Sequence record: PZ544694.1
DNA length: 56,700 nucleotides
Direction: 5' to 3' (one strand)
DNA from: a phage
The position numbers and the translations under genes were made by a program. The first letter of the stretch is position 1. Every line of letters starts with the position of its first letter. The notes below the pieces were generated by a model that saw only the letters and a program-made list of their open reading frames with translations, did not search any database and was not told where the DNA came from. Shown piece by piece: positions 1 through 56,700 of the stretch.

Positions 1-276
1 ATGAGCCGTCCATGCGATGAAACTCTCGCAGTATTAAAACAGCGATATGTTGAAGCGAGCCGAGCATATCACGATTTACAAATCGGGGTGTCTGGCCGAG
101 TGTTTGTCGACCAAAATAGCGAACGTGTTGAATTCACCGCAGCTAACCGTCAGAGTCTACTTGCGTATCTTACCGGGCTACAACGTCAGATTTGTCAGTT
201 AGCCCCGAACGACCCGATCTGTAATTGCGGTGTCGGCTTCGGGTCAATTTCCGCACCACTAGGGGCGTTATTCTAA
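1..276 (+). CDS. head-tail joining protein, lambda gpW-like
   Basis: 91 aa; segment HDLQIGVSGRVFVDQNSERVEFTAANRQSL aligns with lambda gpW ([29 protein letters not shown]); next to portal and terminase ORFs. Confidence 0.6.
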   Translation: MSRPCDETLAVLKQRYVEASRAYHDLQIGVSGRVFVDQNSERVEFTAANRQSLLAYLTGLQRQICQLAPNDPICNCGVGFGSISAPLGALF

Positions 277-1401
277 ATGAAATCAATCAAGGAACTTGTC
301 GCGAGAAGTGCGAACAATCCCCCGGAGGTTAAAGCACAAGGCGGTTATGAGGGTGCTCAGCGAAACTCGCGAGAAATGTATCGCTGGACGCCCGCAATAG
401 TCTCTCCGGATCAGGAATTAGACGGCGGACAAAAAGAATTAGCCGATGCCCGGGTTCAAAACGTTATCCAGAATGACGGTTTTGCGTCCGGTGCCGTATC
501 GATACATCGAGATAATATCGTCGGCTCTCAATACATGCTAAACGCTAAGCCGAATTTGTCCGCGCTAGGACTAAAAGGAGCTGACGCCGAAGCATGGGAG
601 GAGGAGTTTCAAGACGTCGTAGAGTCGAAATTCAACGTGGCTGCGGACTCAACGGAAAACTGGTTTGATGTCACACGACGCAATTCTTTTACCGGCTTGG
701 TTCGCCTCGCGGTGGCCCAAGCACTGATTTCCGGTGAAGTATTGGCATCGGCAGAATGGTCAAGAACCGCAGGTCGTCCTTTCAATACGGCCATTCAAAT
801 GATTAGCCCGCATCGACTGAGCAACCCGAATAACTCGGCCAACACGAAAAACATTCGAGGCGGTGTTCATGTCGATGCGTTCGGACGACCAATCGGGTAC
901 TACATTCAAAACAGTTTCCCGGGAGAGAGTTTAATCAACGGTGAGAATCAAATGTGGCGATATGTTCCATCACGCAAACCGTGGGGACGTCGACAGGTTA
1001 TTCACATCATGGAGCAAATTCTCCCGCACCAAAATCGCGGTATCTCAGACATGGTTGCAGCATTGAAGACCATTAGAATGACTAAGAACTTTCAGGAGAT
1101 AACGCTACAAAACGCGGTAATCAATGCCTCGTATGCAGCCGCAATTGAGTCGGAGCTACCACCGGAAGCCGTTTACGCTCAGTTAGGTTTAGGGCAACGT
1201 CCGTTCGGCGAGATTATCCATGAGATGATGACGAACGCAGCATCGTACTACGCGACTGCTAAAAACATGGAAATAGACGGCGCCAAGATCCCGCATTTAA
1301 TGCCCGGCACTAAGTTGAACTTAAAACCGATGGGGACTCCCGGCGGGATCGGCACGGACTTTGAGGAGTCGTTACTACGCCACATCGCAGCATCGTTATA
1401 A
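277..1401 (+). CDS. portal protein, lambda gpB family (N-terminal ~70 percent only)
   Basis: 374 aa colinear with lambda gpB: SIHRDNIVGS, MISPHRLSNPNN, INASYAAAIESEL, AKIPHLMPG, FEESLLRHIAASL; ends with TAA where homologs continue. Confidence 0.85.
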   Translation: MKSIKELVARSANNPPEVKAQGGYEGAQRNSREMYRWTPAIVSPDQELDGGQKELADARVQNVIQNDGFASGAVSIHRDNIVGSQYMLNAKPNLSALGLKGADAEAWEEEFQDVVESKFNVAADSTENWFDVTRRNSFTGLVRLAVAQALISGEVLASAEWSRTAGRPFNTAIQMISPHRLSNPNNSANTKNIRGGVHVDAFGRPIGYYIQNSFPGESLINGENQMWRYVPSRKPWGRRQVIHIMEQILPHQNRGISDMVAALKTIRMTKNFQEITLQNAVINASYAAAIESELPPEAVYAQLGLGQRPFGEIIHEMMTNAASYYATAKNMEIDGAKIPHLMPGTKLNLKPMGTPGGIGTDFEESLLRHIAASL

Positions 1402-3468
1402 ATGGCTAAATACAAAAATCTCTTTGAGATCGCGGTCAAGATGTCGGATAACTTACGACCCCCGGAAAGGTTGACCGTTTCTAATGCAGCATCTCAATAT
1501 CGATATGTAAATTCTCCCGGGTCGTATGTAGGCCCGTGGTTGAATACAACAACGCCGTATATGGTCGAACCAATGGACGTATTAACTTCGCGCAATCACA
1601 GCAAGATGGCGTTTGTAGGCCCGGCACAGTCAGGTAAAACCGACGCGATTATCATTAATGGCGTGTCATACTCAATCAAAGTCTCACCGATGGATACAAT
1701 GGTATTCTGTCCGACAATGGCAGCCGCCCGAGACTTTTCTATGCGACGTATTGATCGTCTTCACCGACACAGCCCGCTAATCGGCGAGCAATTGTTGAAA
1801 GGTAGAGACACCGACAATAAATTCGATAAACAATACATTACAGGTATGATGTTAACTATCACATACCCTACCGTGACCGAATTGGCCGGACGACCGGTTC
1901 CAAGAATATTGATGACCGACTTTGACCGTATGGACGACGATATCGGCGGTGATGGTAATCCATTTGACTTGGCAACACAGCGTACAACAACCTTTGGTTC
2001 GTTTGCTATGACTATGGCCGAATCGTCCCCGTCGAGAGAGATTCTTGACCCGCACTGGATAGCTAAGTCACCGCATGAGGCTCCGCCGTGTACCGGTATT
2101 ATTGCGCTTTACAACCGTGGGGATAGACGACGTTGGCAATGGCCGTGTCCTCACTGTGACGAATATTTCGAGGGTAAATTCGAGCATCTAACGTGGGACA
2201 ACGGAAAACAGCTATCTAACCGAGAGAAAGCAGAAACCGTACAAATGGTATGCCCGGAATGTGGTTGTTTGATCCACCCCGACGAACGCTTTGAAATGAA
2301 TTTATTCGGAGTGTGGGTTCCGGAGGGTTGTAAAGTTGATAAGAGCGGGAGACTTACGGGCAAAGCCCCTCATACCGACTTCATTTCTTACTGGCTCCGC
2401 GGTACGGCAGCCGCCTTTACGACATGGCAAAAACTGGTAAACATCTACCTCGATGCCCTTGACGAATATCAACGGACGTACTCAGAAGAAGCCTTGAAGA
2501 AATTCTGGAATAACAACATGGGTGAGCCGTATCAGCCTAAGTCGTTAGAATCAGTCCGCGCACCGGAAGCACTGAAAAGCCGGTCATCAGATTACCCGCT
2601 AGGCATGGTTCCGAATGACGTTCGATTCCTCGTAGCAACGATAGACGTTCAATTGAATAGCTTCGTAGTACAGGTGTTCGGTATTTCCCCGGGTTCACCG
2701 TATGACACTCATGTTATAGACCGGTTCTTCATCAACAAGTCGGAGCGTAAGGACGAAGACGGCGACGCAATGATCTTACAGCCGGCGACATACGAAGAAG
2801 ACTGGAAACTTATCGAAAAACAGGTAATAGATAAAGAGTATCCGTTGTCAGACGGTAGCGGTAGAATGATGTCAATTAAGATGACCGGTTGTGACTCCGG
2901 GGGTAAATCTGGCGTAACCGGCATGGCATACGCGTTCTATCGATATTTGAAGACAAAGAATAAACATGCTCGCTTCATCTTATTGAAAGGTGGCACACGA
3001 GTAACAGACCCGAGAACCCGTATTAGCTATCCGGACTCTAACCGGAAAAACGATAAGAATGCAGCTAGAGGAGAAATCCCGGTATTATTCTTAAACTCGA
3101 ACTTGTTGAAAGACGCATTAAACGGACGACTAGATTGTATTGAGCCTCACAAGGGCTATTATAATATGACTAGGGAATTACCGGACGAATTTTTCTCGGA
3201 GCTATGCGCCGAAACGAGAACCGCGAAAGGTTGGGAGAATTTAGCGCAAGCCCGAAACGAAGCATGGGACTTAAGCTACTACTGTTTGGGCCTTTGTACG
3301 TCTCCGGAGTTATTACGAGTAGAGTCGATAAATTGGGACAACCCCCCAACGTGGGCGGAGGAATGGGATAATAATACGATGGTCAGGGAACCCGAGGAAG
3401 AAAAACCATTCGCCTTTCAACCTCGACCGATGTTAGACTTTAGCCGTTTAGGTGAACTATTAGGATAG
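1402..3468 (+). CDS. terminase large subunit (GpA family)
   Basis: 688 aa; Walker A-like GPAQSGKTD; CPHC/CPEC Cys pairs; FTTW, VATIDVQ, MTGCDSGG and NEAWDLSYY blocks colinear with lambda gpA. Confidence 0.85.
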   Translation: MAKYKNLFEIAVKMSDNLRPPERLTVSNAASQYRYVNSPGSYVGPWLNTTTPYMVEPMDVLTSRNHSKMAFVGPAQSGKTDAIIINGVSYSIKVSPMDTMVFCPTMAAARDFSMRRIDRLHRHSPLIGEQLLKGRDTDNKFDKQYITGMMLTITYPTVTELAGRPVPRILMTDFDRMDDDIGGDGNPFDLATQRTTTFGSFAMTMAESSPSREILDPHWIAKSPHEAPPCTGIIALYNRGDRRRWQWPCPHCDEYFEGKFEHLTWDNGKQLSNREKAETVQMVCPECGCLIHPDERFEMNLFGVWVPEGCKVDKSGRLTGKAPHTDFISYWLRGTAAAFTTWQKLVNIYLDALDEYQRTYSEEALKKFWNNNMGEPYQPKSLESVRAPEALKSRSSDYPLGMVPNDVRFLVATIDVQLNSFVVQVFGISPGSPYDTHVIDRFFINKSERKDEDGDAMILQPATYEEDWKLIEKQVIDKEYPLSDGSGRMMSIKMTGCDSGGKSGVTGMAYAFYRYLKTKNKHARFILLKGGTRVTDPRTRISYPDSNRKNDKNAARGEIPVLFLNSNLLKDALNGRLDCIEPHKGYYNMTRELPDEFFSELCAETRTAKGWENLAQARNEAWDLSYYCLGLCTSPELLRVESINWDNPPTWAEEWDNNTMVREPEEEKPFAFQPRPMLDFSRLGELLG

Positions 3469-4053
3469 ATGGCAAAGGCACCGGTAACAACAAGACGTCG
3501 TAGCAATCAGCTAGACCGTGAATCCGAGTCGATGATCTTCGACGGGGTTAACATTACTCAGATCGCAAAGATATTTAACATGGAGCGTAGAGACGTTACG
3601 CCCAAGATCCGAGAAGTTCCTCCTTGCGGGGAACGAGGCGGGTATCCGATTTACAAATTAAATGAAGTGGCGCCATACCTAGTAAAGCCCCTGTATGATG
3701 TCGAAACCTACATTAAGCGAATGCACCCCAACGAGCTTCCTAAAATGCTCTCTAAAGAGTTCTGGAACGGAATGAAAGCTAAGCAGGACTACGAGTTGAG
3801 AGAGGGTGAGCTATGGCCTACCGACCAAGTAGAAGCGCTAATGTCGGAGTCTTTTAAACACTTACGCATGTCATTACTCTTAGTAACGGACTCACTGGAA
3901 CGTGAATCCACCCTCACCGATCATCAAAGAACCCGCATCACGGAAATGATAGACGGCGCGCTAAATGAGATGGCGCAAACACTCGTTGAGGCATTCGGAG
4001 ACCGGGCTAAGACGGAAGTCAAAGAGAGTACCGTAGGTGGCAAGAATGGCTAA
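3469..4053 (+). CDS. terminase small subunit (Nu1-like, HTH DNA-binding)
   Basis: 194 aa; N-terminal HTH-like IFDGVNITQIAKIFNMERRDV; C-terminal region resembles lambda Nu1; last 8 nt (ATGGCTAA) identical to first 8 nt of the terminase large ORF. Confidence 0.55.
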   Translation: MAKAPVTTRRRSNQLDRESESMIFDGVNITQIAKIFNMERRDVTPKIREVPPCGERGGYPIYKLNEVAPYLVKPLYDVETYIKRMHPNELPKMLSKEFWNGMKAKQDYELREGELWPTDQVEALMSESFKHLRMSLLLVTDSLERESTLTDHQRTRITEMIDGALNEMAQTLVEAFGDRAKTEVKESTVGGKNG

Positions 4054-5577
4054 ATGCGAAAGAAATTCTCGAAACGTACGGTTGGGAAGACTAAAGTTAA
4101 CCTACTTGAAGAAATCAGGAAAGGTAGAAAACTTGTTGAAAGACAACGGGAAGACTTACACGAGTATCAAGTTGAAGCCCGACAACTGGCGCATGACATT
4201 CCATTCTGCGGATTATTCCTCGAAATGGGTATAGGCAAAACCGTAATAACCGGAACGCTGATCGCCGACTTACTTGATAACTTTGAAGTAGATAGAGTTC
4301 TCATTATAGGCCCTCGTAGGGTGGCTAAAGTAACATGGCCGGACGAATTCATGGAGTGGGGTCATCTATGTGGGTATAAAGTAACGCCGGCAGTCGGAAC
4401 ACCCAAGGAAAGACTAGCGGTACTAAATAGCAATAGTCCTATCGTATCCATAAACCGAGAGAATGTAAGCTGGCTAGTAAACTATTACAAAGGCAAGTGG
4501 CCGTTCGATATGGTGGTCATAGACGAGTCGAGTTCCTTTAAGTCTCACAAATCTAAGCGGTTTAAGGACTTAACTAAAGTCAGACCGAGGATAAAACGAC
4601 TAATCGAGTTGACGGCCACCCCAAATGGCGAGGGATTTACTTCGTTCTTTTCTCAAATATATTTACTTGATTACGGTAAACGGTTCGGCCGTAGCTTCAA
4701 TAAGTTTAGGGATAAATACTTCGAGTACAACCCGTATAACCACAGCATCAAGCCGAGAGAAGATACGGAGATGCGTATCTTAGAAAAGATAAAAGATATA
4801 TGCGTAGTTATGCGAGCAGAAGACTATCTCGATCGAGTACCGTATGAGCCAAAGGTGATCCCGGTAAAACTCAATAAGAAGATCACCAAGGAGTATTTCG
4901 ACTTCCAAAAGAATTTAGTCATGATGATACCCGAAGCGGAAAACGTCATAGTGGAAGCGCAATCGGCAGCGATACTCGCATTGAAACTGCTACAAATGTG
5001 CTCCGGCGTTATTTACAACACGTACTATGACGGGATAGATGAGAACGAGGAGCCGATAAGGAAGACCGACATCTATGATATCCACGAGGAGAAACTAGAC
5101 GCGCTCGAAGTGTTTCTGGAAGAAGCAAAGGAAGCCGGAAAGAATGTTTTCCTTGGGTATCACTTTCGGTCATCACGAGAAAGAATATTAGCCCGATTCC
5201 CGGATATCGTCGAGATGGATAAAGACGGAAATAACATAAAACAATGGAACGCGGGGCGAATAAAAGTTTACATGGCACACCCTCAAAGTGCGGGGCACGG
5301 CTTGAATTTACAGCGGGGCGGACATACAATTCTTTTCTATGACATTCCGTATTCGTTCGAGAACTATGACCAATTTATCGGCCGGCTCGATAGGCAAGGT
5401 CAAAAGCACCGAGTAACAGTACACCACTTAGTTGCGGTCGGAACAAATGAAGATGGCCGAACAGTCCAACTAGCCGACCGCCACGTTTATAACAATCTGA
5501 GACGTAAGGAAGAAAACCAAGATTGGGCCTTGAAGACCTTACGTGATCTCAGAAAAGCGATGAAAAAGGAAGTTTAG
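4054..5577 (+). CDS. SNF2-family (DEAD/DEAH-like) helicase
   Basis: 507 aa; motifs GIGKT (I), VVIDESS (II), LTATP (III), QSAGHGLNLQ and QFIGRLDRQGQ (VI). Confidence 0.85.
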   Translation: MRKKFSKRTVGKTKVNLLEEIRKGRKLVERQREDLHEYQVEARQLAHDIPFCGLFLEMGIGKTVITGTLIADLLDNFEVDRVLIIGPRRVAKVTWPDEFMEWGHLCGYKVTPAVGTPKERLAVLNSNSPIVSINRENVSWLVNYYKGKWPFDMVVIDESSSFKSHKSKRFKDLTKVRPRIKRLIELTATPNGEGFTSFFSQIYLLDYGKRFGRSFNKFRDKYFEYNPYNHSIKPREDTEMRILEKIKDICVVMRAEDYLDRVPYEPKVIPVKLNKKITKEYFDFQKNLVMMIPEAENVIVEAQSAAILALKLLQMCSGVIYNTYYDGIDENEEPIRKTDIYDIHEEKLDALEVFLEEAKEAGKNVFLGYHFRSSRERILARFPDIVEMDKDGNNIKQWNAGRIKVYMAHPQSAGHGLNLQRGGHTILFYDIPYSFENYDQFIGRLDRQGQKHRVTVHHLVAVGTNEDGRTVQLADRHVYNNLRRKEENQDWALKTLRDLRKAMKKEV

Positions 5578-5865
5578 ATGACTGTTAGAGAGAGCAAAGT
5601 CGAATCGGATATCCGAAAATACGCTTTGGCCCGAGGCTGGTGGGTTTCTAAATTTACTAGCCCCGGTAAACGAGGCGTACCAGACCGGATATTCATTAAA
5701 AACAGTTTTGTAGTTTTTATCGAAATCAAACGCCCCGGAGAGAAGCCGTCGAAGCAACAAGAATTACGCATGGCCGAGATGAAGCGCTACGGGGCTTTAG
5801 TATATTGGGTGGATAATTTAAACGATGCGAAAGAAATTCTCGAAACGTACGGTTGGGAAGACTAA
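5578..5865 (+). CDS. VRR-NUC domain nuclease (PD-(D/E)xK fold)
   Basis: 95 aa; GVPDRIFI ... VFIEIKRPGEKPSKQQ pattern typical of VRR-NUC; last 41 nt identical to first 41 nt of the SNF2 ORF. Confidence 0.6.
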   Translation: MTVRESKVESDIRKYALARGWWVSKFTSPGKRGVPDRIFIKNSFVVFIEIKRPGEKPSKQQELRMAEMKRYGALVYWVDNLNDAKEILETYGWED

Positions 5866-7899
5866 GTGGAATCGAAAAGAACGTTAATTTTTGACTATGA
5901 AACATATAGCGAACTAGACATAAAGAAAGTAGGCGGTCACAAGTATGCACAGCACCCGTCTACTGAAATTCTAATGGTAGCGTGGAAGTTTACTGACTCG
6001 GACGAAATCGGTTTTTGGGACAACACAATGCCCGAAGAAGATTTAGACGAGTTAAAGGGATATTTGCGCGACGATAACATCATAAAACGGGCATTCAACG
6101 CGCAGTTTGAGCGGTTGATCACTAAACACGTCCTAGGTATCGACACACCGTATGACGTCTGGCGTTGTACGATGGTGGCTGCGTACCACCGAGGTTTTAC
6201 CGGCGGGTTAGACATGGTTGGTAAGGCTCTAGGTTTTAAAGGGGATAAAGCAAAAGACGCAGCAGGTAAACGCCTAATTCAGAAATTTTGTAAACCAAGA
6301 AAGCCAACTAAACTCGACAAAAGTACAAGACACGATGCGGAATCACACCCGGAAGAATGGGAAGCATTCGGAGCCTATTGCCGACAAGACGTGATAGCCG
6401 AAGAAAATATCGACCGCCGTCTGAGTGACATCAAGTATGACATGATCGAATTTGAGTGGGAAGTTTACGCGTTAGACCAGAAAATTAATGACCGCGGAAT
6501 AAATATCGATAACGACTTCATCGAAGCAGCAATAAAGATGGCCGAGACACGCAAGCCACAGATTATCGATGAAATGCGAGAACTTACAGGGCTAGCCAAT
6601 CCCGGGTCTCAGAAACAACTATTAGCGTGGCTACAACAAGAGGGATACCCGTTCAACGACCTATTAGCTGACACCGTGAAAAAAGTCATAAACGAGTATC
6701 CGGACAATGGGATCACAGAAAAAGCGTGTCGAGTTCTTAAACTTCGTCGTAAATCTAACAAAACCTCTCTAAAGAAATACAACAAAATGTTAGATATTGA
6801 AAACGACGACGGTAGGGTACGCGGAACAATTCAATGCTACGGGGGTTCTCGAACCGGACGATTCGCCGGGCGGGGCTTACAAACTCACAACTTCGTAAGA
6901 ACACCGAAGATACTTGAAGACGTCGAAGCTACGGAAATCGCTAAAAAGCTAGTTCTCGACCAAGACATGTGGGCTTTAAACGTTTTTGCTGGCGAACCCA
7001 TGGATATGTTGCCGGGGCTACTACGATCCGCACTAATCCCAACGGTAGGTCGTCGCTTCGTTGTAGCGGACTTGTCATCAATTGAATCGGTAGTAATAGG
7101 TTGGCTTACCGGCTGTAAGTGGTTCCTAGATACCTTGCGGGCTAAAAAAGACTTATATCGCGCATTCGCCTCAGCATGGCTAAAAATTCCTTACGAAGAC
7201 ACCCTCCCATTCCGAGGAAAGGCAAAACCGGCCACACTAGGTTGCGGATATCGACTAGGCGGTGGCGAACTTATTGACGGTAAGAAAACCGGACTTTGGG
7301 GTTACGGTGAAAACATGGGAGTCATGCTAACACAAGAGGAGGCTCACGCTTCGGTAGACGCATTCCGAGAGTTGTGCCCTGAGATTGTTGACGGTTGGTA
7401 TAAACTTGAAGATTGCGTAAAAACCACCATTAAGACGCACAAGACAACCCGATGGAGATCGTTAGTATTCGGGTTTAAAAAACCGTTCTTATGGATTAAG
7501 TTGCCATCGGGGCGGAAACTTTATTACTACCGCCCACGCTTAGTAACAAACACCTACAAGAACCGCAGAGGTGAGACGTACACTCGTCAAGAAATAATGT
7601 ACGAGGGTAAAAAAGATCAAGGCGGTTGGGGTGTTCAAACCACGCACGGCGGGAAATTGATTGAGAATATCGTTCAAGCCATAGCAAGAGATGTCCTAGT
7701 AAACGGCATGTTTAATGCGGAAGAAATAGGTTTCGATATCGTATTCCACGTTCACGATGAAATCATAACGGAAGTCGACGAAGATGACCTGTTAGGGCTA
7801 GACGACCTCATTGATTGTATGGCAGCACCGATATCGTGGGCGCCGGGACTACCATTAGGAGCAGCAGGGTGGGAGGGGTATTTTTACCGTAAAGATTAA
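5866..7899 (+). CDS. DNA polymerase, family A, with 3'-5' exonuclease domain
   Basis: 677 aa, GTG start; exo motif LIFDYETYSELD; pol motif A-like VVADLSSIESVV; motif B-like KAKPATLGCGYRLG; motif C FHVHDEIITE. Confidence 0.8.
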   Translation: MESKRTLIFDYETYSELDIKKVGGHKYAQHPSTEILMVAWKFTDSDEIGFWDNTMPEEDLDELKGYLRDDNIIKRAFNAQFERLITKHVLGIDTPYDVWRCTMVAAYHRGFTGGLDMVGKALGFKGDKAKDAAGKRLIQKFCKPRKPTKLDKSTRHDAESHPEEWEAFGAYCRQDVIAEENIDRRLSDIKYDMIEFEWEVYALDQKINDRGINIDNDFIEAAIKMAETRKPQIIDEMRELTGLANPGSQKQLLAWLQQEGYPFNDLLADTVKKVINEYPDNGITEKACRVLKLRRKSNKTSLKKYNKMLDIENDDGRVRGTIQCYGGSRTGRFAGRGLQTHNFVRTPKILEDVEATEIAKKLVLDQDMWALNVFAGEPMDMLPGLLRSALIPTVGRRFVVADLSSIESVVIGWLTGCKWFLDTLRAKKDLYRAFASAWLKIPYEDTLPFRGKAKPATLGCGYRLGGGELIDGKKTGLWGYGENMGVMLTQEEAHASVDAFRELCPEIVDGWYKLEDCVKTTIKTHKTTRWRSLVFGFKKPFLWIKLPSGRKLYYYRPRLVTNTYKNRRGETYTRQEIMYEGKKDQGGWGVQTTHGGKLIENIVQAIARDVLVNGMFNAEEIGFDIVFHVHDEIITEVDEDDLLGLDDLIDCMAAPISWAPGLPLGAAGWEGYFYRKD

Positions 7900-8505
7900 A
7901 TGGCAAAACTTAAACCAGTAAAACGTATTAAACATGAAGGTAAAACAGTAGCGGTAATCTATGAAGACGGCCACGTCCGAATTGATAATGTTCGCTTGTC
8001 ATACCCACACTTAGCAACACCACAAGAGGGTGATGACGGCAGTAAAAAGTTCGGTGCTACATTCTTATTAGACAAGGACATTCATTCTGAAACAGCCGAA
8101 GTCTTAAAAGATTTAGCAGCTAAAACAGCGAAAAACGCGAAAGTGAAAGTCCCGTCATCGAAGTATTTCATCAAAGATGGTGACGAAGAATTTTCGGACA
8201 AACCTGAATGTGAAAATATGTTTGTTATCTCCGCCCGGGAAAAGAAACGTCCTGTTTGTCGAGATGCTGACAAAGAAGAAATCGACGTAGACGATATTGA
8301 AGAAATCCTATACGGCGGTTGCTATGTTAGTGCCTTGATTGGTCTTTGGGTTCAAGATAACAAATACGGAAAACGAGTTAACGCTAACCTCCGTTCAATC
8401 AAATTCATCAAAGACGGCGAGCCGTTCGGTGCTGAAAGAATCGATGATTCCGAAGCGTGGGACGACGAAGACGAATGGGGTGAAGGCGAAGAAGACGACA
8501 TCTAA
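7900..8505 (+). CDS. putative ssDNA-binding protein (DUF2815-like) with acidic C-terminal tail
   Basis: 201 aa; N-terminal RLSYPHLATPQ...FGATFLL resembles DUF2815 phage proteins; C-terminal DDSEAWDDEDEWGEGEEDDI; next to DNA polymerase. Confidence 0.4.
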   Translation: MAKLKPVKRIKHEGKTVAVIYEDGHVRIDNVRLSYPHLATPQEGDDGSKKFGATFLLDKDIHSETAEVLKDLAAKTAKNAKVKVPSSKYFIKDGDEEFSDKPECENMFVISAREKKRPVCRDADKEEIDVDDIEEILYGGCYVSALIGLWVQDNKYGKRVNANLRSIKFIKDGEPFGAERIDDSEAWDDEDEWGEGEEDDI

Positions 8506-9834
8506 ATGGATAAATCATTTTTACATCGACTTATGTTGGCTTGCGAAAATGACGGACATTCGATATTCGCACCGTCATACTCCGCAACTTGGATGAATTG
8601 CCCCGGGTCGCTAGTACCTAGCATCTTGGAGGAAGATTCAGCCGGGTTCGAGGCAGCCGAGGGAACCATCGCCCACGCTATTGCTGAGGAGTGGTTGAGA
8701 ACCGGGAACAGGCCCGACCACTTATTAAATACAACTCAGGTACACGAGGAGAACGGAAATCGATTCGAGATCCCGGTCGACCACGAAATGTTCGAGTATC
8801 TTCAAGAATACATTAAGATGTGCGGTGAGAACAAAGGCGATCAGTTTGTAGAAACTAAAGTGTGGTTCACGGACTTAATGCCGATCGCCAACCCGGACGC
8901 AGACGAGCTAAACGGGGAAGATGAAAGCCCGATTAAGTTTATCCGACAAGGCGGTACGTGTGACCACGCTGTATGCCAACCCGGTAAATTAATCATAACC
9001 GATTTGAAATACGGGCAATTCATTCACGTTTCTACTGACGACAATACTCAATTGAAATTGTACGCATACGGATTCTTTAGAGAGTTCGACGAAAAGTATC
9101 ACTTCGAAGATATAGAGATCCGTATCTGTCAACCGAGAAAATATAATTTTGGCCGGTTTAAGATGACCCGTTCGGAGATTATCGCTTTCGGGGAGCGAGT
9201 GAAAAAAGCCACCAAAGAAGCGTGGAGTATGGACGCTCTACGTTACCCAAGTGAAAAGGCTTGCGAGTGGTGTAAGATATCCTACAAATGCCCGGCGAAC
9301 TTCGCAAGAATACTAGATCTCAAGAACGGCAGATACAGCCCTAACCCATTCGGATACTCGGCGGACGACATGGCAAGTATAAAAGATCTCCTCAGAGAAG
9401 AACTAAATTTACAATTAAAAGAGACTTCCCTATTGACATGGGAGGAAATTTCGTTAATATACCCACATCGCAAGCCGATAGAGAAGTGGTTCAAAGATGT
9501 TGAGAAAGCAGCATCAAAACGGATCATGGAGGGTAAGCCGATAAAAGGCTTGAAGATGGTAGCGAAAAGAGGGACTCGGCAGTTTGTTGAGGAGTCCACG
9601 GCCACGGAAGAACTAGAATTTGTAGGGCTAGACGAAAGTCAAATAAACCCCACAAAGATGATATCCCCGAAACAGGCCGAAACACTATTGAAAAAGCTAG
9701 GATATGATAAAGATGTTGTTAAAAGCATCTTGTCTGACCTGACTTTTACAAAACCGGGCGAACCGACGTTAGTTACAGAGGACGACCCACGAAAAGACCT
9801 AAACGAGAAGTATCAAGAAGTTTGGGACGATTAA
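8506..9834 (+). CDS. Cas4/RecB-like PD-(D/E)xK nuclease with Fe-S cysteines (DUF2800-like)
   Basis: 442 aa; N-terminal Cys (WMNCPGS), ITDLKYGQ (D-x-K), C-terminal C-x2-C-x5-C (CEWCKISYKC). Confidence 0.5.
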   Translation: MDKSFLHRLMLACENDGHSIFAPSYSATWMNCPGSLVPSILEEDSAGFEAAEGTIAHAIAEEWLRTGNRPDHLLNTTQVHEENGNRFEIPVDHEMFEYLQEYIKMCGENKGDQFVETKVWFTDLMPIANPDADELNGEDESPIKFIRQGGTCDHAVCQPGKLIITDLKYGQFIHVSTDDNTQLKLYAYGFFREFDEKYHFEDIEIRICQPRKYNFGRFKMTRSEIIAFGERVKKATKEAWSMDALRYPSEKACEWCKISYKCPANFARILDLKNGRYSPNPFGYSADDMASIKDLLREELNLQLKETSLLTWEEISLIYPHRKPIEKWFKDVEKAASKRIMEGKPIKGLKMVAKRGTRQFVEESTATEELEFVGLDESQINPTKMISPKQAETLLKKLGYDKDVVKSILSDLTFTKPGEPTLVTEDDPRKDLNEKYQEVWDD

Positions 9835-10317
9835 ATGTCACAACAAAACGGCGTTTTAGAAATGTTATTAGCTAGCTTCGCAACTTTAAACGAGAATATC
9901 GAGAAGTTAAACGGAAACATCGAAGCGTTGGTAGCTAACGGCGTAGCATCGGGTAAAACTGAAACTAATGCCGACACTAAAGCTGAAAGCAAATCTGAAA
10001 CTAAAGCAGAAAGCAAGTCAGAGACTAAGACAGAAGAAAAGAAAGCGGATAAAAAATCTAATTCTAAAAAATCTGAAAAACAAGCTGACAAGCCGGCGGA
10101 TAAACCTAAATACACTAAATCAGACATCACCGAAGCGCTTCGCAAAGTTCGAGCTGATATCGACAAAGAAGAAGCGGTTCGCATCATCAATGAAGTCGGC
10201 GGTGTTGAGAAGATGGGCCAGATCCCAGAAGATAAGTATGAAGCTGTTTTCCAAGCGTGTGAAGCATCTCTTAACGGTGAATCAGATGACGACTCAGGCG
10301 ATGACGACGATATGTAA
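9835..10317 (+). CDS. hypothetical protein, charged repeats (KAESKSETK) and acidic C-terminus
   Basis: 160 aa frame-1 ORF; low-complexity Lys/Glu/Ser repeats; no recognised domain. Confidence 0.4.
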   Translation: MSQQNGVLEMLLASFATLNENIEKLNGNIEALVANGVASGKTETNADTKAESKSETKAESKSETKTEEKKADKKSNSKKSEKQADKPADKPKYTKSDITEALRKVRADIDKEEAVRIINEVGGVEKMGQIPEDKYEAVFQACEASLNGESDDDSGDDDDM

Positions 10318-10653
10318 TTGACTGGATTGTCTCGTTTCGACACGGCCTATAATACTCGTTATGAAATCCCTGTCAACACCTTTTTGACGAAATTTTTATA
10401 TCGGGTATCCACCTCAATGTTAGGCCACCCGAAAAGTTTCATTGCCGGTAAGATGTTTATCGCCTTTTAGGTGATACTTTTATCCTCTCAACTGATATCG
10501 CTCTCAGGTGGCCGTAGATTTAAGTCCGTTCACGTATTGACTTTCTGTTTTAAGTGGAATATCCCGCGCGTTGACTTATCTATAATTCTTGCGGTATTAT
10601 CTGCGTCTACCCTCGGGTTAGATTTATCACAACTAAGGAGCAAGTATTTATGA

Positions 10654-10938
10654 ATGAAAGAGAGTAATTTCCCATCGTGGGCGAAGAACAATAAAACGGG
10701 TCGACTTAAATTCATGATCCGGCATTTAGCCAGTTTCGCTTCGGAGGAGGGCCACCTAGTTTTCCTGTGCCGAGACGCTAAACTGTCGGTTCGTGGTGTC
10801 TCACAAGCAATCGACCGAGGAGAATTCACCTTTCAAATGGCGGATAAACTCGTTAAGGCTGCAAGCGTTGCTGGAAACCCGGACGTCACAGTTATGAACC
10901 TATTAAAACCTATGGAATCATTTAAAGAGGACAAATAA
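10654..10938 (+). CDS. hypothetical protein
   Basis: 94 aa frame-1 ORF upstream of primase-helicase; AAGAGGA Shine-Dalgarno-like motif at its 3' end precedes the next ATG. Confidence 0.35.
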   Translation: MKESNFPSWAKNNKTGRLKFMIRHLASFASEEGHLVFLCRDAKLSVRGVSQAIDRGEFTFQMADKLVKAASVAGNPDVTVMNLLKPMESFKEDK

Positions 10939-13614
10939 ATGTCTAACGTTTTCAAATCTCGTGGCCCTGAACTTTTCGACAATGGATACGAAGTCGTACC
11001 TATTACTCGTATCGACGCAACTGACAGCAAAGGGAAATTATTGTCTGGCGCGGGTAAAGCCCCGGCGTTAAAAGGGTGGCAGAAAATAGAGATCACTTCT
11101 GACATCGTTAATGAATGGGCGACGGGTAGTCGCTCTCGCTGTGGTGTGGGTATTCGTACCCACCGTAACCCTGCTGTCGATATCGACTGTTTAGACGCCG
11201 AAGCGTCAGAACACATGACGGCTTTCGTTGAGTCGGAAGTGGGCTTTGCTCCTATCCGTGTTGGGCGTGAACCTAAAGCGCTACTCCTCTATTATACAGA
11301 ACGTCCTTTCACAAAAGTAAAATCAACCATCTTCGTTGATGAAAACGGGAATGAAAACGCTGTCGAGATATTAGGAAGCGGGCAACAATTCGTTGCTTAC
11401 GGTATCCACCCGGGAACTAAGAAACCGTATAAATGGGTTACTAAAGGCGAGTCGCCTGCGGAAAACCAAGCGGATTTTGACCTTGAAGAAATCACACTAG
11501 AAGACGCGAGAAAAATTATTGCGGAATTCGACCGGTATGCGAAAGAGCGCGGTTGGAAACCTTTAAAAAGTAAAAGCGGTACGGTCATCAAGCCATCTTT
11601 GGGCTACTACTTAGATGCTCCGGAAGAACTATCAGACTGGTCGGACGAGTCGGACTTTGACGATGATGAAGACGATTGGGTCACTACTGATGATATCACC
11701 GATAAATGGGACGGTACTTACGAAGAACTTTACGAAATCTTCGAAAATGATATCGAACCATCTTACGATTACCACACTTGGATTCCTGTTCTGGCTGCAC
11801 TTAAAGACGCCGAACGTGAGCCGGACGAGTTTAAAGAGATCGCGAGAATGTGGTCTGCTCGGGCCGAGGAGTCTTTCGATAACGATGCCTTTGAAGATAA
11901 ATGGGAAAACGGTAATTTCAATCGTGTTGGTAAATACGCTAAGACATTACGAGGAGTAATTGCCGAAGCGGAAAAGATCCAAGGCGTTCGCGAAATTGAG
12001 GACGTAGTTATACCTTTATTCGAAAAAGCTACTGACTTGGCCGAGTGGACTTTAGCTGCCGACCGCCTACGTGAAACGTGGGCTTTCGGTTTAGAAAGAG
12101 AGACGGCCATAAACATTGCTTGCGAAAAGTATAAGAAAGTCACTAACGGGTTAAAACTTACGGACGTTCAAAAGAAACGATATCTTAGTATCGATTACTC
12201 TCTCTTTGACGCTCCCGAATGGTTGGCTCCTTGGGTTTATTGTACTACGGATAACGAGTTTATTAACTTAGACAATAGAACCAGAATGAACCCTAAATCT
12301 TTCGCGAATGCCTATAACCGAGAAACTGTGAAGAAATTCGGGGTAGCTGCGGACGTTTTCGCCACGGTTGAAAGACCCGTTCCTGTTATCCACGATACGA
12401 TGTATTACCCGTTGATGCACGGTGAGATGCCTAAGAACAAATGGAAGCGGGTTCCGGGTATTAATGACAAGCGTGTTTTCGAATACAACGGTTTGACGTT
12501 CTTAAATACCTTTGACCATCGTTCCATGCCTGAGACCGCAACAAAAATTTCGACCGCTGGATATAAGGCGATCGGGGAGGTAAAACGATACTTCGAAATA
12601 CAGTATCCAGATCCAGACGAACGAAGACATGCGATGGACTGGATCGCGTGGGTTATCAATAATCCTGTTAGAAAGATTAACTATATGCTTCTCGTTCTTG
12701 GTGGTCAGGGTTCCGGTAAAACCATCGTTAAGAAGTTTATGGAACACATGCTCGGCTCTGATAACGTCTCTACGATTTCGAATAAGGTTATCCATGGTAA
12801 TTTTACCGGGTGGCAGTCTGGTCACATGCTCAAAGTTATTGAGGAAATATCGGTGAGTGGTCATCGCTACGACGTTATGAACTCATTGAAAGAGCCGATA
12901 TCGAATGAAACGTTACAGATCGAAGCGAAGTACCGTGACCCACGCCAGTGTGTGAATACTTCGTCGTATATGGCATTTACCAATGATGTTGGTGCTTTGC
13001 CTCTTACATCAAGTGACCGTCGCTTCTTGTTAGTTCGTAGTGCGTTCCAGCACAAGCGTGAAGTCACTGAATACCTACGGAAAGACCCTAATTACTTTAA
13101 ACGGTTTGAGAAAGCCTTTACTAAACACGCACCGGAGATCCGCAAATGGTTTAGCGAGTGGGAGTATTCCGAGGGCTTCAAACACGATGGTAACGCTCCT
13201 GAAACGGTGAGTATGGGAAGCATGTCTTTAGCGTCAGAAGACGATTTCACCTCCGTAGTAATGGGGGCCGTAGATGATTGTGAGAAAGAGTTAGAATTTA
13301 CATCGGGGATCACAGACGAAGTAATTTTCATTCCATCGGCAGTAGATTTAGTCCGAGATAGGTCTAAGGTTCCTAACGGGAAAATAATATATCGCATACT
13401 CGCTGAATATGGTTTCTTCCGGCCTGTGGATTCTCGTACACAAATAAGATTTAATGACGTAAGAGGACAAGTTGTTGTCGCGAATAGACATAAATGGCTC
13501 TATCCTGATGGGAGTGTCAACGTAGATAAGATTAAAGAGCATTTAGAGGAGAACGAACGCCGGGTAGAAGAACAAGAAAGCAAGAGAGAGTTAGAAGAAA
13601 CTGACGTTTTCTAA
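10939..13614 (+). CDS. DNA primase-polymerase / SF3 helicase (PrimPol N-terminus, D5/P4-type helicase C-terminus)
   Basis: 891 aa; N-terminal GYEVVPI...GKAPALKGWQ PrimPol-like; Walker A LVLGGQGSGKT, Walker B-like region further C-terminal. Confidence 0.7.
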   Translation: MSNVFKSRGPELFDNGYEVVPITRIDATDSKGKLLSGAGKAPALKGWQKIEITSDIVNEWATGSRSRCGVGIRTHRNPAVDIDCLDAEASEHMTAFVESEVGFAPIRVGREPKALLLYYTERPFTKVKSTIFVDENGNENAVEILGSGQQFVAYGIHPGTKKPYKWVTKGESPAENQADFDLEEITLEDARKIIAEFDRYAKERGWKPLKSKSGTVIKPSLGYYLDAPEELSDWSDESDFDDDEDDWVTTDDITDKWDGTYEELYEIFENDIEPSYDYHTWIPVLAALKDAEREPDEFKEIARMWSARAEESFDNDAFEDKWENGNFNRVGKYAKTLRGVIAEAEKIQGVREIEDVVIPLFEKATDLAEWTLAADRLRETWAFGLERETAINIACEKYKKVTNGLKLTDVQKKRYLSIDYSLFDAPEWLAPWVYCTTDNEFINLDNRTRMNPKSFANAYNRETVKKFGVAADVFATVERPVPVIHDTMYYPLMHGEMPKNKWKRVPGINDKRVFEYNGLTFLNTFDHRSMPETATKISTAGYKAIGEVKRYFEIQYPDPDERRHAMDWIAWVINNPVRKINYMLLVLGGQGSGKTIVKKFMEHMLGSDNVSTISNKVIHGNFTGWQSGHMLKVIEEISVSGHRYDVMNSLKEPISNETLQIEAKYRDPRQCVNTSSYMAFTNDVGALPLTSSDRRFLLVRSAFQHKREVTEYLRKDPNYFKRFEKAFTKHAPEIRKWFSEWEYSEGFKHDGNAPETVSMGSMSLASEDDFTSVVMGAVDDCEKELEFTSGITDEVIFIPSAVDLVRDRSKVPNGKIIYRILAEYGFFRPVDSRTQIRFNDVRGQVVVANRHKWLYPDGSVNVDKIKEHLEENERRVEEQESKRELEETDVF

Positions 13615-14030
13615 ATGCACGTTTGGTCAAAAAATGAGCGTACAAAATTTATACAGAAAAACGTTCAATATTTAACCGATTTTCGGGTGATCGGATTTTT
13701 TGAGTGAGTGAATTTCCAATTTTTCATTTTTCCATTTTTTGGTCGAAAAACACCGAAAATGCTGTACAAATTTTATACAGGGTTTTTTGACACAAAGTGT
13801 GTCGGTCATGTGTTCCGACGTGTGCGTGCCAGTTAAATGTTGTACAAAAATCACCCAACACACATGATCGAATTACCTTTATATAGCTTATATATATATT
13901 TTTCTATTTTTCCTTTCCTATCTATTTTTTCTTTCTTCTGGAATTTCTATTTTATTATCTATTACTGTGTTTGCTGTGTCAGAAAGAAAGTAATATAGTT
14001 GCTGTGTCAGAAAGAAAGTAATATAGTAAA
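13615..14030. promoter_or_regulatory. AT-rich repeat-containing region, candidate origin or regulatory region
   Basis: Three copies of AATG-nn-GTACAAA-type motif at 13633-13656, 13757-13780, 13834-13853; T-tracts; 28-bp tandem repeat at 13972-14027; only very short ORFs. Confidence 0.35.
13972..14027. repeat. perfect 28-bp tandem direct repeat x2 (TGCTGTGTCAGAAAGAAAGTAATATAGT)
   Basis: Read directly: copy 1 at 13972-13999, copy 2 at 14000-14027. Confidence 0.9.
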
Positions 14031-14333
14031 AACAATAACTTACCTTGGAACACCTATTGGAACATCAGCCGGCACAGCAATTTCCTGTGACACACCACCA
14101 GCCATGGTAATACCTAAAACGGCGCATAACTATTTGATATTATTACGGAATTACCTAAAATACCGGTCATTACGGTAAATGATGTCCCCTATTGCTAAAG
14201 CCTGTGCGTCGCTCTCCGTGCTTTCTAGAGAAGAATCACTTTTAAATCGAAAAAGGTACTTGGACGAGTTGTCCGGTTGGGCGGGGGTGCGCAGAGCCGT
14301 CTTCCAGAAATTTGTCCGGGATCTGCCATAGAT

Positions 14334-14624
14334 GTTTGGGTGTTCGGGTGGGCGGTGTTGTGGGTTAGATGTGCTTCAAATTGTAAGCGTGTGCGATTGT
14401 GCGAGGCGATCGCGGTGTTAGTTGTCGGTCGTATCCGTTGAGCGGGGGTATAGCGCCTCGGGTGAACACGCCGATCGGGAACGTCGTTTTTACGTTTTGT
14501 GCGGGTGTTCGGGTGTGCGGTTGTACCGCATGACGTTTTTACAAATATAAATGCGGTCGCGCCAGCGCCTACCCACCCAACACCACCACCCCAAGCCCTC
14601 ACTCTCCCCCATTCCCCCCCACCC
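14334..14624. repeat. G-rich imperfect direct repeats followed by a C-rich tract
   Basis: GGGTGTTCGGGTG-type motif at 14334-14366 and 14494-14528; C-rich tract about 14566-14624 (CCCACCCAACACCACCACCCC...). Confidence 0.6.
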
Positions 14625-14766
14625 TATGGAAAATTGCCGTAAAGCCATGTGTTGCGTCCTCAGCGTGTTTTGCCCGCTAGGTAAGGCCGATGTATTACCT
14701 ACGATGAGTTATGCCCGTGTGGTTCGATTGAGGGCGGAAGACGGCGCTTTGTTTGTTCCGACTTAA

Positions 14767-15006
14767 ATGAGCATTCTCAAGATGCTACTCTCCGGTGTGT
14801 ACAACGTGGGCGCCGTGTGTTTCTTCGGCCTAATTTCGATTTATATTCTCTCGTTCTTTTTCCGCGCCCTACAAAACCACGGTTTCGACGGTCTACACCG
14901 CACTACGTTAGTTCTCGAATCAATCGGCGCTATCATGATGGTCGTCTTCATGGTTTGCGTTGCGATCTTGGTGTTCGCCGGAGGCGTCGCCCTAACAATC
15001 CGGTAG
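14767..15006 (+). CDS. small hydrophobic membrane protein, hypothetical
   Basis: 79 aa, two or three predicted TM helices (VCFFGLISIYILSFFF; IMMVVFMVCVAILVFAGGVAL). Confidence 0.4.
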   Translation: MSILKMLLSGVYNVGAVCFFGLISIYILSFFFRALQNHGFDGLHRTTLVLESIGAIMMVVFMVCVAILVFAGGVALTIR

Positions 15007-15585
15007 ATGAGTTGTAACTGTTTCGATCGTATTCAAAAATCGATGGCTGATCGGGTGGCCGGTAAGTTGCCGAACGGCGCAATAATACACTCGGCGGAGT
15101 GGAAAACAGAAGTGTTAGCTATTGAAAATAAAAAGTTGAAAACCCGATATTTTCTAGACTTCACCATAGAGTATCAAGAGCGTAGACCGGACGGGACGCT
15201 CTACTCGACGGTAACAAAATCTGATTTTCCTGTGTTTATGAATTATTGCCCGTTCTGTGGCGTAAAGTTCGAGGAGGACGAACAAACTCAGGATCAGGAA
15301 GACCGTTTTAAATTCCCTGCGCTAGTCTACGTCAAAAATGGAAAAGACCCCATCGCACACACGGGGGCAACGTTACAACGAAGTGGGACAGAACACCCTC
15401 GCGGAATGTTTGCGGAGTACGTGAACGTGCGAACCAATGAGCGGATTTACTTTTCTGAGTCGTTGATGTCCTCCCGCCTAGACGGTGGCGATTACGTCGA
15501 GATCCCCGACGACTGGGAACAACTCAGCGACTATTGCCAGAAAGACATAATCGCAGAACGAAAAGCACGAGGCGGTCGAAAATGA
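15007..15585 (+). CDS. hypothetical protein with Cys pairs (CNC...CPFC)
   Basis: 192 aa frame-1 ORF; possible zinc-ribbon cysteines. Confidence 0.45.
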   Translation: MSCNCFDRIQKSMADRVAGKLPNGAIIHSAEWKTEVLAIENKKLKTRYFLDFTIEYQERRPDGTLYSTVTKSDFPVFMNYCPFCGVKFEEDEQTQDQEDRFKFPALVYVKNGKDPIAHTGATLQRSGTEHPRGMFAEYVNVRTNERIYFSESLMSSRLDGGDYVEIPDDWEQLSDYCQKDIIAERKARGGRK

Positions 15586-15798
15586 ATGGAAATAATCAAC
15601 GCTTGGCCGTTTTGTCTCGGTGTCGTTTTGATGGTGTTAGGGTTCGGCGTGGCTGTCCTGTGTATCGTGGGGACGAACAAAGCGACCCGAAGCGAAACCT
15701 TTGAGAAATTACGCGCTGTAAGTTTAGCCGGAATCACCTTTGTGATGGTGGGCGCGTGTTTCGTCATCTACTCGTCTGTTAGGAGTCAATTATTATGA
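15586..15798 (+). CDS. small membrane protein, hypothetical
   Basis: 70 aa, two hydrophobic helices. Confidence 0.4.
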   Translation: MEIINAWPFCLGVVLMVLGFGVAVLCIVGTNKATRSETFEKLRAVSLAGITFVMVGACFVIYSSVRSQLL

Positions 15799-16488
15799 AT
15801 GATCGTATTAACTGGTTGTACTCAAAACACGTTTGACATGAAGATCCACACTAAAGCGGGCGCCGTTTTCCATACAAATATTAGCTTTGAAGATTTCCGC
15901 ACTAAAGCCAGTGGGGCTTCGTACCACTTGCATAAAATGGGTCATGAACTGGGCGACGTTGAGTCTCTTGGCATGGTTCCGGAAGATAGGTTTAACCGTG
16001 TGCGCTTTTGGGCGCATGGCATGGAAAAGCTGATCGTAGCGCATAATACCGGCTTTCACTCGTTCGACTTTCTCCACGTTGATTTATTGCCGATAAATAC
16101 ACTACTAGGTGAGGTCAAAACGCCGTTAATCATTCCGTCGTTGATTGGTGGCGTGAATCTCGGCACATGGAAAAACGATTGTTATTTAATTACCTCACCC
16201 TTGGCGAAAGATAACGGTAAATCGGTTCTAGTATGTCAAGGGGAGAAAGTTCTAGAGGACGAGGAACTAACGCAATCAGAGCTAGACGCGGGGGAGAACT
16301 TGAACACACTCACCGTATTAACTGACCTGCAAACACTCCGCCAGCCTTACCTAGTCAGCGATGGCGATTTATTTTGCGACCAGTTCGATTCTAGCGTGGG
16401 GATTGTGTTAAACGTTGTCGCGGACACCTACGGGGATATTGTCATTAACCCACACGGAATAGCAAATACTCAATTTATGGATCGCTAG
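15799..16488 (+). CDS. hypothetical protein
   Basis: 229 aa frame-1 ORF; AGGAG upstream; ATGA stop/start duplicated at junction. Confidence 0.5.
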   Translation: MIVLTGCTQNTFDMKIHTKAGAVFHTNISFEDFRTKASGASYHLHKMGHELGDVESLGMVPEDRFNRVRFWAHGMEKLIVAHNTGFHSFDFLHVDLLPINTLLGEVKTPLIIPSLIGGVNLGTWKNDCYLITSPLAKDNGKSVLVCQGEKVLEDEELTQSELDAGENLNTLTVLTDLQTLRQPYLVSDGDLFCDQFDSSVGIVLNVVADTYGDIVINPHGIANTQFMDR

Positions 16489-17289
16489 ATGAAAAAGATT
16501 ACTATCGGTGCTTCAGAACGTGCGGAATTACGTCAAATTTGTAACGTTATCAAAGCTAATCCTACGCACTATGAAACGGTTACTTACACGAATAAAGACG
16601 CGACCGCATCTATCAAAGTTAAATATTCCGCCGGCGAAAAACTAACGTATAAAGCCTTTATCACCGTTATCGTGGGCGAGAAAGTGGCAACCGAAACCGT
16701 AGAAGCCGGAAGTTTTAATATCGTCGAGAACAAGATCCGTGCGTGTGGTTCTGTTGACTACTTGACCGAGTTATCAAATAAAACCGTATCCCTAGATAAA
16801 CCGCTTCACGTATCATTGCGTAAATCAATGCAACCAAGCGCACAGCAACGTAGAGGAATCAAGGAGATGACGCGTAAAGCGGAGAAAGCCGACCCATTGG
16901 ATTTAGTGCTTATGGATAGCCTCTTGATCGTTCGCAAGTCGTTTGGTGTCGTATATCGTGGCCAAGTTCTAAACTTCAAAAGTGCTATAAACAATCAAGG
17001 GGCGATCAAGATTATCGTGTCTATAAATACGATGTTTAATAACGACTTACAATATGTGTGGTCAATGATATACACCCTCGACCGTTTGGCCTACGATATA
17101 CGCAATGGGAACCTCGCCATTCTATCGCATAGTGCGCCGACGAAAGTTTTACGGGTGTACGGTTGGCGCGGTGACTATGAGACTATCGCAGTAAACCAGA
17201 AAGCCCGACTGTCATCAGTGATCGAGAATTTCATGATTGAGGGTGGTTCTCGTCGCATTGAGTTTCGCCCGTTACCTCAAAGAAACTAA
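16489..17289 (+). CDS. hypothetical protein
   Basis: 266 aa frame-1 ORF, no recognised domain. Confidence 0.5.
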   Translation: MKKITIGASERAELRQICNVIKANPTHYETVTYTNKDATASIKVKYSAGEKLTYKAFITVIVGEKVATETVEAGSFNIVENKIRACGSVDYLTELSNKTVSLDKPLHVSLRKSMQPSAQQRRGIKEMTRKAEKADPLDLVLMDSLLIVRKSFGVVYRGQVLNFKSAINNQGAIKIIVSINTMFNNDLQYVWSMIYTLDRLAYDIRNGNLAILSHSAPTKVLRVYGWRGDYETIAVNQKARLSSVIENFMIEGGSRRIEFRPLPQRN

Positions 17290-17511
17290 ATGAAGCCGGT
17301 AAATAATCCAACCTTGGATAAGACGATCGAGATTTACCAAGAGCGAGGCGAAAATATTTATTACGTTGTTGCGGGCGGTGTATGGATCGGGACGATTGCC
17401 AAGACACCACACCACCTCAAGCCGTGGACTTTCTGCGGGCAAGGTGTGAGCCTTGGCGGGGATTCCTTGGAAATGGTTAAAAAATCCGTGGTTACGATGC
17501 TCACACGGTAA
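17290..17511 (+). CDS. hypothetical protein
   Basis: 73 aa frame-1 ORF. Confidence 0.35.
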   Translation: MKPVNNPTLDKTIEIYQERGENIYYVVAGGVWIGTIAKTPHHLKPWTFCGQGVSLGGDSLEMVKKSVVTMLTR

Positions 17512-18153
17512 ATGAGACGCGTTGATCCTAAAGACTGTTTAGACATAATCCTAAACTACCATTATGCGAAACGTCGACCTAGCATATCTTACGCTTTCGG
17601 GTTCTTCGAAGACGAGGAGCTTGTCGGGGTTCTAACTATCGGTAAGCCGGCCAGCAACCCGCTATGTGTTGGAATATTGGGCGAGGAGTACAAAAGCCAC
17701 GTTTTTGAGTTAAACCGACTTTGTTTTATTCGTCCAATCCGTAACGCTCCGTCGCAGTTGATCGCCTTCGCTATGGCTGAGTTGAAAAGTGAAAACCTTG
17801 TCATCGTGTCGTATGCGGATCGCGGTATGAACCACAACGGATATATTTATCAAGCGTCTAATTTCATCTACACGGGGGCGACGAAAGCGCGCACCGATAA
17901 ATACACGGAGCAAGGTAAACACTCTCGGCATTATCAAGGAAAGGAAAGCAAGACGTATCGACAAGTCAGAACATCTAAGCATCGTTACGTTTATTTTACG
18001 GGGAGCCGTTCGGTCGTGAAGAAGTATAAAAAGTTGCTTCGATATCCGGTATTGCCTTATCCCAAGGAAGAAAATAAAAATTATGTGCTCGGATCCGAGT
18101 ACAAGCAAGAACTCGTTAAGATTAAAGGGGGAGAAAATGAAGCCGGTAAATAA
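17512..18153 (+). CDS. putative Mom-like DNA modification protein
   Basis: 213 aa; HYAKRRP, LVGVLTIGKPASNP, VIVSYADRGMNHNGYIYQASNFIYTG, KHRYVYF, PVLPYPKE recalled as characteristic of Mom-family proteins; recalled from memory, not searched. Confidence 0.4.
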   Translation: MRRVDPKDCLDIILNYHYAKRRPSISYAFGFFEDEELVGVLTIGKPASNPLCVGILGEEYKSHVFELNRLCFIRPIRNAPSQLIAFAMAELKSENLVIVSYADRGMNHNGYIYQASNFIYTGATKARTDKYTEQGKHSRHYQGKESKTYRQVRTSKHRYVYFTGSRSVVKKYKKLLRYPVLPYPKEENKNYVLGSEYKQELVKIKGGENEAGK

Positions 18154-18894
18154 ATGACTTTCATTTCTAACGTTGTAACCGATAACAGCCCTTTTGATAT
18201 GCCCGAAAGTGTTCGTAATTATATTTTGACAGTTAACCCTCGCGCCAAGGTGGGCGATGTTAAAACATTATCGGGGGCGATAGCATTAATTGCGGATTTC
18301 GATAAATTCATTCCACTAGCACGTTACCTATTTGAGAGCGTCGAGGTGAGCGTGTTCGATCATGGTGCGAGCTGTCATATGGCCAATGATGCGGACTTAT
18401 CCGCACGAACTATCGCCGTAATGAAAGCGCTGGGGTTCTCTTTAGACCTTGATAAATCTCACGGAGCGACAACATTTGCGAAAACAATCGACGGGAAAGA
18501 ATTAAAAGCCATATTTTTTAGCCGTGGCGAAGAAGCCGAAGGTTGGGACATAACTTTCACGATCGGCGGGTGTGTGACGCTTAAACGTAACGCGGTTAGC
18601 GATTTAGACGCCTTGATCTTGGCGTCACTCCCTGAAAGTTTCGACACAATGCGCCCACTGTTAGACGGCCTGTCAAGCCTTGGTTTCGAAGTGAACAACG
18701 AAGCATCAGTTGACGGGCTTACAGTGTTCTACTGCGAAGACGACGGGCGAGAAATCCACGTGAAAGATGGCGACGTGTTCGGGCATTTTTTCGCGGTCTA
18801 CTTCGTTGATGGTAAAGACGTTGCGATACGCGCGAATCGTCCGGCCGAAATTATTGTTCGTGACGCCTCAGAATCGTGGACGTGGGAGGGTTAA
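18154..18894 (+). CDS. hypothetical protein
   Basis: 246 aa frame-1 ORF. Confidence 0.5.
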   Translation: MTFISNVVTDNSPFDMPESVRNYILTVNPRAKVGDVKTLSGAIALIADFDKFIPLARYLFESVEVSVFDHGASCHMANDADLSARTIAVMKALGFSLDLDKSHGATTFAKTIDGKELKAIFFSRGEEAEGWDITFTIGGCVTLKRNAVSDLDALILASLPESFDTMRPLLDGLSSLGFEVNNEASVDGLTVFYCEDDGREIHVKDGDVFGHFFAVYFVDGKDVAIRANRPAEIIVRDASESWTWEG

Positions 18895-18970
18895 TTGTTT
18901 TCATGTTTTCAAATCAAGGCTATATTAACGGATATTTTTCAACTTGTAAACAATAAATTTCTCAGCGGAA

Positions 18971-18998
18971 AAGAAAAAAGCCCGCATATACGGGCTTA
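18971..18998 (-). terminator. intrinsic terminator-like hairpin (T-tract on complementary strand)
   Basis: GAAAAAAGCCCG-CATATA-CGGGCTT; 6-bp GC-rich stem, 6-nt loop; reverse complement gives hairpin followed by TTTTTTC. Confidence 0.45.
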
Positions 18999-19179
18999 AA
19001 TGGTGATCAGGGAAAAGAAAAACTGGTATTATTGTTCATGCGGTAAGCCGTTTAGATCTGAGGCTCGCAGTAGTAACGGGCTAGTTTTGTTTCGATTAAA
19101 GTGCGTATCCTGTGGGATATATTCACCGTGGCGCGGTTCAATTGGGCTATGTGTAGCGACGCTTGACAGCACCACGTAA

Positions 19180-19545
19180 ATGGGTAACTCAGTAAATTGT
19201 TTCAAATTTTATGAGGTTTGTAATGAGTTTCTAAATCTACCGGTAGTGGCTATCGGGAGGCCTAGCAACGATTTATCATTACCGGAATTTAATTACTCTT
19301 ATGGCGTGGTGTTCCATGTTAACAACAAGTTGCTTAGAGTCCTAACCGTCCGATATTCTTATGGACACCGGAGGGCATACGTTAGGATCGACGACGTAAG
19401 AACGGATTACCCTAATGTCACTTATCCGGTTTACGAGCCGGTTCTTTTCTCGGGGGAGATCGCCGGCGAATGGATACGAGGCGCAAAAAATTTATACCGG
19501 AGTTATAGGGACACGCTAACGAACGTAAGGGGGTCTGTATGGTGA
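19180..19545 (+). CDS. hypothetical protein
   Basis: 121 aa frame-1 ORF. Confidence 0.45.
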   Translation: MGNSVNCFKFYEVCNEFLNLPVVAIGRPSNDLSLPEFNYSYGVVFHVNNKLLRVLTVRYSYGHRRAYVRIDDVRTDYPNVTYPVYEPVLFSGEIAGEWIRGAKNLYRSYRDTLTNVRGSVW

Positions 19546-20115
19546 ATGGCAGAATTAGCATACACTAAAGCGTCTATCTTCCAATCTATCGTTGATGATG
19601 TTAGTACGGGTCTACCTAAAGGAACTTCATTAGATACCCGCGGAGATTTCGAAAATCAATTACGCGACCTTTTCGAAGAAAATAATCTTATGAATGCGCC
19701 GGAATGTATCAGCGTCGACTACTTCGGGGAAGCATGGGAGATCGTCCAGTCTAGCGAGTTTGATTCTGTTGAGCTAGAAACGCCTTTAGATTTCAGCGGG
19801 TGCAAAAGTTCATTAAAATGTTTGATGATGGAAGCTAACGCATTAATAAGCGCGTCTTGGCGTGAACAAGTGGAAGCCTACATCGAAGAACTGGCCGAAG
19901 CACTGGAAGAAGTTGTCGAGGGTTGCGAGGAGTTCGGAACAATCGACGAACTGGTAATCACTGGCGGGTGCCGTTTCGGTCACATTCCACACCTAAGAGA
20001 GTTCGATGCTGGCGACTTTTCTGTGTGCATGTGGGCGCCGAACGAAGCCGGAGAGTCTGAAATTTATTATAATTTCCGAGGTCTGGAACTGCGCGGGGTT
20101 GTATATCATGGGTAA
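19546..20115 (+). CDS. hypothetical acidic protein
   Basis: 189 aa frame-1 ORF, Glu/Asp-rich. Confidence 0.45.
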   Translation: MAELAYTKASIFQSIVDDVSTGLPKGTSLDTRGDFENQLRDLFEENNLMNAPECISVDYFGEAWEIVQSSEFDSVELETPLDFSGCKSSLKCLMMEANALISASWREQVEAYIEELAEALEEVVEGCEEFGTIDELVITGGCRFGHIPHLREFDAGDFSVCMWAPNEAGESEIYYNFRGLELRGVVYHG

Positions 20116-20493
20116 GTGGACGGTGTGACATACTTTTCATCAGTTCCTAAAGATACCAATTCACGCCGGGCGAGATCCCGGCTTTCTTCGTTCTTGAGTC
20201 CGCACGAAAAAGAGTTACAACTATCTACGCACGACATACAGACTATTTTAAACCTAGCTAATGCGTTTTACTTCCGAGCTGATCCGGAGAGTAAACCGGC
20301 TTACTCAGACAACAAAACTATTGTAAGCCTTCGCATATCCGGAATAGTCGAAGATGATCGGGGCTGGCTCATTATCCGCCGGCATTTCCTTAATTCTGGT
20401 CAGTGCTGGAAGACGTTGCACTTAGAGGTTATTTTTACCCACATAGAAAATCTGACCTTATGTGAGTGTAAAATTCCCTATTTCCCCGATTGA
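20116..20493 (+). CDS. hypothetical protein
   Basis: 125 aa, GTG start directly after preceding stop. Confidence 0.4.
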   Translation: MDGVTYFSSVPKDTNSRRARSRLSSFLSPHEKELQLSTHDIQTILNLANAFYFRADPESKPAYSDNKTIVSLRISGIVEDDRGWLIIRRHFLNSGQCWKTLHLEVIFTHIENLTLCECKIPYFPD

Positions 20494-20685
20494 ATGATGA
20501 AGAATAAAATCACATTAAACAGCGGTATGATTTTAATCGCTGACGACGAAAAAGTTACGGTAAACGCAGACGGTTCGCTATTCTGTCCGGCGTGGGATAT
20601 GCGCTTTATGTTAACTCGTAACATTTCATATAATCGAACGGTTACACATCGAGAGGTGAAAAGTTTTGAGCGATTATACAGTTGA
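20494..20685 (+). CDS. hypothetical protein
   Basis: 63 aa frame-1 ORF. Confidence 0.3.
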   Translation: MMKNKITLNSGMILIADDEKVTVNADGSLFCPAWDMRFMLTRNISYNRTVTHREVKSFERLYS

Positions 20686-20928
20686 ATGGCTAAGAAATTA
20701 AATAATTTAGAGGCTCGCGGGGCGTTTGGTTTTGTCGTCGCGTCTCTTTGTGCGGTAGGGTTCGCGGGGGCGGTGGGAACTTTGGCCGTATATGGTGATC
20801 TAACCGTCGCGCGTTTCTGTCTTTATGGGGTAGCGTTTGGGGTGGTCGGCGGGATTGCGTGGCCTGATCAGGAGAGCGGGGAGGCGTTTATATCTGCGAT
20901 ACGTGGGGGCGGTAATGATGAAGAATAA
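20686..20928 (+). CDS. small membrane protein, hypothetical
   Basis: 80 aa, Gly/Ala/Val-rich hydrophobic segments. Confidence 0.4.
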   Translation: MAKKLNNLEARGAFGFVVASLCAVGFAGAVGTLAVYGDLTVARFCLYGVAFGVVGGIAWPDQESGEAFISAIRGGGNDEE

Positions 20929-21255
20929 ATGAGCAAACAAATTCCTTTCGATCTTTTCCGTTCTGCGCATCGTCTGACTGTCACAGGGATCGAGGCGAAC
21001 TATGAGCAATATGTCGTTCTCTCCCATAAAGCCGACGCGGATTATCTGGAAAAGTTCATCGATAACTTATTGAATGATTTCCCTTTCCCTGTTGCGATAT
21101 CAGAAGAAAGAGTGAGTAGCCCGTCTTCTGTAATTATCCGGTCGGGCTTGATGGTGTCCGAGATTAAAAAGGATATAAAAAGCGGTAAGGTGGCTAATAT
21201 GTATTTATCGGAGCCGGTTCGAACTCGCAACGATAATATTATTATTCACCCGTAA
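20929..21255 (+). CDS. hypothetical protein
   Basis: 108 aa frame-1 ORF. Confidence 0.4.
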   Translation: MSKQIPFDLFRSAHRLTVTGIEANYEQYVVLSHKADADYLEKFIDNLLNDFPFPVAISEERVSSPSSVIIRSGLMVSEIKKDIKSGKVANMYLSEPVRTRNDNIIIHP

Positions 21256-21474
21256 TTGTACTTATCTACAAAAATTTCGGGCTTACTTCAAAAACCTCGC
21301 GGGCCGATGATTTTCTGTGACGATTTAAAAACTTTTCCGGCCGGCTTACTTCAAAAACCTCGCGGGCTGAAAAAATTCCCGTGAGTGAGAAATAAAAACC
21401 GGCCAATGGATTTATCTACAAAAATTAGAACCTTACTTCAAAAACCTCGCCGGTTGACGGAAATCCTCGGGTAA
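21256..21474. repeat. cluster of ~22-bp direct repeats (CTTACTTCAAAAACCTCGCGGGC), candidate regulatory elements
   Basis: Copies at 21282-21304, 21345-21367, 21432-21453 (last with 2 mismatches); TTATCTACAAAAATT at 21262-21276 and 21412-21426. Confidence 0.6.
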
Positions 21475-21906
21475 ATGATCGAGTCAGAAGATATTATTTT
21501 CGTAAACGGCGACAAACCTAAAATCGATAACTCGCCAGCGCTAGAAAGACGCAACACGGTTAGTGTAGAACTAGAACGAGAGTTAACCGCAGCGTCTTCG
21601 ATTCCGGACAAACTTACAGTAGTACCAACAAAAGGGAGACCAACCAGCATGGTAGGTATGATCGTATCGTTAGATGTCGGAGACGTGTTCACTAAATCCG
21701 AGTTTATTCTTGAAGTTTCAGGTCTCGACGCCATGAGCGAGAGCGTAGACCTGACTACACGAAAAGAAAAACTCAGACAAAGCGTAAAAGCGTCTATGAC
21801 ACACGCTAAAAAGAAAACTAAGGGCGAATATACTTTAGAAACGCACCACTTTATTACGCCGTTGGGTCGCCTTTACATTCAAGTTTTAGTGACCCGTATT
21901 TCCTGA
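21475..21906 (+). CDS. hypothetical protein
   Basis: 143 aa frame-1 ORF. Confidence 0.45.
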   Translation: MIESEDIIFVNGDKPKIDNSPALERRNTVSVELERELTAASSIPDKLTVVPTKGRPTSMVGMIVSLDVGDVFTKSEFILEVSGLDAMSESVDLTTRKEKLRQSVKASMTHAKKKTKGEYTLETHHFITPLGRLYIQVLVTRIS

Positions 21907-22218
21907 ATGGAACGCAACGACAATTTAGAGCACACCACCCCCGCAGACCCGGATACGCAAATCGTCAAGTTGTTAGAGGGGAACCCGGATCTTTTAAAGC
22001 ACTTTTATAAACTTTCCGCATTAGCGGGAAACGTGGGGGAGATGGAACGCTCTTTCGAAGAACGAGTTGACGCCGTGTTTAAAGTAGGTATCCGCCTAGT
22101 CATGGTCGCGAGCAACCGGAAAAACCTTATCGTAACCGATGACGATGTGGCAAAGGCGGAGAACTCAACACTGGAAGTTAGCGAAAATAACGGCAATGTT
22201 AAATATATGATCAAGTAG
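21907..22218 (+). CDS. hypothetical protein
   Basis: 103 aa frame-1 ORF. Confidence 0.4.
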   Translation: MERNDNLEHTTPADPDTQIVKLLEGNPDLLKHFYKLSALAGNVGEMERSFEERVDAVFKVGIRLVMVASNRKNLIVTDDDVAKAENSTLEVSENNGNVKYMIK

Positions 22219-22539
22219 ATGAAAAATTCAAACGTAGCACTCGCCATTGATTCCGTTTTGGTAAAAAAGAAAATTGATATTATCCCGGTTTTTAAATCGT
22301 TAGAGGAAGAATATCAAATGCGGATACAAGCGTCGTGGTCAGGCATCACCGCGCACACGCCAGAACGACGCATCTACACCCACGGCCACCCGACTACTAA
22401 GATGGCAACAACACCGGAACAACGTACAACGTATCGCCTCCGTCTATTGAAATTCCTACGGTGGCTCTACGCGAACAACTACACAACGGGGCCACTGTTA
22501 GAAATCAAATCGTGGCTAGAGGAGCAAGAGGAATGGTAA
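22219..22539 (+). CDS. hypothetical protein
   Basis: 106 aa frame-1 ORF. Confidence 0.4.
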   Translation: MKNSNVALAIDSVLVKKKIDIIPVFKSLEEEYQMRIQASWSGITAHTPERRIYTHGHPTTKMATTPEQRTTYRLRLLKFLRWLYANNYTTGPLLEIKSWLEEQEEW

Positions 22540-22887
22540 ATGGTAAAGGTCTTATACAACAGCGAACAAGCGCAAGTAAACCAGTTGCGAGACCAGATTA
22601 AATCGCACACTGAGTCGTTTGAAACAGCGATGGCCGAAGTCGACCAGATCATTAAAGAAAATATCGAGACATACCTAAACGATATATCCGGGTTAATGAT
22701 GTCGATAGTTAGAGTGTATGACAACGCGGAGATTGAGGACAAAGCGGTGGCCTTAGATCTTGTTCACTCTAAAGCGGTAACTCGTTTAGCTGCTATCGAA
22801 GATAAGAGCATAGAACTACGCGCCCATATTGAAAACTTAGTATCCACCATTAAAACCGGAGTGATTAAAAACAATGAAACCATTTGA
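22540..22887 (+). CDS. hypothetical protein
   Basis: 115 aa; AGAGGA Shine-Dalgarno-like motif upstream; last 14 nt duplicated as start of next ORF. Confidence 0.45.
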   Translation: MVKVLYNSEQAQVNQLRDQIKSHTESFETAMAEVDQIIKENIETYLNDISGLMMSIVRVYDNAEIEDKAVALDLVHSKAVTRLAAIEDKSIELRAHIENLVSTIKTGVIKNNETI

Positions 22888-23976
22888 ATGAAACCATTTG
22901 ATAAATTTATTGCTTTTGCAATATCTGAACCAGCAGACCCTAACAATACGACTTCGTTTTCCGCATTAGCTAACGGGACAGAAGACCAACTAAAACAACT
23001 AGGCCGAGAACTAGAAACAAGCCTGAGAAACTTACCGATCGGAGACCCAAGCGCTATGCAGTGGACGCGCCACGGTTTTGCTAAACCCGACGAGAACGCC
23101 GAACCGATCACCGTTGTAGATGAAGTCCTAGGGGACATGGAAGACACACCATACGTTATGATAGACGAAGCGGGTAAATATCTTGTGTTCACTTTCGAAG
23201 AACGTGCTCGAATGCTAAGCCCGACAACGATCAAGGACGAATTAGAGGTTAAAGTAAAAGATTGGATAGAACGAGTTGGTGACACCCCGACAAAACGTGA
23301 ACGTAATGATATGCGCGATGAAATCATCAATGACTTGTTGCCAAAGGCCACAATAAAGCGCACCAAGACATACGCCATGATCATCAAGGGTGTTCTTATT
23401 GTCTTCGCCGGTAGCAATAACATCGGTGAAAAAGTAGCATCGGCCGTAAGAAAGGTAGTAGGGTCTCTCCCAGTAGTACCATGGTTTGAGCATTCGGCCC
23501 TCATTACGGAGTTTCTAAAGAAAATCGCTACGGTAGACTTTGACCCGGAAGATGCAGTAGGCCAAGCGCTAGATAAATTTGAGATTGTCCGTAGTGCTAA
23601 AGTCTCCGCTGAAACCGGTGCGTACACTTTCAAAGATGTTTTTGACATCACGAATGACGTTTCCTTCAAAGAAGCGCTAGGACAAACTAACGGATACTCA
23701 TACCCTCTCGGGATCACCGAAGCGAATTTAGAATTACGACATGACGCCACAGACAGCCCTATCGGTTTTGTTCTTACGGCCAAAGGCGTTTTAAAGAGCG
23801 TAAATTGGAATGACGAGCCGGAAAATATTTTCGACGACTCAGTGTTTGACACGAACGAGGAACGGGAGCGTGCTCGATTTATTTTCTCTACGTGGGACGC
23901 TTACACCTTAGTTACGGCCGTGCTAGGAGCGCTACACAACGCAAACGCAAACCGATTTGTAGAAGACGATATGTAA
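22888..23976 (+). CDS. rdgC: recombination-associated protein RdgC-like
   Basis: 362 aa; RNDMRDEIINDLLPKATIKRTKTYAMIIKGVLIVFAGS...VRKVVGSLPVVPW colinear with E. coli RdgC (KDEVLHSLLPRAF...LRKSLGSLPVVP). Confidence 0.7.
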   Translation: MKPFDKFIAFAISEPADPNNTTSFSALANGTEDQLKQLGRELETSLRNLPIGDPSAMQWTRHGFAKPDENAEPITVVDEVLGDMEDTPYVMIDEAGKYLVFTFEERARMLSPTTIKDELEVKVKDWIERVGDTPTKRERNDMRDEIINDLLPKATIKRTKTYAMIIKGVLIVFAGSNNIGEKVASAVRKVVGSLPVVPWFEHSALITEFLKKIATVDFDPEDAVGQALDKFEIVRSAKVSAETGAYTFKDVFDITNDVSFKEALGQTNGYSYPLGITEANLELRHDATDSPIGFVLTAKGVLKSVNWNDEPENIFDDSVFDTNEERERARFIFSTWDAYTLVTAVLGALHNANANRFVEDDM

Positions 23977-24177
23977 ATGAATACAGAACGTAAAAAACTG
24001 GCGTCTAACCTGACAAGACTAAAAGTCGGAGAGTCTTTCTTCGTAGAATGTCTTCCGAAAGACCTAGCCCACGTTCGACGCCTAGCTTATAAGCTGAATA
24101 TTAAGTTATCCATGGTTCGTGTCGATGTCGACCCGATCTACGGTACATTGGGGACGAGGATATCTCGCGTCAAGTAA
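23977..24177 (+). CDS. hypothetical protein
   Basis: 66 aa frame-1 ORF. Confidence 0.3.
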   Translation: MNTERKKLASNLTRLKVGESFFVECLPKDLAHVRRLAYKLNIKLSMVRVDVDPIYGTLGTRISRVK

Positions 24178-24996
24178 ATGATTAAACTTATGCACTATGC
24201 GGATTACGACTACCGCGACCCAAGTAAACATGAACACCGAATATTCCCGGTTCCGGCCGGAATTAGAGTCGGGGTGATCATTAAACGCGTTAAGTCCATC
24301 GCGAACCCAACAAAGATTGAGGTGTGGCAATACGACGAAAAAGGTAACGCGATTACTGACCTTACCGGCTTCGCCCCACACATCGAGGAAATATGTTTAA
24401 AAGCGTACCAATGGCTTACAGAACATACATTATCTCTATCCGGGATCTCTGATACTGAGTCCGATGCGTATGACTCCGGGATCGTAATCGATGGGTATTT
24501 CCAAGATATCCGTCCCAACTATGGAACGGCCGACGAGACATTAGACCAGTTGGAAGAATGGTTATTAGATGAATTCGAGACGACGGACGAAACTAAAACC
24601 ATATTTCAATATCTGGCCGTTACGACCTACGAGTCAGCGCTTCGCGGTAAAGACGGTAAAGACATTCATCTACGCCGTTCTAACCTACGCCATGCGTTGT
24701 GCGCATCGAACAATGCTGACCACACCCGAGCAAATATCTCTGTCTCGGATAATGTGCCACGTTTTACCGTGTGGCCGATGTCTATGTCACCTCGTTCTTG
24801 GGATATGAGCAAGCCCGGCCCGAACGCTTGGGACTCCATGGCGGGCGTCGCAGCACCAAGAGGTCAACAATTCGAAGACCAGTTAAATACATGCTTTGAG
24901 CGCGGTTTTATCGGCGGGCTAGATATGCGAGCGTTTCACGGCTGGAATACAAGAGTTACCGCGTACCAGTTTATTACTGAGGACGCAACGTTATGA
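24178..24996 (+). CDS. hypothetical protein
   Basis: 272 aa frame-1 ORF. Confidence 0.5.
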   Translation: MIKLMHYADYDYRDPSKHEHRIFPVPAGIRVGVIIKRVKSIANPTKIEVWQYDEKGNAITDLTGFAPHIEEICLKAYQWLTEHTLSLSGISDTESDAYDSGIVIDGYFQDIRPNYGTADETLDQLEEWLLDEFETTDETKTIFQYLAVTTYESALRGKDGKDIHLRRSNLRHALCASNNADHTRANISVSDNVPRFTVWPMSMSPRSWDMSKPGPNAWDSMAGVAAPRGQQFEDQLNTCFERGFIGGLDMRAFHGWNTRVTAYQFITEDATL

Positions 24997-25764
24997 ATGA
25001 TTGACGGGGAATTGGATATTATGGCACTACCACAGATTAAAGACTTTGCCGGATACGATGGCCCGTTAGACCACCCGATCATTATGCCTGTTCCGTCCCT
25101 CATGAGGGCGGAAGTCTATGTATCCCACGATTTAAAGGATATAGAAATCAACGGCGTTTTTCGCGACGGAACCTATTCTGCGTCGAGATGGACGGGGTTA
25201 TGCCCGGAATTAGAAGAACAATTTTTATTCCTAGCGGAGTTGTTGAAAGACGACTTTAAGGAAAAATGTATCCTCCCATTTAGAGTTGGTCGAGACAAGT
25301 CCGAACTACGGGAAGTCGATAGATTTATCCCGGGGATCACCGGAAACATCGGTTTTGAAGTGTATTTACATGACACCGGGGATTTCGGCACCAAGTATAC
25401 TCAGAAATACTTAGCCAACAGTAAGATGACGGGAGAGAAAGACGACGGCGGGCTAGTATCCGCCTCGATCGTGAGCGCTTACGGGTTCGGGGAACTAACG
25501 CCAGTTTCGCGCGAGGTAATAGACGTTGTGCGGATTTACGAAAGACGTTATCAGATTAGCCACCGACTCAACCTCATGGACGACGAGGGGTATTTGCTGT
25601 CATTAGCTCCCGGAGAACTGAAACGCGTTGACGCGGTACGAACTGCTGAATTCTATTTCGAACAAGGATACCCCAACGTGATTATTCTCAATTCCGGACG
25701 TCCGTACAACTCCGACGCTACCGGACAAATGTATTACTATTCACCGGAGACATACGACTTATGA
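24997..25764 (+). CDS. hypothetical protein
   Basis: 255 aa; ATGA stop/start duplicated at both junctions. Confidence 0.5.
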   Translation: MIDGELDIMALPQIKDFAGYDGPLDHPIIMPVPSLMRAEVYVSHDLKDIEINGVFRDGTYSASRWTGLCPELEEQFLFLAELLKDDFKEKCILPFRVGRDKSELREVDRFIPGITGNIGFEVYLHDTGDFGTKYTQKYLANSKMTGEKDDGGLVSASIVSAYGFGELTPVSREVIDVVRIYERRYQISHRLNLMDDEGYLLSLAPGELKRVDAVRTAEFYFEQGYPNVIILNSGRPYNSDATGQMYYYSPETYDL

Positions 25765-26211
25765 ATGACCGAGCACAAGAAATTAACCCGCGTGTACGGC
25801 GCTAACCTTTGTACTTTTTGCGGTAGAGCATGGGAAGACGGAGAAGAAATCCCCGATTGCGTTGCGCCCCAAGAGGAGGTTCAAAAAACACGCAAGAAAT
25901 TTTTCCGGGCATACTTCCCGGCGCCAACCCACTTTACCGCATGGTTGTTATATGGGAATAACGGTAAAGCGATGGTCGCCTATGCGGATCATCGGGAGGT
26001 GGCTTTACGCATCGGGTATTATTGGACGAGAAACAGAAAAGATATTGTAAAGGTAGAAGAATCGGCGGAGCTAACCCGTTTTGCTGTTTGGCAATCCGTA
26101 CCCTATATTGAGATTAATCCGGTAATTATTAATAAACTAAACCAGTTAAGCAAAAAAGGGGATAACATAATAATATCTCCCGCTAATTTTAAAAAGGCCA
26201 TTTATGACTAA
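25765..26211 (+). CDS. hypothetical protein
   Basis: 148 aa frame-1 ORF. Confidence 0.45.
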   Translation: MTEHKKLTRVYGANLCTFCGRAWEDGEEIPDCVAPQEEVQKTRKKFFRAYFPAPTHFTAWLLYGNNGKAMVAYADHREVALRIGYYWTRNRKDIVKVEESAELTRFAVWQSVPYIEINPVIINKLNQLSKKGDNIIISPANFKKAIYD

Positions 26212-26844
26212 ATGACTAAGTTAGATGAAGTACGCAAATTATCATACTCGTTCAAACTGCCCGAAGATGTCCGAGAGGGAACCTATGTAGTTTTACGCTT
26301 CGAATCTGAGGTAGGAAAGTGGTATCAGAACGCAAATATTGTTAGCTATATGCTCGGTGTTATCAGCCACACTACTAAGACACAATTCCAAGTTTCTTGT
26401 GAGGGTTTATCCTCCCCGATGCGTTTCGGGCGCGATGGCGGTATCCGCGCAGACAGCAAGGGACAAGTTGGTGGCGCACTAAGAACGTCAGTATTCCTTG
26501 CCGGTAGTGCAGATACCGCAGAAGAATACATCAAGGGCCAAGTAGAACAACACAACGACCCCGAAGTAGTAAGACGCGAGCCAACGTTCCACTTAAAAAA
26601 TGCTGACGATTTGATAGGTATCATCGTCAAGCTGGACAAGCTGATAAACGATGCGACAACGCTATGGGGCGCAATACCTGAAAAATGGAAAGGCCGAGAG
26701 CAACGACGTAGCCGAAACGACCGAATACCGCATGATATGTTAGTAGCGATCTTGTGTAATCCGGACGCATCGGACATATTAGCAGACCTATTTAAGTCCA
26801 TAGCTAAAGCATTCGGAGTATCAACCAAAAAAGAGGAAGAATGA
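26212..26844 (+). CDS. hypothetical protein
   Basis: 210 aa frame-1 ORF. Confidence 0.45.
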   Translation: MTKLDEVRKLSYSFKLPEDVREGTYVVLRFESEVGKWYQNANIVSYMLGVISHTTKTQFQVSCEGLSSPMRFGRDGGIRADSKGQVGGALRTSVFLAGSADTAEEYIKGQVEQHNDPEVVRREPTFHLKNADDLIGIIVKLDKLINDATTLWGAIPEKWKGREQRRSRNDRIPHDMLVAILCNPDASDILADLFKSIAKAFGVSTKKEEE

Positions 26845-27585
26845 ATGATGATCAATCCCTACGCGGTGGAATTACAGAAATTGAAAGACGCCAAGAAACA
26901 CATTCCAAAGCAGATAAAAGACCAATGGCGTACTCCGGACTGGCTTTTCTACGCGCTAAACTCTTTATACGGCCCGTTCTTGGTAGATTTGTTTTCAGAT
27001 GGACAGAATGCTAAGTGCTCCCGGTATTTCATGGCCGAGGATAATGCGCTACAACAGAACTGGAAAGAAGCACTAGAAGACGCCAAGTTTGAATTCCTTA
27101 TCGATGCAGACTGTGCGGGGTACGATGCTACTGACGATCTAAAGACGGCCAAGTGTTTTGCTAACCCGCCATACAGCCCGGCTAAGTATATCGGTAAAGG
27201 GCGTAAGAATAGAATACCGCTCTGTGGTATGCGAAATATCATGGCTAAGGCCTACGAGGAACACAAGGCCGGTTGCCCTTCATTCTGGTTGCTTAAATCC
27301 GCCACGTCAGAAGATTGGTGGCCTAACGAGACCGCAAGCCAGATAATCCACATCAAGGGTAGAATTGCTTTCGAGAAACCGGTGTGGTTTAGAGATGAGG
27401 TCGTAGACCGCGTGGAAAGTAGTGCTGCTTTCGGTGCGTCCGTTGCTATTTTTAACGGAATAAACGATATTCAAGAACCGGAAGCCTACATCAGTCGAGA
27501 TACCTTAAAATTAATAGGGGAGCCACTTGCTGAAATTAATGCGGAAAGACGCGCCGAGTGGATAGCTAGTTTCGACGATCTATAA
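26845..27585 (+). CDS. dam: DNA N6-adenine methyltransferase (phage Dam family)
   Basis: 246 aa; WRTPDWLF...FLVDLFSDGQNAKC and catalytic NPPYS motif. Confidence 0.8.
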   Translation: MMINPYAVELQKLKDAKKHIPKQIKDQWRTPDWLFYALNSLYGPFLVDLFSDGQNAKCSRYFMAEDNALQQNWKEALEDAKFEFLIDADCAGYDATDDLKTAKCFANPPYSPAKYIGKGRKNRIPLCGMRNIMAKAYEEHKAGCPSFWLLKSATSEDWWPNETASQIIHIKGRIAFEKPVWFRDEVVDRVESSAAFGASVAIFNGINDIQEPEAYISRDTLKLIGEPLAEINAERRAEWIASFDDL

Positions 27586-27816
27586 GTGGCCTCCCTATTA
27601 AAAGGTAAATCCCGTGAAAATTCTAAAGTATACATTGCTTGTGTTGATTGTGATTTCTGCGGTTGTCGGCTCATACATGGCAATACGATCAACCTCATGC
27701 GCGGAGTATGGCCAGAAGAACAAAGTTGCGACCGAATACTCATTGTACGAGGGTTGTGTGATAAAAAACTCCGGCCACCCGTAAAAAAGTTCACCTCAAG
27801 CGAGAAAAATAGTTGA
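27586..27816 (+). CDS. hypothetical Cys-rich protein
   Basis: 76 aa, GTG start; CVDCDFCGC and C-x-C pattern. Confidence 0.3.
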   Translation: MASLLKGKSRENSKVYIACVDCDFCGCRLIHGNTINLMRGVWPEEQSCDRILIVRGLCDKKLRPPVKKFTSSEKNS

Positions 27817-28350
27817 ATGGATCATAAGTACAAGGTTTCGGACAGGAATACCGTCGCCCGAGTAGTGGGCCGTCATCGCCAATGGTGCGACGCATACGTT
27901 GAGGTAAAACGTATCGTTCGTGAAATGTCCGAAAAAGGGATAACCGATCTGGAAGTTGACGCGATGCCGATCCACGCGCACCTAAACCGGATTGCTGGTT
28001 TCAACTCATTTTTTGCCAACACTCAAAACGAATGGTGGCTAAGATTTAGACCATTTGAAGCCTACCCACAAGATAACGGGAAGACGCTAATTAAGTACCG
28101 CGACTCCCACCCGTGTAACATCTGGCGAAAAGTAGAAAAGATGGAATTCGACCGAGAAGATTTAGAACGAAGAATAAGTCGTATCGAACAAATATTACAA
28201 GGACAGCCGGAAACAATCGCATACGATAGAAAAGTATTTCGAATTCGTAGAACACAAGAATTATCTCAAACCGGCATGTCAAACCGAAAAGCGAGAAAAA
28301 TCGCATGGGAGGAAGCCGGTAGAGAATTCCCGGGAGAAGACCATGTTTGA
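27817..28350 (+). CDS. hypothetical protein
   Basis: 177 aa frame-1 ORF. Confidence 0.45.
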   Translation: MDHKYKVSDRNTVARVVGRHRQWCDAYVEVKRIVREMSEKGITDLEVDAMPIHAHLNRIAGFNSFFANTQNEWWLRFRPFEAYPQDNGKTLIKYRDSHPCNIWRKVEKMEFDREDLERRISRIEQILQGQPETIAYDRKVFRIRRTQELSQTGMSNRKARKIAWEEAGREFPGEDHV

Positions 28351-28602
28351 ATGTTTGATGAAATACGGAGAATAAAACGGAAATATGAAATGTTGCCTCC
28401 CGGAGATAACATACCTCTGTATGGCGATTTCATTGAGTTTAAGGACGAATTTAACGGAGCAACATATATTGGGGAGGTGTTAGATCACCATTTCAGTTCA
28501 ACACCTCACGATCAAATTTGGAATGTCTTCGTAGACGGCGTGACCATATCTGCGAAACAATCTGAGATAACAAGAGTATACCGACGCAAACGGAGAAAAT
28601 AG
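28351..28602 (+). CDS. hypothetical protein
   Basis: 83 aa; first 8 nt duplicate last 8 nt of upstream ORF. Confidence 0.35.
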   Translation: MFDEIRRIKRKYEMLPPGDNIPLYGDFIEFKDEFNGATYIGEVLDHHFSSTPHDQIWNVFVDGVTISAKQSEITRVYRRKRRK

Positions 28603-29466
28603 ATGAAAGACCTAACAAAACCTTTAGTAGAAATCGATATCGACGTTAGAACGGATTACCTACCTCACGGTGTTTTATCCGTTGATATCAAAACCGAGGA
28701 AATATCTCACGAACTAAAATCGTTACTAGCCGATACATTTGAAGCCATGGTAGTTCGTTTGATTTCTTCGGAGAGAAAATACCAAAGAGGGAACTCTTAC
28801 CAGAACGAAGAACTAGCGCAAAGCGGTGAACTCGCATTCCGGATCGCCGACCGGCTTAAAAATTTCCAAGATATTGACGCCATGAATTTGATTATGTTTT
28901 CCATGTACCATCAGGCGTATTCTGGACAACAAATTCATCTAATGGATAGTTGTATTAAAGATTTCCATCGCGGGGTGGTAGACGCGTATAACTTCATTGA
29001 TTCTACTTGCCCTCCCGGTTGTGCTGAGGAAGCGTTCCGAACACTGCTTATGAGCGAGTTAGTCGACACTACCATGAAAGAACTCGGCAAAGGCGATAAA
29101 ACCTCATACAAGATGTTAGGTGGCGATACGGCCAAGTTATCCGTTAACCCCCCTAAGTCCCTAAAAGCATTTGCGGATCAACTAGGCGACGAGGAGCTTT
29201 ACATCTATAACATTCTAGGCATGAATTTTGTGATCCCATGGTGGGGCGATACCGTAGTAGCGAATAAGGAAAAACAACTACTCGTGTTCCCGGGTGTACC
29301 ATATGTTGATCGAGAGACCGATAGATGGCGTTCACCAGACTGTGAAGATTTCCAAAAAGACGGTCTCGTTATCGGCACAATAGATGTCTCGAAAGAAAGA
29401 GAATATCTCATTGATGGTTTTATTCTATCTCTGTCCGCATTCAACCGCAAACCGCTAGAGGGCTAA
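28603..29466 (+). CDS. hypothetical protein
   Basis: 287 aa frame-1 ORF. Confidence 0.5.
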   Translation: MKDLTKPLVEIDIDVRTDYLPHGVLSVDIKTEEISHELKSLLADTFEAMVVRLISSERKYQRGNSYQNEELAQSGELAFRIADRLKNFQDIDAMNLIMFSMYHQAYSGQQIHLMDSCIKDFHRGVVDAYNFIDSTCPPGCAEEAFRTLLMSELVDTTMKELGKGDKTSYKMLGGDTAKLSVNPPKSLKAFADQLGDEELYIYNILGMNFVIPWWGDTVVANKEKQLLVFPGVPYVDRETDRWRSPDCEDFQKDGLVIGTIDVSKEREYLIDGFILSLSAFNRKPLEG

Positions 29467-29931
29467 ATGAAATTAGTATACATAGCTGGCCCATACCGCG
29501 CAGACACCAAAGAGGGCGTGGCTGAAAATATCCGTAAGGCACAAGTAATCGGGCTATCTCTAACCACCAACGGACATACATTAGGGGTATTCCCCGTGAT
29601 CCCTCACATGAATACGGCGCACTTTGAGACCCACACTTTAACCGTATCACAAAAATTCAGCGCTTTTATTGAGCCGGTGCCAGATGAATACTGGCTACAA
29701 GGAACAATGGCATTGATGGAAAAATGCGATGCGGTTTTATTGACGCACCCACAAGCCGGCATAACAAGCAAGGGAACGCGGGCGGAGGTTATGCGCGCTA
29801 TTGAGTTGGGTATTCCTGTTTATGACCACATAAACGGTCTACTATCTGACCTTAGAGACGAATCAACGCCTCTACGAAGTATTAATGTTTTGAATGACAA
29901 GCGAGAATTTCTCGGGGCGGTTGATGAGTGA
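29467..29931 (+). CDS. DUF1937/DUF4406-like protein (nucleoside 2-deoxyribosyltransferase-like fold)
   Basis: 154 aa; N-terminal LVYIAGPYRAD and mid-protein CDAVLL...G pattern. Confidence 0.35.
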   Translation: MKLVYIAGPYRADTKEGVAENIRKAQVIGLSLTTNGHTLGVFPVIPHMNTAHFETHTLTVSQKFSAFIEPVPDEYWLQGTMALMEKCDAVLLTHPQAGITSKGTRAEVMRAIELGIPVYDHINGLLSDLRDESTPLRSINVLNDKREFLGAVDE

Positions 29932-29968
29932 ATGACAAGCGAGAATTTCTCGGGGCGGTTGATGAGTG
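29893..29968. repeat. perfect 38-bp tandem duplication spanning a stop/start junction
   Basis: AATGACAAGCGAGAATTTCTCGGGGCGGTTGATGAGTG at 29893-29930 and 29931-29968; copy 1 is the 3' end of ORF 29467-29931, copy 2 is the 5' end of ORF 29932-30035 in another frame. Confidence 0.9.
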
Positions 29969-30035
29969 ATGTAGCGTACTTAATAGTCGTTGCGATGTGT
30001 GCCTTAGTTATAACACTAGGGATACGGAAATAAAT
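29932..30035 (+). CDS. small single-TM membrane peptide (33 aa), lysis-region candidate
   Basis: MTSENFSGRLMSDVAYLIVVAMCALVITLGIRK; hydrophobic core; below the ORF-track size cut-off, found by reading frame 1. Confidence 0.3.
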
Positions 30036-30147
30036 GCCCCTTTACTTTATTATCAAAACCGGCAAGACCGCTCACCGTCTTCACCACCCCAACCGCACAA
30101 CCTTTGTCCTAGGCAGTTATGAAATAAAACTTGGTCGGCCGTTTTAG

Positions 30148-30402
30148 ATGTCCTTTTGGGCTAAAATCAAGGCGATGGCTCTAGGGGTCGTCGCCTTTTT
30201 TGTCCTCCTATTCCTAACGTGGCGTAAAGGAAAACAGGACGGAAAGAACGAGAAAGTTATCGAAGATATTATCGATAACCATATTGAACAAGAACGAGTT
30301 AATGAGGTAAAACAAGATGTCGATTCGGGGATTAATAGCTTACCGGACGGCGGTAGTTCTGATCGTCTTCGCAGTGGTTGGTTGCGTAAAGACCGTAAAT
30401 AA
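30148..30402 (+). CDS. membrane protein with N-terminal TM and charged C-terminal domain (holin- or spanin-like candidate)
   Basis: 84 aa; TM ALGVVAFFVLLFL then Lys/Glu/Asp-rich tail. Confidence 0.3.
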   Translation: MSFWAKIKAMALGVVAFFVLLFLTWRKGKQDGKNEKVIEDIIDNHIEQERVNEVKQDVDSGINSLPDGGSSDRLRSGWLRKDRK

Positions 30403-31107
30403 ATGGCGAATTTAAAGCCTAAAGGTATCAGACAAAATAACCCGGGTAACTTGGAGTGGGGATCTCCTTGGCAGGGGCTAGTACCGAAAGCGGAGAGAAC
30501 GTCTCCTCGCTTTTGTGAATTCGTAAATCCGGTTTATGGTATTCGTGCGATCGCAGTAACGTTAATCACGTATTACGATAAGCGCAAATCAAAGAACGGC
30601 TCTCGCATCGACTCCGCGCGTGAAATCGTTGAGCGTTGGGCGCCGGGGTCGGAGAAAGGGAATAATACCAACGTATACGCTAAAAACTTAGCAGACCTAC
30701 TAGGCGTTGGCCCGGACGACGAAGTTATCGATATGCACGACTACGACCAGTTGTTTTTATTGGTGTCAGGCATCATCGGTACAGAAAACGGCTTCAATGG
30801 GCCACTCAAAGGCAAAACGGTAAACACTTGGTATTCTGACGAGACTATCGAAGAAGCCCTCCGTATGGCCGGGGTGACTAAGAAACCGAAAGTCGTTAAT
30901 TCTACTGCAACCGTAGCAGCCGGCACCGCAGCACTAGGCGTCGCTCAGTTGGTTGAGGTCGTCCAGCCGGTCAAGGAGGCGGTACACAATGCCTCGGGAG
31001 ACCTTTCATCTGGCGACTACGCTAGAATCTTCCTCGGCGTCGCCACCGTCGGGATCGGGATTTACCTCGGCTATGTCCGCTACCGTAAATTCAAATTGGG
31101 GCAGTGA
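30403..31107 (+). CDS. hypothetical protein, possible peptidoglycan hydrolase (endolysin candidate) with C-terminal hydrophobic segments
   Basis: 234 aa; N-terminal GIRQNNPGNLEWG; two C-terminal hydrophobic stretches; sits among small membrane proteins. Confidence 0.25.
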   Translation: MANLKPKGIRQNNPGNLEWGSPWQGLVPKAERTSPRFCEFVNPVYGIRAIAVTLITYYDKRKSKNGSRIDSAREIVERWAPGSEKGNNTNVYAKNLADLLGVGPDDEVIDMHDYDQLFLLVSGIIGTENGFNGPLKGKTVNTWYSDETIEEALRMAGVTKKPKVVNSTATVAAGTAALGVAQLVEVVQPVKEAVHNASGDLSSGDYARIFLGVATVGIGIYLGYVRYRKFKLGQ

Positions 31108-31422
31108 ATGGCGGGTAGAGATGGAGGTACGGGAGGCGTTCGCATTGACTTGGCGATCAATATCCCGACTATCCTTTCGCTAATAGCAGCGTTGTGTAGC
31201 GGTATAATGTGGGTTAATAACCAGTTTAGCAATGTTAGAAACGATGTTTTGTTGGTCACGGCTGACGTTAGAGTCCTAGAACAACGAACAACGCAAGCCG
31301 AGCGGGAAATCGCCGATATAAAACATAATACCGCACAACAAATAAACCAGTTTCGAGGTGAAGTTCGCGAAGACCTTAGAGACATTAAAACTAGCGTTCA
31401 AAAACTCGCAGATAAAAAATAG
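31108..31422 (+). CDS. membrane protein with N-terminal TM and coiled coil (i-spanin-like candidate)
   Basis: 104 aa; TM INIPTILSLIAALCSGIMWV then heptad-like charged helix. Confidence 0.3.
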   Translation: MAGRDGGTGGVRIDLAINIPTILSLIAALCSGIMWVNNQFSNVRNDVLLVTADVRVLEQRTTQAEREIADIKHNTAQQINQFRGEVREDLRDIKTSVQKLADKK

Positions 31423-33408
31423 ATGGCAGTCAACGCAAGGAACACTTCGCGGGCTGTCGTTTATCAGATCTTGCCTGACTTTAGGGCAAGGTCTACCCAC
31501 CGGAATGTTCTATATCAGGTCTCCGCGAAACTGCGTTTTCGGTCGCAGCACCGAAACGTGGTCTACCAAATACCGCCATTTCGTGCTAGGTCGGTCGTTT
31601 CTAATATAGTATATAGTACCGATTCAACTGCAAGAACGGTAATTACTGTCCCACAAGCGCTAAACCAAGTTGTCTATAACACGTCGTACCAGTTTGAGAT
31701 TTCAAACAATATCATTGGTGGGGTAATAAATACCGCGACCTATTCATGGGTTGAAGCGTTGCCGATCTCTAAACTTGATGTGAAGTCTTTTACGCAACTG
31801 GTGGTCGTTGGTACGGAATACGACACTACGTCCATGAAGTTTATCGGGCAAAACGTCCACCTCGTAAACCAAGGGCTACCGCAACCCCGCCCGGTCGATA
31901 CATGGTCGAACACGGAGATGGGTTCCGAGGTTATGCTCGTTTGTCAGTCTTTGGATATCGAATATATCCCGAGATCCGGGGTTGACTCTCCTAGCGTTGT
32001 ATCGTTGGTTTCCTACTCATCTCCGATAAAATGGGAGACAAGACCGGCTGACGTCGGTACGGTAACACATTTAGCATCGGTTCCGACGGATTTGTTCGGC
32101 CTCCCTAACTCTTTCACATCTTCCGGGAGTGTCGTTCAATTGTCGTCGTACCCGTCCACACCTCCGGCACGAGTAGGGGTTGAAAACGTCCCTCAGATTG
32201 TCAGTTTAGCCTCGATACCGGTAGGCGATGATCCGACCGTCGGAGTGGAGAAATCGTCTCAGGTTTTCACTCAAGCGATTCTGTCATCGGATTATGTATA
32301 TCCGCAATCCGATACTGATGTCGGCCAAGTTTTATTGTCACAAGTTGAGTCGGTCATTGATGAACTACCGATTTCCCCGGAGGACGTTAGTTCCGTTGTG
32401 TCCTTATCGGCGATTGGGGTCGACGCAACATGGAGTTGGTCAGATATATCTTCACCGTCAGTTAATATTTTGGCCGTACAAGATAGCCCGCAACCTCCGC
32501 TAGAGTCGTACTTCGTTTTAAATGCGGTAGGGTCTGCTACGGTGGCGATGTTATTAGAATCGGACTTCGGGCCGGCACACAAAGACAGTTACACCGAAAC
32601 GTATTCCGTACCGATCCTATCGTTGATGACTGCGCCTAAACGGTTTTACCCGCCTCTTGATAACGTGGTAGAACTTGAGAAAGGAAACCATGTTACTCAA
32701 TACGTTACGTCTACTGCGATGAAACGTGACGACGGTATGCCGATATCTACGGAAGATGTCGCCTCACTATCCATTGTTTCCGGGATAAAATCTCCGATGC
32801 CAACTCCGGACGAAGTTGCGAGGAAAGGCGACTTTATTTCGGGCCTATCGCAACACACCATGGTTACGAGTTCGTTCCCGTCTACGGAAGAACCTCAGAG
32901 TTATGTTGAAACGGGTAGTTTAGCTAAAAATATCGCGGTAACGGCATCGTACCCTGATATTCGTCTACCGATGACAGTTGGCCAAACGGACTTAGTAGCA
33001 TTTAATATCGCTAACTCGGTTGACTACCCGCCGGTGAAATCGTTTTTAATGTATGATTTCGCGGGATTAGTAACACAAAATATCGCGTGTAAGGCTAACT
33101 ATTTGCCCGCAAATACGCTAAACTCCTTATCGTTGACGACACAAACTTCGGCTAACGTTGCGTTCTCGGCCAGATACCCTGATAAAAGTACGGTTTATTC
33201 GCGAATTAATTCCGCTCAGGTTTCATCTTCGCTGGCAACGGTAGCTGAGTACCCGGATAAAGACTCAGTTCTTTCAGACATAAAGTCTACGTCCGTGTAT
33301 CAAAATGTTGTGCGCGTCGATTCTTCGTTATATCACATGCCACACCCACCGCAGAGACATCGCGTTAGGATCGTGTGTAAGATGATATATGGATATAAGA
33401 ACCGATAA
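31423..33408 (+). CDS. putative tail fiber / structural protein with internal repeats
   Basis: 661 aa; N-terminal RNVLYQV / RNVVYQI / SNIVYS repeats; recurring (S/E/R/D)YP(D/S/Q) motifs; Ser/Val-rich. Confidence 0.45.
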   Translation: MAVNARNTSRAVVYQILPDFRARSTHRNVLYQVSAKLRFRSQHRNVVYQIPPFRARSVVSNIVYSTDSTARTVITVPQALNQVVYNTSYQFEISNNIIGGVINTATYSWVEALPISKLDVKSFTQLVVVGTEYDTTSMKFIGQNVHLVNQGLPQPRPVDTWSNTEMGSEVMLVCQSLDIEYIPRSGVDSPSVVSLVSYSSPIKWETRPADVGTVTHLASVPTDLFGLPNSFTSSGSVVQLSSYPSTPPARVGVENVPQIVSLASIPVGDDPTVGVEKSSQVFTQAILSSDYVYPQSDTDVGQVLLSQVESVIDELPISPEDVSSVVSLSAIGVDATWSWSDISSPSVNILAVQDSPQPPLESYFVLNAVGSATVAMLLESDFGPAHKDSYTETYSVPILSLMTAPKRFYPPLDNVVELEKGNHVTQYVTSTAMKRDDGMPISTEDVASLSIVSGIKSPMPTPDEVARKGDFISGLSQHTMVTSSFPSTEEPQSYVETGSLAKNIAVTASYPDIRLPMTVGQTDLVAFNIANSVDYPPVKSFLMYDFAGLVTQNIACKANYLPANTLNSLSLTTQTSANVAFSARYPDKSTVYSRINSAQVSSSLATVAEYPDKDSVLSDIKSTSVYQNVVRVDSSLYHMPHPPQRHRVRIVCKMIYGYKNR

Positions 33409-34986
33409 ATGTTGACGGGAGGTTATAGCGATGAAAGTTGGTTGCCTGACGATTCTTACGCTCCTAATGGCTCTCTAGACGTATCTAAGATCCCGCTATT
33501 CACGGTAGATAGTCGTGGCTTATTTAATGGCGGTAATACTGGGGCTATGTTGTATACTTTTAGAGCTTCCGGCCTCTATGCTCCCGTATCCGCACCGTGG
33601 TCGCCTAGCTACCCTTTCGGGTATCCGTTCAATAGTCCGAGTATTCGACCGGAGTTATCCCCGAGCGGTTTTTCTATTGTACCTTGCCCGACTAGACCCG
33701 GAAGAAAGCGCTTCATGTTCCCCGGAAAAAAGATGGTCGGTAGACCCCTTACTTCTACAAGTAGCAGTGATAACTGGTCGGGGTCTCCTAACTGCTTCTC
33801 AATTCGCTATCGCATTCCTAGACCGTCGGTATCGGCTCCGGCAGGGCGTCAAACTAGCATATCTTTTGTAGCTAGATTTAATAGACGTACGGATAAGACC
33901 ACTAGACTAGCTTGGTATTTTTCTGTCGGATACCCGTCGATTAAGGTTCGACCGGGATACCAAACTAACTGGAGGAATTATGGGCTATCCAGTTTATGTC
34001 CGGGGTTCTTCGCTAGTTATATAATTTTTGGGAGTTCTAAACGTATAAATCTAGGGTCAGGAACACCGGGAGATACGGAGACTTGCACTTATTCAGATGG
34101 TCTTCCGTGGGTGTGCTTAAGACCTAACAACGAATTAGCTACGGATATACCCAACCCGACGGTACCGGGGAGAGACGGTCATTTTTTCAAATTTGAGTTC
34201 GACCGAGATTACCATATAGAAATTTTGTTGAGGATAAACTCCGCTACAAACAATTATGTAACTCGACCCTCCGTGAAAGTATTCATCGATGGGGAACCCG
34301 TCAGCAGTTGGAACGTTTCTGGAGCCAATGACGAGTTCTGGATTCCGCCCGAGGATACGTCAAATTTAGCTACTTCGGATCGGGTAAACTCAGAGAACTT
34401 TCTTACAGGGTTGCAGTTTAATTTTCAGATGAATCATAAGTACAACGTGTCAGTTTACCCGACGTATCACTATCCGGAGATGGCGGAGGAGTCCGGCCCG
34501 GTATTGATTAGTGATATCGTGGTAGGGGAGTCCAGTGCTTCCGACGGAGAAGTTGTCTTCGGGCCGTCAACTCGCGTATGGGGAGACGCTCCTAACTCGG
34601 ATATCGAGACATCATTCAAACGGCCACAAAGTTTCGATTCTAATGCTAGCGTGGTTGGTGCCCCCATGGGGTCGAATGTTGTTGATGAGGGGGCCGAGTT
34701 ATCCGGTGGGGCTGGAGACCGAGACATGTATAAAACCGATGGTAGTTCTATGCCGGATTTCGCCGGGAATATCTTAGGAGTTCAAGTAAAATCGATAGTT
34801 CGTGCCCCGTCCGCTGACGGCGAGGTCGTATCGCTACTAGGAGAAAGAGAATTGGGGTCTACCGAACTAAAGGCTTCGAATGGCGGGCGCTATTCGTCCG
34901 TAGCTCACACGATTACTTATACAACCCCCACCTCTCCTGAAGAAATATCCAATACTGCTTACGGTATATCAGTGAAAGAGGTATAA
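33409..34986 (+). CDS. putative tail fiber / receptor-binding-like protein
   Basis: 525 aa; central DRDYHIEILLRINSATNNYVTRPSVKVFIDGEPV resembles the WYYFEI...V(W/F)INN motif of the three downstream paralogs. Confidence 0.4.
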   Translation: MLTGGYSDESWLPDDSYAPNGSLDVSKIPLFTVDSRGLFNGGNTGAMLYTFRASGLYAPVSAPWSPSYPFGYPFNSPSIRPELSPSGFSIVPCPTRPGRKRFMFPGKKMVGRPLTSTSSSDNWSGSPNCFSIRYRIPRPSVSAPAGRQTSISFVARFNRRTDKTTRLAWYFSVGYPSIKVRPGYQTNWRNYGLSSLCPGFFASYIIFGSSKRINLGSGTPGDTETCTYSDGLPWVCLRPNNELATDIPNPTVPGRDGHFFKFEFDRDYHIEILLRINSATNNYVTRPSVKVFIDGEPVSSWNVSGANDEFWIPPEDTSNLATSDRVNSENFLTGLQFNFQMNHKYNVSVYPTYHYPEMAEESGPVLISDIVVGESSASDGEVVFGPSTRVWGDAPNSDIETSFKRPQSFDSNASVVGAPMGSNVVDEGAELSGGAGDRDMYKTDGSSMPDFAGNILGVQVKSIVRAPSADGEVVSLLGERELGSTELKASNGGRYSSVAHTITYTTPTSPEEISNTAYGISVKEV

Positions 34987-36003
34987 ATGTTAAAACATCA
35001 AGACGGTTTCGACCACTACGCAGATATCGGCAAGAAAGGTTCCGTAGTCGAGCCGTACTTAAAAGCAGCCGGGTATGATATCCGAAATGCTACTGACGAT
35101 ACGTTCCAGATTGACCTAGGTCGTCGTGACGGCGCTAAGAGCCTTAAATTTACCGTAGAACGTAACTCCGCAACCAATGCGTCGCTATCATGGGGGTTCA
35201 CTCCGGCCGGAAACTACGCGTGTTTCGGTTTCGCGATGAAAGCCAATGGTTCTCGTATGCGAGTATGTCGGGTTGAGAACTTGGTCGACGTGGAGTGGGA
35301 TAGCGAAGACGGTAAGCTAGAAATTGATGGCCAAAAAGGGGTAAACCCGCTGATCCTTAATGCGTGGTATTTTTTCGAGATAGAACTTGATAAGTCCGCT
35401 AAGAAAGTAACCGTATGGGTTAATAACGAAAAGCAAATCGAGGCGACCCTTACTACTTCTTGGCCTGAAAAACTCGTTCTGGTATGGGGGCAAGTGGGTA
35501 CAGCGCCCAATGCGGGTATCCAGTACCTAGATGATTTTTACGCTATGGACGATTCGGGGTCGGTAAACACTTCCCGCCTAGGGCCGATTGAGGTTGCTAC
35601 CCGCGCTCCTACTTCTGATGTTACGACCGAATGGGAGATCGTTAACGGCACTAACGAAAATCACTACCAAGTTGCCTCCCAACTGGAGCCGGGGAGACCT
35701 AACGCACCGTATTTACAGTCTAACAAGTCGGGAGCTAAAGACATTTTCCGTTCTAATACGATCCTACCGACTAACAACAAGGTTTTCGGCGTGTCGGTGA
35801 TTGCGTATGCCCGTAAAGGGGACTTAGACGACCGCAAACTCGGTATGGTGATCCAGACTGACGGGGGTTCTGAGAAAGAAGTCCAAGTACCGTTGACCGA
35901 AGACTATAAATACTACCAAGTTACCCACGAACAAACTCCGGGTAATACCGACTGGAATAAAGGCGCTGTCGAAGCATTGCAGTTCGGCATCGTGACTCGA
36001 TAG
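34987..36003 (+). CDS. putative receptor-binding / tail fiber protein, paralog 1
   Basis: 338 aa; shares WYFFEIELDK, LGPIEVATRAPTSDVTTEW, YLQSNKSGAKDIF with ORFs 36004 and 36988. Confidence 0.5.
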   Translation: MLKHQDGFDHYADIGKKGSVVEPYLKAAGYDIRNATDDTFQIDLGRRDGAKSLKFTVERNSATNASLSWGFTPAGNYACFGFAMKANGSRMRVCRVENLVDVEWDSEDGKLEIDGQKGVNPLILNAWYFFEIELDKSAKKVTVWVNNEKQIEATLTTSWPEKLVLVWGQVGTAPNAGIQYLDDFYAMDDSGSVNTSRLGPIEVATRAPTSDVTTEWEIVNGTNENHYQVASQLEPGRPNAPYLQSNKSGAKDIFRSNTILPTNNKVFGVSVIAYARKGDLDDRKLGMVIQTDGGSEKEVQVPLTEDYKYYQVTHEQTPGNTDWNKGAVEALQFGIVTR

Positions 36004-36987
36004 ATGATGCAATTTATGGACGGTTTCGACCAGCTAAAAGATATGCCGTCGGATAAGATGGTAAATTTACTCAACAACTCGGGGTACAACGCAGTACCGC
36101 CGATCCGTATTGCGGAGGGACGTAATACAGAAACCCGATGCTTATACCTAGGTGATGTAAACGAGAACGCAGCAAGCCCGGCAACACTGTCTCGACTTTT
36201 TAACTCCGAGACTAACCGTGTGGTTATCGGTTTTGCGTATTGTGCGGACAAAGTGCGGGACGATATTATCCGTATTCCCGGTTTTGGGGTGCTCGCTTGG
36301 AACCGCGACAATGGTAAAGTCTCCTTGGCCGGTGTTACGGGTCAAGCTATCTTGCTCCTAGGTATCTGGTACTATTTCGAGATCGTCATCAACAAAGAAA
36401 CAAATACTTTCCAAGTTTTTATTAATAACGGTGCGGACTTAGCTGGACAACTACCGGATAGTGTTCGTTTCATGACAGACTACAAATGCGAATGGCCGGG
36501 CGGTTCTGGCGGTAAAAAATTAGATGATATCGTTTTTATCGATGCGCAAGCCGGCAAATACGTTGACCGAGTTGGCCCGATTGAAATACTCACCCGAATG
36601 CCGACGGTGGACGTGGTGAGCGAATGGTCGCCATCGAAAGGCGATAACCACTGGTCTCTTGTCAGTAATCGCCCTCCGAAAGAGGACGAATATATTCAGT
36701 CTAACGTCTCCGGCGCGATGGATACTTTCAAAAGTGAAATCCCGCTCGACGCTAAAGGCGACATCTTGGCCGTGAGTGTCACCGCGATCAACCGTAAATC
36801 TGACGTAGATAATAGACAACTCGGGTTGGTGGTTGGCGAGAAAGACAAACAGTTGGAAAAGGTAGATGAAAAACTTACCTTGACTGACAAAATAAGTTAT
36901 GCTGTATTCGAAAATTCTCCGCTCGGCGCTAATTGGGATCGCGATAATATCCCTGAAACTCCGTTCGGTGTAGTTATTAGACCATAA
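36004..36987 (+). CDS. putative receptor-binding / tail fiber protein, paralog 2
   Basis: 327 aa; WYYFEIVINK, VGPIEILTRMPTVDVVSEW, YIQSNVSGAMDTF. Confidence 0.5.
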   Translation: MMQFMDGFDQLKDMPSDKMVNLLNNSGYNAVPPIRIAEGRNTETRCLYLGDVNENAASPATLSRLFNSETNRVVIGFAYCADKVRDDIIRIPGFGVLAWNRDNGKVSLAGVTGQAILLLGIWYYFEIVINKETNTFQVFINNGADLAGQLPDSVRFMTDYKCEWPGGSGGKKLDDIVFIDAQAGKYVDRVGPIEILTRMPTVDVVSEWSPSKGDNHWSLVSNRPPKEDEYIQSNVSGAMDTFKSEIPLDAKGDILAVSVTAINRKSDVDNRQLGLVVGEKDKQLEKVDEKLTLTDKISYAVFENSPLGANWDRDNIPETPFGVVIRP

Positions 36988-37908
36988 ATGTTTTTCTTCG
37001 AGGGGTTCGAACAGTTCGCCTTCGATGGGGATTCCCCGGCTTTCATGCGTAGAGCCGGGTATACCGTTTCGGGGTCTTTCGGCTTCGGCGCAGGACGTAA
37101 GAACGGCGCAAGCGTCCTACTCGGCCGAGGTCGAATATCCCGAGATTTCCCATCTGATACCGGCAATTTTACCGTAGGTTTCGCGTTCAATATGACCACG
37201 AGAGGAAATCTCGTAGGCATCTCAGGCGGGGATAGTACGCTTAAAGTTGGTGTAGACCAGACCACAGGGTTATTACAGTCCGAGGGAGAGTCAGGTTACG
37301 TTATCCCATTGCGTAACAACTGGTACTATCTAGAAGTGGAAGTAAACAAAGACGCAAAGACGGCCGACGTCTATATCAATGGTAAAAAAGACATTACGGT
37401 TTCGATACCAGATGGCGTAGCGACGGCAGACACGCTCACAATAACATTGCGGGACTTCGACGAGTCGGATTTTGCGGACATTCGCTTCGATGACTTGTAT
37501 TATGCCGACACTACGAGAGTCGGGCCTATCACCGTCACTACTCGCGTTCCGACGAAAGACGTATCGAAAGATTGGGGTGTTTCCGGTGGGGAATCTCACC
37601 ATGAGGTCGTAGCTCCCGCACTACCGAACTTAGTTGACCGGTTCATCTATACGGGGACGAATGGTGCTACGGATTCTTTCACCTCGGAAACCGTGCTATC
37701 AGAGGAGACAGAAGTAAAAGGTGTTTCGGTGATAACACTCCTCCGAAAAGCCACCGTAGATCCAGTTAGCGTAGATGTGTTCACAAACGAGCTAGTTAAA
37801 AACGAAGCTACGTTACCTCGTGATTGGGAGTACCGCTACTCAGAACTTGGAGTGCTCCCGGAGCACGTAATACCGGACTCAACTTTCGGAATAACTCTAA
37901 AAGCGTAA
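36988..37908 (+). CDS. putative receptor-binding / tail fiber protein, paralog 3
   Basis: 306 aa; WYYLEVEVNK, VGPITVTTRVPTKDVSKDW, FIYTGTNGATDSF. Confidence 0.5.
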   Translation: MFFFEGFEQFAFDGDSPAFMRRAGYTVSGSFGFGAGRKNGASVLLGRGRISRDFPSDTGNFTVGFAFNMTTRGNLVGISGGDSTLKVGVDQTTGLLQSEGESGYVIPLRNNWYYLEVEVNKDAKTADVYINGKKDITVSIPDGVATADTLTITLRDFDESDFADIRFDDLYYADTTRVGPITVTTRVPTKDVSKDWGVSGGESHHEVVAPALPNLVDRFIYTGTNGATDSFTSETVLSEETEVKGVSVITLLRKATVDPVSVDVFTNELVKNEATLPRDWEYRYSELGVLPEHVIPDSTFGITLKA

Positions 37909-38646
37909 ATGAAAATTGCCCCTAACATGGGGCTTTCCTATGGTTGGGTGAGAGGCGAGGATTTTTGGGGTGGCCCAATGAACGAGACGCTAACCACCTT
38001 AGATACTGTTACGTTTCTACGCCTACAATCTATCACGTTTAGTGCGCCACCGGCTGACGCTAAAAACGGCGACACCTATTTTATCTATAAAAACCCGACT
38101 GGCCCTTGGGTTGGCCAAGAAAGAAAACTGGCCGTATTGATCGACGGCGTGTGGCAATTCATCGAACCCAAACGAGGTTGGCGAGCATTCTTAGACCCGA
38201 CCAGTGAGTTTATCTGGTGGGACGGGGAGACGTGGCGTATTGAGAATACCGGAGTTGACCCGATCAACCCTAACCCATCTCCCGATGTTGTACCTATGGC
38301 GTTTGATGTATCCGCGACTATTTCGGAGAAGATGTATCCATCGGAAGTGCTCGTACACTTGCCAATTATCGACAATATGTACCTACCGGCTAACATGGCA
38401 CAATCTCAATTCGACGCCCGTAGTGCTTTTCTCGATAAAGCTAAGTTCACTGTGCAGAGAAATAACCAAACTGTCGGCACATTCACTGTCGATCGGGGGC
38501 AATATAACGCCACTTTCGTGACGTCTGGTAGCGTTGCCGTGAGATTTTTCAAAGGTGACAGGCTGACAATCTTAGCTCCGGTTGATACAATCGACTCAGC
38601 CGTTAACTTCGGCTTTATTATTAGATTAATGATTCAGGGGGCTTAA
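37909..38646 (+). CDS. DUF2793-like tail fiber-associated protein
   Basis: 245 aa; GDTYFIYKNPTGPWVGQ...IDGVWQFIEPKRGWRAF...WWDGETW aromatic/Gly pattern. Confidence 0.4.
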   Translation: MKIAPNMGLSYGWVRGEDFWGGPMNETLTTLDTVTFLRLQSITFSAPPADAKNGDTYFIYKNPTGPWVGQERKLAVLIDGVWQFIEPKRGWRAFLDPTSEFIWWDGETWRIENTGVDPINPNPSPDVVPMAFDVSATISEKMYPSEVLVHLPIIDNMYLPANMAQSQFDARSAFLDKAKFTVQRNNQTVGTFTVDRGQYNATFVTSGSVAVRFFKGDRLTILAPVDTIDSAVNFGFIIRLMIQGA

Positions 38647-41600
38647 ATGGGGCTACACATGGGGATCGGCCGTGGCCCTATTGATGAATTGATGGAAATC
38701 GAGGTCGGCGGAAGAACCGCTTGGCGTGGTTCCGTTAAAGAGTCCTCGTTCTTTCGGATACGGGCTGAAAATCTTTTCGGGGGTAAGAAAGCGGAGGGAG
38801 GCATTGAGGGTGGTTTCGAACTCTACATGGGCGATAAGGATCAGGTCGTTAGCGACAAACTTAAATCCATGTTGGGCGGTGGGAGCCAACCGGAGTTTCG
38901 CGGAGTAGCTACCGGCTATTTCGATGGTTTAGTGTCGGCCATGAACCCATACCCGAAAGCGTGGCGATTTAAAATACGTCGCATCTTAAAAGGTTGGGAC
39001 GGTGGGGTGTGGTATCCGGAAAAAGCGGTCATAGAACTTACCGGCCACGATGACGAGGGGAAAGAGTATCCCATCAAGGCGATGAACCCGGCTCACGTTA
39101 TTTACGAGTGTATGACAAACCGAGATTGGGGCCGAGGTATCTCTCGTGACCTACTGTTTGACTCGGAGTTCCGAAAGGTGGCCGATACGTTGTTCGAGGA
39201 GGGGTTCGGGATCTGTATTGCGTGGAGACGCCAAGACACCCTAGAGTCTTTTATCCAGAATATACTTAACCACATTTCAGGCGTGTTATACGTCGATAAG
39301 TTTACCGGTACTTTCAAACTCAAGTTACTTCGTAATGACTACGATGCGGATAACTTGCCGGTGTACGGTTTTGAGAGCGGGTTACTACAAATCGAGGAAG
39401 CGACTAACGGCGCAATCCATGGTCTGATGAATGAGTGTGTCGTTAAATGGTTCAACCCGATCGTCGGTAAAGAGAGTCAAGTTCGAGCACAGAACCTAGC
39501 CCTGATTCAGACTTCCGGCGCCATCAAAAGCGACACATTCACGTATGAGGGGGTGCCAACCGCAAAACTGGCCACTATCATAGCAGAAAGAGACTTACGT
39601 GTTGCGTCTACTAACGTCCGCCGGTTCACCCTAGTTTGTGACCGTCGAGCATGGCGAGTACAACCGGGAGACGTTTTGAAGATTTCCGACCCAAAGACAC
39701 GCGGACTTGAGAGCGTAATCGTTCGTGTAGCGGACACAGAGGAGAGTAAACAATCCGATGGTCAGATACGATTATCTTGCGTACAAGACACGTTCTCGTT
39801 CGACCTGAACACGTTTACTGGTGTTCAAGACCCGTCTTTCCCTAAACCGAACCTAAACCCGGTTCCGGCCAGACGTTTAGTTTATGAGGCGACATACGCA
39901 GAATTGTCGTCCCTATTCCCACTAGGAGAGTTTGAGGCCATCAAGCCGTCTTTCGGGTATTTGCGGGCACAGGCGGAAAAAGGCTCACCGGTAACGATGG
40001 CGTTCGAGATGCACGTCCAAAACCCGACCACTGGAAAGTATGAGAAAACAGGTGCGGGGGATTTCACTGCGCTATTCGAATTACCGGTTGACCTTGGATA
40101 TTTAGACCGCTATATCCGAATGAAAGATCCGGTAGATGAAGACTTGATTGAAGTCGGGGACGTTTTTTACGTCAACCAAGAAATAATCATGATCCAGTCT
40201 ATCGAGGAAGACGGGTTAGTCGAAATACGTCGAGGCGTGTACGACACCGTACCTCACCAACACCCCGCTGGCTCCGTAGTGTGGGATATGGTTCAAGGTG
40301 GCGGGCTTGACCTGACAACCCGACAAGCGGGAGAAACCTTATCGGTGAAGATACTCCCATGGACGCTATCGGGTGGGGTTCTCGACGAGTCTAACGTGTC
40401 CGAAGATGAACTGACTTTCAATTACCGATTCTACCGCCCATACGCTCCGGGTAAAGTAGAACTCACCTCAGTGGAAAGCACGGAACCGAACCCTTGGTTT
40501 AATGGCCATGTTTTACGAGCGGACGTCGGAGAGGCCGAAGTGCCTGACGCCTTGACGATAACGTGGGCGCACCGAGATAGACCGATGCAACAAGACAAGC
40601 CTATTTATCATGAGCAAGATAGTATCGGGCCGGAGCCGGGAACGACATACCGAATTAGTATCCTAAACGCTAAGGGTGAAGTAATCCGCAGAGAAAACGG
40701 GATTACCGGCACACAGTTTGTCTACACTTACGGCCAAGCGAGCCTAGATTTGAACGTGGAAGCGTCAGCCATAGATCCGGTTGCTGGGTACTTGAGATTA
40801 GAGTCTATGCGCGACGGGTTCGAATCGTGGCAAAACTACTTAATACCGATCACCGTTTTCAAGAAACCGCCTCAAATGGCGTATGTTAGTTTCTTAAACC
40901 AATCTGTCGCTCAGGTGTCCGATAAAATCGACCCCGAAGATAAAGACGGAGAGACGGCCGTAGACGCAAAAGCCATGGTTAGTTTTGTCAACCAATCCGT
41001 AGCACAGGAGAGCGAAGATCTATCTTCCGGTGGCGGGGGCCTACCTGATGGCGTGAATGTTAGCTATGTGCGACAACCGGTTTCGCAACAAGGCAAATTA
41101 GTTCCTATCGTAGATAGCCAACTGTTTGAGTTCCCTTACTTAATGTTGCTACGCCATGGGTTCGAACCGTCCGCCTCACAATTCTTCGCTACGGTAGCTA
41201 GACCGTCAGACCGTGTAACCGACGGGTACGATTTGTTCGAGAAAGAGAAGAACGATACAGAGTACGTGAACCAAGGGGCGCAACCGTGGACGCCGTGGGG
41301 GATTCTGTCTAAGGCAATCTCATATCTGGATAATGAGATAATCCTCGATGCTACGTCGGATTCTGACGGGGTTCCTACTGAGGACGCGATGCCGGGCGAC
41401 GTGATTTTCGTCGGAGCCGAAGCGATGGTGATCCGGGGCATCGATGGTAAACGTATTACGGTTGGCCGTGGTTGTGTTGATACAATCCCCGCACTTCATG
41501 GGAAAGGTCAAGTTGTGTGGTTTGTCGACAAACAAATAGCTTCCGGGCAACGTAAATATCACGACGGCCAGACTTGCGTAGTTGCCGTAAGGCCTCATTC

Positions 41601-42426
41601 TCTCGCAGCAGAAATCCAGCCTAAAGACGTGGTAAACAAACAACTGGAAGTGAAACTACGCGCGGATAGACCATATCCACCGGGGTTCTTGCTCGGCAAC
41701 GGTGAGCACTTTTTCAAAGGGTGGGACGCACTGGCCGATAACTTTGACTACTATGACCCGCAAGGCAAAGACTTAGTGATGACGTGGGCGCACCGTAACC
41801 GAGTTCGTCAAGGGGAAACCGTGTTAGACCATCTTGATGTGGGACAACAACGGCCAAGCGACGTAATGTATCGAGTGTGGATCGGGAAACGATATACTCC
41901 TAGATACAGCAATCGCACAGTTACTATCACCATGGGGACGTATTATACTCGCGACGCAGGAATGACGATCAAGGCCGAAGACTTACACGCGTTCGGCAGA
42001 CGAGTAGGGATCTTGACGGAATCCACCGGCTACGTCTATGTTTCGATCACGGTATCCGCTGTCGATGAAAACGAGCTTAGTAGCTGGCAAGGATATAATA
42101 CTCAGTGTAAAGTACCCTCAATTCCGGCCAAGCGAGATGTTGACCCCAATCCGGGAAGACCTGACCCGGGAACTGGCGGTGGCGAAACTGGCGGTGGCGG
42201 AACTGGCGGTGGTACGAACCCCGGCAATCCAGATCCGGGTCAGCCTGATAGACCGAACCCCGACCCCGACCCGGGCAACCCTGATCCAGAACCTAATCCG
42301 GGCAACCCTGACCCTGATCCGGTCGAGCCTCCGCCACCGTTGGTTGTTGCCGGTTGGTCAAACAAGTGGGATCATGATTGGGCGGAACGACTACCAGACC
42401 AAGACGTCAAAGAGGATACTGAATAA
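38647..42426 (+). CDS. host specificity / central tail fiber protein (lambda gpJ-like) with Gly/Pro-rich C-terminal tract
   Basis: 1259 aa; region GISRDLLFDSEF...GFGICIAWRRQDTLESFIQNI colinear with lambda J (GMGKRLGAADVDKW...); C-terminal PNPGRPDPGTGGGETGGGG... at about 42145-42345. Confidence 0.6.
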   Translation: MGLHMGIGRGPIDELMEIEVGGRTAWRGSVKESSFFRIRAENLFGGKKAEGGIEGGFELYMGDKDQVVSDKLKSMLGGGSQPEFRGVATGYFDGLVSAMNPYPKAWRFKIRRILKGWDGGVWYPEKAVIELTGHDDEGKEYPIKAMNPAHVIYECMTNRDWGRGISRDLLFDSEFRKVADTLFEEGFGICIAWRRQDTLESFIQNILNHISGVLYVDKFTGTFKLKLLRNDYDADNLPVYGFESGLLQIEEATNGAIHGLMNECVVKWFNPIVGKESQVRAQNLALIQTSGAIKSDTFTYEGVPTAKLATIIAERDLRVASTNVRRFTLVCDRRAWRVQPGDVLKISDPKTRGLESVIVRVADTEESKQSDGQIRLSCVQDTFSFDLNTFTGVQDPSFPKPNLNPVPARRLVYEATYAELSSLFPLGEFEAIKPSFGYLRAQAEKGSPVTMAFEMHVQNPTTGKYEKTGAGDFTALFELPVDLGYLDRYIRMKDPVDEDLIEVGDVFYVNQEIIMIQSIEEDGLVEIRRGVYDTVPHQHPAGSVVWDMVQGGGLDLTTRQAGETLSVKILPWTLSGGVLDESNVSEDELTFNYRFYRPYAPGKVELTSVESTEPNPWFNGHVLRADVGEAEVPDALTITWAHRDRPMQQDKPIYHEQDSIGPEPGTTYRISILNAKGEVIRRENGITGTQFVYTYGQASLDLNVEASAIDPVAGYLRLESMRDGFESWQNYLIPITVFKKPPQMAYVSFLNQSVAQVSDKIDPEDKDGETAVDAKAMVSFVNQSVAQESEDLSSGGGGLPDGVNVSYVRQPVSQQGKLVPIVDSQLFEFPYLMLLRHGFEPSASQFFATVARPSDRVTDGYDLFEKEKNDTEYVNQGAQPWTPWGILSKAISYLDNEIILDATSDSDGVPTEDAMPGDVIFVGAEAMVIRGIDGKRITVGRGCVDTIPALHGKGQVVWFVDKQIASGQRKYHDGQTCVVAVRPHSLAAEIQPKDVVNKQLEVKLRADRPYPPGFLLGNGEHFFKGWDALADNFDYYDPQGKDLVMTWAHRNRVRQGETVLDHLDVGQQRPSDVMYRVWIGKRYTPRYSNRTVTITMGTYYTRDAGMTIKAEDLHAFGRRVGILTESTGYVYVSITVSAVDENELSSWQGYNTQCKVPSIPAKRDVDPNPGRPDPGTGGGETGGGGTGGGTNPGNPDPGQPDRPNPDPDPGNPDPEPNPGNPDPDPVEPPPPLVVAGWSNKWDHDWAERLPDQDVKEDTE

Positions 42427-42636
42427 ATGGAAAAAAGAATTTACATCAAACATGTTCGTCAAGCCGGATATTGTGCTAACGGCGTAGGCCGGGTATTAGA
42501 GCGGATCGGTGTTGACGAAAGAGACTTTTTACAGAACGGGTTGCTGATCACCCCGCAACTGGCTAACAACACAAACCCGATGATACGACGTGTGGTAGAA
42601 ATCGCACTCGCTGATAGTGAGGTAAAACGTGGGTAA
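42427..42636 (+). CDS. hypothetical protein (tail module)
   Basis: 69 aa frame-1 ORF. Confidence 0.3.
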   Translation: MEKRIYIKHVRQAGYCANGVGRVLERIGVDERDFLQNGLLITPQLANNTNPMIRRVVEIALADSEVKRG

Positions 42637-42873
42637 ATGGGTATCGAATGGGCTTTAGCAGCCATGGTCGCAAGTTTGCTGATCTCAATTGCGTTAACCC
42701 CGAAACCGGCTTCGGCAAAACCGCCGACGTTTGATGACTCTAACATACCTCAGATTGAAGACGGCACACCGCAAACCGTATATTTCGGGGAGTGCTGGAC
42801 AGGAGATTGGCAGGTGTTAGGTTACGGCGATATGAGAACTTCAAAAATCAAAGCAAGTCAGGCTAAAAAATAA
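42637..42873 (+). CDS. hypothetical small protein with N-terminal TM (tail module)
   Basis: 78 aa; TM LAAMVASLLISIAL; PQTVYFGECWTGDWQVLGYG motif. Confidence 0.3.
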   Translation: MGIEWALAAMVASLLISIALTPKPASAKPPTFDDSNIPQIEDGTPQTVYFGECWTGDWQVLGYGDMRTSKIKASQAKK

Positions 42874-43689
42874 ATGGCATATAATCAACTAGAAATATCC
42901 ACTGATGACGGTCAGCCGATTTACTTATATGAGTTTCGGCTGAACGACAATTATTGGCGATACACTTCCGCTAAAAAAGATATCCAGATGTTAGGGCAAA
43001 CTTGGCTTGGCACCCCCATGGAAGATGACGGGATACGCCAAACAAGTGACGCCCAATCGGATAGCCTAACCATCTTAATGCCTCAGTCGGCGGTAATAGT
43101 CGATTTGTTCCGGGGCACACCACCAATCAATGCAGTAACGTTAAAGATCCGCAGGTTCCACCGTGGCGATACCGAAGCAGCCGTCTGTTACGTCGGCGAA
43201 GTGCTACAACTAGATACTGCTAACGCTGCCGCAGCTAAGATTACGTGTAACACCCTTTCCGCGTCGATGGAGCAAAACGGTTTACGTTTAGCGTGGTCTC
43301 GCTCGTGCCCCCACGCGTTATACAATTCGTCATGTGGCGTAAACCCGGCCGAGTTTATGGTCGAAGCTACGATACAAAGCGTCGGGTCAAACAATATCAT
43401 GTCTAAGGATTTAGCACCTTACGGGGAATCCTATTTCGCCGGCGGATACATCGAATGGGTAGATAAACTCCGCGGGGTGGAGAGACGCGCTATTCAGGCA
43501 CACAGCTACGACTCAATAGAAATTTTCGGAACCGTGGGCGGAATTACCGGCGGAATGATCATAAAGGTATTTCCCGGCTGTCCTCGAACCGTGGCATCTT
43601 GCCGAGATAAGTTTAATAACCTCGCTAATTATGGCGGAATACCATCAATGCCGGGGCGTTCTCCGTTTGACGGAAATCCGGTTTACTAA
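42874..43689 (+). CDS. DUF2163-domain distal tail protein (GTA gp13-like)
   Basis: 271 aa; conserved Cys pattern SCPHALYNSSCG and GCPRTVASCRDKFNNLANYGGIPSMPG. Confidence 0.6.
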   Translation: MAYNQLEISTDDGQPIYLYEFRLNDNYWRYTSAKKDIQMLGQTWLGTPMEDDGIRQTSDAQSDSLTILMPQSAVIVDLFRGTPPINAVTLKIRRFHRGDTEAAVCYVGEVLQLDTANAAAAKITCNTLSASMEQNGLRLAWSRSCPHALYNSSCGVNPAEFMVEATIQSVGSNNIMSKDLAPYGESYFAGGYIEWVDKLRGVERRAIQAHSYDSIEIFGTVGGITGGMIIKVFPGCPRTVASCRDKFNNLANYGGIPSMPGRSPFDGNPVY

Positions 43690-45378
43690 ATGGCACTATT
43701 AGGATTACGGCCGTTTAGGGAGACAAATTCCGAGGGGTTGGCGCCAGAACAGAGCGCCCGCCTTTCGGGGGCGTACCAAATATTCGCCCAAGAAATCTAT
43801 GACAAGCCCGACGTCGGTCAAAAATATTACGGGTCTAAATGGACTCGTTTTCCGGCGGGGGAATATACGATATCGATGATCGCTAACGGCTTCGGCGGTG
43901 TTGGTCTTGAGGGAACCGTCATCGCGGATAATGTTAGTAACGGTGGGTCTTGGACTACGCCCACTACCGCAAAATTTTCGATAACGGCCAACGCGGTAAT
44001 TAAATTCGATATCTGGTATACGGCCAACGCGACTAATGAGCCAGCGTATTTCATCTACGTGATACATGATAGTACCGGAGAAGTATTTGAAGTATCGAGA
44101 GCGAATGAGTATATAGGGAATATCGTTCCTATCGAAATGGAAGATATGCCCCCACGACCTCCGTTCTCGGTAGACAATCGACTACAATTGCCGGTGTTCC
44201 TACCGAAACCAAACTGGAAAGATGGCGTAGTTGAGGGGCTATCGTGGCTCACTGACGTTCTTCAATCAGAAACGGGCGCGGAACAACGTAGACGACTAAG
44301 AGAGCAACCGAGACAACACTTGACGGCGAGTTTTGCTAGTTTCGGAGTAACGAGAAACCTAATTGACGGATACCTTACGGCCGTTGGCCCTAACGAGGGT
44401 TTAGTCCCCTTATGGTTTTACGAAGAAGTCGTAGACAACAAACTAACCGTGGCTACCGTGGAAGTGTTGGGGGACTTTAAAGACATACCGCTACGCGTTA
44501 ATGATACGGTGATCATTAGAGAACCTTACGACATGCTCGCTTTTGAGTTGAATGTCATCAAAGAATACTCCGACAATAAAATCGTATTACGGTATGGTTT
44601 ACAAAGAGATTTCATTCTCGGTAGCACAATAACGCCTATGCGACAATCTCGCGTGGAACTAACGGCCGAAGTATCGCAACTCACGGATCAAGTTAGCACG
44701 ACTCAACTACAATTCAGCGTAACCGAAGACCCGACAATATTTGAGAAGTGGGACGCTCCGGTTTACAAAAATACCGGATTGCGTGTGTTCACTATGGAAC
44801 CTAACTTTAGGGATATCGCATTTACATACGGGTCGAATGCAGTATTTTTCGATGGTCAGGTGGGCGGTATTTCAATGGCCTATCCGGGAGGTCAAGCGCA
44901 ACAATGGGAACGACTCGGGTTCCATATTAACGGCCGTGAGGATATGCGTAAATTCGTAGAGATGATCCACACAATGAATGGCCGGTGGAAATCATTTCAC
45001 TTACCGACGTACCGAGATGAATTTGAACTGATACAAGATATCAATACCAACGACGGGGCGCTTAGAGTACACCCATCAGGCTATACGCTTTACGGCCAAA
45101 GTAGCCAGAACACCCGAAAACACATCATGATCGAGTTGTTTGACGGCCGAGTTTTTTACAACACGATAATCTCAAGTAGAACTATGCGAGGGGAGGAGTG
45201 GCTATTCTTAGCAGAGACACTACCTAACATTGCAATGAGTGACGTTCGTCGTGTATGCTATATGCCGATAACTCGCTTAGATATAGATTCTATTGAGTTC
45301 CAACGATTAACTGATAGTCGGGGAGTAAGCACAGTTACGCTCGTATTCGTAAATATTCCGATGGAGCGAACCGTTTAG
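43690..45378 (+). CDS. putative distal tail / tail tip assembly protein
   Basis: 562 aa ORF between tape measure and DUF2163 protein; no motif recognised. Confidence 0.3.
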   Translation: MALLGLRPFRETNSEGLAPEQSARLSGAYQIFAQEIYDKPDVGQKYYGSKWTRFPAGEYTISMIANGFGGVGLEGTVIADNVSNGGSWTTPTTAKFSITANAVIKFDIWYTANATNEPAYFIYVIHDSTGEVFEVSRANEYIGNIVPIEMEDMPPRPPFSVDNRLQLPVFLPKPNWKDGVVEGLSWLTDVLQSETGAEQRRRLREQPRQHLTASFASFGVTRNLIDGYLTAVGPNEGLVPLWFYEEVVDNKLTVATVEVLGDFKDIPLRVNDTVIIREPYDMLAFELNVIKEYSDNKIVLRYGLQRDFILGSTITPMRQSRVELTAEVSQLTDQVSTTQLQFSVTEDPTIFEKWDAPVYKNTGLRVFTMEPNFRDIAFTYGSNAVFFDGQVGGISMAYPGGQAQQWERLGFHINGREDMRKFVEMIHTMNGRWKSFHLPTYRDEFELIQDINTNDGALRVHPSGYTLYGQSSQNTRKHIMIELFDGRVFYNTIISSRTMRGEEWLFLAETLPNIAMSDVRRVCYMPITRLDIDSIEFQRLTDSRGVSTVTLVFVNIPMERTV

Positions 45379-48300
45379 GTGGCAAATAGAGACGTAGAAC
45401 TACGGATCAGAGCCAGAGATGATAGTCAGAAAACGCTAAAGCAAGTATCAAAGACGTTAGATGACTTAACATCGGCGCAGACCCGTAACGCGGACGCAGC
45501 GAAACGAGGTGACGCTTCGGTCAGAGAACTAGAACAACAATATAAGAAATTAGAGAATGCCGGACAACAATTGCTCCGGCTTAATTCTTTAACAGAGATG
45601 TTTACCCGCCAGAAAGAGGCGCTTAATAAGGTAAACACTCAATTGGCCGAAGCCAAGAAAAAACATAGTGACCTTTCCTCCGCTATGAACGGTGCGTCTA
45701 ATGTCACTAAGAAAATGCAGTCCGACTTAGACAAAGCAGAACGAGCGGTAAAGCGTTTGACCGACCAACAAGACCGGTCGACCAAGAGCGTACAAAAGAC
45801 CGCCAAGGAACTATCTCGTTTCGGGATTTCGTCGAATGATATTGCGACCGCACAGAAAAGAATACGTGATGAAGTAACCCGGACAAACCAAGCGCTAGCC
45901 CGCCAAGAGAAGATCATAGGTGACGTGCCGACTCGCGCACAGAAAGCCCACGCCCAACTACTAGCAAGTTTGAAGTTACAAGCAAACCAACTGGTAGCGA
46001 GCACGAAAGGCTATCAAACACTTGGCCGAGTGATCTCGTCTTTACCGTCAATGTCCGGGCAAATGGCCGACTTGATGGCTCCGGCAGAAGCAGCTAGGCG
46101 TAAGATAGGTACACTAGAAAAACAGATAAACGATTTAGCTACGGCATCAAAACGTTGGCGCAAAGACGCTAGCGGTATGAATTCAGACCTAAAGGCCCTA
46201 GAAGCCTCCGCGAAATCGGCGATAGGAATGTCCCGCATGATCGAGACTTTCCAACGTCAAACCGAAGCGGTGAGAAAAGCGAGAGCGGAATACCGATCAG
46301 CACAGGCCGACGCTAAGAACTTAGCAAATCAGGTAAGACAAGCCGGCACAGCGAATGCCGAGATGGGCGCAAAACTTCAAGCGTCTAATGCTCGACTACG
46401 CGAAGCAAGCCAAGCGTTACGGAATGAAACGGCTTCCGCTAGACAGACTCAATCCGCGTTACGGTCAGCCGGTATTGATACTAGAAACCTAGGAGCGGAA
46501 CAACAACGACTCCGGGGATTAGTACAAAACTCGGTGGGCGGTATTAATAACCTCCGAGCATCGTTAGAGCGGTTGTCCGGTAGCGCCCGATCTTCCGGCA
46601 AAGCCTTTTCATTCTTCCGAGACGAGGGACGTACCACGTTGTCATTCATGCAGAGAATGCGTGGTGACGTTCTTAGTCTGGCGTCAGCCTACATCGGGGT
46701 TCAAGGCGCCGTAGACATGGCGAAAGGTGCGGTAGAGGCCTTTAAGGTTCAACAACAAGCCATGGTTAAAATCGGAACGGTGGTGGGGTCTGGCCCGGAA
46801 GAACGAGCGAAAGAATGGGAGTATATGTTAGGCCTCTCAGATGCGCTCGGTATTAAAATTGAAACACTAAGTAAGGCATATACCAAGTTTGCGGTATCGG
46901 CTAAGGAAGTAGGCCTATCGCAGAAAGAAGCTAAATTTATCTTTGAGAATATCGCAAAGACGGCTCGCGTATATCACCTATCCGACGATGATATGAACGG
47001 CGTGTTCTTGGCCTTGGAACAAATGCTCTCGAAAGGACAAGTTTATGCAGAGGAGTTGAGGCAACAATTAGGTGAACGTCTCCCCGGCGCCGTAGCGATG
47101 TTCGCGAAAAGTTTAGGTAAGACCATACCCGAATTTACAAAGATGATGGAGAATGGCGAGGTAGACGCCAGATCCGTGATTAACTTCGCGAACGAACAAG
47201 GCAAAGCTATCGAAGCGCAACTCGCCGAAGCGCAAAAAGGCGTAGATGCGATCGAAGCTAGAGCATCAAATGCGATGTTCAACCTCAAACTGGCGATATC
47301 AAAATCCGGGTTCATCGAAGCGTATACCTCGATGTTGGAGAAACTGACGGAGTTCATCACATCAGACCGAGGTAAAGAAGCAGCCGAAAAACTCGGAACA
47401 GCGTTCTCCGCGATTGCCGACGGGGTGATATGGGCCGTGGATAATGTAGACCTACTAATAGACGCCCTAAAGGTCTTAGCATCGATAAAGGTGATAAAGA
47501 TCTTAGTATCCACCGGCCGGAATTTGATATCCGTATTCAAGGAAGTTAAGGGCGTCATTTCAACGGTATTGCCTCTAGGAAAACGCTTGGTAGGAGGTAT
47601 CGGATCTCTAATTGCTAGCACAGGACTACTCACCGGTGCGCTGAAACTTCTACTAAGAGCGATACCGTTTGTCGGGGTGGCCCTGTTAGCGTGGGATATG
47701 GTTTCCATTCTCTACGAGAACAACGAAGCGTTCCGGAAGTTTTGCGACGAGACGATCGAGCGGGCTAAGTACCTCGGCAAGATGCTAATCGATTATGCGA
47801 AAGTACCGGGTACTGCGATATATGATTTATTAGTGTCGTTCGTCAGGCCAATAACTACGTTGTTCGGTGATTCCATCAAACAAGTTGGCAAGTGGTTGGC
47901 AGACCTGTTAGGAATGTTACCTGTGGTGGGGGACTCACTAAGCGCATGGGTCATGGGTATTACTGACGACCTGACGAAAGCTGACCGTGAGATATTCGAG
48001 TCTTCGAATAAGCTCAGCAAAGATATCGTAGACAATTGGGATAAGATGACCGGCGACGTATCTTATGTCCACGAAAAAGCCATGGAAACGGTGGCAGACA
48101 ATGCCGGAAAGACCGCCGGAGCCGTAATCGGTTCAATGGAACTGGTGAGCAAGGCTGCAGAACAGTTAGCCAAGAAACAAAGCGGATTCGAGTTTCAGAA
48201 AGACCCCGGAACGGGAATAGGTCAAAGAGACCTCGACATGCGTGCGTTGAAAAAGGAGATCGAGAAACGCCAGAACGCGGAGGAGAAAGCCGACCTAGCA

Positions 48301-49710
48301 GCCAGAAAAGCAGCACAACGTAAGAGCCTCGCAGGACGCCTACAAATCATCGATGAAGAATACGCTAAGATGTATGAAAAAGCGAAAGCCATCGGTGGCA
48401 AAGAGGGCGACGAGATGAAAAAGCAAATCGACGACCTAGTAGCTCACGCGAAACGGTCAGAGACGATGCTATTCAATGCTCAACAAAGTTCTAGCGGTGG
48501 CCTAGATAAGCGTAAGCGCAAGATCGATGCTATCACGCAAGCGCTTGAAAGAATGAACGCAGAAGTTAACAGACGTCAAACTAAGGCTGATCCGGAGTCG
48601 TCTCTCGATGACCGAATTAACGCGGAGATCGAGAAGTCAAACGTTAAGATTAATGCGTTGAAAAAAGAGGCCCTAGCCATAGGCGGACAAGAGGGCAAAC
48701 AACTGGCCGACAACTTGGAGAAGCTACGAGAGAAAACAAACCTCTATCTCTCAGAGAAAATGCAAGTCGAGGAGGTTAAGCGTCTTCAAGATGCAGTTAA
48801 TGCGCAATTAGAGATCAAAAAGAACAAGATTGAAGAAATCAACGCCAAAAGAAAAGCGGGCTTGATTGATGACCAGCAACAAGCTGACGCGATCAAGGCC
48901 ATAAATGAGGGGTCAATAGGGGCGATATCTTCATCACTAGACGCTCTTAGCAACCAAGTGGCGCAGTCATCTACATTATTCAGTGAAGAAGAACTAGTCC
49001 GGATAACAACTGGTATTAGTAAAATACGTTCCGAACTACAAGGCGTTGAGGGTGAATTCACTAAACTAGACAGCCAAGTTGTAAACGGGGTTCTAGGAGG
49101 TTTCGACACGGCGATCAACTCGGCTTATGATGGGATCGTTAAAGTCGCAACTGGGGCAGAAAGTATCGGAGACGCATTCGCAAACCTAGGCGTCGCAGTG
49201 GCTCAGTTTTTCGCAGATTTCCTAAAACAAATAGCTATGGCAATAATGCAACAAATGGTACTCAATGCGATAGCCGGCATGGGTGGAGGGGTAGGAGCAG
49301 CAGCAGTATCGATGGGCGGTGTGGTAGCCCCGGTAAAACACTCCGGCGGTGCGGTCGGGAGCGGAGGTAGGTCTAGAACCGTGGCTCCCTCTACATTTGC
49401 ATCGGCTCCGAAGTTCCATAACGGGGGAATGCCCGGAATTAAGCCTAACGAAATACCGACAATATTAGAGCGAGGGGAAGAAGTCTTATCCAAGAACGAC
49501 CCTAGAAATATCGCAAATGGCGGACAGGCAGCAAGACCGGGAGGACAAGCCGGCCCGACAAACATCAAACTAGTAGCAGTTGATGACCGTAGCAAGATAC
49601 CGGAAGCCATGGCAACGGCCGAGGGCGAGCAGGTTATGATTGTTAACTTAAACCGAAAATCACCCGCGATCCGTAGCATATTAAATCGCGGAAGCTCTAA
49701 GAGGACATAA
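45379..49710 (+). CDS. tail tape measure protein
   Basis: 1443 aa, GTG start; long coiled-coil N-terminal half, Gly/Ala-rich hydrophobic segments; position between chaperone and distal tail genes. Confidence 0.8.
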   Translation: MANRDVELRIRARDDSQKTLKQVSKTLDDLTSAQTRNADAAKRGDASVRELEQQYKKLENAGQQLLRLNSLTEMFTRQKEALNKVNTQLAEAKKKHSDLSSAMNGASNVTKKMQSDLDKAERAVKRLTDQQDRSTKSVQKTAKELSRFGISSNDIATAQKRIRDEVTRTNQALARQEKIIGDVPTRAQKAHAQLLASLKLQANQLVASTKGYQTLGRVISSLPSMSGQMADLMAPAEAARRKIGTLEKQINDLATASKRWRKDASGMNSDLKALEASAKSAIGMSRMIETFQRQTEAVRKARAEYRSAQADAKNLANQVRQAGTANAEMGAKLQASNARLREASQALRNETASARQTQSALRSAGIDTRNLGAEQQRLRGLVQNSVGGINNLRASLERLSGSARSSGKAFSFFRDEGRTTLSFMQRMRGDVLSLASAYIGVQGAVDMAKGAVEAFKVQQQAMVKIGTVVGSGPEERAKEWEYMLGLSDALGIKIETLSKAYTKFAVSAKEVGLSQKEAKFIFENIAKTARVYHLSDDDMNGVFLALEQMLSKGQVYAEELRQQLGERLPGAVAMFAKSLGKTIPEFTKMMENGEVDARSVINFANEQGKAIEAQLAEAQKGVDAIEARASNAMFNLKLAISKSGFIEAYTSMLEKLTEFITSDRGKEAAEKLGTAFSAIADGVIWAVDNVDLLIDALKVLASIKVIKILVSTGRNLISVFKEVKGVISTVLPLGKRLVGGIGSLIASTGLLTGALKLLLRAIPFVGVALLAWDMVSILYENNEAFRKFCDETIERAKYLGKMLIDYAKVPGTAIYDLLVSFVRPITTLFGDSIKQVGKWLADLLGMLPVVGDSLSAWVMGITDDLTKADREIFESSNKLSKDIVDNWDKMTGDVSYVHEKAMETVADNAGKTAGAVIGSMELVSKAAEQLAKKQSGFEFQKDPGTGIGQRDLDMRALKKEIEKRQNAEEKADLAARKAAQRKSLAGRLQIIDEEYAKMYEKAKAIGGKEGDEMKKQIDDLVAHAKRSETMLFNAQQSSSGGLDKRKRKIDAITQALERMNAEVNRRQTKADPESSLDDRINAEIEKSNVKINALKKEALAIGGQEGKQLADNLEKLREKTNLYLSEKMQVEEVKRLQDAVNAQLEIKKNKIEEINAKRKAGLIDDQQQADAIKAINEGSIGAISSSLDALSNQVAQSSTLFSEEELVRITTGISKIRSELQGVEGEFTKLDSQVVNGVLGGFDTAINSAYDGIVKVATGAESIGDAFANLGVAVAQFFADFLKQIAMAIMQQMVLNAIAGMGGGVGAAAVSMGGVVAPVKHSGGAVGSGGRSRTVAPSTFASAPKFHNGGMPGIKPNEIPTILERGEEVLSKNDPRNIANGGQAARPGGQAGPTNIKLVAVDDRSKIPEAMATAEGEQVMIVNLNRKSPAIRSILNRGSSKRT

Positions 49711-49869
49711 ATGGTACAGGCCGAAGTAGACATTGTTATCAAGCGAGTTAATAATCAAATAGCAACGGAAGCAATATTAATGCAACAATGTATCGCCTCC
49801 GCCGTATGGGGGAAAGAGGGCGCTAAGATTTTCAACAAGACGATAAAGGGGCTACAAGGTGGCAAATAG
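49711..49869 (+). CDS. small ORF in tape-measure/chaperone intergenic (gpT-like) region
   Basis: 52 aa; first 19 nt identical to last 19 nt of ORF 49870-49965. Confidence 0.25.
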   Translation: MVQAEVDIVIKRVNNQIATEAILMQQCIASAVWGKEGAKIFNKTIKGLQGGK

Positions 49870-49965
49870 ATGCGGAGAAAATCAGGGAGGGGGTTAGCCT
49901 CCTCCTGTCCCACGGTCATACGTTCGCACGACACTACCCGATCGGCATGGTACAGGCCGAAGTAG
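49870..49965 (+). CDS. small ORF in gpT-like region
   Basis: 31 aa; read from frame 1. Confidence 0.2.
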   Translation: MRRKSGRGLASSCPTVIRSHDTTRSAWYRPK

Positions 49966-50418
49966 ATGTCATTATCCGCATTCGAACCAACGAAAAAAAG
50001 CGTAACTATCAATGATTCTATTTCCATCGAAGTTCGAGGCTTATCACTAAACGATATCTCTCGATTAATCCAGTTACACGCCCAAGATTTAGACGGCGTA
50101 TTCGACTTATATTCACAAGGAGTTGGGGCCGGGAAAGAATTAGATAGTTTAGTATTCGCTAACTACTTGCTCACCCTGATATCCTCCGCACCGGGGCTAA
50201 TTAGTAGCATTATCGCGGTTTCTGCGGACGAACCTACCATGGCCGATAAAGCCTCCCTCCTACCGATAACGGCGCAATACGATTTAATGATGGCCGTATT
50301 TGAGTTAACTTTCTCGGACATTGCTACGCTAAAAAAGATCATGGCGAACGTAATGGAGAAAGTGGGAGAAGCGAACGGGAAAACAGTTCCGGCCAAGAAA
50401 GCCAAGAAAAAGGGTTAA
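49966..50418 (+). CDS. tail assembly chaperone (gpG-like)
   Basis: 150 aa acidic protein between major tail and tape measure; ends KKAKKKG with AAGAAAAAGGG stretch. Confidence 0.45.
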   Translation: MSLSAFEPTKKSVTINDSISIEVRGLSLNDISRLIQLHAQDLDGVFDLYSQGVGAGKELDSLVFANYLLTLISSAPGLISSIIAVSADEPTMADKASLLPITAQYDLMMAVFELTFSDIATLKKIMANVMEKVGEANGKTVPAKKAKKKG

Positions 50419-51606
50419 ATGGCACAACCATGTACAAGCAGCAACGACCAGAATTACGTCGTAGGGCGTGGTCGACTATTCTTCGACAAGTTCGTCGACG
50501 GTTGTAACAACTCCGAGCATGGCGAAATGTATTTCGGTAATACCCCGGAGTTATCACTATCTTCTGACACAGAAACGTTAGACCATTATTCGTCTGATTA
50601 TGGTATGCGTGAAAAAGACCTAACCGTGATGCTAGAGCATTCTCGTTCTGGTTCATTCACAACCGACCATATCTCCGCGGACAACCTAGCGTTGTTCTTC
50701 CTAGGGGACAAAACGCATGTTACTCAGACTCAGGTGACAGGCAACAAAGAAGTATTCGAAAACGTGGCATTAGGTCGTCACTACCAACTCGGCACAACGG
50801 ATATCCTACCGATGGGCGTTCGTAACATCGAGAATCTGTTAGTTTACGTGGCGGACGGTGATACAACCATCAACCTAGGCGATGGCGATGTGTCAACTAT
50901 CGACGGTGTAACTAAAGTAAATTTTGCCGGCCAGATCGACTACGACCTAGAGTTAGGACGTATCTATATCGAACCTACCGCTACTGAAATTAAAAACGGT
51001 CAGCAGTTAGTAGTCCAGTATGACATCGAGGCGCAGGCTCGCGAAATCATCATTGCCCGTAACCGCATGATCTACGGCTCACTGCGATTCTTGTCAGCTA
51101 ACCCGGTAGGTAGCGCGAAAGATTTCTACTGGCCCAAAGTCATGTTACAACCTGACGGAGACTATGCACTTAAAGGTGACGACTGGCAACAAATTGGGTT
51201 TACCTTTAGCGTTCTTCGCAAAAACCGCAAAGTGGAGCAGGTTTACATCGAGTCAGCGATGGCAAGAGCATCTACGCCCCCAAAGCCTGATCCGGAGCCG
51301 GAATACCGTCTAACTCTTAGCGTTACTCCGACCTCCGGTACTGAGGGTGATACTTTAGTAGCTAAGGTAAAAGCTACGAAAGACGGCGCTCCGAGAAAAA
51401 CAAAAGTGGTCTTTGCCTTTAGCTCCGACGAGGTGGAACTGGCCGATAGTCACCCTGACGGTGTAGAGACAGACGGGGTTACGGGAGAGGCCACTGTGAA
51501 TCTTACGGTAGGCCCCGTGTCCGGTTCCGCGACAAAAGTTACGATAACAGTAACCGATAGCGACGGAGGAAGTGCGACGGAGGAAGTTACCGTCAACCCA
51601 AAGTAA
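50419..51606 (+). CDS. major tail protein with C-terminal Ig-like domain
   Basis: 395 aa; C-terminal ~100 aa beta-rich Ig-like (TLSVTPTSGTEGDTLVAKVKAT...VTITVTDSDGG); position as in lambda gpV. Confidence 0.5.
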   Translation: MAQPCTSSNDQNYVVGRGRLFFDKFVDGCNNSEHGEMYFGNTPELSLSSDTETLDHYSSDYGMREKDLTVMLEHSRSGSFTTDHISADNLALFFLGDKTHVTQTQVTGNKEVFENVALGRHYQLGTTDILPMGVRNIENLLVYVADGDTTINLGDGDVSTIDGVTKVNFAGQIDYDLELGRIYIEPTATEIKNGQQLVVQYDIEAQAREIIIARNRMIYGSLRFLSANPVGSAKDFYWPKVMLQPDGDYALKGDDWQQIGFTFSVLRKNRKVEQVYIESAMARASTPPKPDPEPEYRLTLSVTPTSGTEGDTLVAKVKATKDGAPRKTKVVFAFSSDEVELADSHPDGVETDGVTGEATVNLTVGPVSGSATKVTITVTDSDGGSATEEVTVNPK

Positions 51607-52119
51607 ATGGCAAGTAAAAAATTAGAAATACTAAAAGCACTAACGTCTCTACTAGAAACAGTATCATCGGACGGTAACGAAAATATACGGCCGTATAGTT
51701 TGGCCGGAAGTGTCTATCGCGGTAGAACCGTTTTTGGAGATAACGACCCCGTACCTTTGGTGAGTATACTTGAAGCGAAAGGGGCTAATTACGCTGATTA
51801 CGCTGATGACTTCAAGATCATAAACAAAACCGGCTGGAACCTATTAATACAAGGGTGGGTCGACCCGATAGACCCTAAACAAGAAACCGACCCGGTATAC
51901 GAGCTAGTACAAGACGTAATATGTGCGTTACAAAAGATTAATGCGGTACGGCCGGAGACCGGTAAACCGCTATACCCGGAGTATTATCGACTAGGTGGGC
52001 GGATTTTTGAATTAACTTTAGGTGACGAGGTTGTCAGACCAAGCGAAGTTGAGGTATCATCTAAGGCGTTTTTCTACCTCCCGATAGTAATCGGCATCAC
52101 TAATCAAGCAAGAGGGTAA
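51607..52119 (+). CDS. putative tail terminator (gpU-like)
   Basis: 170 aa; position between gpZ-like and major tail genes; weak N-terminal similarity to lambda U. Confidence 0.35.
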   Translation: MASKKLEILKALTSLLETVSSDGNENIRPYSLAGSVYRGRTVFGDNDPVPLVSILEAKGANYADYADDFKIINKTGWNLLIQGWVDPIDPKQETDPVYELVQDVICALQKINAVRPETGKPLYPEYYRLGGRIFELTLGDEVVRPSEVEVSSKAFFYLPIVIGITNQARG

Positions 52120-52737
52120 ATGGCGATATCGGTGGAGACGGTGGGCGTTAATGCGTTAAAACTGTATTTCGACGGTATGCCGAAGATGACGGCGCGGTCT
52201 ATGCGTTTAGCGATAAATACGGTAGTCCGCCGGTCAGGCATGAAAGCGCTACGGGACGGAATGTTGGCCGAGATAAGTTTCCCTAGGGGATACCTAAAAG
52301 GTGACAGACTGAAAGTGGCTCGATACGCCTCAGACAATAAACTAGAAGCGACAATACTCGCGAGGAAAAGGGCCACCAGCCTAGCGCGTTTTGCCACCTC
52401 CGGAACGATGGGTAAGTCCGGGGTAACAGTTAAAGTTCGTCGGGGGAGAACAACCTTTCTTAAGAAAGCGTTTCTTGTTAAACTGAAAGCAGGTGCGAGT
52501 ATGTCAGAAGACAATTACAACACCGGACTAGCAGTTCGTCTCTCTCCCGGGGAGAAACTTAACAACAAAGCAAGCGCCCACAAAGCGTGGCTTGTTCCCG
52601 GGCGAGTGGCCCTCCTTTACGCCCCATCGGTAAATCAGGTTATGGAAACTACGGCCGGAAAAGTGTCACCTCAGATCGCGAAGTTAGTTGAAGGCGAGTT
52701 CTTCCGGCAGTTTGAGAGATTAAGCAATGGCAAGTAA
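52120..52737 (+). CDS. tail completion protein (lambda gpZ-like)
   Basis: 205 aa; MAISVETVGVNALKLYF...RSMRLAINTVVRRSGMKAL aligns with lambda Z N-terminus (MAIKGLEQAVENLSRIS...AAMAINRVASSAISQSA). Confidence 0.55.
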   Translation: MAISVETVGVNALKLYFDGMPKMTARSMRLAINTVVRRSGMKALRDGMLAEISFPRGYLKGDRLKVARYASDNKLEATILARKRATSLARFATSGTMGKSGVTVKVRRGRTTFLKKAFLVKLKAGASMSEDNYNTGLAVRLSPGEKLNNKASAHKAWLVPGRVALLYAPSVNQVMETTAGKVSPQIAKLVEGEFFRQFERLSNGK

Positions 52738-53091
52738 ATGACCGCTTGGGCTAGACAAAAATATAAAATGAGAAAGGCGGTTCATTCCGCCTTTCGCCTA
52801 TCTGCTATCTTGATAAGAGGGAATCAGGAGCCGGTCGCCCTGTATGTCCGATATCACAATAAGATAGCAATCATGGGCGACCTCATGGAAGCGGGCTATT
52901 CAGAAGTTATTGACGGAGTAGACCGAATGATCTTCGATAGAGACGAACTGAAAGAAAAAGGTGTCGTACTAGCATACGGAAATATCATTCAATTGACAGA
53001 CCCGGGATTCGAAGATATCCGAGTGTCGTTGGTAGCGCAAGAGCCGTACAACGGCCCGGTCGAATCAAAGTGGCAAGTTAAAAGGATATAA
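52738..53091 (+). CDS. putative head-tail adaptor (FII-like position)
   Basis: 117 aa; position after major capsid in transcription order; beta-rich. Confidence 0.3.
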   Translation: MTAWARQKYKMRKAVHSAFRLSAILIRGNQEPVALYVRYHNKIAIMGDLMEAGYSEVIDGVDRMIFDRDELKEKGVVLAYGNIIQLTDPGFEDIRVSLVAQEPYNGPVESKWQVKRI

Positions 53092-53439
53092 ATGTCAGAG
53101 ACCAAAGAAACTGTAGTACAACGCGTGGCGCTTCAAACGATCATCTTACGTCGTAACGGCCAGCAATTCGTTCCGGCCATCGGCGATGTAGTTGAACTCA
53201 CAACCTCCGAGTTAGAACAGATTAACGCAACTAACCCTAGCGCTATCGGCCACATTAAGATTAATCAATCTGTGGCAAAGGCCCTCGTCGAAAAGACGGT
53301 TGATATGGAAGCCATCAAACGAGAAGCACTAGAACAAGCCCGTGCAGAACTCGCAGCCGAACAAGCTAAATCCGCAGACACGGCAAAGAGCAATAAGAAA
53401 GGAGCCAAAGCGAAGACCGACGCTGACGACGATCTATAA
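53092..53439 (+). CDS. hypothetical head-module protein (FI-like position)
   Basis: 115 aa; helical Ala/Glu/Lys-rich C-terminus. Confidence 0.3.
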   Translation: MSETKETVVQRVALQTIILRRNGQQFVPAIGDVVELTTSELEQINATNPSAIGHIKINQSVAKALVEKTVDMEAIKREALEQARAELAAEQAKSADTAKSNKKGAKAKTDADDDL

Positions 53440-54507
53440 ATGGCTGGACAGTATTCAACCGTACAACTTTTACCGGTATTGCGTAAAATCGAATCGCTAC
53501 CGTCGTTTTTCTTAGGGTTCTTCCCGAACACGATCAACTTTGATACCGACGAAATCGCGATCGATAAAGTAAGCGACAACTACAAACGCGTAGCACCGTT
53601 CGTCGCTCCTAACGTACAAGGCGTGGTGATCAAAGAGAAAGGTTTCCACACCGTAGCGTTTAAACCGGCGTACCTGAAACCTAAACATGCTATCGACCCA
53701 TCGATGGTGTTTCCTCGTCGCCCGGGCGAAAACCTACTAACTGGTTCCTTGACGCCAGACCAAAAATTCAAGATGGCCGTCGCAGAAACGCTACGCAAAC
53801 ATAAGTCAATGATCGAGAATACGTTCGAGGTTATGGCAGCGTCAGCGGTGATCTATGGCTACGTTGATGTTGAAGGGCCGGACTATCCGAAAACCCGTGT
53901 AGACTTCCGACGTGACCCGTCGCTGACCATCACAACCGACTGGACGGCTCCCGGCATCACATCGGAGCAGACCTTTAAAGACTTACGCTTAGGCAAGCAA
54001 CTGGTTAATGACAAGTCTGCTAGCGGTACGGTTGTTCGTGACTACATCTTCGGCCAAGACGCTTGGGATTTATTCGTCAAGATCAACAAAGACGAATTGT
54101 TCGGCGATCACGGCTTGATGGATACTCGTTTCAAAGGTTCTGAAACATTGATTACGCGTATCTCAGATGGCCTTGAGGGCATTGAATACATGGGCCGTAT
54201 CGCGGGTGTAAATGGCGCGGGTGCAATGGATATCTACGTCAACACGCAGAAATTCGTTAACCAAGACGGCAAAGAAGAATACCTAGTACCACAAGGCGGT
54301 ATCGTAGGTGTATCTCGTGCTATCGAGGGCTACCGTTGCTTCGGTGCAATCCACGACAAGAAAGCGGGCTTCCGTTCATTAGAAATGTTCCCTAAAATGT
54401 GGGAAGAAGAAGACCCAAGTGTTGATTATGTGATGACGCAATCGGCTCCGTTAATGGTTCCACGCGATCCTAACACTTCATTCTTACTGATGGTATCCAC
54501 CAAGTAA
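53440..54507 (+). CDS. major capsid protein (lambda gpE family)
   Basis: 355 aa; YLKPKHAIDP vs lambda YVKPKHEVNP; QSAPLMVPRDPNTSFLLMV vs QSAPLMLLADPDEFVSVQLA. Confidence 0.85.
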   Translation: MAGQYSTVQLLPVLRKIESLPSFFLGFFPNTINFDTDEIAIDKVSDNYKRVAPFVAPNVQGVVIKEKGFHTVAFKPAYLKPKHAIDPSMVFPRRPGENLLTGSLTPDQKFKMAVAETLRKHKSMIENTFEVMAASAVIYGYVDVEGPDYPKTRVDFRRDPSLTITTDWTAPGITSEQTFKDLRLGKQLVNDKSASGTVVRDYIFGQDAWDLFVKINKDELFGDHGLMDTRFKGSETLITRISDGLEGIEYMGRIAGVNGAGAMDIYVNTQKFVNQDGKEEYLVPQGGIVGVSRAIEGYRCFGAIHDKKAGFRSLEMFPKMWEEEDPSVDYVMTQSAPLMVPRDPNTSFLLMVSTK

Positions 54508-54903
54508 ATGTTAGCAGGTTCTCGCGACCTTAACGCATGGGAACCAACTCAGATTTTCGCCGGCGAGTCACCGATCCATACGGACAACGGCGTGGCGTCA
54601 AGCGATATCGATATGTACCAAGTGGTATATCGTAAAGAAGACGGCACTATCGCAGCATTTGACGACACGGTTTATCCGGGTACGGGTTCCGGCGGTGACG
54701 AGGGTGAGGGGACTGCAACGGCGATATTACCAGTCGGGATCTCGGCACAAGCAACGAAAAGCGGTCAGACAGTACAGTTCTACACCGGCGGTACGTTTAA
54801 TATCGATGCGATCACATGGCCGAAAGCCATTGATGACCTAGTGAAAGCCAAATCGCTTTTCGAGTTAGGTCGCTCAACAATCATTATCAAAAAACTGTAT
54901 TAA
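54508..54903 (+). CDS. head decoration protein (lambda gpD-like)
   Basis: 131 aa; TATAILPVGISAQATKSGQTVQFYTGGTF...WPKA...FELGRSTIII colinear with lambda D. Confidence 0.65.
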   Translation: MLAGSRDLNAWEPTQIFAGESPIHTDNGVASSDIDMYQVVYRKEDGTIAAFDDTVYPGTGSGGDEGEGTATAILPVGISAQATKSGQTVQFYTGGTFNIDAITWPKAIDDLVKAKSLFELGRSTIIIKKLY

Positions 54904-56181
54904 ATGACGCAAGGCACTTATCAAGCTGCTGCCGTACAAGCGGTACAAGCTATTAATCTACGCCCGGCGTTTCTGGACGAACGTTCAGTCGGTTCTATGG
55001 GGAGTAACTTACAGTTGCTAGCTAACGTAGAGGCCGACATGACTGACGAAACTTGGTCAACAATGCTAAACAACGTGTGTATGACGTATGGGGTGTCTAA
55101 CAGCGCACCAACTAACAAACCATACGGATTCTCTAACGGAACCGCTTTCATTCCGGTACACGGCTCTCTAATTAACCGCTTCGGCGGTTCTTGGGGATTC
55201 GTTACAGGATATAGCTATATTCGTAGAGCACACGCAATGGCCTTGAATGATCCGGACGTCGAGAGAATCGTCTATGACGTTAATTCGGGTGGAGGCGAGG
55301 CAGCCGGTTGTATGGAACTATCGGACGAGATTTTCAGTCGTCGCGGTGAAAAACCTACACTGGCCGTCATCAACTCAAGTTGCTATTCTGCTGCTTACGC
55401 GATCGCAAGTGCGTGTGACGCGATAAGTATCACGCCCTCGGGTGGCGCGGGTTCAATTGGGGCGTTGATTATTCACGCTGATATGTCTAAAATGTTGTCT
55501 GACGTAGGAATTAAAGTATCTGTGATACGCGCCGGCGACAGAAAGGCAGAAACCAACCCTTTCGAGGAACTTAGCGATCAAGCGAGAGCAGAGCTACAAT
55601 CAGGCGTCAACGCTTGTAGAAAAACGTTTGTAGCAACCGTAGCAAGAAATCGCGGTTTGTCGGAAAAGCTAGTATTCGACACCGAAGCGAAAACATACGA
55701 CGCGAATGATGCTAAAGACTTAGGTCTAGTTGACCGCGTTGAATCGCCAGAAATGGCATTACACAACTTCATTAACGGAACAGAGAGCGAAACTGATATG
55801 GCCGTAAAAAACACAAACGCGGAGCAACCGACAATCAATGCGTCCGAAGAACAAGCTAAAGGTGCGAAAGCAGAACAAGCGCGTATCAAGGGCATTCTTG
55901 GTTGTGATGAAGCAAAAGGGCGCGAATCGTTAGCACAACACATCGCGTTCAACACCTCAATGAGCGAAGAAGATGCTAAGGCAATGCTTAACGCTTCTCC
56001 GGTTGAGAAAGCGGAAGAACCAAAGCAAGAAGAAAAGCCGAACGCTTTTAAGAAAGCAATGGACGAAGGCGAACAGCCGGGCATCAAAGCCGAGCCACAG
56101 GACACGGATAAGCCCTTAGCAACGGACGAGAATAACTCGTTATTAGACGACCTTTCAGGTCTTGGCTATTTCGGTAACTAA
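54904..56181 (+). CDS. head maturation protease (S49 / SppA-like, lambda gpC-like) with scaffold-like C-terminal region
   Basis: 425 aa; S49 core GFVTGYSYIRRAH...VINSSCYSAAYAIASACD...GSIGALIIH; C-terminal ~110 aa Ala/Glu/Lys-rich, Nu3-like. Confidence 0.8.
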   Translation: MTQGTYQAAAVQAVQAINLRPAFLDERSVGSMGSNLQLLANVEADMTDETWSTMLNNVCMTYGVSNSAPTNKPYGFSNGTAFIPVHGSLINRFGGSWGFVTGYSYIRRAHAMALNDPDVERIVYDVNSGGGEAAGCMELSDEIFSRRGEKPTLAVINSSCYSAAYAIASACDAISITPSGGAGSIGALIIHADMSKMLSDVGIKVSVIRAGDRKAETNPFEELSDQARAELQSGVNACRKTFVATVARNRGLSEKLVFDTEAKTYDANDAKDLGLVDRVESPEMALHNFINGTESETDMAVKNTNAEQPTINASEEQAKGAKAEQARIKGILGCDEAKGRESLAQHIAFNTSMSEEDAKAMLNASPVEKAEEPKQEEKPNAFKKAMDEGEQPGIKAEPQDTDKPLATDENNSLLDDLSGLGYFGN

Positions 56182-56700
56182 ATGAACCTTTCATACGAAC
56201 AGTTTAGCCGAGACTACACGAAGACTAACTATTCTTCCGCGAGAGCCTCAATGGGGGAAACATGGAAATTCATGCAGTCTCGCAAAAAGATCATTGCTGA
56301 TGCTTTCGCTACAAACATTTATGCGTTGTGGTTAGAGGAGATGATAAACAAAAACGAAATCCCGTTGCCACGAGGAAAAACGAGCGACTGGTTTTACGAA
56401 CCGTTAGTGAAAGACTGTTTAATTCGTTGCGACTGGATAGGTGCAGCCCGCGGTCAAATCGACGAGAAGAAAGAGACCGAAGCAGCTATCATGAGAATTA
56501 ACAGTGGTCTGAGCACTCGTGAGAAAGAAATCGCTCGACTCGGCGAAGACTGGAGAGAGATTTTTAGGCAGTTAGAACGAGAAAAACGAATAAAAGATAA
56601 ATACGGGCTTGTTTTCTCCGGAGATGTGAGTAATATATCCGCTAACGAGAAAACAAACTCGGAAGATGACGAAGAAACTAACAGTGGGGATTCGGAATGA
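56182..56700 (+). CDS. portal protein, lambda gpB family (C-terminal ~30 percent only)
   Basis: 172 aa; NLSYEQFSRDY...YSSARAS...WLEEMI...CDWIGAARGQID...INSGLSTREKE colinear with the lambda gpB C-terminal third; continues ORF 277-1401 with no residues missing; ends with TGA at the last window base. Confidence 0.8.
   Translation: MNLSYEQFSRDYTKTNYSSARASMGETWKFMQSRKKIIADAFATNIYALWLEEMINKNEIPLPRGKTSDWFYEPLVKDCLIRCDWIGAARGQIDEKKETEAAIMRINSGLSTREKEIARLGEDWREIFRQLEREKRIKDKYGLVFSGDVSNISANEKTNSEDDEETNSGDSE

Follow-up and report, generated by a model that had tools for sequence, protein, structure and literature searches.

The gene described here most closely resembles the C/Nu3 gene of phage lambda, an experimentally established system in which one reading frame gives both the head maturation protease gpC and Nu3, a genetically defined scaffold; its counterpart in Escherichia phage E21 is predicted from sequence. 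Related solutions have been described in other viruses. In phage Mu, scaffold Z is the in-frame C-terminal product of protease gene I, while the Mu head genes belong to a lineage different from the lambda type and no Mu protein was found among the homology matches examined. In herpesviruses, UL26 encodes a long protein with protease and scaffold parts, and UL26.5 an abundant scaffold with the same C-terminus, read in the same frame. Their protease fold is unrelated, and the nested product originates from its own promoter and mRNA instead of an internal ribosome-binding site. The gpO protein of phage P2, whose protease is not an S49 enzyme, acts as a single fusion polypeptide and is not known to contain a nested start. 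Finally, SppA is a cellular membrane-associated enzyme that lacks a scaffold module; its bacterial representatives (B. subtilis 3RST/4KWB, E. coli 3BF0) share fold and Ser/Lys positions with the protease domain of E21.

The E21 gene follows the lambda plan. Both comprise an S49 core, a variable linker with an in-frame ATG, a helical core with the motif A-E-x-x-R-I-x-G-I-L and an acidic tail, and both are accompanied by genes for a D-type decoration and an E-type capsid protein. The linker of E21 is about 25 aa shorter than that of lambda. We consider the gene to be, rather probably, the Casjensviridae counterpart of lambda C/Nu3, with two products from one frame. Translation from ATG 54904 would give a 425-aa protein that consists of an S49 Ser/Lys protease, a disordered linker and a Nu3-type scaffold module, while only the scaffold module of 127 aa would be made from the in-frame ATG 55798 (Met299). 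By analogy with lambda, the protease would enter the growing procapsid by way of the module on the full-length protein, and the free scaffold, which would be needed in larger numbers, would direct E-type capsid subunits to polymerise around the portal. Once the procapsid is complete, the scaffold would be degraded by the protease, which would also degrade itself; the resulting fragments would exit before DNA packaging.

Origin of the window and native gene order

The window, i.e., the whole stretch of 56,700 nt that was analysed, is tiled perfectly by 85 ORFs, all on the + strand and with zero intergenic bases. It consists of coding sequences of phage E21 (Casjensviridae, Lavrentievavirus) that were set on one strand and butted together, and is not native DNA. 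The product of the gene under study is 100% identical to the E21 'head maturation protease' JT325_gp63 and matches phrog_53 at 2.2e-113. The gene and its neighbours in the window are:

53440..54507, + strand: major capsid protein, lambda E family (Pfam Phage_cap_E, 9.1e-45)
54508..54903, + strand: head decoration gene, lambda D family (Pfam HDPD, 2.8e-7; phrog_49)
54904..56181, + strand: full ORF of 425 aa with ATG start, predicted lambda gpC-type head maturation protease with Nu3-type scaffold module
56182..56700, + strand: C-terminal portal piece (of Pfam Phage_portal_2, only model positions 321-353 are covered)

In the window the decoration gene stands before the protease gene, an order that was reversed by construction. 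In native E21 DNA, the portal gene is followed by the protease gene, which is separated from decoration gene D by 13 nt; another 12 nt separate D from major capsid gene E. The ATG of the protease gene overlaps the portal stop codon (ATGA). The native genomes of E21 and its relative DanisaurMW both place the protease gene between the portal and the decoration/major capsid genes, within the lambda-like order terminase, W, portal, protease, D, E. Two further traces of the construction were found. The decoration coding sequence of the window begins 21 nt later than native D, and the ATG that caps the portal piece is absent from the native sequence, which begins with AACCTTTCA at the end of the record; in place of this ATG, DanisaurMW has TTA.

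An S49-type protease domain

The first-pass annotation had assigned roughly the first 300 residues to an S49 protease core, and profile, sequence and structure comparisons agree with this assignment. The following features were delimited:

54904..55116, + strand: N-terminal extension, aa 1-71 (AlphaFold helices 3-17, 26-40 and 48-60; pLDDT about 78-87)
55117..55776, + strand: S49 (SppA-like) serine protease domain, aa 72-291 (Pfam, SppA matches, Foldseek)
55387..55389, + strand: codon of Ser162, predicted catalytic serine
55543..55545, + strand: codon of Lys214, predicted general base

Pfam Peptidase_S49 (PF01343) matches aa 147-286 with 97.6 bits against a cut-off of 24.9 (8.9e-28), solved SppA structures are homologous by sequence over aa 74-279, and the AlphaFold model is confident over aa 1-291. 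Within the protease core, pLDDT is mostly at least 90 and drops to 62-74 for aa 181-220. No Pfam family was matched by aa 1-71. Foldseek retrieved 3RST (B. subtilis SppA) and 4KWB at E about 1e-15 with target-normalised TM values of 0.78-0.83 (0.83 for 3RST alone), and ClpP and crotonase folds ranked after SppA. Ser162 aligns with the serine of the SMAASGGY motif of B. subtilis SppA, which we take to be the catalytic Ser147. Lys214 aligns with a position that is Ala in 3RST; this crystal is presumably that of the K199A mutant, Lys199 being the general base position of SppA. Both residues are invariant among 79 homologues. Judged by profile, Ser/Lys pair and modelled fold, the protein belongs to peptidase family S49 and is a predicted protease. 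An SppA orthologue was considered as well and rejected, as the NCBIfam SppA models score well under their cut-offs (110.9 vs 155.45 bits).

A Nu3-type module at the C-terminus

Downstream of the protease domain, three regions were distinguished:

55777..55839, + strand: linker, variable and predicted to be disordered, aa 292-312 (pLDDT <50 for aa 294-310)
55840..55995, + strand: conserved three-helix core, aa 313-364 (pLDDT 92-94; helices 313-333, 341-350 and 355-364)
55996..56178, + strand: acidic tail of low confidence with two short helices, aa 381-388 and 412-419

This part of the protein had initially been described as Ala/Glu/Lys-rich, helical-looking and similar to lambda Nu3. Its composition is as described, since Ala, Glu and Lys make up 37.8% of aa 299-425 compared to 20.5% across all proteins of the window, which corresponds to the 98th percentile of 127-aa windows. 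The helical appearance holds in part: about half of the region is predicted to be helical, while AlphaFold assigns low confidence to the remainder. The likeness to Nu3 is supported. BLASTP aligns aa 72-415 of E21 with residues 74-436 of lambda gpC (2e-45, 30% identity); the homology thus extends over nearly all of the protein and takes in the Nu3 part. On their own, the C-terminal 127 aa match phrog_17040 at 4.2e-27 as well as two Nu3 scaffold families, phrog_8399 ('head scaffolding protein') at 1.2e-9 and phrog_8940 ('capsid assembly protein') at 5.4e-9. In lambda, residues 309-439 match phrog_8399 from one end to the other. A HMM built from the C-terminal modules of relatives matches the E21 module at 7.8e-39. 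By these sequence comparisons, residues 313-425 are homologous to lambda Nu3.

While the linker sequence varies among relatives without conservation, the scaffold core contains the A-E-x-x-R-I-x-G-I-L motif in common with lambda Nu3, where it aligns to AENSRIMGILNCEEAHGRE, and its residues R327 and I331 are invariant among the 79 homologues. In the acidic tail, pLDDT falls below 50 at aa 371-379 and 392-410; F382, M386 and P392 are invariant and G421 almost invariant in the same set. The terminal helix of this tail may be a candidate capsid-binding element. When compared to a viral structure library, the C-terminal module matched only homologous C-termini of S49 proteases and no other scaffold fold, and its top structural match was a stand-alone protein of 119 aa listed for the chi-like Salmonella phage 37. 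Such stand-alone modules were found among the relatives too: all 11 that possess a protease-only gene encode the module in an ORF of its own immediately after that gene (E from 4.5e-20 to 3.4e-6), which indicates that it works as a free-standing protein.

A conserved start codon in the linker of relatives

The protein has 2,601 database homologues in total. Our survey of linker ATGs and Shine-Dalgarno (SD) sequences covered 74 relatives with fused architecture, of which 73 have an in-frame linker ATG and were scored. In 97% of these 73 relatives the best linker ATG is preceded by an SD with dG <= -5 kcal/mol. As controls, in-frame ATGs outside the linker gave 7% and all linker codon positions gave 15%, although acidic linkers naturally give purine-rich, SD-like codons and the 15% control may not fully remove this effect. 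Counted by lineage (<60% identity), an ATG after a strong SD was found in 47 of 49 cases compared to 11.4 expected by chance, and none of 200,000 simulations of this count rose above 26. A methionine is present in the linker of 77 of the 79 database homologues.

The linker ATG is located a median of 28 aa past the GLxD landmark (IQR 25-31) and the median length of its product is 140 aa. The conserved position corresponds to Met309 of lambda (coordinate 5342), which follows a very strong SD, CAGGAGGG, at -10.8 kcal/mol, whereas the SD of E21 is weak. Support for internal initiation, as far as sequence comparison can provide it, comes mainly from the relatives rather than from the ribosome-binding site of E21 itself.

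The proposed internal start of E21

An internal start with an SD motif had been anticipated between 55750 and 55900 by the first-pass annotation. The start codon is present, but the SD motif is poor:

55783..55787, + strand: GAGAG, the only SD-like match before ATG 55798 (-2.9 kcal/mol with the 16S rRNA 3' end)
55798..55800, + strand: internal in-frame ATG (Met299), putative start codon of the nested scaffold
55798..56181, + strand: nested in-frame ORF of 127 aa plus stop, predicted Nu3-type scaffolding protein
55804..55819, + strand: GTAAAAAACACAAACG, 16-nt A/C-rich stretch

ATG 55798 is the sole in-frame start codon within the linker proper and falls into the stretch of pLDDT <50 (aa 294-310); one further ATG, Met284, is present between 55750 and 55900. 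GAGAG sits about 10-11 nt upstream of it and is the weakest SD among the 73 relatives scored. The nearest relatives of E21 have weak SDs as well (L095 and L096, -2.9; Kokobel1, -4.5 kcal/mol), and since the weakness extends throughout this subclade, it looks like a lineage-wide loss and not like a sequencing error. As the main alternative, one might envision that decay of the internal start in E21 and its closest relatives has left it with little or no use, and that the 425-aa protein acts as scaffold and protease at once. Such a single-polypeptide mode would have a precedent in P2, in which a single gene supplies both protease and scaffold (PMC8508860), just as both functions are predicted for the one gene of E21.

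Several observations make this scenario rather unlikely in our view. The internal ATG is kept by every member of the E21 subclade despite about 25-29% nucleotide divergence. SDs of equal weakness (-2.7, -2.9) precede several genuine genes of E21's phage group, some of which may be translationally coupled. The mRNA around the ATG is unusually unstructured: from -25 to +25 nt around Met299 the folding energy is -4.8 kcal/mol compared to a gene mean of -8.9 kcal/mol, which places it at the 92nd percentile, among the least structured sites, and near the value of the true gene start (-3.9 kcal/mol). Synonymous conservation is the highest in the gene right after Met299, with 6/6 codons identical compared to an average of 32%, a comparison of four relatives and six codons only. 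For the 8 codons before Met299, nucleotide identity reached only the 67th percentile and no conserved upstream element is supported. Furthermore, a protease as numerous as the scaffold would be unusual in lambda-type heads. We infer that E21 probably uses the internal ATG and that, of the two products of the C/Nu3-like gene, the free scaffold would be the one made in the larger amount. A nested transcript as in herpesviruses, where UL26.5 has its own promoter, is not indicated by promoter-like enrichment, as the E21 gene contains one sigma-70-like site compared to 1.2 expected; terminator-like sites were not found in it.

If the nested gene is translated without a canonical SD, another element might contribute. 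Counted from the first base of the internal ATG, GTAAAAAACACAAACG starts 6 nt further on, and a second copy is found where native decoration gene D starts with GTG; the two matches in the native locus L001 (1413-1428 and 1804-1819) compare to 0.00 expected from shuffles. The window contains only one copy because its D coding sequence lacks the first 21 nt. Written as GT[A/G]AAAAACACAAACG, the element starts at this distance from the ATG, and its 16 nt also open gene D. One might speculate that the Lavrentievavirus/Kokobel1 subclade lost the canonical SD of the nested gene while the ATG was kept, and that initiation proceeds via the unstructured A/C-rich element or that the subclade is part-way through a shift to a single fusion protein. 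We regard this idea as clearly unlikely. If it were true, the two high-copy head proteins could be co-regulated through a common SD-independent enhancer of translation, which might, for example, bind ribosomal protein S1.

Search for another scaffold

At first sight, no separate scaffold gene had been noticed between the protease and decoration genes. The window itself cannot show this, given its construction, while the native layout bears it out: spacers of only 13 nt and 12 nt leave no room for an extra gene between protease, D and E. Homology searches also gave no separate scaffold gene elsewhere in the window or in the head module. A HMM of the C-terminal module, run against all 85 ORFs of the window, recovered the gene itself only (next best E = 0.59), and no scaffold family was matched when ten ORFs of the head and neck were scanned against PHROG. 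The major capsid protein is without an N-terminal delta domain, the extension of about 100 aa before the HK97-fold core that is the HK97-type scaffold. Residues 6-347 of its 355 aa align to positions 1-324 of the 329 positions of Phage_cap_E, and since the alignment runs from residue 6 to model position 1, there is no N-terminal scaffold extension.

In another reading, the C-terminal region would be no more than a targeting or regulatory tail of the protease, and a non-homologous protein encoded elsewhere or a host factor would be the real scaffold; we consider this very unlikely. Part of the tail is indeed predicted to be disordered, and a 115-aa protein without known function (53092-53439) likewise ends in an Ala/Glu/Lys-rich tail. 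However, this protein belongs to DUF7443 and its gene follows the capsid gene, a position taken by head-completion genes in lambda. The head-module ORFs match no scaffold family, and the C-terminal region of the protease is homologous to Nu3 and is a separate gene in 11 relatives.

Other start codons

To locate alternative starts, every in-frame ATG, GTG and TTG of the gene was scored for a preceding SD. It is hardly credible that the nested scaffold begins at Met284 (55753), GTG Val207 (55522) or TTG Leu252 (55657): although an AGGA precedes GTG 55522 by about 11-12 nt (-4.2 kcal/mol) and Val207 lies no more than about 30 codons from the residue that aligns to Met239 (5132), the RefSeq start of lambda nu3 inside the protease domain, all three codons are located within confidently folded helices or strands of the protease, Met284 (+0.2) and Leu252 (-2.3 kcal/mol) have no SD, the mRNA around Val207 (-11.6) and Met284 (-10.0 kcal/mol) is structured, the E21 codon aligned with lambda Met239 is GTC (Val235) and not conserved, and the SD and ATG of the relatives are in the linker. 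For lambda itself, this sequence comparison suggests that the RefSeq nu3 start at 5132 is not the conserved one and that 5342 is. Higher SD-like scores were obtained for Leu38 (-8.1), Met137 (-7.6) and Met46 (-5.8), which were rejected as they would yield truncated proteases; these scores arise because the codons encode conserved protein motifs such as GGGEAAGCME.

Significance

The arrangement is of the textbook lambda type and nothing new in kind, yet it is unannotated in this phage group. Sequence evidence points to a predicted scaffolding protein hidden in the 'head maturation protease' gene of E21, chi and at least some other Casjensviridae. The nested scaffold is missing from all records inspected; the 127-aa product carries no annotation in the records of E21, DanisaurMW and chi, and its exact sequence is absent from a collection of 15 billion proteins. 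Counts of head-assembly genes, the design of phage-like particles and prohead proteomics would overlook such a protein. As a rule for S49 prohead protease genes, we suggest to seek an ATG with an SD about 25-31 codons past the GLxD motif. Annotation of these genes varies beyond the protease label, and in one record such a gene is named 'tail fiber protein'.

Architecture of the protease gene

Judged by its sequence, the head maturation protease gene of phage E21 is of the lambda C/Nu3 kind: the tests of membership that were run placed it there, except the one on its own ribosome-binding site, which is weak (GAGAG, -2.9 kcal/mol). The best reading of the gene, which we consider probable, is the lambda arrangement with two products from one frame.

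54904-56181, plus strand, head protease ORF from the ORF list, 425 aa

An S49 protease core in about the first 300 aa had been proposed in the first-pass annotation, and it is clearly present. Pfam Peptidase_S49 matches aa 147-286 (8.9e-28), sequence similarity to solved SppA structures covers aa 74-279, and the AlphaFold model (79 homologues as input, mean pLDDT 80.4) is confident for aa 1-291. B. subtilis SppA superposes on this core with a target TM of 0.83, and Ser162 and Lys214, invariant in the 79 homologues, align with the active-site positions of SppA. A linker with pLDDT <50 (aa 294-310) is followed by a three-helix unit (aa 313-364, pLDDT 92-94) and a low-confidence tail beyond aa 364, in which short helices occupy 381-388 and 412-419; a separate model of the last 127 aa left this picture unchanged. 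The same annotation described the C-terminus as Ala/Glu/Lys-rich and helical-looking. The composition is indeed biased (37.8% Ala+Glu+Lys in residues 299-425 vs 20.5% for the proteins of the window, 98th percentile), while helices make up only about half of the tail.

Public names for the identical protein conflict: 'head maturation protease', 'prohead protease ClpP', 'head-tail protein', 'unclassified head-tail protein' and, in Salmonella phage SD-13_S19, 'tail fiber protein'. Recorded hosts of near-identical phages are Proteus, Salmonella, Escherichia and Pseudomonas.

Construction of the window and native gene order

The window is an artificial concatenation of 85 predicted E21 coding sequences. 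Walking the plus strand from base 1, its 56,700 bases are tiled by 85 plus-strand ORFs, each stop adjoining the next start with 0 intergenic bases. Its head region matches Escherichia phage E21 (MN604053.1 / NC_052983.1; Casjensviridae, Lavrentievavirus) at 100% identity, split into four pieces that lie on the opposite strand. Thus predicted coding sequences were joined head-to-tail on one strand. Consequently, the operon order of the record's minus-strand genes is reversed, and the construction leaves out promoters, terminators and the ribosome-binding sites that precede the genes. Sequence inside coding sequences is native; any inference on neighbours or intergenic regions needs the native genome. 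The circular record has its origin inside the portal gene, which therefore lies in two pieces at opposite window ends:

277-1401, plus strand, portal gene piece
56182-56700, plus strand, portal gene piece

The terminal TAA of its N-terminal piece and the initial ATG of its C-terminal piece are non-native; the relative DanisaurMW has TTA at the latter place. The adaptor gene (1-276) precedes a portal piece out of record order. In the native genome, TerS, TerL and the W-like adaptor are followed by the portal and protease genes, then after 13 nt by decoration gene D and after a further 12 nt by major capsid gene E. Lambda has the same order, and the E21 protease start overlaps the portal stop (ATGA). 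Directly after the major capsid gene follows a 115-aa protein of unknown function (53092-53439; DUF7443, phrog_38433) with a strongly charged Ala/Glu/Lys-rich C-terminal tail. Opposite the scaffold-coding region lies an antisense ORF of 175 aa (minus strand, 55578-56105), taken as a by-product of the Ala/Glu/Lys-rich codons of the sense strand and not as a gene.

The C-terminal module

The proposed likeness of the tail to lambda Nu3 was borne out by direct comparison. In BLASTP, E21 residues 72-415 align with lambda gpC 74-436 (2e-45, 30% identity), and the alignment continues through the part shared with Nu3, including a well-conserved block (AEQARIKGILGCDEAKGRESLAQHIAFNTSMSEEDAKAML in E21, AENSRIMGILNCEEAHGREEQARVLAETPGMTVKTARRIL in lambda). 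The last 127 aa alone match phrog_17040 (4.2e-27), phrog_8399 'head scaffolding protein' (1.2e-9) and phrog_8940 'capsid assembly protein' (5.4e-9). Furthermore, a stand-alone 119-aa 'Prohead protease' entry of Salmonella phage 37 matches the module, so that such a free-standing protein has been deposited at least once.

No separate scaffold gene had been noticed between protease and decoration genes, and this stands: the native gap is 13 nt. An HMM of the relatives' C-terminal modules found no second module among the 85 window ORFs (the gene itself 7.8e-39, next best E = 0.59), the ten head and neck ORFs gave no scaffold-family match, and the capsid protein carries no N-terminal extension. 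Thus the scaffold function has no other visible home in the genome.

No annotation of the predicted nested product exists in the two E21 records, in DanisaurMW or in either chi record, and neither the exact 127-aa sequence nor its Kokobel1 and chi counterparts occur in a collection of 15 billion proteins. We class the E21 gene as a new, unannotated example of the known lambda C/Nu3 kind.

The proposed internal start

For comparison, we took 85 loci with homologues on viral contigs, and lambda in addition. In 11 loci the protease ORF ends at about 290-350 aa, and the next ORF (about 200-315 aa, measured between stop codons) carries the module in every case (E 4.5e-20 to 3.4e-6):

Protease-only loci: L061, L075, L076, L077, L081, L083, L085, L088, L090, L091, L093

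Hence the module exists as a free-standing protein, and with 74 fused loci both layouts, fused-and-nested and separate genes, occur in the family. An in-frame ATG lies in the variable linker of 73 of the 74 fused loci; the one remaining locus carries a GTG preceded by CUGGAGGCC. A Shine-Dalgarno (SD) dG <= -5 kcal/mol was obtained for 97% of the best linker ATGs (median -6.5; spacings of 5-7 nt predominate), vs 7% of the 608 other in-frame ATGs of these genes, 12% of out-of-frame ATGs and 15% of all linker codon positions. When loci were collapsed below 60% identity, 47 of 49 lineages had such an ATG; 11.4 would be expected for ATGs at random linker codons, and none of 200,000 simulations exceeded 26. 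The linker ATG lies a median of 28 aa after the protease-ending GLxD motif (IQR 25-31; 22 aa in E21), the nested product has a median of 140 aa, and the protein sequence around the Met is otherwise unconserved.

In E21, the region 55750-55900, where an internal start with an SD motif had been anticipated, holds two in-frame ATGs. Met284 (55753) was rejected, having no SD (+0.2 kcal/mol) and lying inside a confidently folded helix. Met299 (55798), in contrast, falls within the disordered linker, with only GAGAG (-2.9 kcal/mol) about 10-11 nt upstream; the expected ATG is thus there, while the SD check alone is weakly positive at best. This SD is the weakest of all relatives. The close relatives L095 and L096 have the same value (-2.9), followed by Kokobel1 (-4.5); the next-closest have good sites, L011 with -7.6 at normal spacing and L097 with -6.6 but about 11 nt away. 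The main rival reading, which we regard as unlikely, is a decay of the internal start in this subclade, with the fusion protein alone serving, as reported for P2 gpO (PMC8508860). Two features around Met299 speak for an internal start. The 50-nt window centered on it folds at -4.8 kcal/mol vs a gene mean of -8.9 (92nd percentile, among the least structured), close to the true gene start (-3.9). In addition, codons 302-313 show the gene's highest synonymous conservation (6/6 identical vs 32% on average), in a small four-way comparison with relatives that share 71-77% nucleotide identity with E21. The protease gene shows no sign of a promoter inside it.

Under the lambda arrangement, a minor full-length protease-scaffold protein would be translated from the start overlapping the portal stop codon, an overlap that suggests coupling to the portal gene. 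By analogy with lambda, a more abundant scaffold would start at Met299, both products would enter the procapsid via their common C-terminal module, and the protease would then remove the scaffold and itself.

The nu3 start in lambda

The lambda counterpart of the family-conserved start is Met309 (coordinate 5342; 2843 in the lambda locus L006), located in the same variable linker with CAGGAGGG upstream (-10.8 kcal/mol, in contrast to -2.9 at E21 Met299). The RefSeq nu3 start, Met239 (NC_001416 5132; L006 2633), has its SD 14 nt away, and the position of this Met is not conserved. Public databases contain both Nu3 forms; phrog_8399, a 131-aa profile covered end to end by lambda residues 309-439, fits the shorter.

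A repeat shared with gene D

The window starts decoration gene D at an internal ATG (54508), whereas GenBank and RefSeq use a GTG 21 nt earlier (additional stretch at 1804-1824 of the native locus L001). With AGGGG in front of it, this GTG is the likelier true start. Shortly downstream of the internal ATG, the protease gene contains a 16-nt stretch, GT[A/G]AAAAACACAAACG (window 55804-55819; L001 1413-1428), that recurs without mismatch exactly at the native D GTG start (L001 1804-1819). Both copies encode VKNTN, and the chance expectation from shuffles is 0.00. Shorter versions (GTTAAAAAC) are retained in the close relatives L095 and L096, and the internal site of Kokobel1 reads ACTAAAAAC.
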